Below are positions 1-64,000 of a DNA stretch of 64,000 bases, piece by piece. Source of the stretch: Podarcis vaucheri (Eukaryota); NCBI GenBank assembly GCA_965113315.1, contig OZ220368.1; one strand, given 5' to 3'. The notes below the pieces were generated by a model. It had not been told where the DNA came from and did no database searches. It worked only from the letters and a program-made list of their open reading frames with translations. Both the position numbers and the translations under genes were made by a program. Position 1 is the first letter of the stretch. Each line of letters begins with the position of its first letter.

Positions 1-469
1 GGGAAGGACAATCTATATTATCAGGGAAGGATCGGTGACAGTCTGGGAATCATCTTATTTAGCCAAAATGTCGGCTTTCAGGAGAAATGATGTACTGCAA
101 TTCCTAAAATAAATATGGAGCAGGGTGATTTAATATAATGCTTAATAAAGCTATGTCTATAGATTTGCTGATTTTACTGTGTGCAGTAATGGAAACACTT
201 TTCTGCCCCGCCCCATTTTTTCTGTACGTATAAATGAAAATCTTTCTTAGTTTAATATTCATTGAAATATTATGTTTATGTATAAAAAATAAAATACCCA
301 TGTTCACACAGCTAACTGGAAGGGCACGGCCCCTTTGTGGTAGCCCTAATGGGCATTGCTATGAAAAATGTTATCTAACTGCTGCAGTCTGAAGCACATC
401 CATCTGTGACACTACTCGTGACCAACCCAAATAAGCAAAGTTATTCATGAAGTCTTTTTATAATCAGTC

Positions 470-800
470 ATTCTTTTCTGTGATGTTCCCAACCGCCTCA
501 CCTGTGGAATGCTCTTTTTAGGGAGATGCGCCTGCCACCATCTTTGTCAATTTTTAGGTGCAGCAAGCCAAGACCTTTGGTTAATTAATGTTGCCTCCTA
601 TGGTGGCGCCCATCTTTTAGTGGGGTGGGTAGGACTTGGTCCTTATTAATTTGTTGATGAATGTGCATTTTATATACTATATATTCTCGCTGTTTTAAAC
701 TTTTCTGGCTTTAAATGGTGTTGTAATTTAATTTGTCAAGTTGCTTTGAGACTTTTTATTGCATAAAGTGACTGATAAATGTTATTATTGTTATTAACAA
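470..800 (+). mobile_element. L2-type LINE 3' end fragment
   Basis: CTGTGGAATGCTCT...AGGGAGATGCGCCTG motif shared with the L2 end at about 41740; (TTA/TTG)n tail. Confidence 0.5.
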
Positions 801-2795
801 TACCAAAAGGATCCTCAGCAGCTTTCATTCTTAGATAAGCAAGAATGCTGTACCTTCACATCCACAGCAATCTTGGCTCTAGGGGCCTTTTTTCATCCAT
901 AAACCATTTTCTCCTTTTAAAGGGCTGGATGAAGAACATGCATGGGGAAGAAAACCAGCTGTGAAAAAGTTAGCAGTATCACATACTGCAGACAGGAAGG
1001 GAAAATCACCCCACAACCTCAGACTGGGAAGCAGAGTGGAAGAAGATGAGTCAATGACATGATGATGGGAACTGTATTTCGGGATATATGAATAGAATAT
1101 GATGGGACAGTCACAGGATGCAAATGTTCCACTTGCAAGGTCCAGGCAGAACTATCCTCCTGTGAGCCTGACAATGTGAAAAAAGACACAGACAGACACA
1201 GAGGTGGGAAGGAGCTGAGAAAGAAAGAGCAAGGCTGCAGAAGCAGAGCATCATGGGGCAGGATAGAGAACAAATGAGCCACAGAACTGGGGAAGAAAGG
1301 ATAGATTGGCTCCCATGGAGAATAACTAAAGAGAGAATGCAAGTAGGGTGACCCTTTGATCTATTTTTTAAAAATAGCGTTGACATTAGGAAGTGTTAGA
1401 CAACAAGGCAGTTCAACAGAGGGTGTGAAGTCCCTATCAGTAGACATTGTAGATATAATACACCACACCAAAAACAAGTCTGGTAGAATTAACCATGTAT
1501 GGGGAAGCAGAAGAAAGTGGGTCAGGAAACTGGAAACTCTATTCAATGGCTCAGAGCTCATCAGGGTCATATTCACATCCCCGTGAGCAGAAGCCTATCT
1601 GCTCATAGGTGTGCAGCCTGCTCCAAGCGACAGCTTTAAGCCCCAGGCACTGCCAACTCCAGACCCTTCACTCAGCAGCAGCAGACTCTGATCTCAGGAG
1701 CCGACAGCCTGCTGCCTTTCCCTGCACACGCAGGCTTTGAAAGCAACACTGGTGAGAGAGAGAGAGATAATGGGCATATACACCCAGGGAGAGCTACACT
1801 CTTCCTGACATTTAGGTAAGAACTAGGAGCAGAATCTATTAAAATTTGTATGCTGTGCAGGTTAATAGTCTATGCACAAGGGGAGAACGGGGCCCCATGA
1901 AGGCAAAGTGTTCTTTTGGAGCAACCCAGGTGAAGGTTGGAGAAGAGGGGAGTGTGGCATAGCATCCTTCCTTGCCAAGCGATGACACCAACACTGAGAG
2001 AGTTAGCATAAGATATAATCTGATGCCATTTTGTATTAACTGCACTTTGCAGTCTTCCTTACAAAAAGTGGTCAAACCCGGCAGTTACAAACCAAGATGT
2101 GGAATGGAAAATTTACCAGTGATTTATTTTGCTGTGGAATCCCCCCCCCCCCATTTTGTAAGTTGGATGCCAACTGCAAACACAGGCAAGCTTGCCGATG
2201 CCCAAGTTGTTTTGCTTTGCTTACAAAATATTAGAAAAATGAACATGGTAATTTGGGAGTGTAATAAAAGTTGCCAACACAAACTGAATTATCTACAGTG
2301 TAAATTAGCCTAATAGCATAAGAAAGTTTCCCAGAAAGGTATCTAATTCAAATTTTTTGGAAGATCCACACTACAGTACTGGTTACAAAATATCAAAAAG
2401 CATAGCTAAAGCCTTCCTCTCCAGAAAGCTACACAGCTACACAATAGATGCAGTTGATTAAAGGTGCTCCTGGAAACCCCCAAACCTGCCTGTCAAAAAA
2501 TAAGACAGGGTTTAAGGGTACTTCTAGACATGTAGCTAGTTTGATGCGGAGACTGTCACTTCTGTCTAATAGAGGTAGGGCTGCTACCAGTCCAGAACTA
2601 TCTACCAGAACTATCTTCATCTTGCCTAAATTCAAATCTAGCTTGTTTAACTATCCACTCCATCAAAATGTGTCAAGATTAACTAAAACCAAAATAGTAG
2701 TACCTGTTCATTTAGTTAACAACATATACAGCTTGGTGTTATGTCAATAATATCACTGCCCAAAGTTCCAGATTATATTCAGTTTATATATATAT

Positions 2796-2915
2796 CTCTG
2801 TTCCAGTAACAAGAAGCCGAAAGCACCAGCCTGAAGATGACGAGTGAGACCTCGTCGAAACGTCGCACAGACACCCCGACTCTTACACGGGAAGACACCC
2901 GAAGACACCAAAACC

Positions 2916-2918
<3 letters not shown>
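2796..2918 (+). mobile_element. Penelope-like retroelement (PLE) terminal fragment inserted in (TA)n
   Basis: CTGAAGATGACGAGTGAGACCTCGTCGAAACGTCG...CCCGAAGACACCAAAACCTGC resembles squamate Penelope termini; flanked by TA runs (2785-2795, 2919-2965). Confidence 0.75.
2829..2866 (+). ncRNA. Minimal type I hammerhead ribozyme motif (PLE-associated)
   Basis: CUGAAGA core, extra U, stem II GACGAG/CUCGUC with 6-nt loop, GAAA, palindromic ACGU stem III, GUC cleavage triplet; stem I only 2 bp. Confidence 0.65.

Positions 2919-2965
<47 letters not shown>
2919..2965. repeat. (AT)n microsatellite
   Basis: About 23 AT units. Confidence 0.95.
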
Positions 2966-2968
<3 letters not shown>

Positions 2969-3560
2969 GATACCACAAACATCAAATTATATTCGAATAT
3001 TCACCAAACATATAACCAAAGACACAACAAGGTGGTAGTGGAATATAATGGAAATATGGGGAAACAGTTGCGGGTTATATTAATATCTGATGGACATGAG
3101 ACAAAATTTGGAATTTGGTGGGAAAGACCACTAGATGCATTTATATAATTATAATTGCATATCACATACTTATAAATCTGCTAGTAATTTTTCTGGAATA
3201 TCCTAATGAAGATGTGAGATCAGAACATGGAAATTTATTTGAGTTTTATTAGCTGCTGCCAAAATATATATTTTGGAAGTGAAATGGTATATTCCAATCA
3301 TTTTAACAGAATGAGAATGGTTTGATAGAATTTGGTATCTTGCTACAGTAACGAAATTAAAGAGAAATAGTACAATTAAGCAAAAGTAGAGAAAGAAATG
3401 GGACAATTTGAGAACTTATGGTCCTCCTTTCTAATGTAGAAAATTAGATCAACTAGCATAAATTTAAGTTTTTTCTCTGGTTATAATAATTTATTGCATA
3501 AAATATAGTTATATTTTTATTATATTATACCAAAGCTATATTTTAATGCATACTGATTTA
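2966..3560 (+). mobile_element. Degraded L1/Tx1-clade LINE, ORF2 C-terminus (Zn-knuckle region) and AT-rich 3' end
   Basis: Broken frames read WKYGETVAGYINI*WT*D (cf. WKCxxxxGTxxHxWWTC) and LLAAAKIYILEVKWYIPIILTE*EWFDRIWYLA (cf. LxAARxxIxxKWK...EW). Confidence 0.6.
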
Positions 3561-6500
3561 CAAGTAAATTTTAAATCTGGCAAATATTAGCTCAAAATTC
3601 TCCTTACCAATGGCTTCATGGTAAGCAACATTAATTAAAACATCCTAGGGATGGTGGTCAACCTTGGCATATCCCACTGAGTGCAAAAACCCTACTAAAA
3701 AAAGAGGGGTTCTTGTAATCCATCCCAAGTCTTTACAACATGGTAGGAAAACATATCAGTAATTCTAGCTACCCTCGCGTACTACAACAGCATCATTCAG
3801 AAACAGTAGACAATGTGAACTGTGAAGTCAGCAATCAGGTATCTGAAGGCATCCCAACAATGGAGGAATAAAGGAATGGAAAGGCATAATAAGACAAAGC
3901 ACAGCTGAATGGTAGTTTACTGACACTGCTTGAAGGATCTTCTTTACATACTGCAGGAGAACCCAAGGGCCAAAATGAACCCTAAGGACACCTCTACTTT
4001 TCTTCACAAGAAAAGTGTGAAGCAAGCTGGCAAAAGAAGCTTCCTGTCCTTATGTGGATTTGTTCACTGCTTTCTCAGTGGATACTGGCTAGGACAATCC
4101 CTCTCTATATTGCAAATCAATTTGTACTATAAGCAGTAGAGAATACACTCAGTAGACTGGAGAGTCTCTTTCTATACTTTCAGAAGGGGAGAAAATTCCA
4201 TGGCACCCTGTGAGGCCTAACAGGAAGTGGACTAAAGATTGCCACCCAGAGGTCTGGTCTCTACTTTTCAGATCCACAATGATGATCTTGATATGTTACT
4301 TCCAATAGGACCAGCTCCAGATTTTTGTCTCTTGCTTGAAGTGTCACAATTAATGTTTTTTATCCTTGCGGTAGTAGTCATTCACTTTTCCCCTCCTTGA
4401 TTTCTATTACAAGCATATAACACATAGCAAGGATGGAATATGCAATTGCAAAGAAAGGAAGCAAACTACCACTTTCAGGCCCAATCCTATTTTGGAATGC
4501 GTTATTTCAGGATACAGGTAGCATTTTTTCAGAGTTCTTTTACCCAATGCAGTGCTGAAGCAATTGATGAAAATACACTACTTTCTGTAAAACTCCTAGA
4601 GGTACAGGAGCCCTCTTAAAATTTGGCCCAGATAGTATAAAAAGCGACACAAACCTATCCTACCTCTAAGTCCAAGACCAAATGGTTCATCATCCTGCCA
4701 GAAGACATGAGTGACACCCTTGTATGCAGTGCATTTAAAAAGTTTTAAAGCTACAATAATTCTTGGGGGAAATTAACTCCCCCACCCAGACAACCCAGAC
4801 AAAGTCCCAAAATTGTTAGTGGACACTATGGAAAACCAAGTTAAGTGTAGTTTATTACACAAAGTAGAGTTGGCACAACAACAAACTGACCAGTGAAGCC
4901 ATGATTCTGCTGATGCTTTGAAAATTGGCCTGTACAACTGATCTTATTAATCGTTTAACAATGATTAAAAAATAAAAATGTCACAGTGTTTCGAGCATAA
5001 AACCTAGAGAGAATAATTTTTCAGTAAATCCTTCACATTAAAGATTGTGATCCTAAGGGTTAAGATCCAAAACCTTTAAGACTCTTCAAAGTTATTAATC
5101 ATTCAATCACATCTGAGAAGTTAAGTCACTGTTTTGCAACAACAGTTGCCCAAAGCTACCACAAAAAAGAAGAGACAGCACAGTGAATAAACCTCCATTC
5201 ATCACACTGCTTCTTCGCTATAGTAGCAAGGTCAAATGACAGGCTACCCCCCCCCCAAGTACGGTTACATACATCATTTATTCACTCAAGTTGTGCTCTG
5301 CTCTGCTTCCTCTCCAATGAGTTTAGTCATGAGGCAGAACACTGAAGTACTGTTGTAGGAAAGAGATCTTCACTGTCCCTTCCAGATATATATTGGGATG
5401 GGGTAAGGTATTTCTACCTCTGTAGCCCATCTATAGGTCAAATAGCTTCTCACATTATGGGACAGATATTTTAGGACTTGGAGCACATTCCTTCCTGCCC
5501 ACAGTCCCCAGCCACTCGTCTGACAAACCCTAGCTCAGGTGAATGAATGTCCCAAAGTAATAACAGAATCATGCTTGGGCAGGGTCCACAGAAGCCAAGA
5601 CAGGCCGATACTAAGAGACCCACCATGAGGCATCTATGCTCGCATCCTACTGAAAGGAAAGGAAAATGTTAACTTCCTCCCTGGTACAGCTTTAGTAATC
5701 ATGGCTAGAAAAGGAGAAGTTCTGTTCTTCCCATCCATGCTGATCTGAAAGAGGAACTAAGAGTCACACTTACCACTGGAAAAGTAGCAAAAAGAGGAGG
5801 GGGCAGAAGAACCCTAGCTGCAAATAAGATATAAGGAAGAAGGAGAAAAGGAAATGGAGTACTGTTTGAGTAGAGTGGTATACGTGAGCAGACTGCTTAG
5901 ACCCAACAGGAACCAGTAAGAAACTCTCTGCTTCTAAGCAAGGTCTGTGTCCAATAGGTAAAATGACCTTAAAGGAACTGAGTTTGAATCAGAAGGTCAG
6001 AGCTTAGTTTCCTGTTTGTCATTCCTCAACCCTGACTGGGGAAGTCTTAACCAAATCAGCTGGGCTAATCCAGTTGAAACCACCAACAGCTCCCAGAGAG
6101 TTGGGACAGGACTGTTGTAGGACAACTGCTCCAAAGCTTGTTGACAAAACAAACCCGAGGGGGCGGGGAGAGTCCACTGTGCACCTTTTGCATGGTTCAT
6201 CACATTTCCCCCAACAGTGTTAACGCTTTTTTGGTTCCCAATAAATTGCAACCACACAACACAAGAACAAATATGTCATTCAACTCATGATGGAGGACTT
6301 TCAAAATTGTTCCTTGTTTAGAATAAGGACACAGCATACCTGCATGGGCTCACCAAGGACAAATTATCACCTGAACAAATGTAGAGACTACCAAAAAATG
6401 CAAAGATCTCTCCAGCAAGAATGAATCCAGGCTATTGGTGAGCCAAGTCTCCTTCATAGATCTGCACATGCAGAACTTCTTACCAATGCTAGGATGATTA

Positions 6501-7479
6501 ACATCGAAACCATGATGAACAATGAAACCAATGTTTGGTGGTGAAGGAAAAGATATATATCAACATTAAGACCCAGTAATCCTGTCAATGTATAAACAGT
6601 TACTTAGCTAGTCAGGAGTTCATTAAAGTGCAATTGCTTTGATACCAAAGATAACCAAGGGACAGCAGCTTCAGACTCTGCCACAGGTCCCCTGGTTGCA
6701 AGGCTACACACTCTAGCCCTTGCTCAAATTTCACCACACAAGAAAAAGAAACGACACTGCACTTTTAGAAAGTTCCTCCAAATACACTTCTTTTGATCTA
6801 CTTTCAGACATCAAAATGCCATTGGTGTGCACAGCATCAAAATTCACAACTAGCACTGAGCAGCCATTAAGAAAGCCTTTCCCCACCCCTCGCCTTTTCG
6901 CTGCTTTCACAGATGAGGAAGCAAAGTGAGCACCACAGAGCCCAATATGGTGGAAATCTGGAGTCGTCTCTTAAACTATTTTTATTTTTGAGACCAAGGA
7001 TGTGGAGAACGACAAGAAGTGGGCCTGCCGTGGGAAACCCACATGAGAGGGCCCCTCCGGAAACCTTCCCAATGAGAAGGTCATGGACAAGGAGAACCAA
7101 GTACAGTATCTTCCAGACCACCTCCTGAAGACAAAACGGCTCTCCCCGCGCAAGCAGGAGGATGCGAGCCTCCCCTCTGCAGGGATGTCGCCTCGCCCCC
7201 CAGCCCCGAGAACAGCCTGACGGGCCAACTAGGGTAGGGCAAGGCAGCACCGCGGATCAAGAAGCACTTAAAAACATTCGCTAAGCCTGGAGGGCGGCAT
7301 CCCACCCCAGCGCCCCAGGTGGGCTCCCTCGCGCCCTGCGCCCCCCGCCCGCCCGCCCACGACAAGCCATTTCCTTTGCGTATAACCGCACACAGCCCCG
7401 GCGAAGGGAGGGGAGGACTTCGGCAAAGCTGCGTCGGCCCTCGCAGCGGCGCTCCCAGCTCCCCGTTCAAAGCACTAAC

Positions 7480-7546
7480 CGATGCCGGTGATGGTGGCGG
7501 CCGCGGTCAGCCCCAGCCCCGAATACAGCAGCGCGAGCCCGGACAT
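7480..7546 (-). CDS. ATP6V0B: V-type proton ATPase 21 kDa proteolipid subunit c'' - coding exon 1 only (rest of gene left of window)
   Basis: gccgccATG start; translates MSGLALLYSGLGLTAAATITGI+G, matching the vertebrate ATP6V0B N-terminus (MTGLALLYSG...); 67 nt, phase-1 GTTAGT donor; in a CpG island; syntenic with DPH2/IPO13. Exon 2 (CYTIFDLGFRFDVAW) not found in 1-7479. Confidence 0.9.
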
Positions 7547-7879
7547 GGCGGCGGCGGCGGCGGCGAGTCCTCAGAACGGACTGAACACGACCGGGAATCA
7601 CCTGACCCACAGAATGACGGGAACCACGCTCCACGTGACCAGGCCAAGTTTATCTGACGCCTCTCGCCGGCTGGGATGATTGGTCGGATCGGAAGAGAGC
7701 GAAACTCCAGCCCCCACAATGCACCGCGCTGATAGGCTTCCCGTTTATTCTACTTTTCCGAGGGCCTTGCTGTGTCGGGATCATTTATTGGCTGCAAAGC
7801 TCCCTGCTAATGACGTAGGAGAGAGAAAGAGAAGCGTAGCGGTAGAAAAAAGACGCGTTCCGATAGGGAAAGGAGCGCG

Positions 7880-7957
7880 GCGTTCTCATTGGGTGCCTTT
7901 AATCCCACCCAGGAAGTGTATTGGTGGCCATGTGGTGGATGTTGGGGGTTCCTCTAG
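7880..7957 (+). other. DPH2: Probable non-coding first exon of DPH2 (start approximate)
   Basis: Consensus donor AG|GTGAGT at 7957/7958 at the edge of the CpG island; the ATG-bearing exon has its own acceptor at 8621. Confidence 0.6.
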
Positions 7958-8044
7958 GTGAGTAGAGTGACTGTAATGGGGCGCAGTAGTTGATGTTTCT
8001 TATGTCGGGCGGGCGCGCGGGCGGGGGGATGCATTTGTTTTGTG

Positions 8045-8332
8045 TGCAAAGGGGTTCCAGATTAAATTCCTGGCATTTCCAGGTAAGGTTGAGAAATGCT
8101 TCTGCCCGAAATGCCAGTCAGTCTTCTTGACAACATAGAACTAGAGCAGGCAAAGGCAAACTCGGCCCTCCAGATTTTTGGGACTACAACCACCACCATC
8201 CCTAGCTAACAGGACCAGTGGTCAGGGATGATGGGAATTGTAGTCTCAAAACTTCTGGAGGGCAGAGTTTGCCTATGCCTGAACTAGAGAGACGGGTGGT
8301 CTGTCTTTGTGTAAGGAGCCTTCCTGAGTTCT
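8045..8332 (+). mobile_element. tRNA-derived SINE (Squam3-like, CR1 tail) split by a hAT MITE
   Basis: Colinear with the intact copy at 22405-22595 on both sides of the MITE. Confidence 0.55.
8147..8281. mobile_element. hAT MITE (near-palindromic, about 135 bp)
   Basis: TIRs CAGGCA.AGGCAAACTC.GCCCTCCAG; perfect 8-bp TSD AACTAGAG (8139-8146, 8282-8289). Confidence 0.9.
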
Positions 8333-8426
8333 GCTGTTTCCCAGGCCGCTTCAGTGCCATTTTCTTGTCTCTCTCCTATTTCAGTGCATGTTTCTGAACG
8401 AAGGAGGCATTCTAATCAGTGTTAGT

Positions 8427-8468
8427 GATTAGAAGCATGGATACATGGATTAGAAGCATGGATACATG
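8427..8468. repeat. 21-bp perfect tandem duplication
   Basis: GATTAGAAGCATGGATACATG x2. Confidence 0.9.
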
Positions 8469-8638
8469 GATACAAGCTATGTCGGTTCCCTACTGATTCA
8501 TACAGAATCTGATCCTGTAAATGTGACCTTGGAGAACTGAAGCTCAGGACCATTCTCATCCAGCATCTTGCTAGTAGTGGGATATTGCAATGCGGACGGG
8601 CATCACTTTGTATTTTTGTAGTTTGGATATAGGCCACC

Positions 8639-8791
8639 ATGGCAACAGCATTCAGCAGTGATGGTGCTGAGGTTATGCAGCGGACCGTGATTCCTGCAGA
8701 AGCAAGTGGATGTCCCCCAACCACCAGGCTGGAAGAGTTCTATGAACTGGAGAGAGCAGCTGCATTTGTATCTGATAATGGCTTCACTAAG
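8639..8791 (+). CDS. DPH2: DPH2 coding exon 1 ([12 protein letters not shown]...[18 protein letters not shown])
   Basis: Kozak ATG; donor AAG|GTGAGA; preceded by acceptor tttttgtag (8621). Confidence 0.93.
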
Positions 8792-11700
8792 GTGAGACAG
8801 TAGTTTGCCCTTCGCCAGAAAGCTACAGGCATGAATGTCAGTTCTTCCCCTAGAGTTAGTGGACATCCCCGCCCCAAATAATCAAGTATTGGGGCACTAA
8901 ATATGGGGGACTTTAAAAAGGTTTTGTTTACCAAGTATGTCAAACAAATAAATATGTAGAAACAGCTCACACACTACAGTATTTAAGGTTGAGATGTGGA
9001 ATCCTCCCCCAAGGGCCACATCTCCCAGGGGGAACATGCCAGCGATGGGAGAGCTGAGGCTGCCCAAGGCACATCTCTTCTCCCCCCCCCACCTTTTCCT
9101 TTTCACCAGTGATGTGAGGCGCTTTTTGGTGCTTTATTTTTCCACAAGGAAAAAATATGTTTCATAAGGTCATGAGCAACAATGAATGGATGCCAGCTGC
9201 AAATACAGCATTAGGCAAACTTGGCAGTTTCAAGTTTTTAGCTCTTGTTTGCTAAATACAAGTAAAATAAAAAAAACAAATTAGACCATTCTCCAAGGCA
9301 GGTATTCTTCAACCTTTTCAGACCCAGGACCCACTTTTAACCCCAACATACTATGGAAACCCATTTCTTAATCTTTTATCATATATTTGCATGGTGGTAA
9401 TGCTCCTGTTGTGACCCATCTTTGATCAGGCCGTGACCCAGCAGTGGGTCCAAGTCCACCTGTTGAAGGCCAGTGTTCTAGGGCATCACATATTGCCCTG
9501 TTCACACTATCCTAATTTTCAAAGGATTTTTTTCCAGTTCAGAATTGACTGGCAAACCCACATCACTGCTTACACATGTATGTCCATCCATTCTATTCTC
9601 TCTCCCCACCCATTCTTCCTCCTTTTTTTTGCTTTTCTCTTTGCCCTTCCCTGCTGCAATTAAGCTTAGAGGAAATTCATTTCACTCAGTATGCAGGTTT
9701 TTGAGGGAGTCACAGTGCAGATGGAGGAGTAAATTAACCCTCTCCCCAGTGCTGCCACCCTCACCCTTCAAACCCCTCCCCTCATGGCAATTAGACTTAC
9801 AAGAAAAAATCCTGTCCATGTGGATGGGACCTTTTCCTTCAAAACCTAATTCCCCAGGAAACCCACAGTACTGCTAGCTGTGTACAGTGGACATGTCCTG
9901 AATAATTATCTTGGGTTTGTTTTGTAGGTTGCTCTTCAGTTTCCCGATGAACTCTTGCCAGATTCAGCAAGCATTGCTAGGAAGATGGAAGCAGCAACTG
10001 GCGCCAAAATGTACATTCTGGGGGACACATCATACGGCAGGTGAGGTCACAGCAGGAACCTCCTTCCGCATAAACACACGATAGAAGCTCAGGCCATAGT
10101 CCTATAGACACTTGGGAGTAAGCCTCATTGAAAACATGGAACTTAGTGCTAAGAACATGCATAGGACTATAGTGCAGGCTTGCATTTTCAAGGGGTTCTA
10201 CAGTAATATGTCAGCCTCTGGATGTTCAGCAGTCTCTTGACTGCCTCTGCTGGGGTGGGGGGACTATTTATGACAAGAGAGTAGGACTTTGGGATCATTA
10301 GTTGCTCCCCAGTTCCTGCATCTTGGGTGTTGGTAACAGAGTATTTTTATCATCTGCTGTCAGGCCTGGGGCTGCTTGCATGCTGAGTGAGCTGGTGACA
10401 GGGGAAATCCAGTCTCTACAATGGCAACCCATTTACTACAAAGGAAGCATTTTTGTGTGTGCTAGAGGTGGTAGGTGTTTTGAGGAAAGCTGCCCTCTAT
10501 AGCTAATGCTGTTGCTTTTCTTTAGCTGTTGCGTGGATGAAGTGGCAGCAGAGCACGTGGGCACTGAGGCTGTGGTGCACTACGGGCCTGCCTGCTTGAG
10601 TCCCTGCCGCAAGCTGCCCGTGCTCCATGTGTTTGGCCGCAAACAACTAGAGGTGGCGCGCTGCACAGAAGTCTTCCGGGAGTTGTATCCAGACCCCCTA
10701 GCTCATGTGGTTGTGCTGAATGAAGTGGCCTATTTTCATTCTCTAGGTGAGACCATGGGGATCACAATGTTGGAAGTGGGTGGTATTCAAAAGATACATC
10801 AGGCCAGGATGGGAAAAAGCTACAGTGGGCATCCTCTAACCGCAAACAGTGCTCTCCTTGCCAGTCCTGCCCTTTATGTCTTATCTGCCTTCCAATGTTA
10901 CTCAGTCCCAGCTTTTAACCCTCTCTACTATCCTCAGGGCTGGATTAATCAGGAAATGCCTATTTCTCTCTGTGCTCCCCACCTCATTTGCCACTAGGAT
11001 ACTAGTTTGCAGTTTCCTCAACAATAACATTATTCAGAGCAAAGCTAATAGACCTGCATGCTAATGTTCAAAGGCAAAACCACATAAATTAATCAGTTCA
11101 GTTTACTCCTTTGTAGTTTGAATGAACTAGGAATGTGGTCAGTTAATGCACAGATACCTGCCAAAGAGGCTTTTATAAGTTCTATGATTCTATGAAAATG
11201 AGAAAAGTCAAAACAGTACTCCTGTCAATGTTCCAATTTATATTTCTGATTTGGCGGCTGTAGGGGGTTGTTCTCTTTTAAAGGACCACAGAAGTAATAT
11301 TTCCTTGTAATATTAGCTTTCAGTTAACTCCCCTCTGTTTACATCCTTTAGATCAGGGATGGGGAACCTATTGCTCTCCAGATGTTGTTGGACTAGAACT
11401 CTCATGATCCCTGACCACTGGCTATGCTGCATGAGGCTGATAGGAGTTCGCCATCACAGCTTTAAACCTAGTGTCTAGCAAAAGGGCCCTTCCCTGTCCA
11501 TGGAAGAGGCCTGCTGAGTATTTGGAACAGTGAGATGTGACAGTTATTGTCTCTAAATTGAATGACTTTTCATTTCTCTTCCCCTCAGATAACCTGGCCT
11601 CTCAGCTGCACCCCATTTATCCCAATGTAGTTTTCTCTCAACTGGATAACAAGGAACTTCAGCCAGTTCCCGGGCTGGTGCAGAAATTTGGGCGGCACTT

Positions 11701-13711
11701 TGTAGTAGACAGTCAGCATGGTCTTGACAACTACGCCATGTTCTACGTGGGTTGTGAAGGCCCAGAACTCACAAACTTCATGCTGAGCTGGAACCGGTGT
11801 CCCTTCAGCTCCTTTAATCCTCAGACAGGACAAGGCCGACGGGAAACATTGGATGTGAACCGGGCCCTGAGGCGACGCCTCTATCTAGTGGAGCGGGCAC
11901 GGGATGCCCAAGTAGTGGGCATTGTGGTGGGCACTCTTGGTGTGGCAGACTACTTGTCTGTTCTGGAGCATCTGCGTGGCATCATTCAGCGGGCAGGCAA
12001 ACGGGCCTATACCTTGGCTGTGGGTAAACCCAACCCTGCAAAGCTGGCAAACCTTCTAGAGGTGGACATTTTTGTGTTGGTAGCCTGCCCACAGAACTCT
12101 TTGCTTGATTCAGCTGACTTCTACCGGCCTGTGGTCACACCCTACGAGCTGGAGATGGCATGTAATCCAGCACGGACCTGGACAGGCAGCTATGTCACAG
12201 ATTTCCGTCACCTCCTACCAGGTAATACTAGGCTTCGTAACTGGAGAAATGAGTAGAGGCAACAACCAGTGAGCTCCTTTCACACCAGACTCTGGAAATT
12301 ATGTTTGGTCACACACTTCCAAAATTCTCTCTGCAGGCATAAGGGTTTGAAAGTTGTTTATTATAATGATAACTTGAGTCTCACAATGAATTGCAATTTC
12401 AGACTCATAAAAGCTGCACAGCTCTACCATTGCTCTTGGGCCTGCCCTGAAGGCATAGTCTGCTGCAGCAGCAATGACCATAAAGTTCCCTACACCCACA
12501 CAAAGACAGACCAGCGGCAGGGAACAATTTCTACATTGGGGATAATTCAAATACATAGGGTTGTATCCAAAATAGTAACATGTCCTGTCAGTGCAAAGAC
12601 TTTCACTTGCGCAATGAAACTCCCCCCTCCTCTTGCCCTGAATCTATTCTAGGGGTTCCCCTAACCCTTCAGAGCTGATTTGGGAAAGGAGGAAGTGGGG
12701 AAGTTCCATTGTGCAAGCAGATATAATTGGGCTATGCTTACCTCCCATAGTCCTCTCCACATTTGCCATATGAAATGGTGGTCAATGAAGGGCAAGGCAG
12801 TGGGGAGCTCAGTGTGGTGTAGGTGCAGGAAAGGAAGCATCAGAGTAGCTATGCTCTTATCAAGTTGGGAATGTTGGGAAGCCAGGCGAGCAATACCAAC
12901 CCCACCCACTGCTGTTTTTCCATGTGCTAATTCTGCACGTCTTGATCATCCTTAGGTGGGTAAAAGCAGGGCATGATTCTGGATGGGCCAAGCTTAGCTA
13001 TTACTCTTTCCCTTGCTGTTGCCTGCAGGAGCATGTGCGCACACCCCTTTCCCAGACAAGGTTTCAGAGGCGGACAGTGAACCCAGCATTTCACTCATCA
13101 CCGGCGAGCTACGCTCAACTTGTCTTTCTACAGCACCAGACCCAGAGCCAAGCTCTGGCACTTCTGTGACCTGCCGCAGCTATATGCATATGGCTGAGAG
13201 TAGCCCAGCAGGTATGTGTCCGAGGGGTCGGGAATGGATTATGTTAACGGTCCACACAAATGGTGGCAAATCTCATCTGTTAGGACCTTTCTTGTGACTA
13301 ATGGTTGTTCCTGGGAGATGAAAATGGCTGTTTTGAAGTCTGTTATGTGGTGAATGTTTCAAAGGTTTATGCTAGTGTCAGAATAGCAATTAGCAGCCTA
13401 GTCGCCTTCCTCCATTTACAGTTGCAGTAACGAGTGGGGCAGTGGGCCCCGTGGGCTCTTTCATCCATAATCTTGAATATACTGTAAGCTCTGTTCTCTT
13501 CCAGAGGTGTGTCTGGAATTCAGCTTGGGGAAATCATTTATGCCATGATCATTGTTCTTGTTTGATTGTTGTTGTTTTGGTCTTAGCCTCATTTTTGGAG
13601 TCACGAAGCTGGCGGGGGCTGGAGCAGCAGCTGGGGCAGTCAGCAGTCACAAAAGCTGTGGCTGGACGACGGGGGATTGCCATTGCATATGAAGATGAGC
13701 CTTCTGGATGA
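8639..13711 (+). CDS. DPH2: Diphthamide biosynthesis 2 (2-(3-amino-3-carboxypropyl)histidine synthase subunit 2), full gene; join(8639-8791,9928-10040,10526-10746,11589-12221,13029-13211,13587-13711)=1428 nt, 475 aa
   Basis: Perfect Kozak gccaccATGG; motifs [57 protein letters not shown]; all GT-AG, phases close. Confidence 0.97.
9298..9475. mobile_element. Old non-autonomous hAT (Charlie/MER5-like)
   Basis: CAGGTATTCTTCAACCTTT...GTTGAAGGCCAGTG degenerate TIRs, internal GACCCA repeats. Confidence 0.5.
9928..10040 (+). CDS. DPH2: DPH2 coding exon 2 ([10 protein letters not shown]...ILGDTSYGS)
   Basis: ttttgtag| ... AG|GTGAGG. Confidence 0.95.
10526..10746 (+). CDS. DPH2: DPH2 coding exon 3 ([10 protein letters not shown]...AYFHSL)
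   Basis: ttttctttag| ... G|GTGAGA; inside ORF 10506-10997. Confidence 0.95.
11354..11450. mobile_element. Diverged/truncated hAT MITE of the ACTACAACTCCC family
   Basis: CAGGGATGGGGAACC...CTCCAGATGTTGTTGGACTAGAACTCTCATGATCCCTGACCACTGG. Confidence 0.6.
11589..12221 (+). CDS. DPH2: DPH2 coding exon 4 (DNLASQLHP...DFRHLLP)
   Basis: cttcccctcag| ... G|GTAATA; inside ORF 11537-12256. Confidence 0.95.
13029..13211 (+). CDS. DPH2: DPH2 coding exon 5 (GACAHTPFP...SLITGELR...AESSPA)
   Basis: gcctgcag| ... G|GTATGT. Confidence 0.93.
13587..13711 (+). CDS. DPH2: DPH2 coding exon 6 ([13 protein letters not shown]...AYEDEPSG*)
   Basis: ttttggtcttag|; TGA at 13709-13711. Confidence 0.95.
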
Positions 13712-14489
13712 CAGTACCAGCCGGGCCATGCTGAGAAAAAGTTGCCTTCCCTTTCTGCATCTAGATAACCAAACTTGGTTTTTATCACAACCTTCTTCCT
13801 CCTACCCACAACTAGACACATGTATAAGGCAAGGAATATCACTTTCCCTGGCCTGGACATTCCTCTTGGTGGATAGACAGATCAACATTTTAACTGGCTG
13901 ACATCTACAATACAGTAGTTCTGCCAAATGGTGTTTTTTATGTTAAGAAGCTAAGTAAACCTATTCTTCTCACTGTGCTCTCAATTGTGCTGGTGTTTAT
14001 CTGTGCACATAAAGCAGCCCTGGGCTAAGAGTGGCAGCACAGTAGACTTGGGGTTCTGTTGGGGTAACAGGGGTGTGTAGCATTGCAGCTTACGGTAATT
14101 CACATGTGAAATTATACCACAGATCCCCATTTATCCAGCTTCCACTGGCAAGTGGAAGTTATAGTTAGCTATAACTTAGGGCACTCTTGGAAGCCAATCG
14201 TGCTCCTACATGCCCAGGCTCAACCTCTGCCATATTCTCATACATGGGAAAAAGCAGGTAAGAGTGCGATTGAGGAGGGAGTGCAGGTTTCTATACTCTG
14301 GTTGAACCTTGAGCTAATCCACACCACCCAGTGTTAAAGGCGTAACTAGAAGTCGAGAAAAGTTTTCCTATTGAGGCTAGGATTTTGTATCCTCGAGGAG
14401 TTAATTTGCTGATAGCATGAGGAATTGAATTTTAGGACTCAGAAGCAAGAACCAGGCTTTGAATAGCTGGGGTATAAGAATCCTATGAT

Positions 14490-14700
14490 AAAGAGCCAGT
14501 ATAGTGGGTAGAGTGCTGAACAGGACTTTGGAGACCAGGGTTCATATGCCCACTCAGCCATGAAGCTCACTGGGTGATCTTGGGCCACTCAACTCACTAC
14601 AACCCTGTAAGGTGGGTTGAAGGTAAAATGGGGAGAAGTATATATATCTCCTTGATCTCTTTGGAGGAAAGGCAGGAAACAAATGTAGTAAATAAATAAG
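14490..14700 (+). mobile_element. tRNA-derived SINE (MIR/Squam2-like)
   Basis: A/B-box-like head, CAGCCATGAAGCTCACTGGGTGA core, (AAAT)n tail; reverse copy at about 55690-55900. Confidence 0.65.
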
Positions 14701-16241
14701 AACAGCCTTGCTGCATTAAACCAAAGGCCCATCTTGTCTAGGATCCTGTTTCCCACAGTGGGCAACCACATACCTACACCTATGGGAAGCACACAAGAAC
14801 ATGAGAGGCAATGGCATCCTATAGAAACAAGTAGAAATGGAGTCCTATAGTTCTCCATACAGTTATGCTCCTACAAAATATGCATTGTCTGCTCAGGTGG
14901 AGGTTACATATTTTGCAGCTCTTTGGAGTTTAAAAACACAGACTGAAGAAAGGGGTGGCTGTTGATCTGTGTTAGAGAAAGAGTTGTGTACTAGCATCTT
15001 TCCTCCCAGTAGCAGGATAGGGTATGTTTATCCACTCGTCATTTCCGACCCACAAGCATAAGTCACTGACATCCTTAGATGTGTACCATCCAATATAATG
15101 CTCAAAGTTATTTCTGTTGAACATGCCTATCAAACAGAAAGGAGAAACATCATTCCATATCCTAATAGAGAAGAAAAATATAACACAGCTGGCACTGTGT
15201 TGTGTAAACATCTGCCATCCAATCAGGAATCAAAACAGCATTGAGCACAAGGTACAAGATGTACCAGGTAAGGGATATATACATCCCTTAAGTCAAGAAC
15301 CTACTTCAGTTAAAGCTAGTAACATTTTTAAGACTTAGAATAATTTGCCAATAAAAAAACCATTTTTAAACACTACTTGTAGACCTTGCTATGCCAAATA
15401 AAGTTCTATTTTAAATCCATTGGCATCCTTCCTTTCTCCTTATTTGGGCAACTTTTCTGAAGCATTAATACACCCAAATCAACTTCATAATTGTTTATCA
15501 AATAATAGGAGGGCCACTGTATGCTATGCACATTACAGCCCATCTGGCCAATGCTCTTAGTATCTGGCTGCGTATGTATGATCCCTGGGGTGGGGGCTTG
15601 TGATACATACCAGCAAAAAAGAAAAGTCATGGGAGTGGGAGAGATAGTAACTGGTAGAATGGGAACCTCCAGAAATGAGCACAGCATAAAATAGCACAGG
15701 GTAGTACAGAGAAGTATATATCCAGTGTTCTAAACTTCCATTGTTCTAGGCACATTTTCGACAGGGAATTCCATTAGCGCAAGTAGCTTCTGAGCTCTGG
15801 GTGCAGTACTGCGCCTAAAATTTCAGATTAAAACTGCAGAGTGGAAGGAAAGGACCTTTTTCTGCCTCTTCACTTCCAGATACTCTCTGAAGACTGGAGA
15901 AGAGACCCTCAAGAATATTAGTGGGGTGGGCAGTGGAAGGACTAAACCATGTGAAAAATGAACATAATATTTTAGCTGCAGTTCATTCATTTTCAGCTTT
16001 GCATTCTTGTTACAAAAAAGTGTGCCTAGACATTCCATTGTTGTGCCCATACCCTAAGTTTAAGGTGCCATTTAGCTCCTAGCTTTCATATTTCTGTTTA
16101 TAACACTGCTTACACCATGTCATAGCTGCTTTCCTGGTCTCCTGCTCACCTTCTGCTGCTGTTATAATAGTTTGCTGAAGTGAGAGGGGCATCCTGTAGC
16201 AGGCCAAGGCCCTAGAAGCGGCCAGGTGAGTTATTTTACAC

Positions 16242-16368
16242 CAGGGTGGCTAACCATTGGCCTTTCAGATGTTGCTGAACTACAATTCCCACAAGCCCCA
16301 GCCACCATAGCCATTAGGTGTAATGGTAGCCCATCATAATTAGGAGGGCACCACATTGGCTATACCTG
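16242..16368. mobile_element. hAT MITE
   Basis: 8-bp TSD TTTTACAC on both sides; internal AACTACAATTCCCA. Confidence 0.8.
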
Positions 16369-17831
16369 TTTTACACGGCCACCCGCTATGTAGAGAAGTC
16401 ACACACCTCTACCCTTCACACATGGTCCAAAAAGTGAAGAAAGAGGCCACCGCATAGCAATAGCTTAAGAGTTATAGACAGAAAGGCTAAGATAGACAAG
16501 AGTGGGGCAAACAAGAATACTTAATAACCAAGGAAGTATGCAACTCCATAAGCCATACTACAAAATGCAGCATAACTGTGGAGAAGCCGTGTTTAGACAT
16601 TAGCACTGCTCCTAATCTCCGTAAGTTTGCTTCCTCTGAACATTATTTTCAGAACATCACCTCCACATTCCATTCTCCAACTGCCATGCCATACCAGAGG
16701 AAAAAAAGAAAAAAAAGGACAAGAAAGGTATAACAGGCAGTCTTTTGCACAAGCTAGTAATGATTATGTTGTTGCTTTTTGCTCCATGCTGCAAAGTAAG
16801 ATTCAGTTCCATGGCCTCTTACAGTCTCTTGCTTGTACCTTCTATTCTACTTATACCACCTACGAAGACATGGGTCAAGTGCTGTTTGCAATGCAAGCTC
16901 ATCAGTCAAGGTCCTGGGCAGCAGTTGCATAGGTATCAGGATCCGGAAAGCAGCAACATCATATGCTAAGCCTTGTAGCAGCCCATGACCACACCAGTGA
17001 TCAATACCTTTCCTAATAAGGCAAAGTGTGGAGTGCTTAGATAAACAGCATGGAAGTAAGAGCTTCAAATAAATAACTGAAAGGTATAGCACACAGCCTC
17101 AAAATGCTACTTTTTAAAGGAATGTTTCAGTGCAAAGAACACCGAACAGAAACACTGAAATCAGCGGAAAGAGAGAAGGTGCAGCAATGTACCACATGCC
17201 CAAACCTAGAAGGCACATTCTCTGCCAAGTACTGCTTGTTTTGTGCATTAATGTAGATACTTCTCTTTACCGGGGTGTAATCATGGCCACTGCTATAGAA
17301 ATACCAGAGTACTGCTTTTTCCCTAATATAGCCAACTATACTTTGTTCTTTCCATGTGCATTGTGAAGGTTTCATAGCTATTCAAGATAAGCCACCAAGC
17401 CACCTTATAGATTACTTAATTACAGATCACTACTCCAATTTCTGATCAAAACACATAAACTACTTGGTTGCACTGATTAGTTAAACATTAAGTCCACATT
17501 TGATGTGAAGATTTCTGATGTAATTTGACTTTTTTAACCAGTCACTTAACAAGCCAAGATTACACAAAATGATTATCTTGTTTCCAGATTCAAAGTACTT
17601 CATCTGCCTGAACTGGAACAACCCTTACTTGGAAAAAAATACGGTATACCCTATTCACTTTTCAAGACTTGACCTAGAACAGTGCATTGTCAGTATGCTA
17701 CTTTTTGCATTTACTTAAAATGCCTGATTTTGTTTCAGCTTCTGTTGTCCCATAAGCATATTCTTCCCCAAGAACATGTTTTGCCTTGGAAATTCAGAAG
17801 CTCCAGCTGATGTCTACATTAACCTCTAGTA

Positions 17832-18107
17832 CAGCAGTTCTCAAACCACTTTTTCCATGGACCACTTGGAAAATGCTGTGGATGGTGCAGGGCTCAGCCA
17901 GCTACTTTTTTGTTTTATAACTCATACTCTAAATAACTGCAGTCTTTTATTTCTAATGCGATGGATATGCCTGTTTTTTTGTGAGCAACGTTCTGTGAAG
18001 TCCATCTCCATCATCAGAAAATATAAAGTGCAGGGCCAAGTACAGATACTTTTGACCACTCCACAAACCACCTCAATGGAGCCTGCAAATGTGTTTGAGA
18101 ACTGCTC
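17832..18107. mobile_element. Non-autonomous hAT element
   Basis: TIRs CAGCAGTTCTCAAAC / GTTTGAGAACTGCTC. Confidence 0.65.
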
Positions 18108-18780
18108 CAGTACTTACCACACTGGTATCTGCTATTGTTATTTAGATGGTTCAATTGTTACTTTGGTAAGCTCTTGTTAAATAGAAAGGATTGACTAAGG
18201 TTCAAGCCATCCCAACCTGCTTTTATGTAAACTGAGCTTCGCTACCGAGGGATAGGAAACATTACAGCAAGTCCCAAGTTAGGAACCTACTCATGTTGTA
18301 TGGGGAGACTGAAACTGGCCCTGGAGTCATTCTGAATTGCACATGTGCTCAACCTGGTTAGTCTCCAAACCTGCAATACCAACAGTCCCCCATATGAAAA
18401 TGATTTGCTCCTCTCCCATCCTTCCACCATAAACAGTAGCACACCCTCAGATCCATTGTCACATCTTGATCTTCAGCTGCAGAAGCAACCAGGGACATTT
18501 TTCATCAGAGCGCGTAAAGGTGGCTGCAACCCTTTTAAATGAACCTAGAAACTATCATTCATATTACAGGCTAGTATGATAATATGCCTTCCACGGGATG
18601 CTCCTATAGATTGTTGCCTGCAAAAAGAAAATTTGAACTGGTTATGCAACTTTGCCAGCACACCAAGAAATGCAAAGGCTGGCAGGTATGCTTCCTTCTG
18701 AGAAGCTAACTTTGATTCTTTCCAATACTTTGTTGCAGAATTTGGATTTCTTCTTTGTCCAAAACGACATCATACTCTTC

Positions 18781-18786
18781 TTTATT
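18781..18786 (-). terminator. Candidate IPO13 polyadenylation signal (AATAAA)
   Basis: First AATAAA on the - strand after the stop, about 500 nt downstream. Confidence 0.45.
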
Positions 18787-19289
18787 ACCCGTTAGGCTAG
18801 GGCAGCTATAAGTGCAACTGCAGCTGCTACAGCTTTTCACCCTCCCCTGCCCAATATTGTCCAGAAGTTACGTCTCTTCCCCCAATTCACCAAACACCAC
18901 AGCTTAGAAATAGCCTTAATATAATTCAAGGCTGCAGGGCCTTCCACTTCAGTCAGACACAAGCTGCCTCATGCAGGGCAAAGGCAGACTGTTTAGGAAC
19001 AGACAATACCACAGATATGTCTACAGGAGTGTGCCGGGAAAACAAAGGGCAATCATTGCACCAGTCTAGCAGGGGGAGGAAATATCCTCAGCTCCAGCCT
19101 GTGCTCCAAGTCCTTGTAGCCTGCTGCCTCTGAACATGCAGGAGGGATGGACAAACAGCTCATTCTTGAGAGGAGCAGCCTCAGCAGGTTAGTTGTAGTT
19201 ATCATCCTATGAGCTGGTTCAATAGCAGCGTTAGGCAGTGGCAGGTAGCCAGCAGATCTGTTCATACTCCTGTTTTGCTACATGGCCCC

Positions 19290-19386
19290 TCAGTAGTCTG
19301 CTGTGTATTCGGTACCATGCAGTCCTCGGCACAGCAGCGTGAACTCCTTTACCATCTCCTTCACACGCCGTTTGTTCACACGCTCT
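19290..19386 (-). CDS. IPO13: IPO13 exon 20 (coding part)
   Basis: [31 protein letters not shown]; TGA at 19290-19292. Confidence 0.95.
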
Positions 19387-22300
19387 CTGCTAACACAGAA
19401 AAAGAATGATGAAAGGCTGATATATAAGAATGGTGAATAAATCACTTAAAAAACCAGCTAGAGCTGAGTCGGATGTTCCCATACACAAGGGCACCACCCA
19501 GTGCCAAACCCATGGAATCCCCAGCACTGAGAGCTGGGCACTGCAGACGTGCTCCACACAGCTACTATAATCATTGCTGCCCTCCATTAAGACATCCTCT
19601 TTCAAATAACTCATGTTCCTGTTCTGCAAATTATCGTTCACCAATGCATCTCTGTTCCTCGGTGGCTGGATTAATCTAGTGAATCCTACTCTTCCAGCCA
19701 TAAGAATACAAAAAGAGCCTGCCAGAACAAGCCAATGGCCCGATACAGCAGGCTCTGCTTATGTTCCTGTTATAATTATTAAATGCTGGTGAATTCATGG
19801 GTTTTTACATGGAGTAGCAGGGGCTTAAAGGAGAAACCAAAGCAACACCAAGATAGGTAGCATGTCTCTACAAGGATAAAAACTCAAGTTCATGTTTAGT
19901 TTCCATGCTACCCTTTTCTATTTACCTCTACTTTATATAAATACCTTGAACCTTTCTGAACATCTTAATTAATTTACTAAAAAAAATAATAAAAATAAGC
20001 AAGCTCTTTATTGTAGAAGATTCTGGGGAGGACTGTTGAACCTGGGGAAATGCTCAGTATCTATCATGATCACTCATGACAATTTGGGGGCATAGACAGA
20101 AAGCTGAAGAGCCAAGAAACCCCTTCACACATCTTCCCCAACTCAGTCTTCCAGAAAAGTCTTCAAGAGAAAGTTCACCTGAGAATTTGCTGGCTGAAGA
20201 TTTCCTTTTGTTCAGGGCTGACACGGGCTGATGGAAAACCCTCCTGCTGCATCACTTCCTTGATCCAGACACTCAAGTAACTGAAGCAGTGCTTGTTGAG
20301 AGCAAAGAGGATCTCAGCAAAGTGATCCATCAAGTTGCGTGCAGCCTGGCCACCTATACCCTGCAGATGGAGCAAATCCAGTTAACACCAGACAATAATC
20401 CTCCCAGGAGACTGCACTGCAGGAGGGAGCATTACATTACAAACCTAAGAAGGCTCCAGCAGATTGCATCAAGGAAATGTTTTTAAAAAGGAAGTGGCCA
20501 AGATGGCACACTTGCTTGGGAGTAAGCACCACTGAACTTAGTGGAACACGCTTCCAAGTAAGACATTAAATACTAGATCAGGCTGCAAATCATTCAGGGA
20601 TATTCTGGTTAGAAGGGAGCTGAATTAATAAAAGATACTGGAATAAGTGCAGCTTATCTGTGAGCATGGCTCCTTCCAGTTATTCCTTCTAATTGTCCCT
20701 GACTTAGCTTGAAAAGCCCCACTCCTTACCTCAAGCACAGCCTGCAGCAGCATTTTGCCATTCTCATGTACCACTTGTCCCACCGGTGGAATCTCCCCAC
20801 AACGTGGCAATAACTCAGTCTGTAAGAAACAGTGAGAAGGAGTTGATGCAAACTGTATTGCTATAACTCAGATATATAGCCATCTGTCTCCAGTCCCATG
20901 TGGGAGACGAGCGCATTCCTGTATACATGTCCAAACAGAGTGGAGGCATATACAGTTAGGAGAAAATGCCTCCATACAAAAAATCCCAACTGCAAAAGAA
21001 AATAAAAAGGCCCAAATGGCAACTTATGAAAGGAGAAGCTCCCTTCTGGAATTTGGAGGCAGCTCCCTCTCACCAGTTCTGGGTGCTTCTCCATCCTGTC
21101 CCAGCACAAGTGCTTCCAAGCCACTTGGCCCAAACGCAACTCTGCCTGTACCATTGGCCAATGGCAGATCTAGCAAAAGCAAAACACTCACAAAAAAGCC
21201 ACAGGCAGCTTTGACAGTTGGTGCTTCAGGGAACTTCAAGGAGATCACACCTAGAGGGAAAGCAACACTTCAGGACTCAGCTAACACAATTCAAAGCTTT
21301 CCACAAGAGTGGGGAAGGAAAGGAGCCTTCCCTTCTCCAAGCACAAGGACTTTACATGGAGCTTCAGCTGGTCTGATTTGAGGGGTGTTTCTACATCAAA
21401 CATGCAGGCTGCTGTCATATATCTGAACCTTTAAGAAACACTGCCTCATTTGGCTATATCAGCTTTCCCAATTGCATCAAGGGAGCTCAATTTTTGGATA
21501 GCTTAGTCTTACGGGGCCTGCCTACTCACCACAATGGAATATTGCTTTGACATCCAGGCTGCTACACAGGAACAGGTCAGGTTTCCGTTTGAGTGCCTGC
21601 AAGGTACACACACATACACAGACAATAAACACAGCTCTGGCAAGCCAGAGGCAAAAAAGTGCCACAGAATAGCTCCCTGGCCAAGACCCCCATGTGCACT
21701 TACCTGGCCATCAGCCATGGTGCACAGTAAGTCAGATATGGCAGGAAGGGAAAGAACATAAGTAGGACACTTCTGAAGTCAAGGGCATCAAGGACTCCAG
21801 GTAATTAAGAGCCTCTGAAGACACATGTAATTGAAACATTACCTAGAAACAACCTACTAGGATTCCTACTTTGCTACAAATGAAGAAATCTAGAGATGTG
21901 GGAATTATTTTCTACACCGCCAGGAAAGGGGGCTCATCTAGTTTCAGTATTCCTGTTAAACTACAAAAAGGCTGATTTTACTTGTGACTTAATATAAATA
22001 TTGCTCCCTGGCAGCTTATTTCAGCACCATAGACAGCAAGAACAGGCAAGAATTCTGCAAGCCTATCCATTTCAGCACCTTGGACAGCAGTCCCCACTGT
22101 TACTTCCATTCCTGAAGGACCTAAACATCTGCTCCACCATGGCATTCACAAAACAAGGTGAGACCTATTAACAAACAGGGCCCTAAACAACTTATACTCC
22201 TATATAGTAGCTATGTGAAGTATGTGCTTTTTCAATGAAGCACGATCTTCCGGGGCTGCAGAAGTATTGCTTGTTGTACCTGCAACTGGATACCAATCGC

Positions 22301-24967
22301 TGCAATGACTAGCTTCCAAAGCTTTGTATTCTCAGTTTCCACTCTACATGCCTTGATTGTCCACTTGTTCATCACCCACGTGGAAGGAACAAAGAGAGTT
22401 AAGGGAAGGGCTGTAATTCAGTGGCAGAGCATCTGCCTTGCACACTGAAGCTCTCAGGTACAATTTCCGACATCTGCAGGTAGGGCTGGGGATGTCCCCT
22501 GCCTGAAACCTGTTAGAGTCACTACCAATCAGTGTAGACAATACTGAGCTAGATGGACCAACGGTTTGACCTGGTGTAAGGCATCTTCCTATGATCCAAT
22601 GTTATGTCCTTTTCTGTCATGCAATGGTAAATATCTGCTTGGTGCTAATCTGCAGGGTTTTCAATGGTTCTTGTATTGCAAATGCTACTGTTAAAACTGC
22701 TACGGAATATTGCTAATACTCTAAAGTTTTAAAAATGATTTTTATTCCATCACCCTAGTAAAGAATGTTTTGTTTGTTTGCATCCCTCCAAGTACTGTTT
22801 TACATATTGAGGGCCAGTTTCAACTAATGAGCCCCACTAGCGGAACTATAGCAATGGGGCTTCCCCTCTTCCCTCTCCCTGCACCCAAATGGGCTGGAGA
22901 AGGGCCAGGAGACCCCCCAAAACAGCCTGCAGGAGGAAGAAAGGGGGCATCATTCCATATGGCAAGATGAAGCGCTTGCTTTGACAGAATGATTGCCATA
23001 GTGCTATGTTGAATTCCTCCCACAATGTGTTACAGCCAACTAAGTGGAAACAGATTTGCTTAGTACACAGTGCATTGTGAGCCACCAGTATAGAAATAGA
23101 TAAAAAGGCCAATTAAATCAAATGTCTGAGCCCACACATCTTTGTATTCAATTACTGAAACATTTGCTCATATCCAAAGTGATGCAAATTAAACCATGCA
23201 GAATAAATTATATTAATACCAATACAGGTTTCAATAAACAATTTAGCCAATATACCACATAATGACAGCCAGTTAAAGGAAACTCAGTGCTAGCTCGCAA
23301 TATGCTCATGACGTGACACTAACCCTTTGTCTCTCTCAACAACTACCTTTGTATCAAAGCAACCTTATGGTGGTGCGCTAAAACTAGGACCTATAAGAAC
23401 AAATTTAAAATTTTCATCTAAACACCTATGCTAGAGGAATGACTCTAGTGTTCTGACATTTTAAGCAATTAAAATTGTTCCAACAAAAGATCATTCTTTT
23501 GTGTCTCCCTTTCCTCTTCACTTCTTTTTTTCTTCTACATGGCAGCACACACACACAATTTCAGGAAAGTTCAAATGTATATTTAAGCCAAGGCTGCTGG
23601 TCTTCTGATTTAGGGATAATATAGGCATTAGTGGGGCAATACTTGCAAATCAAGATTATTTGATTTTTGAACAAAGAAAGGAAAATGGTATATATTCTTG
23701 CATAATTCTGCCCACAGACACAACATTTATGTTTCACAATGTACCAATCCACTTGAATGGACAAGCAGTGTTGTTACATACTCAATGGTCTTCTCATTTT
23801 AGCAAACTGACCCTTCTGCTAGGCCTGTATTCTAGTCTCACTAGATGGCTTCAAAGGAAGTGCATGCCAGATGCTGGTGCTGTGAAGAATTTTCCTACTG
23901 ATTTGTCTCCACACTAAGCGTGAGGGGAGAACATTCCCCTCGGATTTCAGATTTCTCACATATTCCTATATCCAATGTCTTTTAACTTGGTTGTTGGGAC
24001 AGAACAAGCCTGGACATGGGCCACCAGTTGGGCAAGTTAAACAAACAGCAAATGTTAACGTAAGTCTTCTAGGGCATTGCCAATTTAGGCTTACTCCAAG
24101 AGAGAAGGGTATAGGTGACATTCTGCCAATGAGACACTGTCAGCAAATTATAGGAAACTGGCAGACTACAGAAGCTGCACTTTCAAATGCAACCCAGTCC
24201 TCCTTGCCTCATACAGAATCCAGAACCATGCGTAGTTTGGAACCATGTTACCTCAAGGGTCATATTCTCCCATATGAATCCACTCTGCCTCTTTTGTTTT
24301 AGTTGAGTTCTTGCTCCAAGTACTACAGGTATATGTAGGCTGGTAGCCACAAACAGCATGACTCTTTGGGTGATGGCAGCCTGCCCTTGGAAGTATCTCT
24401 CTAGAGAGTCTGCTAAGATGCATTTTGGTGCATGGCCCAAACATCTTTTTAGCAAAGCAGTTGGAAGATGAAGAGTTTCAAATGCTGGACTACTGTAATT
24501 AATCTTTTAGTTACAAGTGTTTCAAATATTGCTTCAGAATTTTATTGTATCTTATTGTACGCTGTTTTGTGGGACTGGCGAACCAGGAGGTAGTATTTTA
24601 TTTTTTACTCAAAGAAAGAATGAAAGTGCTAATGACAATATGGGGAAGAACCAGTATATCAGCTGCCTCTCTCTCCTCTTTTGGGGTGTGTGTTAAGTTT
24701 TAATGTGAATGCTGAGAGATAGCAAAAGTGCAATGGGACTTAGGCTCACAGATGAAGTAGAATAAGAGACAATGAGAACGCCAGTGACCCCAAGATGGAG
24801 GGTGCAGTGTCTCCAGACCACCAGCTTTCACATCTCCAAAAGAAGTGGTGAACAAAACATACTGGGCACTAGTAGCTAAATCAGCCCAAACCCAGGCAAC
24901 TTCTAATTTGAGCTTCTCTCAAAGTATATGGAGGCAAACAAACAATATTTATTCAACCAAGGGAGGA

Positions 24968-25004
<37 letters not shown>

Positions 25005-28000
25005 CAAGAGAGGAAGACATACAATATAAAAAAGTATTAATAGCATTGTTTTGAGTCCACTGAAACACTACTGCTTTAATTTCCAGCATGGGCCAAACTA
25101 TGACACCCACTGTCCCAGACACAGTGCTGCATTTTTTAACTCTTCAGGATGAATATTGGCTGGTGATTAGGTCTCATCTGGATGCAGTCAGTCAGAAGAT
25201 CTGGGGTCCCAAGTTGTTCCATGTCGAACCGCATGAGCTACTGTGGGGCTTTCAACTGTGTCTGGATGCCCCAGGGGCTTCTCCTAGTCCCCTCTCTTCA
25301 CATCTCCCATTCCAACTGCCTTTTCCTTCATCTGGCTAAAGCTACTCCCTATCCCCCTCCTAGGATGAGATTGTTCCAACCCTTTCCTGAGAACATGGAT
25401 CCACCATAGGGCTCCACCTATATAATTATAACTGATCTCAGTATTTGATATTTAACTGTACACTGATAGCTGACATCTCCTTAACATGATGACAAAACAA
25501 GAATAAGAACTCTAAAGGGTGGCATTTTAATTTTGCGATTTGCTGTTGTCAAATTTCAGAATTTTCTGGAAGTTTGTTACTGTGTTACTGAAGAGAAGTG
25601 CGAGATTTACAGTAACGTATTAGCTGATGGTCAGGGGTCCCTTTACCTTTACCTATTAGCAACATTGCCTCCCATATTTGCATCTGTATTAACTGCCACA
25701 AGGGGGAGCTAAGCACTCAGATACTTCCCCATCGCAGTATACAGAAACCCCATTAGGCAACAATAAACCAGAGCCAACGAGAGAGCATCTTATTACAGTC
25801 AGGAGATCAATATATAAGATCCCACCCCATTCTGCTCCATCAGTTCTTAGTGCTGCAGCTTATTTTCAGTCTAGGGATTGCTCATTCTAATCCACTTGCT
25901 GGGGGTGCTTCATCCTTCACTTACTCCAGGGAATGATACCCACCAGCCTCTGTTTGTATTCCACCACCACTGCTTTGCCCTGCCCTGTGCATGATGTCAT
26001 TACAGCATTAGAGACAGAGCTCTATCGAAGATGCACAATCTGGGGGGGGGGGGACGGGGACAAAACACCAGACACAGGAAGCCTTGGCAGAAATGCTGGA
26101 GTGCAGAAGGGTTTTGGGGTCAAACACGGGAGACAAGGCTCATCTTCTATCCTTGCCCATTAGAACAGCTGCCCCTCCCAGATCCACCAAGTTACTGAAT
26201 ACATCACTCCTACCTAATAAACAGAAACTATGGACTTGCCAGCATTTGTAAAGAAGTCAGAGTCACTTCAAAAAAGCACGCAGATCTATACCAGGACTGG
26301 AATGCTGCTGCCAGAGCTCTTGAACTACATTAACATTTTTCAGCAGCCCCCTCCTGGGCAAGGCCACACCACATGACCTGAAAACAAACCCAACCTACAA
26401 GCCTTGTTGCATCACTAGGTATTGCCCCTTGGGGAATGAAAAGGGCAAACTCACACCTATGAAAAAGGAGAATGTTTTGTTTTCAACTTCCACGGAAACA
26501 GATGGAGAAACTCGATATTCAACTAAAAGGAAAAAACGTTGTCAACAGAAAGCTAAAAATAGGTTTAAATTGAATTAAAAAAGAGAAAGAGAGAGAACAG
26601 AAAGTGAATGAATAAGAAACTAAAACACACCTGTGCCAGGAGTTGCATAAATGAATCAACAATATCAGGATGATCCCTGGGCCCTAAAAATATAATAAAG
26701 ATGTAACTGAAGAGAAAAATCATACAAACAGCAACTCAACATCATATAGTTATGTGATACAGAAAGAATTTACAAGTGAAAACAGGAGTAAGGGAAGGAA
26801 GGGGAGGGTGCAAGGGAGTGGGTTGAGGAGGGCAGGCACATGAGCAGCTTGAAGCAAGTTAAAGAAACAAAACATACAAAAATCATGGAGCTTGGAAACC
26901 CAAGAACAGAAAGAAAGTGCAAAGGAATAGGCCTGTGCCCAGAGTCCCCTGCCAAGCACCAAGGATAGGAAGGGGAGAGCTCATTGCACCCTAGCAGGGG
27001 AAGAGAGAAGCAGGAACTAACTGGACACCAGCTTCATGTGGAGAACGAGCACATTTGAACTGGATACATGTTATCATGATTTACTTGGTCCTGAAAGACA
27101 ACTCCAGAGTCAAACAACAAATCCAGTATTGACATGGAGTAGGCACAAAGTCTTGGAAATCCACTAGAGTGCCGGATGGACAGTCCCAGCACAGTATTTT
27201 CCTAACATCCATGTCCACATGCCTACCTAGTTGGGAAGAACCCAACTTTCTGGCATTTTCTGCAGGGAAAGGCCAGCGTGGTTGCTGGTAAGCATACTTC
27301 CATTCCACAAAAGAGAAAGCCTTGTGGCATTATAAATTTAGCAAATTTATTATCACATAAGCTTTCCTGGATCTGAGAATTCTCTTCTTCCATGTTGGCT
27401 ATGCCTGACCCAGTCAGGCAGTAACAGGGCATCACTCCAAGCACTAGTTGCTCCCCATCAATTCTGAGTTCAAACAAGGACCTGGAGAAGGAAGCAGATA
27501 CCCCACCAACCATGCTGACTGGATCTGTACATGTATTCCAAGCTTTTCATCTCAGCTGGGGTCAACACGGAGTCAATATGGCAGTTCCATGCAAAGGCAA
27601 GTCCAAACACTTGCTGGGAATTTCACAAAGCTGTAAAAGGAATCCTTTGAGCTGGAGAACCAGGCAGATAGGATACAGAGTCCACATGACAAATGTTTTA
27701 TTTAGGCCACGGGGGGGAAAAACCCTGATGAATATGGTCGACTCCATAAAGAGCAGTGATGGGGTTAACTGAAAGACATTACAACACACTCCTGAGTGAT
27801 TCTTGCTTTCTACTCAGAGCCGACTGCTCGCTTCATGTTCCTCTTGGGGCTCTAACCCTGGAATCTGACACAGGGAGGGCACATTTCCAGTCATGAAGGA
27901 CAGGAGAAGAGGGGGAAATGGCAGCACTACTGTCCACTCAGGCACTGATATCTGAGGAGAAGCATGCCAGAGAGTCCACCTCAGCAAGAGCTTTTCATCT

Positions 28001-31000
28001 TCATCTGTACCAGCTAAAAGCTTTTGGAACTGAACGAGCACGGCCATGACCTGAGGAAGGTGTTCCCTCCCCCCACCTGCACACACCTTATAGTCGAGTC
28101 TGAACAGCTGAAACCAGGAACAGCAGTTTTCAACGTGGCAGCCTCACAAGACTGAAGGTGCCCAAGCACACGTACCTTGCTGAAACAGTGTTAGCGTAAC
28201 TGATGTGACGAGCAGAAAGAGCGCCTTGATAGGTGGGAAATGGGCAGGCTCATGGGCAAAGATGTGAACCAGCTGGGGATATAAAATACAAAGGGCATTG
28301 AAGCCAGAGCAGTCTGGTATGACCCATTCCATCCCATATTTGTAGCCCCTAGCTATCCCCCGTGTAAGTCTACCTGCCTGTTCTCTGCCTGAAAACATCA
28401 ACAAGACCCTTGCTGCTAACACAACAAAGGGGACAGAGACCAGCAGGCATAGGAACAGTACAGAGGGTAGGAATTACTCAACAGATTATCAGTCTCCATT
28501 GTAAACTTAGTAGCTTCCAGGAATTCTAGTACTTAGACTTACCTGTCGAGTGAGATCAATTGCAGATGCCTGAGGAATGGTGCTATACATCTGGCCCAGC
28601 ATCTCACACAGTTGAGGCACCATGGGTGCAAAGTCATCCAGGAGGGTCTTCACAGACTTTTCAAAAATGGAGCACACAGACTGTGGGAAGAGGAAGGGCT
28701 GCGTCAAGGGAGGACTGCTTAAATAACTTGTTCCTTAGCTAAATATCTACTGATTCTGTACTTCACCTTTCCTCAAAGAAGCCTGAGGTGCCATAAATAG
28801 TTTCCTCCACCCACCTCCAATTCAGTTCTGTGAGGTAAGTTTGGCGTGGTCGGCCAAACTCCTAAGCCTAAAAGTAGAATACCAAATTGAACAGAATGTG
28901 GGAATCAAGTGAAAAGAGAGACTTATCCAACACCACAAACATACCTTCTTCAAGTTCTGCCAACAACCACCAGTGCCAACCTGGGAATCTCCTATCTAAC
29001 TATAGCTATGTGGGCAAAGTGTTGCTTGTTTTTTAACCTAGAAGATGCATTACCTCCACAACCTGGGCATCATTCAGCCACTTGCTGAGCACTTTCTGGA
29101 TAAGCTGGAAGACTTGCTGCAGCACCATCACCACCTAGAGGAAGAAGATAGAAGAGAATTACGAAACTGGCTTGGTCTACCACAGTTTGAGGAGGAGGAG
29201 GAGGAGGAGGAGGAGAGAGCTCAAAACCATTCAGATCCAGGGATGAAAAGATGGTATTAGAGGCCTCTCTAGAGATTGCTCCACAACTCATATTATGCCA
29301 GAGTAGTTTTCAAAAGTCTCACAATACCAGATGTGTAGCTGCCCTCACTTCTTTTTAAAAGCGAACACAAAGAAAATATACACAATTGAAGGGACATTCT
29401 GAGCTCTCTTCTGATCACTCAGTAGTCACGACAAACAGCTCACAATCTGCAGTGATGAAGTGGCTAATCTACGTGGGCTCATTCCAATAGTTAAAGTAAC
29501 ACACACAGTGCTATGTTGTACACCACCTATTTTCACAACCCTTCAACCATTCTATGCTACTGCCCATCAAGAGTTAGAAGAAGCTGCCTACAGTTACATG
29601 GCAGGGAACAGGCACAGCCAAATAAACATGGAGTTGTATGCCCTAATGTATAAAAAGAACTACTCAGACACATGTAACACCCACCGGATTGGGGCCCTGA
29701 GGCACCGGCAGCTTCTTGACCTCTGAGCTCTCATGATCATCATCATGATGACTGATGTCCAATGTGGTGAAGAGGTTGGAGAGCAAGCCCAAAATGTGGA
29801 TGATGGCCAACTTATTGGAGGGGTTTGGCTGCAAGGCAAGGCATCACTATAGCAGTTACAGTAGATCCAGGATATGGGCCACTCACATCAGATGTCCCAG
29901 AGTGGCAGCAAGAATGGACAGCACAACTGTGAAGCATAGTCTAGTGATTGATTCCCCCCCCCCACCAGCCAATTCTCACCCACTCCGTTCTTGACTTCAG
30001 AAGCATAATGGAAAACAGGGCAGGGGGAAGGAATTTAAAAACCAGAGGACAGAGATAAGAAATGAGAGGCTTGCAAGACCAGGGAGGTATGGTTAAAACA
30101 AGGCACAACTTGCAACAAGAGTAGAGTTTTACACACAACAGGCTCTATTCTTTCTTAAAAGAAGGTTGGCAAACAGCCACCACCAAGAAAGGGGAGTAGC
30201 TCACCGTTTCATCAGCCAGCTTCTCCAGCTGCTGGATGTAAGGAGTAATCAGTGAGTGCAGATTCTTCAAAATCTCCTCCACTTGGAGGGCAGACAGCAA
30301 GAAGCCCAGAGCTTGCATCAGCCACATGCACTGACTTGTCTGGGGGCAGAACAAGATGGACAACATTCTTAGTTTCTCCTATTATCCTCAGAAAGTCATG
30401 CTACACTACATCTCAGTTGGAGTTTATTCTCCGACTATTTTTTGTCAACTCTAATGCTTAAGTCTTAGCTATGCCTTCTGGAAGTCTCAACACAGAAACC
30501 TGTGTTTAGTGCTAGAACTTAGCACCAAAATAGCCATTGTATGAACCCTGAGTCACAGATAAACACAAATAAGACTCTTTCATGCAGCTTTGGAATGCCT
30601 GGAAACATAATGGATGTCTATCTAAACCAGGAAAGAAAAATGTGTGACTCTACAGATGCTTTTGGATTCCAACTCCCAACAGTTCTTGCCTGCAAAGCCA
30701 ATGGCCAGCAACTTCTGGAGGGTCACAGATTTCCCACTCCTGATCAAAACTCTGTTTGGGAGACATGCATGCAGTTTCACCAATCCCTCTAATCCTCCTC
30801 TCATTGACTGGAATGCTCAATACTTCGGAAATAATAACCTGATAGGTAACCATATATTCTGTACACTCTTTGACCCTCTGCACCAGGGAGGAGTATAAGT
30901 ATCTTACCTTGTGAATCTGCTTCATTAGCACATCCTACAGAAGGAAAGATGTGAGAAAGTAAGTACTCGCCCCACAGCAGAAACGTTTAACAATGCTCCA

Positions 31001-34000
31001 ACCACAATATCAACTGACAACTCTGGGAGACAAATACTGATCTGGAGCATGGGCGCTGTGACATTTCAAGTGGATAAGCAAGAGAAGGCTAACTCCCTTC
31101 TGATTAACTTAAGCTTGGCCCCTTCCATACATGCTTTTAAGAGGGCCTTGAAAAGCTCTCTACTGCTTTTCCTGAAGAGTGTTAAAGACTTGTATGATTC
31201 AGAGCAGCTTTCTCATAGTAGTTGTACACCTGTCTGATGTACCTATTGTCATCTTGCATCAATCTTTTTACATACCGGTGAGGGCTTGATCTTAAAATGC
31301 AGCTTATAAATATCTGAATAAATAATCAATAAGCACCCTCTCCCTCCTACAGTGAAAGCCAACCCTTCTCAAGGATGCTTCATAATGAATAAGTAGTCAT
31401 CAGTGATTCATTATAGGCAGTGGTTTCATACAGCTTGTCTCCCAAGCTCCATAATGTCAGCAGCAAGGGTCAACAGTTCTGCTTCCTCCACACACCCTGC
31501 AAGCATAATTTTTCCTCTTCTAGAAGGAAATGTGAAGGGGAAACCAAAGACTGCATTTAGTTTAGCAGAAAGCTGAGCTGAATCTTGACCAAATTTCCAC
31601 TGCAGAAGTAGCTCAAAGTCAATCCACCTTGCCAGCTGCCAAAACAGATGAACACATATCTTCAAACTGATAAGATTCAAGTTATTTTAACTGATAGATG
31701 CAGTCAGAATTCCCATTCTGACAATGTGCAATAAATATTTACTCCACTAAATCTCACATACACACGTAGTTATCCTCCTCAGAATGTTCCTACTGCTCTA
31801 AGCCCTGTTGAATTATCTCTGCTTTACATACAGCTCAAAACTAGTCAGTGACTTAAACTTCCATGTTCTCATAGAACCATGTATCTTTAGACCATTATTT
31901 CAGTTACCTGAGAGACAGCAACTATGTTGGCAGCATAGGGAGGCAAGTCATACTTGCACTCACGGCAGATTTTCTTAAGGGTTGAGACACTAGAGATGGA
32001 CAACTCAGGATTGCCCAGAGCCTGTAGCACCAGGGGTAAGACATTGTTGATCATGACAGGGTGGTCAGCCAGCCACTCTGAAAGTGCTCCTAAGAAAGAT
32101 AGAAAATGCAGAGTCATGAGCTGCTCTGTTTAATGTGCCAAATGCTATCAGTACAGCCCACAAAAAGCAAAGAAGCACCCCATCAGTATTTAGTTATTTA
32201 AAAGCATTACTAAACCACTTCATTAAAGGTCTAAGCAACATACAAAAATACAGCCATAAACAGGATCATAAAAACAGCTAGTGCAGTTCCCTCAGCACAG
32301 GTGCACTATGTACACGTCAAGGTGCTCCATTCAAAAAACTGGCTGTAACATTCTCTGCCAGATATAGCTTCCAAACCATCTCAAGGAAGCTCCACATGGA
32401 CTACTGTAATGCACACCAATTTCAGGCATTAGGAATCTTTTCAGTCCAAGGGCCACATTTCCTCACTGCCAACCTTCAGGGAGCTACATGCTGGTGGGGG
32501 AGTAAAAAAAATAAATTGCCCCATTCTGTTTTGACCACACTCAAAGCTGGCACACATATACACATAGCAGAGACAACGCAAGGCTTTTTGCAGCCTAATT
32601 GTAGCACAGGCTTGGGCAAGGAGAGGGTACTGTGGACTGGATGAAGAGGCCCCACAGGCCACATCCAGCCTATGGACTGCTGGTTCCATAGTGTTGTAAG
32701 ACCTCAACAGCCTGAGGTTCTTTGGGTTAACCTTCCCTTTCAGCACCCATTCCCTCCCCATACCCAGTCTTCTTACCAATAGTGAACATAACCGTATCTG
32801 CAAGCTGCACATTGCTGATGCTGATGTGAGGAATGAGCCCAATGAGGCCAGGCACTACATCCGAGTAGTTTACATCTATTGTTTCTGCGATGGACTGGAA
32901 CCCATAAAGTAAAGCTTCTGTGTGCTGCCAGAGAAAAAAGATTTCATTCTTGAGCCCAGGCCGAACTCTAATGCCCCACATAGATATTTGTTTTTTATTT
33001 ATTTATTAAATGCATATACCTCCGTTCATCCGATTTGCAGCATGGACTCAGCGTTGGTGCTGAATTTTACAAAGGGTGGTTCAAACACCACTACCCAAAT
33101 GAACAGTGATATATAAATATTTTAAATTTATTTAATCAAACTTGAAGGCAATGAAGGCAGAGACACAGTATGTTGAAAAAGTCCCCAACCTAGATTTCAT
33201 TTTTACAAAAAATATGCAGGGCTAACTTCCATAGAAAGTTATGATGAGTTGTTGATCCTTTACACTTAGTAGCACAATAATAATTGTTTCACCAGTAAGC
33301 TTTTTGCAGGGGCATCGTATCCAGTTAGTCAAATTCTTCAGGTCAAGGAACCCCTTTCCCCAGCAACATAAAGCACCTGCTATCCTTCAGTGCAACCCCA
33401 ACCAGACATCCTGAAAGCGCTGGGCTATATAACACACAGGGCTCACCCACACTTCCACTTGTCCCATGCCTTGAAAGCATGGATCCAAAAGGTTTTCCAC
33501 TTGTCCTGTTTGTCTCACCACTTTCCATGGGAACAAACACCAATCTGCAGAAAAATCGATTGGCGTTTGCTCTGATTCAGCAGTAAAAAGTGGGTTTCCT
33601 GGGGGGAAAGGGGCAGGGCAAATGTGGATGAGCTCATTGTGTAGTCTCTCCCCTTCCTGCACCTGCAAGAGGAGGAAGGATACACCTGCATCCATGCTCC
33701 CTCTCACCACGGGCTATTCTAGCAAGATATGGACTGCTGAGGTTGCATACTTAGTATGCTGGAGTGCTGGTATGTTTGCTACTGTCTTAAGGCTTCCAGG
33801 TGCGTGGACTGTAAATCATGGCTAGGCTGGGTTTTTGCTTGGCTGTCACATTGATGAACGAGGAGCCCCTGCGGTCACTGGTCCTTGACGCCCATCACTG
33901 TTTGCTGTGCCAGTAACACACTGTCAACATGCCAAGGTGAACAGATACATTCTGATTAGCTGCCACACAGAAACCTCTAGCCTGGCATTACCACCCATCA

Positions 34001-37000
34001 TGGCACAGGAGACATATCTAAGAATCTTTCAGCATCTTTCAGCAAACTGTAAAGGCAGATTTTCTTTGTAACACTGGAGGTAGTAGGACAACTACACTCC
34101 TCAATTTTCCCAGTACAGAAACCTAACTTGTAGACTATATAAAAACATGTGGTAACACAAACCCTATGGTAAGGAAAAATAGATATAATTGAGCATGCAT
34201 CCTGCTGTCAGATATCTTGCATAATTTGGTGGCTGCCACACAGTGATGAGAGGTGTGCCAGAATGCTTGCAAAAACCACCAGCAGTGTCTAACACTAGGA
34301 GACAAATCAGCAAGCTGAAAGTTGGGGCATAAAAGCAATCCTTCAGTCCCAATTTTATAAGTAACCAACTCAGATGTACACTACAAGGAAGAGGTTGACA
34401 CATTTCAGACCCATTCAACAATTCTAACAACTTTTTGGAGTTTTGTGACTTTGGATTGCCCTTCTACACATACTGCTCTGAGATTTAACAGATGGCTCTT
34501 CTAACCAAGACACTCTGCACCTTCACTTTACCTTAGGCACCTCTCTTCCACAATGCTCTCGCCCCAGGTTTAACAAGGACTAGTACCATCCTTTCTTTAA
34601 AATCTGCAGCATCTTCAGCCTCTGTGCTTGCTGCATTCCTCTAGCTTGTGTTCCATTTGAGGGTGGAGCTCTCCACTCACCTGCCATGAGGATGGCTGCT
34701 CTGTGTTGGTCAAGAGGCGACCTAGTTTGTCATATAAGCTGCTCAACAGCTCTGCTCCAAGCATTTCATACACATACATCAAGGTGTCAGAGATGTCCAC
34801 TCTAAGGAAATGAGCAAATGAGAGTTACAAAACACTCCCACATTACTAAATAGCAGCTAAATTGCTGAAACAGTTATAGCCCATAGCCAAATCAGGGCAA
34901 GTTCAATGTTTACTCCCATTAATGAAGCATGATCAACTTCCTCTTCTGCAGATTCTAAGCACTGCACACCAACTGAATGCTAAGGGATATGATTAGGCAA
35001 AAGGTCATACCGGTATATCCGAAATTGCTCCTTTTCATCAGAGGACCAGCAGCTGTACTCTTCATCAGAGGGAAACTGTGCCTTGTGCAGGAGCACATCC
35101 ACCAGCTGGAAATAGACAGGCCGATATACCTGCTGATACATGGCCTGCTTTTCTGGATCAAAAGAGAGGATGTCATCCTGCAAAGAAAAAGATCATTCAA
35201 CAAGTGGAGGTTGTAAAAATCAGCCCTGAACTCCAGCAATCATGTTGATGTTAACACAATCAGTCCCCCAAGCATTTTGATGTGATTGGGGGTGGGGGGG
35301 AAATCACCTCGCATTGCTGTTGAATCTCTATATGGGAAACCCAGAAATGACATTTTAGAGTCAAGTTACTCCACTCAAATATTCTCCTTAATGCATCAAA
35401 GATCCTTCCTAGCTTTTAGGAGCAGTTCTACATATTTTGTCAGGTCACTCTCTCTGTAGTATCATTCCTTCTCAATACATTGACACCAACTAGACAAGTA
35501 CAGAAGCCATCACAGGCTGGTAAAGCAGCTGACCATGTCTGCTTTCTTCTACTTTTAGTGACCAACACCTTGCTCTTTCCTTTAGAGACAGTTTTAGCCA
35601 GTTAAGGAATAAATCCGTCCCCTACAGTATAGCAATGTCTGCTCCAAGAAGAAAGCTGGGTATTCCTATGCTGCTCAAGGCTGGCATGGACAAGGTTACC
35701 TTATAAACTAGGCTGATGCAAAAACAGATGTATAGAAAAGAAAAGTAAGAAGGGATTCTGGGTCAGTGAATACAATCCTGGAGGCTTCACTAAACCTCTG
35801 ATTTAAGATTCTTCCACTAGGCAGAGCTTATGAAGGAAATAGAAAGGCTGATCCTGGGCTGTCTGGCACAAAATTACCAAAGGTTTTGGGAACCCATGGG
35901 AAACTGCAAAGGTGTGTACTGGTGTGGGTTAGACCATGCAGAAAAAGTCTTCTGCTGTCTCTCTGCTCTTGAGCAGCCTATAAAAGATGCTGCTTTCAGT
36001 TTTGTTCCCTTCATTAGGAACAATGTGCCTGTGGACTCAAGTACTGCGCCAGTCACACACTGAGACAATGCATGACCTCATCTCATTTCAAGCTGGCACC
36101 CAGAGAAGCAGCAGCTCAACAGCTAGCCTTGCTCTTGGGCAGTGCAGGAGTATGTCAGGCTAATTTGCCATGCTAATGAAGCTTCTGGGCTCCAAGGAAG
36201 TGTGGGGGTGGGGAGGGCAAGTCAGACCAGGCTGCACTGCTTCGAGGACTGTGTCTCAGCATAGCAGCACGCATACACCACAACAGACAAATCTGCATCT
36301 GCATTAATTGTGCTTGGAACTGGGAATAGCAGCACTTTGCCTGTCAAGACAGAGAACAAACTTGGTCTTCTTCCATAGCTGAAAAGAGCTATTATCTGTA
36401 AGGCTCTTCCAATAAGGCCACTGATGCACTATGGGTTACTCTAGTAAAGAAACACCTTGCCACCACTAGACAGCAAACTAAATGGAGCTCTCTTCCTGTC
36501 AAAACAGGGTACTCACAGTCAAGTTGTTCTCTAGCAGAAAGAGAGGAAGATGATAAATCTACCTCACAGCGAATAATTTCATTCATGTAATGAAGTGTTT
36601 AGTTTACACACTTCTTGAAGAAGGTGGAGTCTGAGCTGCAAATAAATACCTGCAGGACCTAAAAGGAGTTTAAGGCTCACAGGTATATCTGAGCATCTTC
36701 TCTGTTGCCACAGAACATATTACTGGAACACAACTATGTTTATACACCATGTTTATACAGTGAGCAGAATTACTATACATCCTTGTCACTCATTCTGGCC
36801 TTCAATATATGCATGCAAGAATGCAAGAATTTCCACTCCATTAAGCACAGAGCATACATCAAGTTTGGCCTCAGAGCTTCTAGTGGACAATTCCAGAACA
36901 TTCCACTATACTCAATCCAGAGCCAATATCTATACAATCTACATGACAAGTGCTTGCATATGCAGAACAATTAGTGTAATCGTCATAAACAACTTTAATG

Positions 37001-40000
37001 TGCTAGCTATTAGCCTTGCCAACTTTTTCATGTAGAGGCATGCAGAACCGCTAGTACAAGCACATGCCTGGCACCAACCAAAGTACAAGCCAGAGAACAA
37101 ACCTATAAAGATGGCACTGAAGAAGTCCACTTCATGAAGGTGGCTAACACTTACCTGAAGTGTATACCAGAAAGTGAGTGTAAGTGAACTTGTGGTCTCA
37201 TTGACAGGATAGTGTCCTGGGATCCCAGTGCAGAACATGATCATGTTAACCAGTGCTAGGAAGCTCTGCCAGTGGTCCACTTGGTCCAAGAGAGCTCTGT
37301 GGGAGACAGTAGGCACACTGCATCAGGAATTGGCTCTGCCATTGCAGGTGCATAGAAACAGCAGTCACCCCACATTTGGGATAATACAGTACAGTACATC
37401 AGTGCACTATACCCTCTACAGCAGGCACCCCCAAACTCAGCCTTCCAGCTGTTTTAGGACTACAACTCCCATTATCCCTAGCTAACAGGACCAGTGGTCA
37501 GAGATGATGGGAATTGTAGTCCCAAAGCAGCTGGAGGACCGAGTTTGGGGATGCCTGCTCTACAGGAAAAGGGCTAGAAAGCAAACTGAAAGGGATTCAG
37601 CCAACTCAAGCAAGTGGAAAGGGGTTCCGTATAGTCCAGGCATGGCCAAACTTGGCCCTCCAGCCATTTTGGGACTACAACTCCCATCATCCCTAGCTAA
37701 CAGGACCAGTGGTCAGGGATGATGGGAACTATAGTCCCAAAACAGCTGGTAGGCCAACTTTGGCCATGCCTGGTATAGTATCTCTACTATCATGCACAGA
37801 TACATTAGCATCCATATGACCCTTTGGATCTTTGAGCTGCTTTAGAATGAGGTTTGGGAGACTTATGGGCTGCTTAGCGACAAAGAAACCTAGTAGGGCA
37901 CATAGCTGTCAACTTACAGATTTGAAAATAAGGGACCAGCAGCCTCAAAAATAAGGGATCAGCAGCCAAAATAAGGGATTTTCCCAGCACAAGTATGTTC
38001 ATCTTCTGAGCCCCTCTGAGCCAAAGGCAGAAAGCCCAGCCAACAGCCAAATGAAGCCTCAAGAGGTGGTTCCCACAGCGCAGCAACCTGGCAAAGGGGA
38101 TGCAGCCAGGAAAACCACCGTCACCTCTCCGCTGGGAAGCACTGAGCAAAGGCGAGTCCCCAGGCAACACAGCACAAGGCATGCAAGCTCCACCCCCCCA
38201 GTCATTCTTAGACTCCTTATTGGGTGAGCAACGCAGCCAAGCAACACAGTTGGAGCCTCCCTCCTCCCTGGTCGGCAGGGAGAGGAGCTACTTCCTTTGA
38301 AACCCAGGAAATTTAAGGGACATCATCAATAAGGGACAGCAGTGGGGCACGGCGCTGGGATAAGGGACTTTCCCGCCAAATAAGGGACAGTTGACAGCTA
38401 TGGTAGGGCAGAGGGAACACTCCCCAAAATAGCTCCACTTTCTACTGATCATTGCTATCAGATTCCATCACCATGCTCCTCACCGGGAATGATTCTCCCC
38501 CAGGGCAACAGCAATGCGGCAGATCCCATGAGATGTCTCCATATCCCTGCTCTGAACTGCTTGACGTAGTTGTTCCTGGAGTCCCAGAACAGGTGGGATG
38601 AGCTTCAGAAGAGTATTCACATACCTGCCAAGGGAGAGAGGATATGGGAGGCTTTATGCCTATATAGCCTCGTAAAATAATGAACCTTCAATCACAAATG
38701 TAAGATGACTCCTGCTGAATCAAGCCAGATAGCAGTTTTGCCCAGCCTTCCATTTCCCATGTTGCCCAACCAGATGCTTCAGGAAGCTCGTAAGCAAGGG
38801 ATGAAGGTAACAGACCTGTCCTACAATTTGCTCTGCAGCAACTGTACTCGGAGTTATATAATCTGTGAACCTGGAGTTTCTGTTAAATACTATTGCTACT
38901 GACCTTTCATAGACCATTTCCCCCCATGAAGGTGGCTTATCTCTTGCACCAGTGAATTCCACAAGTTAGTTGTGCACTGTGTGAAGAACTATTTTCTTTT
39001 TGTCTATCCTCAATTTGCCAATCAATAGTGAGTGACCCTGAGTGTTGGGAGTAAGAAAAAAATTCTCCACCACACAACTCATGATTTTTTTGAAGCTCTA
39101 TCATCCTCTTCTTGTCTTTTATCTAAATATAAAAGCCCCAAACACCAAGGGCATCTTACACAGACCTCTCCTCCACAACTCTGAAAGTGCCTACATCAGT
39201 CAGGAAACCCAAGCCAACTGTAAAGAGTGTATTTTGTTATCTCTAGGCTTGTCGCATGCAAACTACTGTCACATTAACCAACACATCAATACCCATTTTG
39301 CCTCTTGGAAGTGAAATTTTTCAGATATGAGATTTGCTATACCTCTTAAATGATTCTTCCTGGCACAGAATATTGATAACTTACCGTATTTTTTGCACCA
39401 TAACACTCACTTTTTTCCTTCTAAAAAGTAAGGGGAAATGTCTGTGCGTGTTATGGAGGGAATGCCTACAGGTGGCATGCCTACAGATTTTCCTCCTCTA
39501 AAAACTACATGCGTGTTATGGTCGAGTGCGTGTTATAGAGTGAAAAATACGGTACATTAAATGGCCTTCTCTTCCACAACAAACCTTTCAAAATTCCTGA
39601 TCTACAGGTCTTGTAAGCTAACAAACACTGCTGAGAGAACATACCTAGAACTTTCATGATGAAGAGTCCTGTAGCACTTTAAAGACTAATACAGTGGTAC
39701 CTTGGATTACAGATGCTTCAGGTTACAGACGCTTCAGGTTACAGACTCCGCTAACCCAGAAATAGTACCTCGGGTTAAGAACTTTGCTTCAGGATGAGAA
39801 CAGAAATCATGTGGTGGCAGCGCAGCGGCAGCAGGAGGCCCCATTAGCTAAAGTGGTACCTCAGGTTAAGAACAGTTTCAAGTTAAGAATAGACCTCCAG
39901 AACAAATTAAGTTCTTCACCTGAGGTACCACTGTAACTCATGACATGAGCCTACATGAAATACCTCAAATAGGAAGAAGGTTTGTATACACCATGGAAGA

Positions 40001-43000
40001 GAAAGTATTTTACAGTAAGGCCAAGACAACAAAATATAACATATCCTGGTCCCAATAAAGCCTAAGTGCAGTAATATCTGCTGAGCGCAGATGAACACAT
40101 AACCCAGTTAGATGCATTCTTTTCCCCAGATGAATGCCAAAGGAACCAGCTCACACTAAGTTGTGTCCTGTCTGTGCAAGATGAAACCATGGTTGTAACA
40201 CTTCATGGGATGCAGTGAGGTAGCCATCAACAATCCCTTTTCATACCAAAAGGTAATGTAAAGTGTAAAATTCCTATTTCTACATAGACCAAAAGGTAAT
40301 GTAAAGTGTAAAATTCCTATTTCTACATAGGATAACAGATACAGATTTGTAGGCAGATGACAGAACATACCTCATGGAGGTTAAACAAGTGAAAGAGGCC
40401 TTGATAACAATGTTGTGAGAGGTAGGCTTCACAACTCAGTCTACTTTGTTCTAGCATGATTCTGGTGATGATGATTATGATGATGATTATACTGCATGCT
40501 AGAAGAGTAACTGTTTAGGACACATGCTAAAACCTAGAAAATAGGGTGCTGAAAAGGGCTGGAGCTCCCCAGAGCAACATTAATTTTCTGTGGCCATTTC
40601 AGGTTAGTTTCCAGCTTGGTTTTGGAACTGAAACTGTCTTAGTCTCCCTTATGAGTGATCTATGCCAAGGGAATGAGACCCTGCTAATTCAACTATACAC
40701 CTCATGACTTTCAACACTATTGACATTGCTATCCTTCTAGATTGGCTGCACTGGGGGAGAACAGGGGAACCACACTTTGGCGATCCCATACCAACATGAA
40801 TCATCAGTTCTAGAAGGTCATGGTGCTGGACTGTTGCTGTGACCCATGACAGTCATGCCATGTTGTTCCACACAACTCTAGTCTGCCCTTCCTATGTTAT
40901 ACCAACATCTATTTGGGAATGGGGAACCAGTGGTTCTCCAGATGTTGAAGTACAGCTCCCATCATCCCTGATTATTACACACACTGGCTGGGACTGATGG
41001 GAGTTGGGAGTCCACCAACATCAGGAGGGCCATGTGTTCTCTATCCCTGATCTACATGAAACTACTGAGTGAGATTTGAGAATTTAGGGCGCACTTGACA
41101 CCCACCTCTATCATATTTCCTTCTAATTCAGCTGGTGCTGTGGCCTTTAAAAGTGCTGAATTGGTGCCTGGAACCCGCAATCGGCTGCATGAGGACCAAT
41201 GTCCTGAAGCTCAGTCATGACAAGTTCTATTGATAGGTGGTTTGCCTGCCTTAGTAGATTGGATACACAGTCTAGAGGTGCTATGAGATCTAGCCTTACT
41301 TCTGGATGCCCAAGTAACCTCAGTGGTACAAAATACCTTTTACTACTCTAGGCTGGTACAACCAAGCTAACCACAATTAATCATGCTCCAGGAAAATCCC
41401 ATTCAGATTGTTGCAATGTATTGTATATGGGGCTGACCTTGAAGAGTTTGGAAGTCAGTTAGTAACCTAGTTGCCATATTTTGCACTACTTGGGATGAGA
41501 TATATGGAACACATCTTGCCAGTCTTAAAACAACTGCACTGGCTCCTGCATTGATTTCCAGAGCAAATTCACTGTGCTATTTAAAGACCTAAACAGCTTG
41601 GGATGAAGATACCTCAGTAACTACTTCCTCCCACATAAACCAGCCAGGGTTTTAAGATCCTCTGAGGCTTTTTGTGCCCTCCCCCATCCGAAGCAAGATG
41701 GATGGTGATGCACAATGGGGCTTTTTCTACTGTGATGCCCTGTCTCTGCAATGCTCTCCCCAGGAGATCTGCCTGGTGCTAATTCTACTTACTTTCCATA
41801 CCAAATGAGGATCTTTTCATTCAGCCATACACTTTAGTGTCTTTTAGTCTCAAATGATGGTTTTATCTGGCTTTTGTTTTTCCCCTGCTGCTTATGTTCA
41901 TTGTCATTGTACTTTAATTGAAGCATGTTATTTTAAATGATTTATACAAACTGCTTTGTGAGGGTTATCCAAACACTTAAAATAATGAGCACATACTAGA
42001 TACCAGGATCAAAAAACTCTGGTGGAGATGCAGCTGTGCATTTCCCTCTCACCACACACACCACTTAATATATGAGGTGGGTGCTCATACATGCACAGGC
42101 CCAATTGCACAGGCAGGAACATAGGAAACTGCCTTATACCAAGTCAGACCACTGGCCCATCTAGCTCAGTACTGTCTACACTGACTGGCAGCAGCTCTCG
42201 AAGGTTTGAGCAAGGACACAGTTCTGGCTCTAGCTGGAAATGTCAGGGATTGAACCTGGGACCTTCTTGATAACAACAATAATTTCATTATTTATACCCC
42301 AGCCATTGGGCGGCTTCCAGCACATATAAAATATTGTAAAACATTAAACATTAAAAACTTCCCAATACAGGGCTGCCTTCAGATGTCTTTTAAAAGTTCT
42401 GTAGTTCTCTATCTCCTTCTTATGCAAGGCAGATGCTCTGCCACTGAGATATGGCCCTTAAACCTCAACCAATACATAAATGTAAAAGACTTTTGTTTTT
42501 GCTGCAAAAACTCAACATCACTACTCTTCTGGAATTTACCAGCTACAGGTGAATTTAAAATCTGAACTCAGATTTTAAGGATGAGTGTGTTCTGCTCAAA
42601 CTTCAGGGAAAAATAATCTGGATATGGTTTCCCTGTTCTGGCTTCCCTCGTCTACTCACAATGCTCGGTGCTTGTCCTTCCTTCCGTATAGTTCCATTAC
42701 CCCACAACATTTCACAACATTTTCATGCATTCAGGATGAAACATATTCTGAAATGGAATACAAATCTAAAGCTGTATGCCATTCACAGAATTTATTCCAT
42801 CTGAAGAATCTGTTGGTAAAGGGGAGGTGGGAGGCTGAAAGAGTCAAGACCCTTGAATATCCATTTCCTAAAATCAAAAGTACAATGCTCATACAGCGGT
42901 CTCCTGGGGGCATCCAGGCAGCTACTGCCTCCCTGTGCACAGCAGCATTCCAGCACCATATAAGCAATTTCATGCCTGTCAATCTCCCTGCTGCTGCCAA

Positions 43001-46000
43001 TAAGTGATTGTAACCATGACAACAAGCACAGAGGAAATGGAGGGGAAGAGCAAAGGATGGCCCCCAGAGAGAGGCTGTGCTGGCGGCTAATCGGCCAGCT
43101 GTCAGTTACCTGGCTACTGAGGCATATTATCTGGAGACACAGCTATTCTGCACTCGCATGCCTGCCCCCACCGCACATGCAGCTCATAGATACAGGTGGA
43201 AGAACACACCAATGTGCATGCATGCAGCACTAAACAGTTCAAAGGCCATCCATATGCTAACATCACCTTCAAGGCTGAGTTCTGCACTGGAGACCCAATT
43301 CCTCTATCATTTTTTTAAGTTCTCAGGACAATTAGGACCACCGTCATATCAATTTACTTGGGACATATCACAGAATGCCAGGTTTTGGTTTGAAAGCAGC
43401 CTAAGCGAGTAGACAGATGCCCATCTACCCACAGTCACTAGGCATATAATATCCTGCAAAGGGAAAAGTATGTGGTCACGTCACTGGTGTTTAGAAGCCA
43501 GGGGTAGAGAGATCAGGCTGCTCAATAAGCTGCAAACGTAGGAAGGAGGTGAGGAAGAAGGAAGCATTTATGCCCTGAGGGGCAACTCAAATGAATCCAG
43601 TTCTGCATTGCTGTGTGCAAAAACTGAAGCGGATGGAGGAGGGGAAGTGCGCCAGCTCCAGTGGTTGCCGACAACAGAAAAGCATGTGCATCAAGGCTGC
43701 CAGCAAGCATCCACAGACAATGCATTGGGAGGAGGGGCAGCAGCACACTCAGAGAGGTCAAGGAAGATTCTTAAGAGCAACAGAGACTGAAAGGAGAAAC
43801 AGAGCTTAATCCTGTTGATCCAGCCAGAATCATATTGCTATTCAACTTCCTCTCATTCCTCACTGATCTCTAGTGAAAACAATGGCACTGCATGCACACA
43901 CACACAACCCTTGTTGCTCCCTCCCTACAAAGCTTATACAACCACTATCTTGCCCTGCTGTCACTCACTCTCAAACTAGTCTTTCATGTCACATTTTTCC
44001 TTGTGGCCACCTAATGGCACCCAGTGTTTATCATTTTGGGCTTCTACACACAAGCTTACTTATTCCCTAAGGTAGAGAGTGCTTCTGTTGTAACCTAGGG
44101 TTAAAACATTAAAGACTGACCGACTGAGAGTGAGTGCCAGTGCTATTCCGTGGCCTGTATTCTGATTCCTGAAATGCATAGTTATGGTGTATTTGCTAGT
44201 GATGTGTTTTAAGTTTCTTTTGACATTGCTTAAGCTCTTATTTGGGGGGCGGGTGACAGGGAGAATTATAATATTTTTAGGCCACTTTTAAGGACAAAAA
44301 CCCTCTCAAGGCACAATGCAACCATGATAAGAATGCTTCAGAAAAGCCAGTCTAGTTAAAAAATAATGAATATTCAGCCAACCCAAAGCTAAACAGACTC
44401 CCTTGGAAGGCGGTAGACTTTCCTTCACTGAAGGTTTTTAAGCAGAAGCTGGATGGTCATATGTCATGGATGCTTCAGCTGAGATTTCTGGATTGCAGGG
44501 GTTGGACTAGATGATCTTCAGGGTGCCTTCTAACTCTACACTTGTATGATTCTATGAAATCATAAAATACAGTCTAAAATCACCAGCTATAGCATGAAGC
44601 AAAACACAGTCTTAAGCAAAGGCCAGAGAGAACAGATTGCCTTTTAGTGCTCTCCTAATTGCTTATAGGGTTGATGATTTATGAACCATGACAAGGAAAT
44701 ATTCCAGAAGTGCAGAGCCACCACAAAAAGATCCTCTCTCATGTAGTGGTTGCTACAGGCAACATGGCACCTATGAAGGCTTCCAGTGGTGCCACTGGGC
44801 AGGTGCCCTAGACTCTGTGAGCAAAATGTGTAGATACCTCCTAAGTGATTTCAATGAAATGAGAGTGATATGACTACCTTGTATATTTTTCCTGGTACTA
44901 AAGAATGCTCCCTGTTGTCATTACACAGCAACTACATCTGTGTATGTGTGATCTCCATAATCAGGACCAGCAAGACATTGCTGGTTCCTCATGGTAAGCA
45001 TAAGGTTGTTGGGGTATTTGTCTTTCTGTATGTACCACTTTGGTGTAGCTAGTAGTGGCTAAACCACCTCAAGTCATGTAACTAGGACATAGATTCCTTG
45101 CCACATCTAAATTAGTCCTTGCTAGTGGTTTTTGAGTCATTCAGCAGATTGAGTTTAAATAAATGGTGGGTTGTAGCAGTAAGCATAATTCAGAATTTAA
45201 TATTACTGCTAAAGAGGATTAACAAATTCCCTTTCTGGTCCCTTTTGAATAGGTTGCAATCAACTTAGTGCTAAGGGAATTGTTCCATCAGCACAAGCAT
45301 TTATGCTTGTCTGACAAACCATCTCCCCTCCCCCGCCCCGTTGTGGGGGTTCCTCTAACCCTTTGGAGTAGATCTGGGGATGGCCCAGGGGTATATGATG
45401 GGGGGGGGGAGAAGGGAGAAATCCCATTGTGCTCGTTGCACTGGCTCCTGCTGGAGCAACAGTTTAATTGTATATGGCCCAGTGTCACAACACACTTGAA
45501 TACAAGTGAAATAATTACTTTACTATACACCTGACCTTATAATTCTAATTTGGCAACCACTAAGAAAATGCAAGAGACTATAAAGGTTATTATCCAATGT
45601 TAGCCATACTCATTTGAGTAAATCCACTGATATCAATGGGCTTGTCCACTGATGTCAATGGGTCTATTAAGAGTATGGCTAAATTGGATCACCATTATAA
45701 GATCTAAACTCATGCACACACAGCCAATGCTCATCCAACTCTCTCATAAGAACTGCATAGAATGAGACATTACAGCAGGGATGAGAAAACCTCTTCAGCC
45801 CAAAGGCCATATCTCTCATGGGCAACCTTCTAGGGGTTGCATGCCAGTAGTAAATAGGGTCAGAGGCAAAAGAGAACAAAGCAACAGCTGTGACTTGGTA
45901 TAATAGACCACATTCCAGCTAAGCAAAAGTCAGGTTTTTACACATCCATACCTATTTCTCCATTCCCCATCCAGGTAAGAGACATTATCAATCACAGTTC

Positions 46001-49000
46001 AAGGACACATTTCAGCCCCAAAAAAGCACTTGAGGAAGGAGTGGCGTACAGCTGATGAGAGGTGTGGCCTGGGGAAGGGGCCTGGCCTGGGCAGCATCTT
46101 GAGGGCCAGAAAGAGACCTGGAGGGTCTCATTTGGCCTCCGTGTTTAAGGTCCCGACTCCTGCTCTACTTCAACCCTGAGGAGTTTGTTCTATTGCACCT
46201 TTATTCTTATGAAAAATGTATTTTTGAAATCTAACCCAAGTCTATTCTATTACCACTTAAGGCCAATGTTTCTCTTTTTTCCAGCAGCACTGGTAAATAG
46301 TGGTTTACTCTGCCATCCTTTTAGATATTTGAACACTGGTATCATGTTCCCTATAATTTTCTTTTATCTAAATTGAGCATGTTATACATTTCCAAGCCTA
46401 TAATATCTGTTGTCATGAATAGTTCTGCCACCTGAAGAACCACAGCACTCATTTCCTTAAAAACAAAACAACCCCCCCTAGCTTTATTGATGAGCCTGTG
46501 GGCAAGGCCTCTAGCTCCCAGACATCAAGGATGTAATCTGTACTATGAACAAATACAGTCAGGGAAGGAGAGGTGTTGGGAGTAGGGAAGGAAAGAGAGG
46601 AGATGAAAGGAGATAGGAAGCAAACTATATTACAGGCCCTGTCTGCTGAGAGAAACTTCCCAATTATGTTTGCACCCAGAACCACACCAATGTAGTCACA
46701 ACAGATTCTAGCTCTGCTAGTCATTAACAGATTTTGAAACAGACCAATAGTCCTGGACAACTCCCCTACTCACTTAGATTCCATACTGTGCTCAGAGGGG
46801 TTACTGAATTAATGCACACCAGTGAACCTCTACAGAAAAAAGGTGAATTCCTCCATTCATTACTACCTTTCATATCACACAAGACAAAGAACTACAACCA
46901 ACAGCCACAGCAAATGAATTAACAGAGAGGTGATTTAAGACCTGGATGAAGACACAATGCAAGACTCTAATGGGTAGGGGCCCAAAGCTGAGCTGTCTGG
47001 CCACTCCATGAACTCTCTTGAAGCTTACAAGATCCTCCCCTAGTTGAAATTAGAACAGAACCAACAGATGCTCTTGTAGATTGGCTGTGGCTACAGAATG
47101 TTTGTTTTGAAGCTTGGTAGAATTCTGTCTCACAAGAATCAACCACGCGATTATTTAAAAGTTAATAATACTAGTTTTAGCTTAATTTCAGTTCTGGTAA
47201 TTCTGTTCTTATTGGTTGGTTTTAGCTTAATTTCAGCACTAGGTAATTCTGTTTTTATTGGCTGATACGTAGTAACTAAAAAAGTCCACAAAAGGTGGAT
47301 GCTTGCTTGCCAATGGTTGCCCCAATTCAAGAGTTCCTCAATCTCCTCCCTTGCCCCCCATCTTCAAGAAGACCTGCGGAATTTATGTACTGTCCATGGA
47401 TATGAAACTCTAAACAAGCGAACTCTATAACCTCTTTGTTGGAATCAGAGTGTGGTTGAGAAAGCTGATTGAAAGTTCTGTCAGTACACGTTCTCCCCTT
47501 GATTGCTGCATGTGGAAACAGTCAGCTTACAGGGGAGGCTGCACAACTGTAACCACAACTGACCCACAATTTGGAACCAACACTTACCTCTGAGCATCAG
47601 GCTGGGAAATGGCATTGACAATGGCCTCCACAGCTGTATCAAAGAGTTCTGGATCACGCAAAGAGGTGAAGGCTGCCTGGATCAAGTTCTCACACTCCAT
47701 CAGGGGAATCTCTAACTGCACCCAGCTCGAGAAACACTTCAACACCTTCTGCTTAATGAAGCTGGGAGAGTCTTGTTGCTGTAGTAATTGCTCTAGCAGG
47801 GGGAAGACAGAACTGCACTCCTGTGCCAAGACGCTACGCACCTGCCCCTTACGGTACTGAGGCAGGCGGCTGGTTTGGAACTCCTCAGGCAGAACAGTCA
47901 GCAGCTCTAAGAGTGCCAGGCAGCGTGCTCGCCCATCAACATTAGAGTCCTCTGCCTGAAACATGCGCACCATGTCAGCAACAGCACATGGCCAGGCCTC
48001 TGGCATCATGTTTAGTGCTAATGAAGCCAGTGCCACACAAAGCCGGGTCAGCACAATCTTGGAACCACTAGCAAAACGGGTTATTTGGCTGAAGAGCTGT
48101 GACTTGAGGCTTTCATACTGGTCAGCTGGGATGTCATTCCAGTAGCGTGAAATCTTGATGTGGAGGGCGCTGGCCCCAAAGTACTGGATCTCAGGCACCT
48201 TGTCCATATCGAGAAGTAGCCAACTGAAGTGCCAGGCTTGTGGTGAGACTTGAGCTTGCATCAACCATTTCTGAGCCAGATTCTTGTTTTCAATGTTGGG
48301 GTCATAATACAACTGGTGGAGTGCCTAGAAGGTAGAAAATAGCAACTTAGCCACTATTTTATATATGCTTGTAAGACAGTAAAAAGCCAGATCCAGATCC
48401 CTTACAGTTGGGTACCTGGTTCATGAAATGTTAACTCTCTCCATATTACAAAAAAGAGTAACACCCCTGCTCTCTGGTTCTTTAGATCAGAAGAGGGCAG
48501 ATATGGTTGAGTGGGGACAATACTACAGATAACCATGCAATCAAGTACAACACAGCAGTTGGGGACTGGTAAAAGTCTCAATTGCCCTCAACAGAAGAAA
48601 TTCAGGATAAGAGTATTCTAAGTCAGTGAACAGAAAGTGTTAATTACTACAGTGGTACCTCTGAATGTGAACGGGATCCATTCCAGAGCCCTGTTCGCAT
48701 CCAGAAGCGAATGCAATCCGCATCTGCGCATGTGGCGATTCGTCGCTTCTGCGCATGATGTCATTTTGATCGTCTGCGCATGCACAAGCTGTGAAACCCA
48801 GAAGGAACGTGCTCCGTTACTTCTGGGTCGTCGCAGCATGCAACCCGAAAATACTTACCCCAAAGCTACTTCAACCCAAGGTATGACTGTATTTCAAACC
48901 TTTAGTGCAGTAATAATATCCTTCCACAATGAAGAGCTAACTAGATGTGAAAGCAGCAGCCTCATGTTTTAGAATTAGGAATGGTAGAAAACAAATATAA

Positions 49001-52000
49001 GGGAGCAGCAATTTAATGAGGAAAGCAGGGAAATGGAAGAAGTCGCTGAACACTTCCTCAGCCCTAGCTGCTTATTTTTAAGTTGGGTTCCAAAACATGA
49101 CGAGAGAAAAGTATTTGGGTGGCAATTCTGAAACAGAAGATTCATAACCCCCTTTCTATTACCTGTTTCTATAATACATTACAATCACCTCCACCCCACC
49201 CCATGCTTAATATCTATTCATCATGGTGCTGTCACATCTAGGTGAACCCAGTTTTCAGTGCCACTTTGCTGAACACACAATGCAATATTCCCCACCAAGC
49301 AAACCCTTTTACTTCTGTATTTTACATATGGGAATAACAGTCTGGTCTATCTTGGTAGTGGCTGTTTCCTGGATATATTGAGTTATAGCTAAGGGCTACT
49401 CCACACTTGTCCAATGCCTAGAAAGCACAGGTCTGAAAGGTTTTCACCTTGTCCCATGCTTTCTAAGCATGTGTCCAGGCGGTTTTGCATTTGCCCTACC
49501 ACTTTCTCTGGGAAAACCCACTCTTCACTGCTGAGTCGGAGCAAACCTCAGTCTGCAGAAAACTCAACTGACATCTGCTCCAATGTAGTTTCCCCAGAGG
49601 AAGCAGAGGGGCAAATGGAAGTGTGAACGAGCCCTGAAGTTCACTTTCTTTACATAGACAGTAAATTCTTCCCTACATAGCTACTAAATTCTTTTCTGTC
49701 TCTCACTCAGAAAAGCTGTGCACCTGCCCATCAGAGGCGAGCTATAGCAGTCACTCAAAACAACTCCCTGTACCTTGTGGCAGACTGCCAGTAAGTTAAA
49801 AGTGAAGCCAAGGGTGGTTTGATTTCTCCACTACTTTTCTGCTGAAGAAATAGAGAAGTTTGAATGGGTGCAAAACCTATTTGCAACTCATGTCACAAAC
49901 CTGTCTTTGTGCAAAAGGAACAACTCATTGGGCCCTCAAAGATACATTTTTGGAAGTGAGGCTATCTGAATTTTGAGTTCAGGTTACCAAAATTACTCAG
50001 CTACTATTGAATATCCTGAGTTTGCCAATGAAGCAAAATCTGTGCTGCTGCCATTTGATAGTGCATATATTTGCGAGACAGGTTTTTCAGCAATAACTAC
50101 TATGAAGACAGTATAAATACTATAAATACAGTAGCCAGCTATGTATCAATAACGATATGAGACTATGTTTGACAACCATCAGTCCCCACATTGATCTACT
50201 CATTAGCGAAGTGCAAGCTCAGCCATCCCACTTATACTTACCAAAATGGACTTTATTGTGAATAAAGTATTTAAAATATTCATAGTTCAAAATATCTAAC
50301 ACTGCTCGTGTAATAGCATGTTTTTAAAATATTTTTAATAGTTCATGAAGCAATATTCTGTAATCAAGTGATTGGTGGTTACATTCCCATAAAAAACTGA
50401 GTATCTCTGTAAGTATTACAAATATTTCAACAAGTTCCATATTAATAGGGGCATTAAGTAAATTTTTGCTTGGATGCCTCAAATAATGGTTATAAAATAG
50501 GCAAATGTGCAGTTAAAATGCATGAAATCGACAGCTGTTGAAGACGTAAAGTACGAAACTCATGTGACACTAATTCAGTGGATCACCATACCAAATAAAT
50601 AGTGGATCATCATACTAAAAAGATTGGGAACCATTGTTTTGAACAAAGCAAAATGTTGAAAAACAGAGACCACAAAACTGATTAGTTTTATCAAATGTAA
50701 AAACAAGAAGTCTCTAAACATAAATGCAAATATTTTAATGGGTAGGTGTAGCAAAGGAAAAAATACAATATGAAGTCATATAGCTCCAGATGTTTTAAGC
50801 AGTGTCTACAAAGAAAAGAATCAGGCTGCTGATCAACAAATGCATTGTGCAGCCATGGTCTGACTTTGTGTCAGGTTCTCCACAAATTTTAGAATAATCA
50901 ATGATATTTCTCAAGATGTGGCACAGACTGCACTCGGTCCTTGTACAAATCTGTAGCAGACTACACACACACATAAAATTCCTATTAACTACTGAACTTT
51001 ATAGTAGGTTCCCATGCAGCCAGAATCTATTGAAATATAAGGGTTAAAATTATTTATATTTTTGAGCAACGATTATCATTAGGTAACTGGAAGTTTCTTA
51101 GGAGCCTCCAACACCAAAACAGAAAGCAGAGTTTGACAGCTTTCATGAAGAAGGACAGTAAACCATGCCCATTTGTATTTGGATTGGTGCTATATAATTT
51201 GTCCATTGTGGTCTGGAGTAAGATGCAAACTGACAGACAACCAAATTTGCAGATGGTGCCAAATTATTCAGGATGGTGAAATCTCAGCAAGACTGAAGAG
51301 CTCCAGGATGCTGGATGAATTGGCAACAAAATGGCAGCTTAAATCCAACATTAATAAGTACATGAATAAACATCACACCACTCGGGCTTTAAGTTAGCTC
51401 ACACACTTACTGTATGTAGTCAGCACATAACTAACACAGTCACAGAAACACGCAGGAGCTCAATTGCTGCATAAACTAAACCATATTACAATCTCCCTAC
51501 GCAAGTGTCTCAAGACTTGACCTGCTGAGACTTCAAAACCTCCAGATCAGGAGAAGGCAAACTAAGGCCAGACGCGACCCAATCGCCTTCTCAATCCAGC
51601 CCACAGACAGTCCAGGAATCAGCATGTTTTTACATGAGTAGAATGTGTCCTTTTATTTAAAATGCATCTCTGGGTTATTTGTAGGGCATAAGAATTCGTT
51701 CATTTCTCCCCCCAAAAATATAGTCCGGCACACCACATGGTCTGAGGGACAGTGGACTGGCCCATGGCTGAAAAAGGTTGCTGACCCCTGCTCCAAATAA
51801 TGCATCTTAAAGTAACAGCATGCATATGCCCCTTCCTCTAGACAACGGAGGCAAGGGCATTGTAGGGATCTTTCAAACAAGCACTTTAAAAGTGGCAATA
51901 ACGGTTTCTCAAGCCTCAGACCAGCTTTATGGGTTCAGCACCATAAGGAGTTGGCATACAGCGTCCAATCCAGCGACTAAAGAAATGGATGCAGAATGGA

Positions 52001-55000
52001 GTGTCGTAAGAAAGCCTGAAATACTGTGCTATTCTTGGGCCAATAGAAATGGCAAGGTTTGTAACATTATATCTTGTAAGCAGCCCAGCATGCACGGCAC
52101 TTTCAGTGCAACAGAGTGAGGTCTCGCCAGCAAAGGATCACTGCTGGGAAAGAACTCGCCTAATGAACACCACAGCACATGGTATACTAATGTAGTTCAA
52201 CTGATGAGACAACACTATTGACACCCTAAGCCTTAACCAGAGACCCAAAACAGGATTCACTTCTTTTCTCTGATCTCTCAAGCAGATTGGCACTGGGTTT
52301 GCTTTATTAAAGGAGCATGAATGAAAATGTGACATATCAGGTTTTGATGCTTAAGTAGCAGCAGCAACTGCCACAAGCTCAGAGTCCCTGGTGCAGTGCT
52401 TCCTCCTTCCAGGCCTCCTCTGAGCTTTTGAAGAGTAAGAAAATAGCAGTTTGTCTCCTTGACAGCACTATGTAAATAACAGCAAGCTAAATTCTCAAAG
52501 TCCCAGAGACTAAGTGAGAAGAGGAGTTCCAGCAGATATCAACAATTAAAGATAGCATGAGTACATGAGGCCACTCCAGGTTAGTGAACACACAAAACCC
52601 ATCCCGTGTTCCTATACAATCTCTCTCCCTGGAATTGCAGGAGATGCAGTTGTTTGAGACATACTTGCTCCATCAAACTGAAGCGAATGGAAACCAACAT
52701 GATGACACTGTGCACACTCAGGATATGGCCTCATAATCCAATGACCTACCCCAATGGGCCAAAGAGGGACTGTATGGCTGCTGACTCTGCAGTGACTACC
52801 ACTCCTCACCTCCTGGAAGGCATTCTGGGTTGCTTTCCTTTCAGTCCTGTCCAAAGCACCCAATATCTTGATCTCCTGAACAGCACAGCCAATTGCCACC
52901 AAGCAACAGGAACCATAGCAACCAGAGCATCATCTGTTCATTCAAGCAAAGACCTAGCCCTCTCCACTATGGTGTAGAGGGCACAGGCAATCTACATAGA
53001 AGGCGGAAAGGTTGCTGAGCATTGCCCTGGTTCTGCAGTACTGAGCGCAGTCAGCTGCAACCACAGTCTCAGTTCTGCCACAATACAGGCGTGAACATAA
53101 CAGGCATTTTCCTCCCACCCACTTGAGCCAAATATTGATGGGCCCATATTATAGAGTTCTGCGCCAACCAAGCCGCCAGACATGTTTGCCAGCAGCCAAT
53201 GACATCCTTCAACACGTCGAAAACATTGCTGGCATTACCCACTGCCTTCAACCCCCACAGTATGCAACATACTGTCACCCCAAAGACAGTAAAGTACATA
53301 AGAGAGGAAGATGGGCCAGCCTTCAGCACCAACAGACCAACAGCTTAAGAAGACTAGATGGTAGTGATGGTGTTATTAAGAATGTTTGTACCCAGTCTTC
53401 ACAGAAAAGGCTTGCAGAACAGCTTACATACAGTACAATCAACTAAAACAAGACAGAAAACAAGTTTATTTAAAAAAGCTAATTCAGTAACAAAAGAGCA
53501 GCTTCTAGCAATAGCTCTTGCTACAGTGAGTATGCCACTACTACTGACTAGAACTAGGGAAGGGGCATGAGTTCTAGGGCTCAGGCTGCAACGTGGTTGA
53601 AGCTTGACATTTAGGAGTGACAGAAGAAGAGTGATGACCCAGGGCTGATCTTCAGAACAGAAGAGTGTTCAAAGAATGCAGATTCTGGGAGAAAGAAAGC
53701 CTACAGTTAGAGCAGCAGCTGAAGTTCCAGACAAAGGAACACATAAGGATTCACATTCTTCACCTCTAGTACATTAGAGTCTGCTTCTTTACAAGAGGAA
53801 AGTACTGCAGACACTTGATGTGGGTGTACACACACACACAAAATTTACAAGAAGAAGGTGATCATATGCCCAGTTAATGCTAACCCTACAAAAGAATCAA
53901 GACTACAAAAGTCACAGAAATATGCAGTCCATGTCAGAGATTGCTTCTTGCTAGCAAATTGCTTTAAAAAATAAACTCTCAAACTGAAACATCGCACACT
54001 GCCTCTTTCACTTACTTTCTAAAATGGGCTTTAGACAAGGGCTAGCATGATTGGCCATCTGTCGTCATGAAGGAAACACCTATTACTTGCTGTTAACTAG
54101 GAGGTATACAAGAACATCAGAATATATGGTTGACTCTTTGCTAGGCACAAGAGACCAGCATTGATCACAGTTGCAACCATGAAACCAGGCGACACAATAC
54201 CGCAGGCTACACAATATCCTTTGTAAGCAAATTCAAACATACCCTTAAAAAACAGAAGCCCCATTGTCTATGAGCAATGACATCTTGTACTGCAGGAACA
54301 AAAAACTTCTTTCTAACAAGCACAGCACCAATACCTTCTGCAACACAATTCATAATGAACAGTGTAAAGCAAACCTAAGAATCCACAATATGCACAGGTA
54401 GTGGTTTGCTCTGTTCCAAATACTCCAGCATCCTATCCCTGGAAATCAAGCAGAGGAATGTCCTTGGGGAAGTCACTTTTAGCTGATGCCAGCACAGGGT
54501 TGTGCCAGGCAACCGAAAACTGTTAGAGCTAAAGATGGTGTGTTCTTGGACCTGTTGCTTTGCTGCTCTCAACAGCAGCACTTCCAGGGCTAGCTCTGTG
54601 CAAGTGGAGAGGCCACGTGCTGGTACTATGATTCATAAGACCAGGCATAAGACAAAATAACCCAGTTATCAGCAGAAGTATAGTGTCCAGATCAAGGGAA
54701 GCAATATTACCACTTTATTCTGCCTTGGTAAGACCACATCTAAAGTATTGTGTCCAGTTCTGGGCACAATTTAAGAAAGATAATGGCAAGCTGGAACATG
54801 TGCATAGGAAGGCAACCAAATGATCAAAGGTCTAGAAACCCAGCCTTATGAGGAATGGTTGAAGGAGCTGGGTATGTAAAGATGAGAAAGACAACCATCT
54901 TTAAATATCTAAAGGGCTGTCACATGGAAGATGCAGCAAGCTTGTTTTCTCCTGCTTTGGAGGCTAGGACCCAAATCAATGGATTCAAGTCACAAGAAAT

Positions 55001-58000
55001 GAGATTCCAATTAAACATTAGGAAGAACTTTTTGACAGTAACAGCTGCTTGACAACTGGAACAGACTCCATCGGAAGGTGGTGGATTCTCCTTCACTGGA
55101 AGTTTTCATGCAGAAGTTGTATAGCCATCTGTCATTAATGCTTTAGTTGAGATTTCTGCATTACAGGGTGTTAGACTAGCGATGACCCTAAGGGTCCCAT
55201 CCAACTCTACTATTCTATGATTCTAACTAAACAAGGCCAGCCGGTGAAACTTGAGCTAAGGCTTGCACTCGCGACCATTATCATTCTGCAGACTTCCATT
55301 TGAAATGAAATGCTACTATACCCTGAAAGTCCAATGAAATCCTCAACAGTACTATGGAAATTTACTGGAAAAGGTCAGGAAAGCTACTCCCAGTTGCATA
55401 CAAGGAAGGGGATCTTCAGACTACTTTGACAACAGTAAATCAGCAACAGCATTTTTAAAGAGTCAAAGAGGCAGATTCACTTGTATTTCTATTCCCCAAT
55501 ATCTTGGTCTGAAGGCAGCTGTCTCAGCTGTCACATCACACAGGCCGGCGGCTCACCACCTCAAATTAGAAGTGATGGAAACCAAAACCTTTTTATCCAG
55601 GGAGAGAGCCTAGATGATACAGCCCTCACCTCAAATACACACACATGCCGACAAGAAAAGGGGAATAGCAGGGGACGTGGGAGGATTTGATTTATTAATT
55701 TCATTTATATATCACCTTTTCCTTCGAGGACCTCAGTGTGGTCTACATGGCTCTCCCCTCCCCAGTTTATCCCCACATCAACCCTGTGAGGTAGTTTGGC
55801 TGAGAAATCCAAGGTCACCCAGTGAGCTTCATGGCTGACTAGAGATTCGAATTCTGGTCTCCCAAGTCATAGCCCAACACTTTAACCATTAAAACACACT
55901 GGATTGAGAACAAACACAATCACACAAATGCAGAAAGGTTATGCATTTATGCTGAAGCCATAAAGTTAACAGGAACTGCTGCCTAAAGTACCATCAAGAT
56001 GGCTATAGGAAGAGTGGAGTGCATGTGTGTACAGATTCAACCCAATGTCTTCCAGTGGTGGAAATGTGGTGTTTCCAAGGTGTTCCCATCTTCAGATTCA
56101 TTTTCTCTATTTTTACCAACCTGTTGAAGCCAGAGAAATATGCATTTTTTACACATCTCTTATTGAAAGTGCAACCATTTTTCCTGTACCCCAAACAATT
56201 GTTGCATTACACACAGCATAAGATAATTCCTCTATACATTTTCACATCCCTTGGCTTCTGCTGGGAGATAAGTCACCTCCTAAGAGTCACCCAATAAAAA
56301 GCGCAAAATGGCAACATACACACTTGCCTCTGACCTGAAGCCTTTATCCAATGTGAAATGCAACCAGAATACTTTGCTCTAAGCCAAATGGGCCTGTGTT
56401 ATCACAAGACCAAAAAGGCTTCAGATGTAAGGACACGTCTCTGGTTTCATTGGAGTTTCTTGCATCCTGTCTGTACTCCTGTGTGAAAAACTAGCTTGTC
56501 TAGGCTAAGAAACAGAAAAGCCACCTGGTTTGCTCTCTGGCTAAGAGTAAGAAAGATCTTTCCCCCAAAAAAAACACACACACCAAAAAAACCCCAATGT
56601 TTTGAACACTGTACCATAAGTATATAATGCCTTGTTCCTTAAGGTTAAAATCTAAGCTGCACTTTAATTGGTATAACTATTTTAACTTCCTTTTTCTTTG
56701 TGTTGCTTTTCCCAAGCTTCCCCTGCTCACTGAAGTTTTGAACTGGATAATTCAAACATTCAGAACCAATTAAGCTTCTTCATTCATAAACTAATGTGTG
56801 AGGTTGGGTAGCTCTGCACTGAACATGAAATAAGTGCCTAATATTAGTTCAACCCCTGCCTGTGACAGCCAGATGTCATTAACTACTTTGGTCTAAATGT
56901 CTGCTACAGTGATAACTACAAACCAAATCTATGAGCTCCTGCAAAAGCTGGTTAGCCTACTCAGTCACTTCTGGAACTGGAGCATGAGCATATTGGTTTG
57001 GCTAGATGCTGACTCCCTGGATCTGTGGCACCTGCCATGAAGAGGCAGCCTCAAGACCAGAGAGGATTGTTATTACAAAAAAAACACACCACGTGTTTAA
57101 GAAAGCAGTCTGAATCTACCCTGGCAAAGTACCAATTTCTGTCACTTGCAGGGGGAAAAAAAAGCCTTGGGCTGATGAGGCAAATGCATGGCAGATTTGA
57201 TCCTACTCAAAAACCTGTATCTTGACCCCAATAGTCAATGCTTCCTGCAGCATGAACTGGCACTAAATACAGACTATTATGGCACAATCGCCTGCTTACA
57301 CCCTTTCTCCTCAGTCAGCCAACCAATCTCCACTGTTATAGCATAACAGTTGTATCTTACGGGAAAGCTTGATGCAAGCAGTGCTAAGCAGCGAAGCAAA
57401 GAAGGTTTGAGACAAACGGGGGGGGGGGAGCCGAAGCATCTTTGAGAGCCTGCTACAGCCCTTCCCAGCCAGTGTGGGAGCCATTCTGGCACACCCCTGA
57501 TGGCTCCAACTTCTACCCCAGCACTTGCTGAGCTAATCACCACCTGGGGTGTACTGACCTTTCTTGATGTCAACATTTGCTCTATTGTCAGCTCGCACAA
57601 AGAAGCTGCCTGTGCGTTCCCTTCCAGAGGGAATTATAAAGCAGCATTACCCAGTAACAGATTAGGCCACAAAAGCTAGTGCTGCTATATAACTTTGCAG
57701 AAAGCACAAACCCTTATTCCATATGCACTGTGAAAGTGGGAGGTTTTTAACATCATGACCTAAAGCCTTGGACTAGGAGTCTGCCATTCCTGGCTATGGA
57801 TCTAATAAACAAAGAAAGGGAAGCAAGTCAGGTTCCATATCCAGCTAAAGATATACCTTGGTGAGTTGTCACTATCTGGGCTTTGCTAGGAAGAGGGCTA
57901 GATGTCATAATCCCTACTAGTGAGCTGCCTGGAACCTGTGTGACAATTTAACACGAGCAGAATAACAGAATTCAGGGTGCAATAGGGAGTGGCTGCTCCA

Positions 58001-60552
58001 GTGCTTCGTGAAAATACAATGGGCAGCAAAGGCAGGTTAAAGCTGCCTGAATAGTGACAGGTCCACATCAGAGCACTCTACAAAGCCACAATGGAAGATG
58101 TGTGTTGTTTAACAGAAATAACAATTTCCATCCTGCAGAACTTTACTCATCAGAAAGGGAGAAAAATAAACTGTTCAGGACTAACCCTAAACTGCCTTTT
58201 AATTTCTTTCAGGCCAAAGTATCCCAGTTTCAACCAGGAAAAGAAAATTTCTGCAGTATGTATAACTTATTCAAAGTGAGTGCACCTTTTCTGCTTTTCC
58301 TAGACATGGAGCTATGCAGGCCACAGAGCTCCAGTTCCATGGCCCCTAGGAAACTTACAAGGTATCCTTGGCTTTCAATATTTCATCAGATATTGTTCAC
58401 ACATTTTCAAGCCCACCTTCAAAAACCTGGAGGCTAGAAATGTTCTTTTTCATTTAAAGATAAATTATATTCATCATAATCAATTATAATGAATTATACA
58501 TATGCCCAATGTGGGAAATGGGAGCAGATTGGAGTTCTACTTACACTTGAGTGAAATCTCCAAAAACACATAGCTATAGATATTTCTAAGTATTATTCCT
58601 TAACAACCTCTCAAAAACAGCTCCAAGCTCATGCTTTTCTATCTTGTAAGTGTAGAATTTTATTCTTACAAACAGGCAGCAACAGTTAAGAAACCAATCA
58701 CTTGGCAAAGTGAAATCTTCACTATTATCATAACACAGACTGCCCCACAACTTAAGATGGAGCCTCAAGAAATATGGTGCCCTTTCAGTAACTAGTACCA
58801 CAGCATCCATTCTTCTTGCTTCTCCTTGTTAATGTCCATTATACAGCACATCATAGTCCAGAGATAGGGATAGTTTACCTGGATACAGATAAAGAGCTGT
58901 TTTACTCCAATATACCGTAGTTACTATGAGTGTGAGCTTTGACTGGGAAGTCCCTCTTCAATCCACACATAAACTCACTAGATAGTCTTGAATAAGCTAC
59001 TATTCATCAGCTTCAATATTCAATCTGCAACATGGGGACAAAAATACTTGTCTACAGTATATGGTTGTTTCTGATCTTTCAAAAATGCATTGTATAAATC
59101 TGAAGCACAATTGTATTTTAATTAGCAGCCTGCCTTCCACAAGGCCACAACAAAGAATTTTGAGAAATAGTTGCAAAAGCATTACAGTGAAGGAATGTGG
59201 AACAATTACATAGGTAAGATCCTCTTTAGCCTTGAAGCAAGTGGTGGCACTCACTCTAGTCTAGCATATTTGCCAGTGAAGTTGTGGTATGCCTATAGCA
59301 GAGGTGGGCCACCTGCTAACCAATTTTTTAAAACCCTCAGCAAGCCATCTCTGGCGAGAGTGATCTCCCCCTGCCCCCAGCCTGCTAGCCAGGGAGGAGG
59401 AGGAGAAGGAGGAGAGAGGGAGAGAAAGAAAGAGAGAGAGAAGTAAGGAGTGGCAGAAAAGAGAAAGGAAAGCTGGTGGCAGCCCCACCCATGATCAGCA
59501 TGCAGTCCCCGACAAACGACTGCTAAGGGAATGAGGCCCTCAAAATAAAAGGTTACTCTCATTACAAAATTCATGTAAATATAGGAAGCTGCCTTATACT
59601 AGGACAGACTATTCTAAGTGGAAGGAGCTCTCCAGGGTCTGAGACAGAGGTCTTTCCCATCACCTGCCATCAGAACCTTTTACATGGAGATGCCAGGAGT
59701 CATAGCCAGTATTACAATACCATTTAAATAACTCCTGTGAATTAGGGAACATTTATACCAACATCGAAAAGAGAACAGAGGCAGGTGATTACACAACTGC
59801 CAAAAGAAAGCAGTCACCAGACAACAGTTCATCTTCCAGGTGTGTTTCTAAAGGCCACTTTGCTTTCTACAACTACAGGGTATCTCCTGAGGAGTGAAGC
59901 TAAAGGAGAAACCCCAAAGTGCCATGACTATGACATGCTAAGGATTCAATGAGTAACAGGATGCCCCCTGGGTATGCTGTCAGGGCAGAGCATCACTTCT
60001 GCAAATGCCCCCTCAAGCCAGCAGCAGTAGTGTCACCCCCCCCCCTGCCAGGCTCATCATGATACACTCTCAGAAGGAGGTAAGCAGAGGAAAGGTTCCC
60101 AGATCATAACGCAAGGACCAATATTACTGCCACTCCAAAGTGAGTGTGTGTGTGTGTGACTCAATGGGATTCAGAGGCTATAGTAGTGCAAACTAAACCG
60201 TGAAGCCAATGTCAGAGACCAATAACATGCCAAGGGCATCCCCTGAAGAAGATCAAGATGGGAGCAGCTATGCCCACCGAATAGGTGAAGTACAAAACTA
60301 CTGGAACTCAAGACAGCATTCTCTGAGACAAATGTACACTGAAAGCCTGAGCACATTGAAAGCTCCTAATCCCGTGTACGCAAATTAACCGGGGTGTAGG
60401 ATAAGGCACTTCCACCCAAGCCACCCCGCAACCACAACACAGGTACCCTAAAGCGGCCCCTCCTGCCCACCTCTCACCTTCTCCACGTTCTCCACGGTGA
60501 AGTCCAGGGTCTGCGGGAGGGCAGCGGCGGCAGCCTCCCCTCGGCGCTCCAT
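19290..60552 (-). CDS. IPO13: Importin-13, full gene, 20 coding exons, 2883 nt, 960 aa
   Basis: Spliced translation runs [46 protein letters not shown]...[19 protein letters not shown], colinear with mammalian IPO13; every intron GT-AG, phases consistent. Confidence 0.98.
20179..20360 (-). CDS. IPO13: IPO13 exon 19
   Basis: [14 protein letters not shown]...FSQQILR; |GTGAAC. Confidence 0.95.
20730..20819 (-). CDS. IPO13: IPO13 exon 18
   Basis: [14 protein letters not shown]...LQAVLE; |GTAAGG. Confidence 0.94.
21192..21250 (-). CDS. IPO13: IPO13 exon 17
   Basis: [20 protein letters not shown]; |GTGAGT. Confidence 0.94.
21530..21596 (-). CDS. IPO13: IPO13 exon 16
   Basis: [22 protein letters not shown]; |GTGAGT. 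Confidence 0.94.
22405..22595 (+). mobile_element. tRNA-derived SINE (Squam3-like)
   Basis: GGGCTGTAATTCAGTGGCAGAGCATCTG tRNA head; CAGTGTAGACAATACTGAGCTAGATGGACC...CTTCCTATG CR1-type tail. Confidence 0.75.
24970..25001. repeat. (GT)n microsatellite
   Basis: About 16 GT units. Confidence 0.95.
25625..25653 (+). mobile_element. 3' tip of Sauria SINE (Squam1)
   Basis: TGGTCAGGGGTCCCTTTACCTTTACC, diagnostic (ACCTTT)n tail. Confidence 0.55.
26631..26683 (-). CDS. IPO13: IPO13 exon 15
   Basis: [18 protein letters not shown]; |GTGTGT. Confidence 0.94.
28176..28272 (-). CDS. IPO13: IPO13 exon 14
   Basis: [12 protein letters not shown]...TLFQQ; |GTACGT. Confidence 0.95.
28543..28680 (-). CDS. IPO13: IPO13 exon 13
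   Basis: [11 protein letters not shown]...IDLTRQ; |GTAAGT. Confidence 0.95.
29054..29134 (-). CDS. IPO13: IPO13 exon 12
   Basis: [27 protein letters not shown]; |GTAATG. Confidence 0.94.
29189..29216. repeat. (GAG)n trinucleotide repeat just upstream of the IPO13 exon 12 acceptor
   Basis: About 9 GAG units. Confidence 0.9.
29685..29828 (-). CDS. IPO13: IPO13 exon 11
   Basis: [14 protein letters not shown]...PQGPNP; |GTGGGT. Confidence 0.94.
30205..30339 (-). CDS. IPO13: IPO13 exon 10
   Basis: [12 protein letters not shown]...KLADET; |GTGAGC. Confidence 0.95.
30908..30934 (-). CDS. IPO13: IPO13 exon 9 (27-nt microexon DVLMKQIHK)
   Basis: ttctgtag| / |GTAAGA; required to keep homology to IPO13. 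Confidence 0.93.
31908..32089 (-). CDS. IPO13: IPO13 exon 8
   Basis: [11 protein letters not shown]...NIVAVSQ; |GTAACT. Confidence 0.95.
32777..32924 (-). CDS. IPO13: IPO13 exon 7
   Basis: [11 protein letters not shown]...VMFTI; |GTAAGA. Confidence 0.95.
33439..33635. mobile_element. PIF/Harbinger-like MITE
   Basis: TIRs GGGCTCACCCACACTT / AATGTGGATGAGCTC; homologous to 49393-49634. Confidence 0.6.
34681..34801 (-). CDS. IPO13: IPO13 exon 6
   Basis: [10 protein letters not shown]...PSSWQ; |GTGAGT. Confidence 0.95.
35011..35177 (-). CDS. IPO13: IPO13 exon 5
   Basis: [11 protein letters not shown]...EQFRIYR; |GTATGA. Confidence 0.95.
37155..37296 (-). CDS. IPO13: IPO13 exon 4
   Basis: [12 protein letters not shown]...FWYTLQ; |GTAAGT. 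Confidence 0.95.
37422..37557. mobile_element. hAT MITE (same family as 8147)
   Basis: Perfect 8-bp TSD CTCTACAG; TIRs CAGGCA.CCCCAAACTC. Confidence 0.9.
37637..37772. mobile_element. hAT MITE (same family as 8147)
   Basis: TIR CAGGCATGGCCAAA; TSD GTATAGTC/GTATAGTA. Confidence 0.9.
37901..38402. mobile_element. Non-autonomous hAT element (about 500 bp)
   Basis: 14-bp TIR CATAGCTGTCAACT; perfect 8-bp TSD GTAGGGCA; subterminal TAAGGGA repeats. Confidence 0.9.
38484..38624 (-). CDS. IPO13: IPO13 exon 3
   Basis: [19 protein letters not shown]...GENHSR; cag| / |GTGAGG. Confidence 0.95.
39384..39552. mobile_element. Tc1/mariner-pogo MITE
   Basis: TA|CCGTATTTTT ... AAAAATACGG|TA. Confidence 0.8.
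39692..39933. mobile_element. Tigger/pogo-like MITE
   Basis: TA|CAGTGGTACCT ... AGGTACCACTG|TA; internal GCTTCAGGTTACAGA repeats. Confidence 0.85.
40245..40330. repeat. 43-bp perfect tandem duplication
   Basis: ACCAAAAGGTAATGTAAAGTGTAAAATTCCTATTTCTACATAG x2. Confidence 0.95.
40915..41049. mobile_element. Diverged hAT MITE (ACTACAACTCCC family)
   Basis: CTCCAGATGTTG...CTCCCATCATCCCTG...GATGGGAGTTG...TATCCCTG. Confidence 0.6.
41095..41960 (+). mobile_element. Degraded L2 LINE, RT C-terminus and 3'UTR
   Basis: Frames read [48 protein letters not shown] (L2 ORF2 hallmarks). Confidence 0.8.
42115..42460 (-). mobile_element. Squam3-like SINE interrupted by a younger L2-type 3' tail (42269-42414)
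   Basis: SINE colinear either side; insertion flanked by CCTTCTT duplication (42262-42268, 42415-42421). Confidence 0.7.
44395..44557 (+). mobile_element. CR1 LINE 3' end
   Basis: ...TTGGACTAGATGATCTTCAGGGTGCCTTCTAACTC...GATTCTATG tail. Confidence 0.8.
45776..46162. mobile_element. Non-autonomous hAT element
   Basis: CAGGGATGAGAAAACCTC ... AGGTCCCGACTCCTG termini; partial relative at about 62125-62212. Confidence 0.6.
47174..47264. repeat. About 45-bp imperfect tandem duplication
   Basis: GTTTTAGCTTAATTTCAG...GGTAATTCTGTT.TTATTGG x2. Confidence 0.8.
47588..48324 (-). CDS. IPO13: IPO13 exon 2 (737 nt)
   Basis: [10 protein letters not shown]...ISQPDAQR; tag| / |GTAAGT. Confidence 0.97.
48650..48889. 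mobile_element. Tigger/pogo-like non-autonomous element
   Basis: TA|CAGTGGTACCT ... AGGTATGACTG|TA; three internal TGCGCATG. Confidence 0.8.
49393..49634. mobile_element. PIF/Harbinger-like MITE
   Basis: TAA|GGGCT.CTCCACACT ... AGTGTGAACGAGCCC|TGA. Confidence 0.65.
49840..50636 (+). mobile_element. hAT (Charlie/Buster-type) transposon 3' remnant with fossil transposase C-terminus
   Basis: From 50009: [34 protein letters not shown], then [32 protein letters not shown]; ends in AAAAAGATTGGGAACCATTG TIR. Confidence 0.8.
51235..51365 (+). mobile_element. CR1 reverse-transcriptase fragment
   Basis: AAATTTGCAGATGGTGCCAAATTATTCAGG = [10 protein letters not shown] (cf. KFADDTKL). Confidence 0.55.
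51548..51790. mobile_element. Non-autonomous hAT, OposCharlie1(OC1)-like
   Basis: TSD CTCCAGAT/CTCCAAAT; 3' end ATAGTCCGGC...GGTCTGAGGGACAGTGGACTGGCCC...AAAAAGGTTGCTGACCCCTG. Confidence 0.75.
54670..55224 (+). mobile_element. CR1 LINE 3' portion
   Basis: [20 protein letters not shown] (CR1 ORF2 motif); ATTCTATGATTCT tail. Confidence 0.9.
55690..55900 (-). mobile_element. tRNA-derived SINE (MIR/Squam2-like)
   Basis: Reverse complement of the 14490-14700 family (AAGGTCACCCAGTGAGCTTCATGGCTG). Confidence 0.65.
59580..59700 (-). mobile_element. Squam3-like SINE fragment
   Basis: ATAGGAAGCTGCCTTATAC...GCTCTCCAGGG...GGAGATGCCAGG. Confidence 0.5.
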
Positions 60553-61680
60553 GGCGCCGGCACGCCGACGGTCCGAGCCTCGCCCTGCACTGGGGCTCAG
60601 CTACAGGGGGGTAGGCGGCGGCGGCGACGACAGCGGCGGCAGCATCTTGGGGTGGAAGGACGGGAGAAAGAAGAGAAGAGCAGCCCCCCAACCGAGAGAG
60701 AAAGGGCAATTCTCTCTGCCTGTGTCTCGCCCGAAGGAAAGGGGAGTGCTACGTGTGCTCAGCCTGTCAATGGGAGGGTTTTTTTTAAAAAGGGGGTGGG
60801 GGCTGCCGGATTATTTCCCAATATTCTTCTCTGCAAGAGGGATACATGCCTAGCTGCCCCCCACAGGGCGATGTGGGGGGGACGGGACTCTCAGCAGGGA
60901 AATAAGGGGAGAATCTCCCGCCTGTTCCCAACAAGATTCAGAGTGAATGGAAGCTACCTGCCTCCGCCCCGGTAAAGCGCACGGACTATCTGCGCCCCGC
61001 CTTGAGTGGGATTATTGGGAGGGAGGGAGCACAGAAAAGGCTTGATAAACTGACGCAAATTTCCTGGGGAAGCGGGGAATCTGTCCTTCTGCCCTTAATG
61101 GCGGAGGAGGTGCCTGCCTATCACCCGCCACAGACAGACAGACAGACAGACAGAAGGGCGTCTGCCGGTCTCGTACTCGCCCGGCCCCTCCCGCTCAACG
61201 CCCCCCGAGGAGGGTCGCTCTATCTGCCTGAGGCGGCAACCGCTGCTGCCGCCACCGCCGCCGAGACGCCTCCCTGGCCACTCAGTCGGACTAATTGACT
61301 GGCAGTTGGGCCGGGCACCCAGTGGGGCACCCAGTGAGAGCGGAGGGAGGGAGGGCCTCACGCGCTGCCGGGTTGTCCACGCCAAAAGCCCTCTTTCCAG
61401 CTCGCTCGCTCGCTTCCAGTCAGGCGCCTAGAACAGCCGCTTCCCGCTGAGGACCAAGCTTGTGGCGGAAGGATCATGGGAGTTGTAGTTCCTAGCTCCG
61501 GAAGCGAGAGATACATTGGCCGAGGGGTGCTCATGGGAGTTGTAGTTCTTGCAGTGTGGCGAGTCTCTGCCTACTGCACCCCCTGGTGGCGGGGGGAAAA
61601 TAGTGAATCTCAGCTAAGCAGTGGGATTCTGCGAGACTGGGGCGAACGAAGTTGGAAGTGGCACCCCGGTAAGGGAGTCT
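60400..61680. promoter_or_regulatory. CpG island: IPO13 promoter and long GC-rich 5'UTR
   Basis: CpG-dense; two identical TCATGGGAGTTGTAGTTC (61474-61491, 61531-61548) = ZNF143/THAP11 ACTACAACTCCCA motif, with CCGGAAG (ETS) and ATTGG between them. Confidence 0.85.
60478..60552 (-). CDS. IPO13: IPO13 exon 1 (coding part)
   Basis: gcgccATGG; [25 protein letters not shown]; donor GTGAGA. Confidence 0.95.
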
Positions 61681-64000
61681 GGTCCAGGTACCTCGTAGCA
61701 GCAGCAAATTTGCAGCTGGTATAAAATAGAATGTTATGGAAACGCTTAGGTAACCCATAAATCACTCAAAGCAAGTTACAGAAACACTCCCAATCCCGGT
61801 AGACAACCTTTCAAGTGGCATTGGTGGGTGGGGTCAGGTGTAAAAGAAGGCAGAGCATCGGATGTGACTCACCTCTGCGTAGTGGGCTACTTTTTACAGT
61901 TCATTGACATGTTCTGGTCAGATAAAAAAGGGGGCACAGAGCAGGGTCAGTGACAATGCTGGATTAAACCCTGTGGAGGCCCCATGGCAATTGAAATATT
62001 GGGGGGGGGGCTCACAAATTATCTCCTAATATATTTTTTGTAATTTTCTTTAAAGACCAAGTCAATATTATTTTGATCCATTGTCGAGGGGCCCCTGAAA
62101 GGCATAGGCCCATAGGCCAGTCAGTGAAGGATGTGGCCTGGGAGGTCTCAGGGCCGGAAAGAGAATTTGGAGAGCTACAATCAGCCCCCATCCCTGAGGT
62201 TCCTCAGCCCTGGTTAAACATTTAAACAACAAACAACCAAGCCATAAGACCACACCAGTCCCAGCAACATAAAAAACAAAACTAGGTGTCTTTATGAACC
62301 TGGGCAGAAAGGGAGGGGCAGCTACTTTACAGATGCACTCCTACACTCTTCGACAGAGTAAGTCACCAGGACTAACTTCCAAGTAAACACTGCACAACAG
62401 GCGCCAGTATAAACACTGCTTAAGCTACTTGTGTGGTAGGCACTAGTCCAGGATTTAGTAATGTGTGGAACGTGTTTGCATAACTAACTGCTGGAGTACA
62501 TGCAGTTATGCGTGCCTAATTTGTTATTACCATCACTTGTGTTTAAAGGTTCTTTATTATTTGTTTATCCAATCCTGATCGGTAGTTGGATTTGTTATTT
62601 TTAATGATTGGTGTAGATGGCAGGTTGTAAATATTTTAATTAATAAATAAAATAGCTTACCACTGATATTTGCTACCTGCTAAGTTTGAAAACATCTCCG
62701 ATTGTGTTGGAGATGTGACTTGTACAATGTTTATCCAACAAGAAATATGCATGCATCATGCACTAGGGGGATCATAAAAGACATTGTATTTTCTACCAAA
62801 TGGAGGAGTAGCCATGTTGTCTCTAGTTTTAATGGGGGTCTTACTTTTCAGAATTTTGGTTTTCAGTGTGGAAAAGTCCCTCCAACAGAACTCCCTTTTT
62901 CCTTTCAGGAATGTGTTGATAGATGCCAGCTTAACCTTGGCTCAAATTGGAGAAGGTCAGCAGCACAATCTATTCTTTACCACCTGTGCTGTTGTTAGAA
63001 ATGAATAAAATAACATATTCTAAGCATTCCAGAGGTTTCTAGAGCTTATTTTTATACTATCTGGTAACCATTTACCAACACTGTATGCCAGTGGATCCAG
63101 TTTTGAATAAAGGAACGTCAACTGCCATGTTAAGATGGACTAGTCTGTAATACTTTTCACAAAATTACTTAACATTTGTTGCACAAAAACCCTCTTTTTA
63201 CCCTGAAACTGAGGTGAGAGGACTCCCAGGATTTGCAGGTTTTTACCTAGAAAGGAAGCAGCTCTTAGTAAATTCTCCTAGGCACTGCTGGCCAGAGTTC
63301 AATCTGCTGGCCTTTTAACTCACTTTCAACCAAGCACGTATAAATAAACAAGAGGTTTGGCACATGGGTGATAAACTTTGAGATGACAAGGCACATAGTC
63401 AAATGCTTGTCTGCGCCCACACTTGCTTCAGAAACTATATTTATGAATTAAGCTGGTTTGCATATTTGTTGTTTCCCCCCCTCCTACACAGATACACACG
63501 AAGCCAATTTCTCACTGCCTTAACAGGCTTTATTGCTACAGGAAGTTGCTGCTGTACAAAAATAGAGTTTATTCAAATGCAAATAAAGGGTAGAGAATAT
63601 AAAAATCAGGAAAGGAAAAAGAGGAAATGCCTTTGATCAGGCCAAGAAGGGAAAAGGGAGTAGGAACTGCTGGTCACAGGCCGGGACATAACATCAGCAC
63701 CCGTTTTCAATGGTACACCAGGCCCGACTCTCAGCATCATAAATAGGTGCCACTGGGTGGGTAGGGTGGGGTTCAAACAAATAAATAAATAAGTTAGAGA
63801 ATAAATAACTTTGTTCAGAAAGTGTCACTTCTAGGACAGAGAGTTCCCCACCCTGCTGGCACCAAGTGATGGCTGACTCAGGGATTAGCAGGGGCTATTG
63901 CTGCTTCCAGTGTTGGCCTGGCAACTGTAGTGGCCAAACTCCAAGCTGCTGGTGGTGTGTTAGGGAATGTTGCAAACCAGGATGTTAACACCATCATTGG

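Follow-up and report, generated by a model that had tools for sequence, protein, structure and literature searches.

The window analysed here, a stretch of 64,000 nucleotides from Podarcis vaucheri (GenBank assembly GCA_965113315.1, contig OZ220368.1), contains a short hammerhead-bearing insert that likely lies in antisense orientation within intron 1 of ATP6V0B, a gene on the minus strand (Table 1). This orientation, already proposed in the initial annotation, is borne out by an internal exon to the left of the window, which matches V-ATPase c'' (E 1.8e-10), and by a likely first coding exon to the right of the insert, whose encoded N-terminus we take to be that of ATP6V0B. A database search with exon 1 returned no match, and the short ATP6V0B exons were undetected by Pfam. 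Positions 10503-12256 on the plus strand hold a diphthamide synthesis gene, likely DPH2 (Pfam PF01866), which appears to be divergent from ATP6V0B across a CpG island at about 7-8.5 kb. As described before, the insert is flanked by TA runs on both sides and rich in CpG dinucleotides for its surroundings, with nine of them in 123 bp and an observed/expected ratio of 1.03, against 0.21 in the whole window and 0.14-0.18 in the flanks. The sequence to its right had been described as an old L1 fossil. It is indeed an old dispersed repeat, but its identity as L1 is our presumption, made from a resemblance of its translation to the C-terminus of L1 ORF2; a Pfam search with two short flank frames found no L1 domain, and no homology was found on the left side of the insert.

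Table 1. Features at the insertion site and the intact copy used as reference. Element positions (-41, +82 and so on) are numbered relative to the A of the start codon of the Penelope-like element (PLE) ORF.
Feature	Position	Strand	Basis or remark
Left TA run	2785..2795	.	Could include a target-site duplication of at most 11 bp, which a dinucleotide repeat would mask
Tail-less, 5'-truncated stub of a Penelope/Poseidon-type PLE	2796..2918	+	pLTR/ORF junction, -41 to +82
5' end of the stub, at -41	2796	+	At the sharp family boundary -41/-42; likely transcription start
2-bp stem I	2829-2830 with 2865-2866	+	Contiguous pairing does not extend beyond these 2 bp
Minimal type I hammerhead core	2831..2864	+	Sequence; architecture as in the available text of PMC4209133; cut predicted after C2864
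Start codon of the PLE ORF	2837..2839	+	Within the ribozyme; the U of the codon is the unpaired base preceding stem II
(AT)23.5 tract	2919..2965	.	Adjoins the 3' end of the element; preferred target
Old dispersed repeat right of the insert	3037..3495 (about)	+	67-71% identity to 7 other places
ATP6V0B coding exon 1 (likely)	7480..7546	-	ATG, donor site, presumed ATP6V0B N-terminus
Intact full-length copy of the family	L031:870-4250 (G000:C1:2173500-2179000)		pLTR-ORF-pLTR, period 2,961; sits in an (AAT)n tract, not (AT)n

All structural parts of the hammerhead named in the initial annotation are present in the sequence, from the catalytic core to the 2-bp stem I. In 5' to 3' order, the core comprises CUGAAGA (2831-2837), U2838, a stem II in which all six pairs are of the Watson-Crick type (2839-2844 with 2851-2856, enclosing a 6-nt loop at 2845-2850), GAAA (2857-2860), the loopless palindrome ACGU (2860-2863), which constitutes stem III, and C17 (C2864), with GUC as the cleavage triplet. 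The CUGANGA, GAAA and NUH motifs, the G10.1-C11.1 pair, the extra base after A9, the palindromic positions 15.2-16.2 and the location in the pLTR are thus all those of a minimal PLE hammerhead. As far as described in the available text of Cervera and de la Pena (2014; PMC4209133), the minimal hammerheads of metazoan PLEs are likewise of type I, with an extra base between A9 and G10.1 and a G10.1-C11.1 pair, and have in common with the motif in the window a long stem II and palindromic positions 15.2-16.2 without a loop 3. According to the same source, stem I measures 2 bp in the Penelope element of D. virilis, as it does here, compared to 4-5 bp in Schistosoma. A longer stem I, formed by the 5' end of the insert with positions +31 to +35, was considered and rejected, given that +31 varies in the genome and +31/+32 differ in a related species. 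D. virilis Penelope also has an intron in its pLTR; an equivalent intron before stem I is weakly disfavoured for the Podarcis family, with no splice joint in the pLTR listed in four low-depth RNA runs of a related species.

A descriptor consisting of the core, a stem II of at least 4 bp and paired positions 15.2/16.2 matched once in the window and never in 60 simulated 64-kb sequences. The motif had been singled out as the most unusual RNA structure of the window, and it is the sole match to the descriptor there; it is, however, far from unique, being one of more than 11,000 copies in the genome. The Rfam search proposed earlier yielded no hammerhead family at E <= 10 and 11 weak unrelated matches, a result that we attribute to the missing stems I and III and that weakens the case for a canonical hammerhead, not that for a minimal one.

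As initially proposed, the insert is almost certainly a solo PLE terminus, derived from a family of the Penelope/Poseidon type. It matches the pLTR/ORF junction of an intact copy (L031; Table 1) at 125 of 125 bases, which provides the anticipated link to an ORF with reverse transcriptase (RT) and GIY-YIG domains. The open frame of this copy spans 915 amino acids, or 906 when counted from the first Met, and its product contains an RVT_1 domain (E 6.7e-15). GIY-YIG was not detected in the whole protein at E 0.001; the C-terminal piece scored 23.2 bits, just over the cutoff of 22.6. The translation shows a CxxC between both halves of the GIY-YIG motif and a linker without CX2-5CxxC. By the linker Zn-finger criterion that separates Penelope/Poseidon from other clades (available text of PMC8557442), the missing extra linker Zn-finger points to the Penelope/Poseidon clade, a placement based on sequence features and not on a tree. 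A PDB search gave four matches, all of them distant RTs, with no solved PLE structure among them. No second PLE piece turned up elsewhere in the window or within 6 kb to the left of the insert.

The genome-wide copy-number check, conducted by pattern search, found 11,023 exact occurrences of the 36-nt hammerhead core in the 1.6-Gb genome and none of the reversed control pattern. Since the number of cores increased only to 11,413 (12 in the reversed control) when stem II and its loop were left free, 96.6% of such cores are identical. The mismatch to the intact copy amounts to 0.5% over 56,330 aligned bases from 100 copies. By these measures, the family, which is protein-coding, is very young, in line with the recent insertion assumed in the initial annotation. 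For the covariation check, this near-identity left few changes available, and in related species no core change was listed, with too few nearby changes to be informative. A search for other hammerhead families with a different stem II gave 5 matches versus 31 in the reversed control. From this search, which thus stayed below its control, come two mutually related hammerhead-like motifs (L107:1501-1533 and L108:1501-1533; CUGAUGA ... GAAAC-GUH, in which a stem II of 4 bp could form) that are unrelated to the PLE family in the window and comprise two copies only.

The 3' flank consists of (AT)n in 90 of 100 copies, in agreement with the expected preference for AT-rich simple repeats, and sister copies at non-repeat sites show target duplications of 7-13 bp (L014/L015, L021). 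Many traits of the family, namely the element type, the minimal hammerhead, the one-sided tail, the inverted copies and the targeting of microsatellites, have already been published for other PLEs. In the available text of PMC8557442, PMC3846280 and PMC2377424, EN+ PLEs are described to have 5' truncations, partial tandems, an inverted 5' copy and microsatellite targets, and the Podarcis family correspondingly includes pseudo-LTR partial tandems, inverted 5'-truncated copies and an optional 30-nt tail that is often one-sided. The same sources report a tail of 30-40 bp, often at one end only, a start site inside the pLTR and, for rotifer pLTRs, TATA/Inr-like motifs. The inverted-pLTR insertions of EN+ PLEs described there differ from the copy in the window, which consists of one arm and has no inverted partner. 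Minimal hammerheads are reported to occur in thousands per genome, mostly as single motifs, in reptiles as well as other groups (available text of PMC4209133); the near-invariance of the Podarcis copies resembles the state of the currently invading D. virilis element and differs from that of most genomes covered in this source.

The closest relative with a tested hammerhead is PAc (Poseidon_Ac) of Anolis carolinensis, as presented in the available parts of Frangieh et al. (2024; PMC11167929). Its start codon also lies within the ribozyme, its two internal RT start sites match the two 3' ends of the Podarcis family (see below), and its tail region (Fig. S1 of that study) resembles the Podarcis tail, as judged by eye only. 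To the extent that the short printed RNA alone allows this judgement, PAc is a distinct family. The two also differ in their targets, with PAc preferring ATT in vitro, whereas the Podarcis family shows a strong preference for (TA)n. Moreover, the fixed 5' boundary and the pairing of a short with a long arm, both seen in the Podarcis family, are absent from the description of PAc in these parts of the study.

The ends of the copies were mapped against the intact copy for the first 100 copies listed (contig C1, 1.1-13.7 Mb), a sample that was selected for an intact hammerhead core and whose members occur in pairs and clusters and are not independent. The 3' ends fell into two groups, with 54 copies ending at +77 to +84, 44 at +113 to +118 and two elsewhere. 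The family thus has two fixed 3' ends, +82/84 and +112/118, which differ by a 30-nt tail. The copy in the window carries the shorter one, its boundary at +82 being ambiguous up to +84, as the next two bases (AT) fit element and target alike. On the 5' side, the copies vary continuously in extent up to the full-length state, with 57 of the 100 reaching beyond -100. At the same time, 25 copies end at -37 to -42, compared to three at -43 to -48, two of which are mismatch artefacts, and four at -49 to -100. In full pLTRs, this boundary lies 29-30 nt downstream of a TATA-like box, which begins at -71 and is absent from the stub.

Most 5' ends at the boundary belong to head-to-head pairs. The genome contains 191 perfect fold-backs that have their centre at -42/-41, and 439 head-to-head junctions fall into the interval -37 to -52 (including a few nested double counts), compared to 23 in the interval -93 to -108, a control that represents a single choice and is located farther from the priming site. 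Among the first 50 junctions listed, 22 are exact fold-backs and two go past -42. AT-flanked ends at -41, like that of the copy in the window, were found at 15 sites in the genome, several of them in complex arrays. The sample of 100 copies contains 38 head-to-head pairs within 5 kb (for example L009/L010), in which the outer ends are short and long in 31 cases, both short in four, both long in two and of another type in one. Short and long outer ends are hence combined in 31 of 37 pairs, versus 49% expected (p 1.6e-5). In a set of 15 perfect fold-backs (L065-L079), five of which overlap the sample of 100 copies, a short and a tailed outer end were combined in 13 cases as scored by script and in 14 as scored by eye, one tail variant having been mis-scored. 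In one cluster (L006:1689-2700, L007 and L008), the translations of the inverted arms differ from the main copy by numerous substitutions that occur in groups and may be of an editing-like kind.

RNA reads were available from four runs of a related species, all of them fragmented libraries that contributed 565-775 reads each and covered both strands. Both 3' ends of the family recur in these runs as loose read ends that continue into (AT)n. Among the 6 of 8 start piles shown for these fragmented, low-depth libraries, none was located at -41/-42 or at the cleavage site. The back-joints all agree either with the tandem period of 2,961 nt or with individual rearranged copies. A check for an empty allele found no contig joint skipping the insert in four runs, with the AT tract itself skipped by the tool.

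The stub, in which the pLTR/ORF junction is present as a short copy on its own, very probably arose from one aborted insertion into a (TA)n tract, with the hammerhead as a likely inert passenger. In the available parts of PMC11167929, the PAc protein is described to cut AT-rich DNA on both strands and to initiate reverse transcription internally, at two neighbouring positions of the RNA, with uncut RNA as the main template and the hammerhead cleaving only in the presence of the protein. By analogy, the proximal priming site (+82) would have been used on the 5' pLTR of the transcript, and the cDNA would have run for 123 nt to the 5' end of the RNA (G-42, about 29 nt past the TATA-like box) before being joined to the other DNA end. 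Since such a cDNA spans the cleavage site, its template would have been uncut. We consider it fairly probable that the cDNA indeed ran off at the transcription start site. Copies reaching far upstream would then stem from tandem transcripts on which the downstream pLTR was primed. Head-to-head pairs would form when both DNA ends are primed, one at each internal site. We lean, with some caution, towards the view that the stub is the record of a 'strong-stop'-like cDNA, produced in a process in which the ends of a staggered cut are primed at +82 and +112 and, whenever this takes place on the 5' pLTR of the transcript, synthesis runs off at G-42 and the products are joined through their terminal GC. 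Junctions at L064:2300-2800 (G000:C1 near 3032300) and L041 contain short repeats of the element's first bases between their arms, which suggests that slippage or re-priming took place repeatedly where the 5' boundary lies. In D. virilis Penelope, the promoter is internal and has no TATA box (available text of PMC2377424), so that the TATA-based reading is not a general one. In the available text of the literature searched, neither a fixed 5' boundary at the start site nor twin priming was found for PLEs.

A less probable, though by no means negligible, interpretation is that the -41/-42 boundary represents a preferred RT stop, a template-switch point or the product of antisense self-priming; the stub may also be the one arm remaining of a head-to-head pair. 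Palindromes at the inverted junctions of rotifer PLEs have been read as self-priming on an antisense template (available text of PMC3846280), fold-back joins could be promoted by the GC at -42/-41, which is complementary to itself, more than half of the sampled copies extend beyond -100, and the RNA reads of the related species show no start pile at the boundary. Against this stands the one-sidedness of the boundary, at which ends gather at or just inside -42, with hardly any of the listed junctions crossing it, as well as its position 29 nt past a TATA-like box and at a pyrimidine-purine step. Furthermore, AT-flanked, non-palindromic ends are likewise found at -41, and the predominance of pairs with one short and one long outer end fits two separately primed cDNAs on a sense template better than a single self-primed strand. 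It is far less probable that the 123-bp unit is an independent, non-autonomous ribozyme element, similar to retrozymes or SINEs, that spreads via self-cleaved or circular RNA; in its favour are the short copies with similar ends that recur in the genome and the existence of metazoan retrozymes with type I hammerheads, which may use PLE enzymes (available text of PMC7229834). The non-LTR retrozymes described there also carry a type I hammerhead in a short animal repeat, but they are non-coding tandem units of 150-450 bp with canonical hammerheads, whereas the stub is a fragment of a coding PLE, every base of it being pLTR/ORF sequence, has a minimal hammerhead and is not part of a tandem array. 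Moreover, none of the 100 core-selected copies ends at the cleavage site (+28), as no 3' end falls short of +77, and the 5' ends range continuously up to full length. As judged from its solo state, its minimal hammerhead and its derivation from a coding PLE, the insert is not a retrozyme, and the proposal of a small ribozyme-bearing mobile unit finds no support, the stub being part of a continuous series in which copies of a coding element are 5'-truncated to different extents.

Almost equally improbable is the notion of an active ribozyme that cleaves a putative plus-strand transcript at this locus, antisense to ATP6V0B, either alone or with another copy in trans, and thereby has a regulatory effect. 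The core needed for catalysis is intact, and the many identical copies, which are transcribed on both strands in a related species, could in principle supply partners; however, the insertion is very recent, so that no selection is implied. Cleavage as a dimer, invoked in the initial annotation, is indeed a published proposal, and dimers of minimal hammerheads cleave weakly in vitro, but single ones show no cleavage (available text of PMC4209133), and the PAc hammerhead requires protein, with no reads ending at its cut site (available parts of PMC11167929). In our folding analysis, the monomer of the insert forms only stem II as a stable structure (z +0.78), and a dimer with stem III and one stem I, the latter just 2 bp in length, reached -19.7 kcal/mol, compared to -29.4 kcal/mol for the best two-strand fold, in which stem III is absent, so that the active dimer is not the preferred structure. 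Given the antisense orientation of the stub, the ATP6V0B pre-mRNA would carry the non-catalytic strand and would not be cleaved. As a solo copy in a (TA)n tract, antisense within intron 1 and devoid of both the TATA-like box and a partner copy, the stub is therefore likely inert, with its hammerhead a passenger.

As a single representative of a young family with more than 11,000 copies, the locus is probably neutral in itself. The family to which it belongs, near-invariant, with an intact ORF and sharp ends, offers material on how PLEs finish their insertion, a stage that the only in-vitro system, as described in the available parts of PMC11167929, does not settle, and its intact copy is a ready candidate for in-vitro work. 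If the 5' boundary corresponds to the transcription start, the inverted structures common among PLEs would be a consequence of sense RNA being primed twice, and making the template would not require the hammerhead. Likewise, if the stub does record a 'strong-stop'-like cDNA, the same process would account for inversions of the head-to-head type, for tails on one side only and for solo stubs made on a sense template left uncut by the ribozyme, and would replace antisense self-priming as their source.
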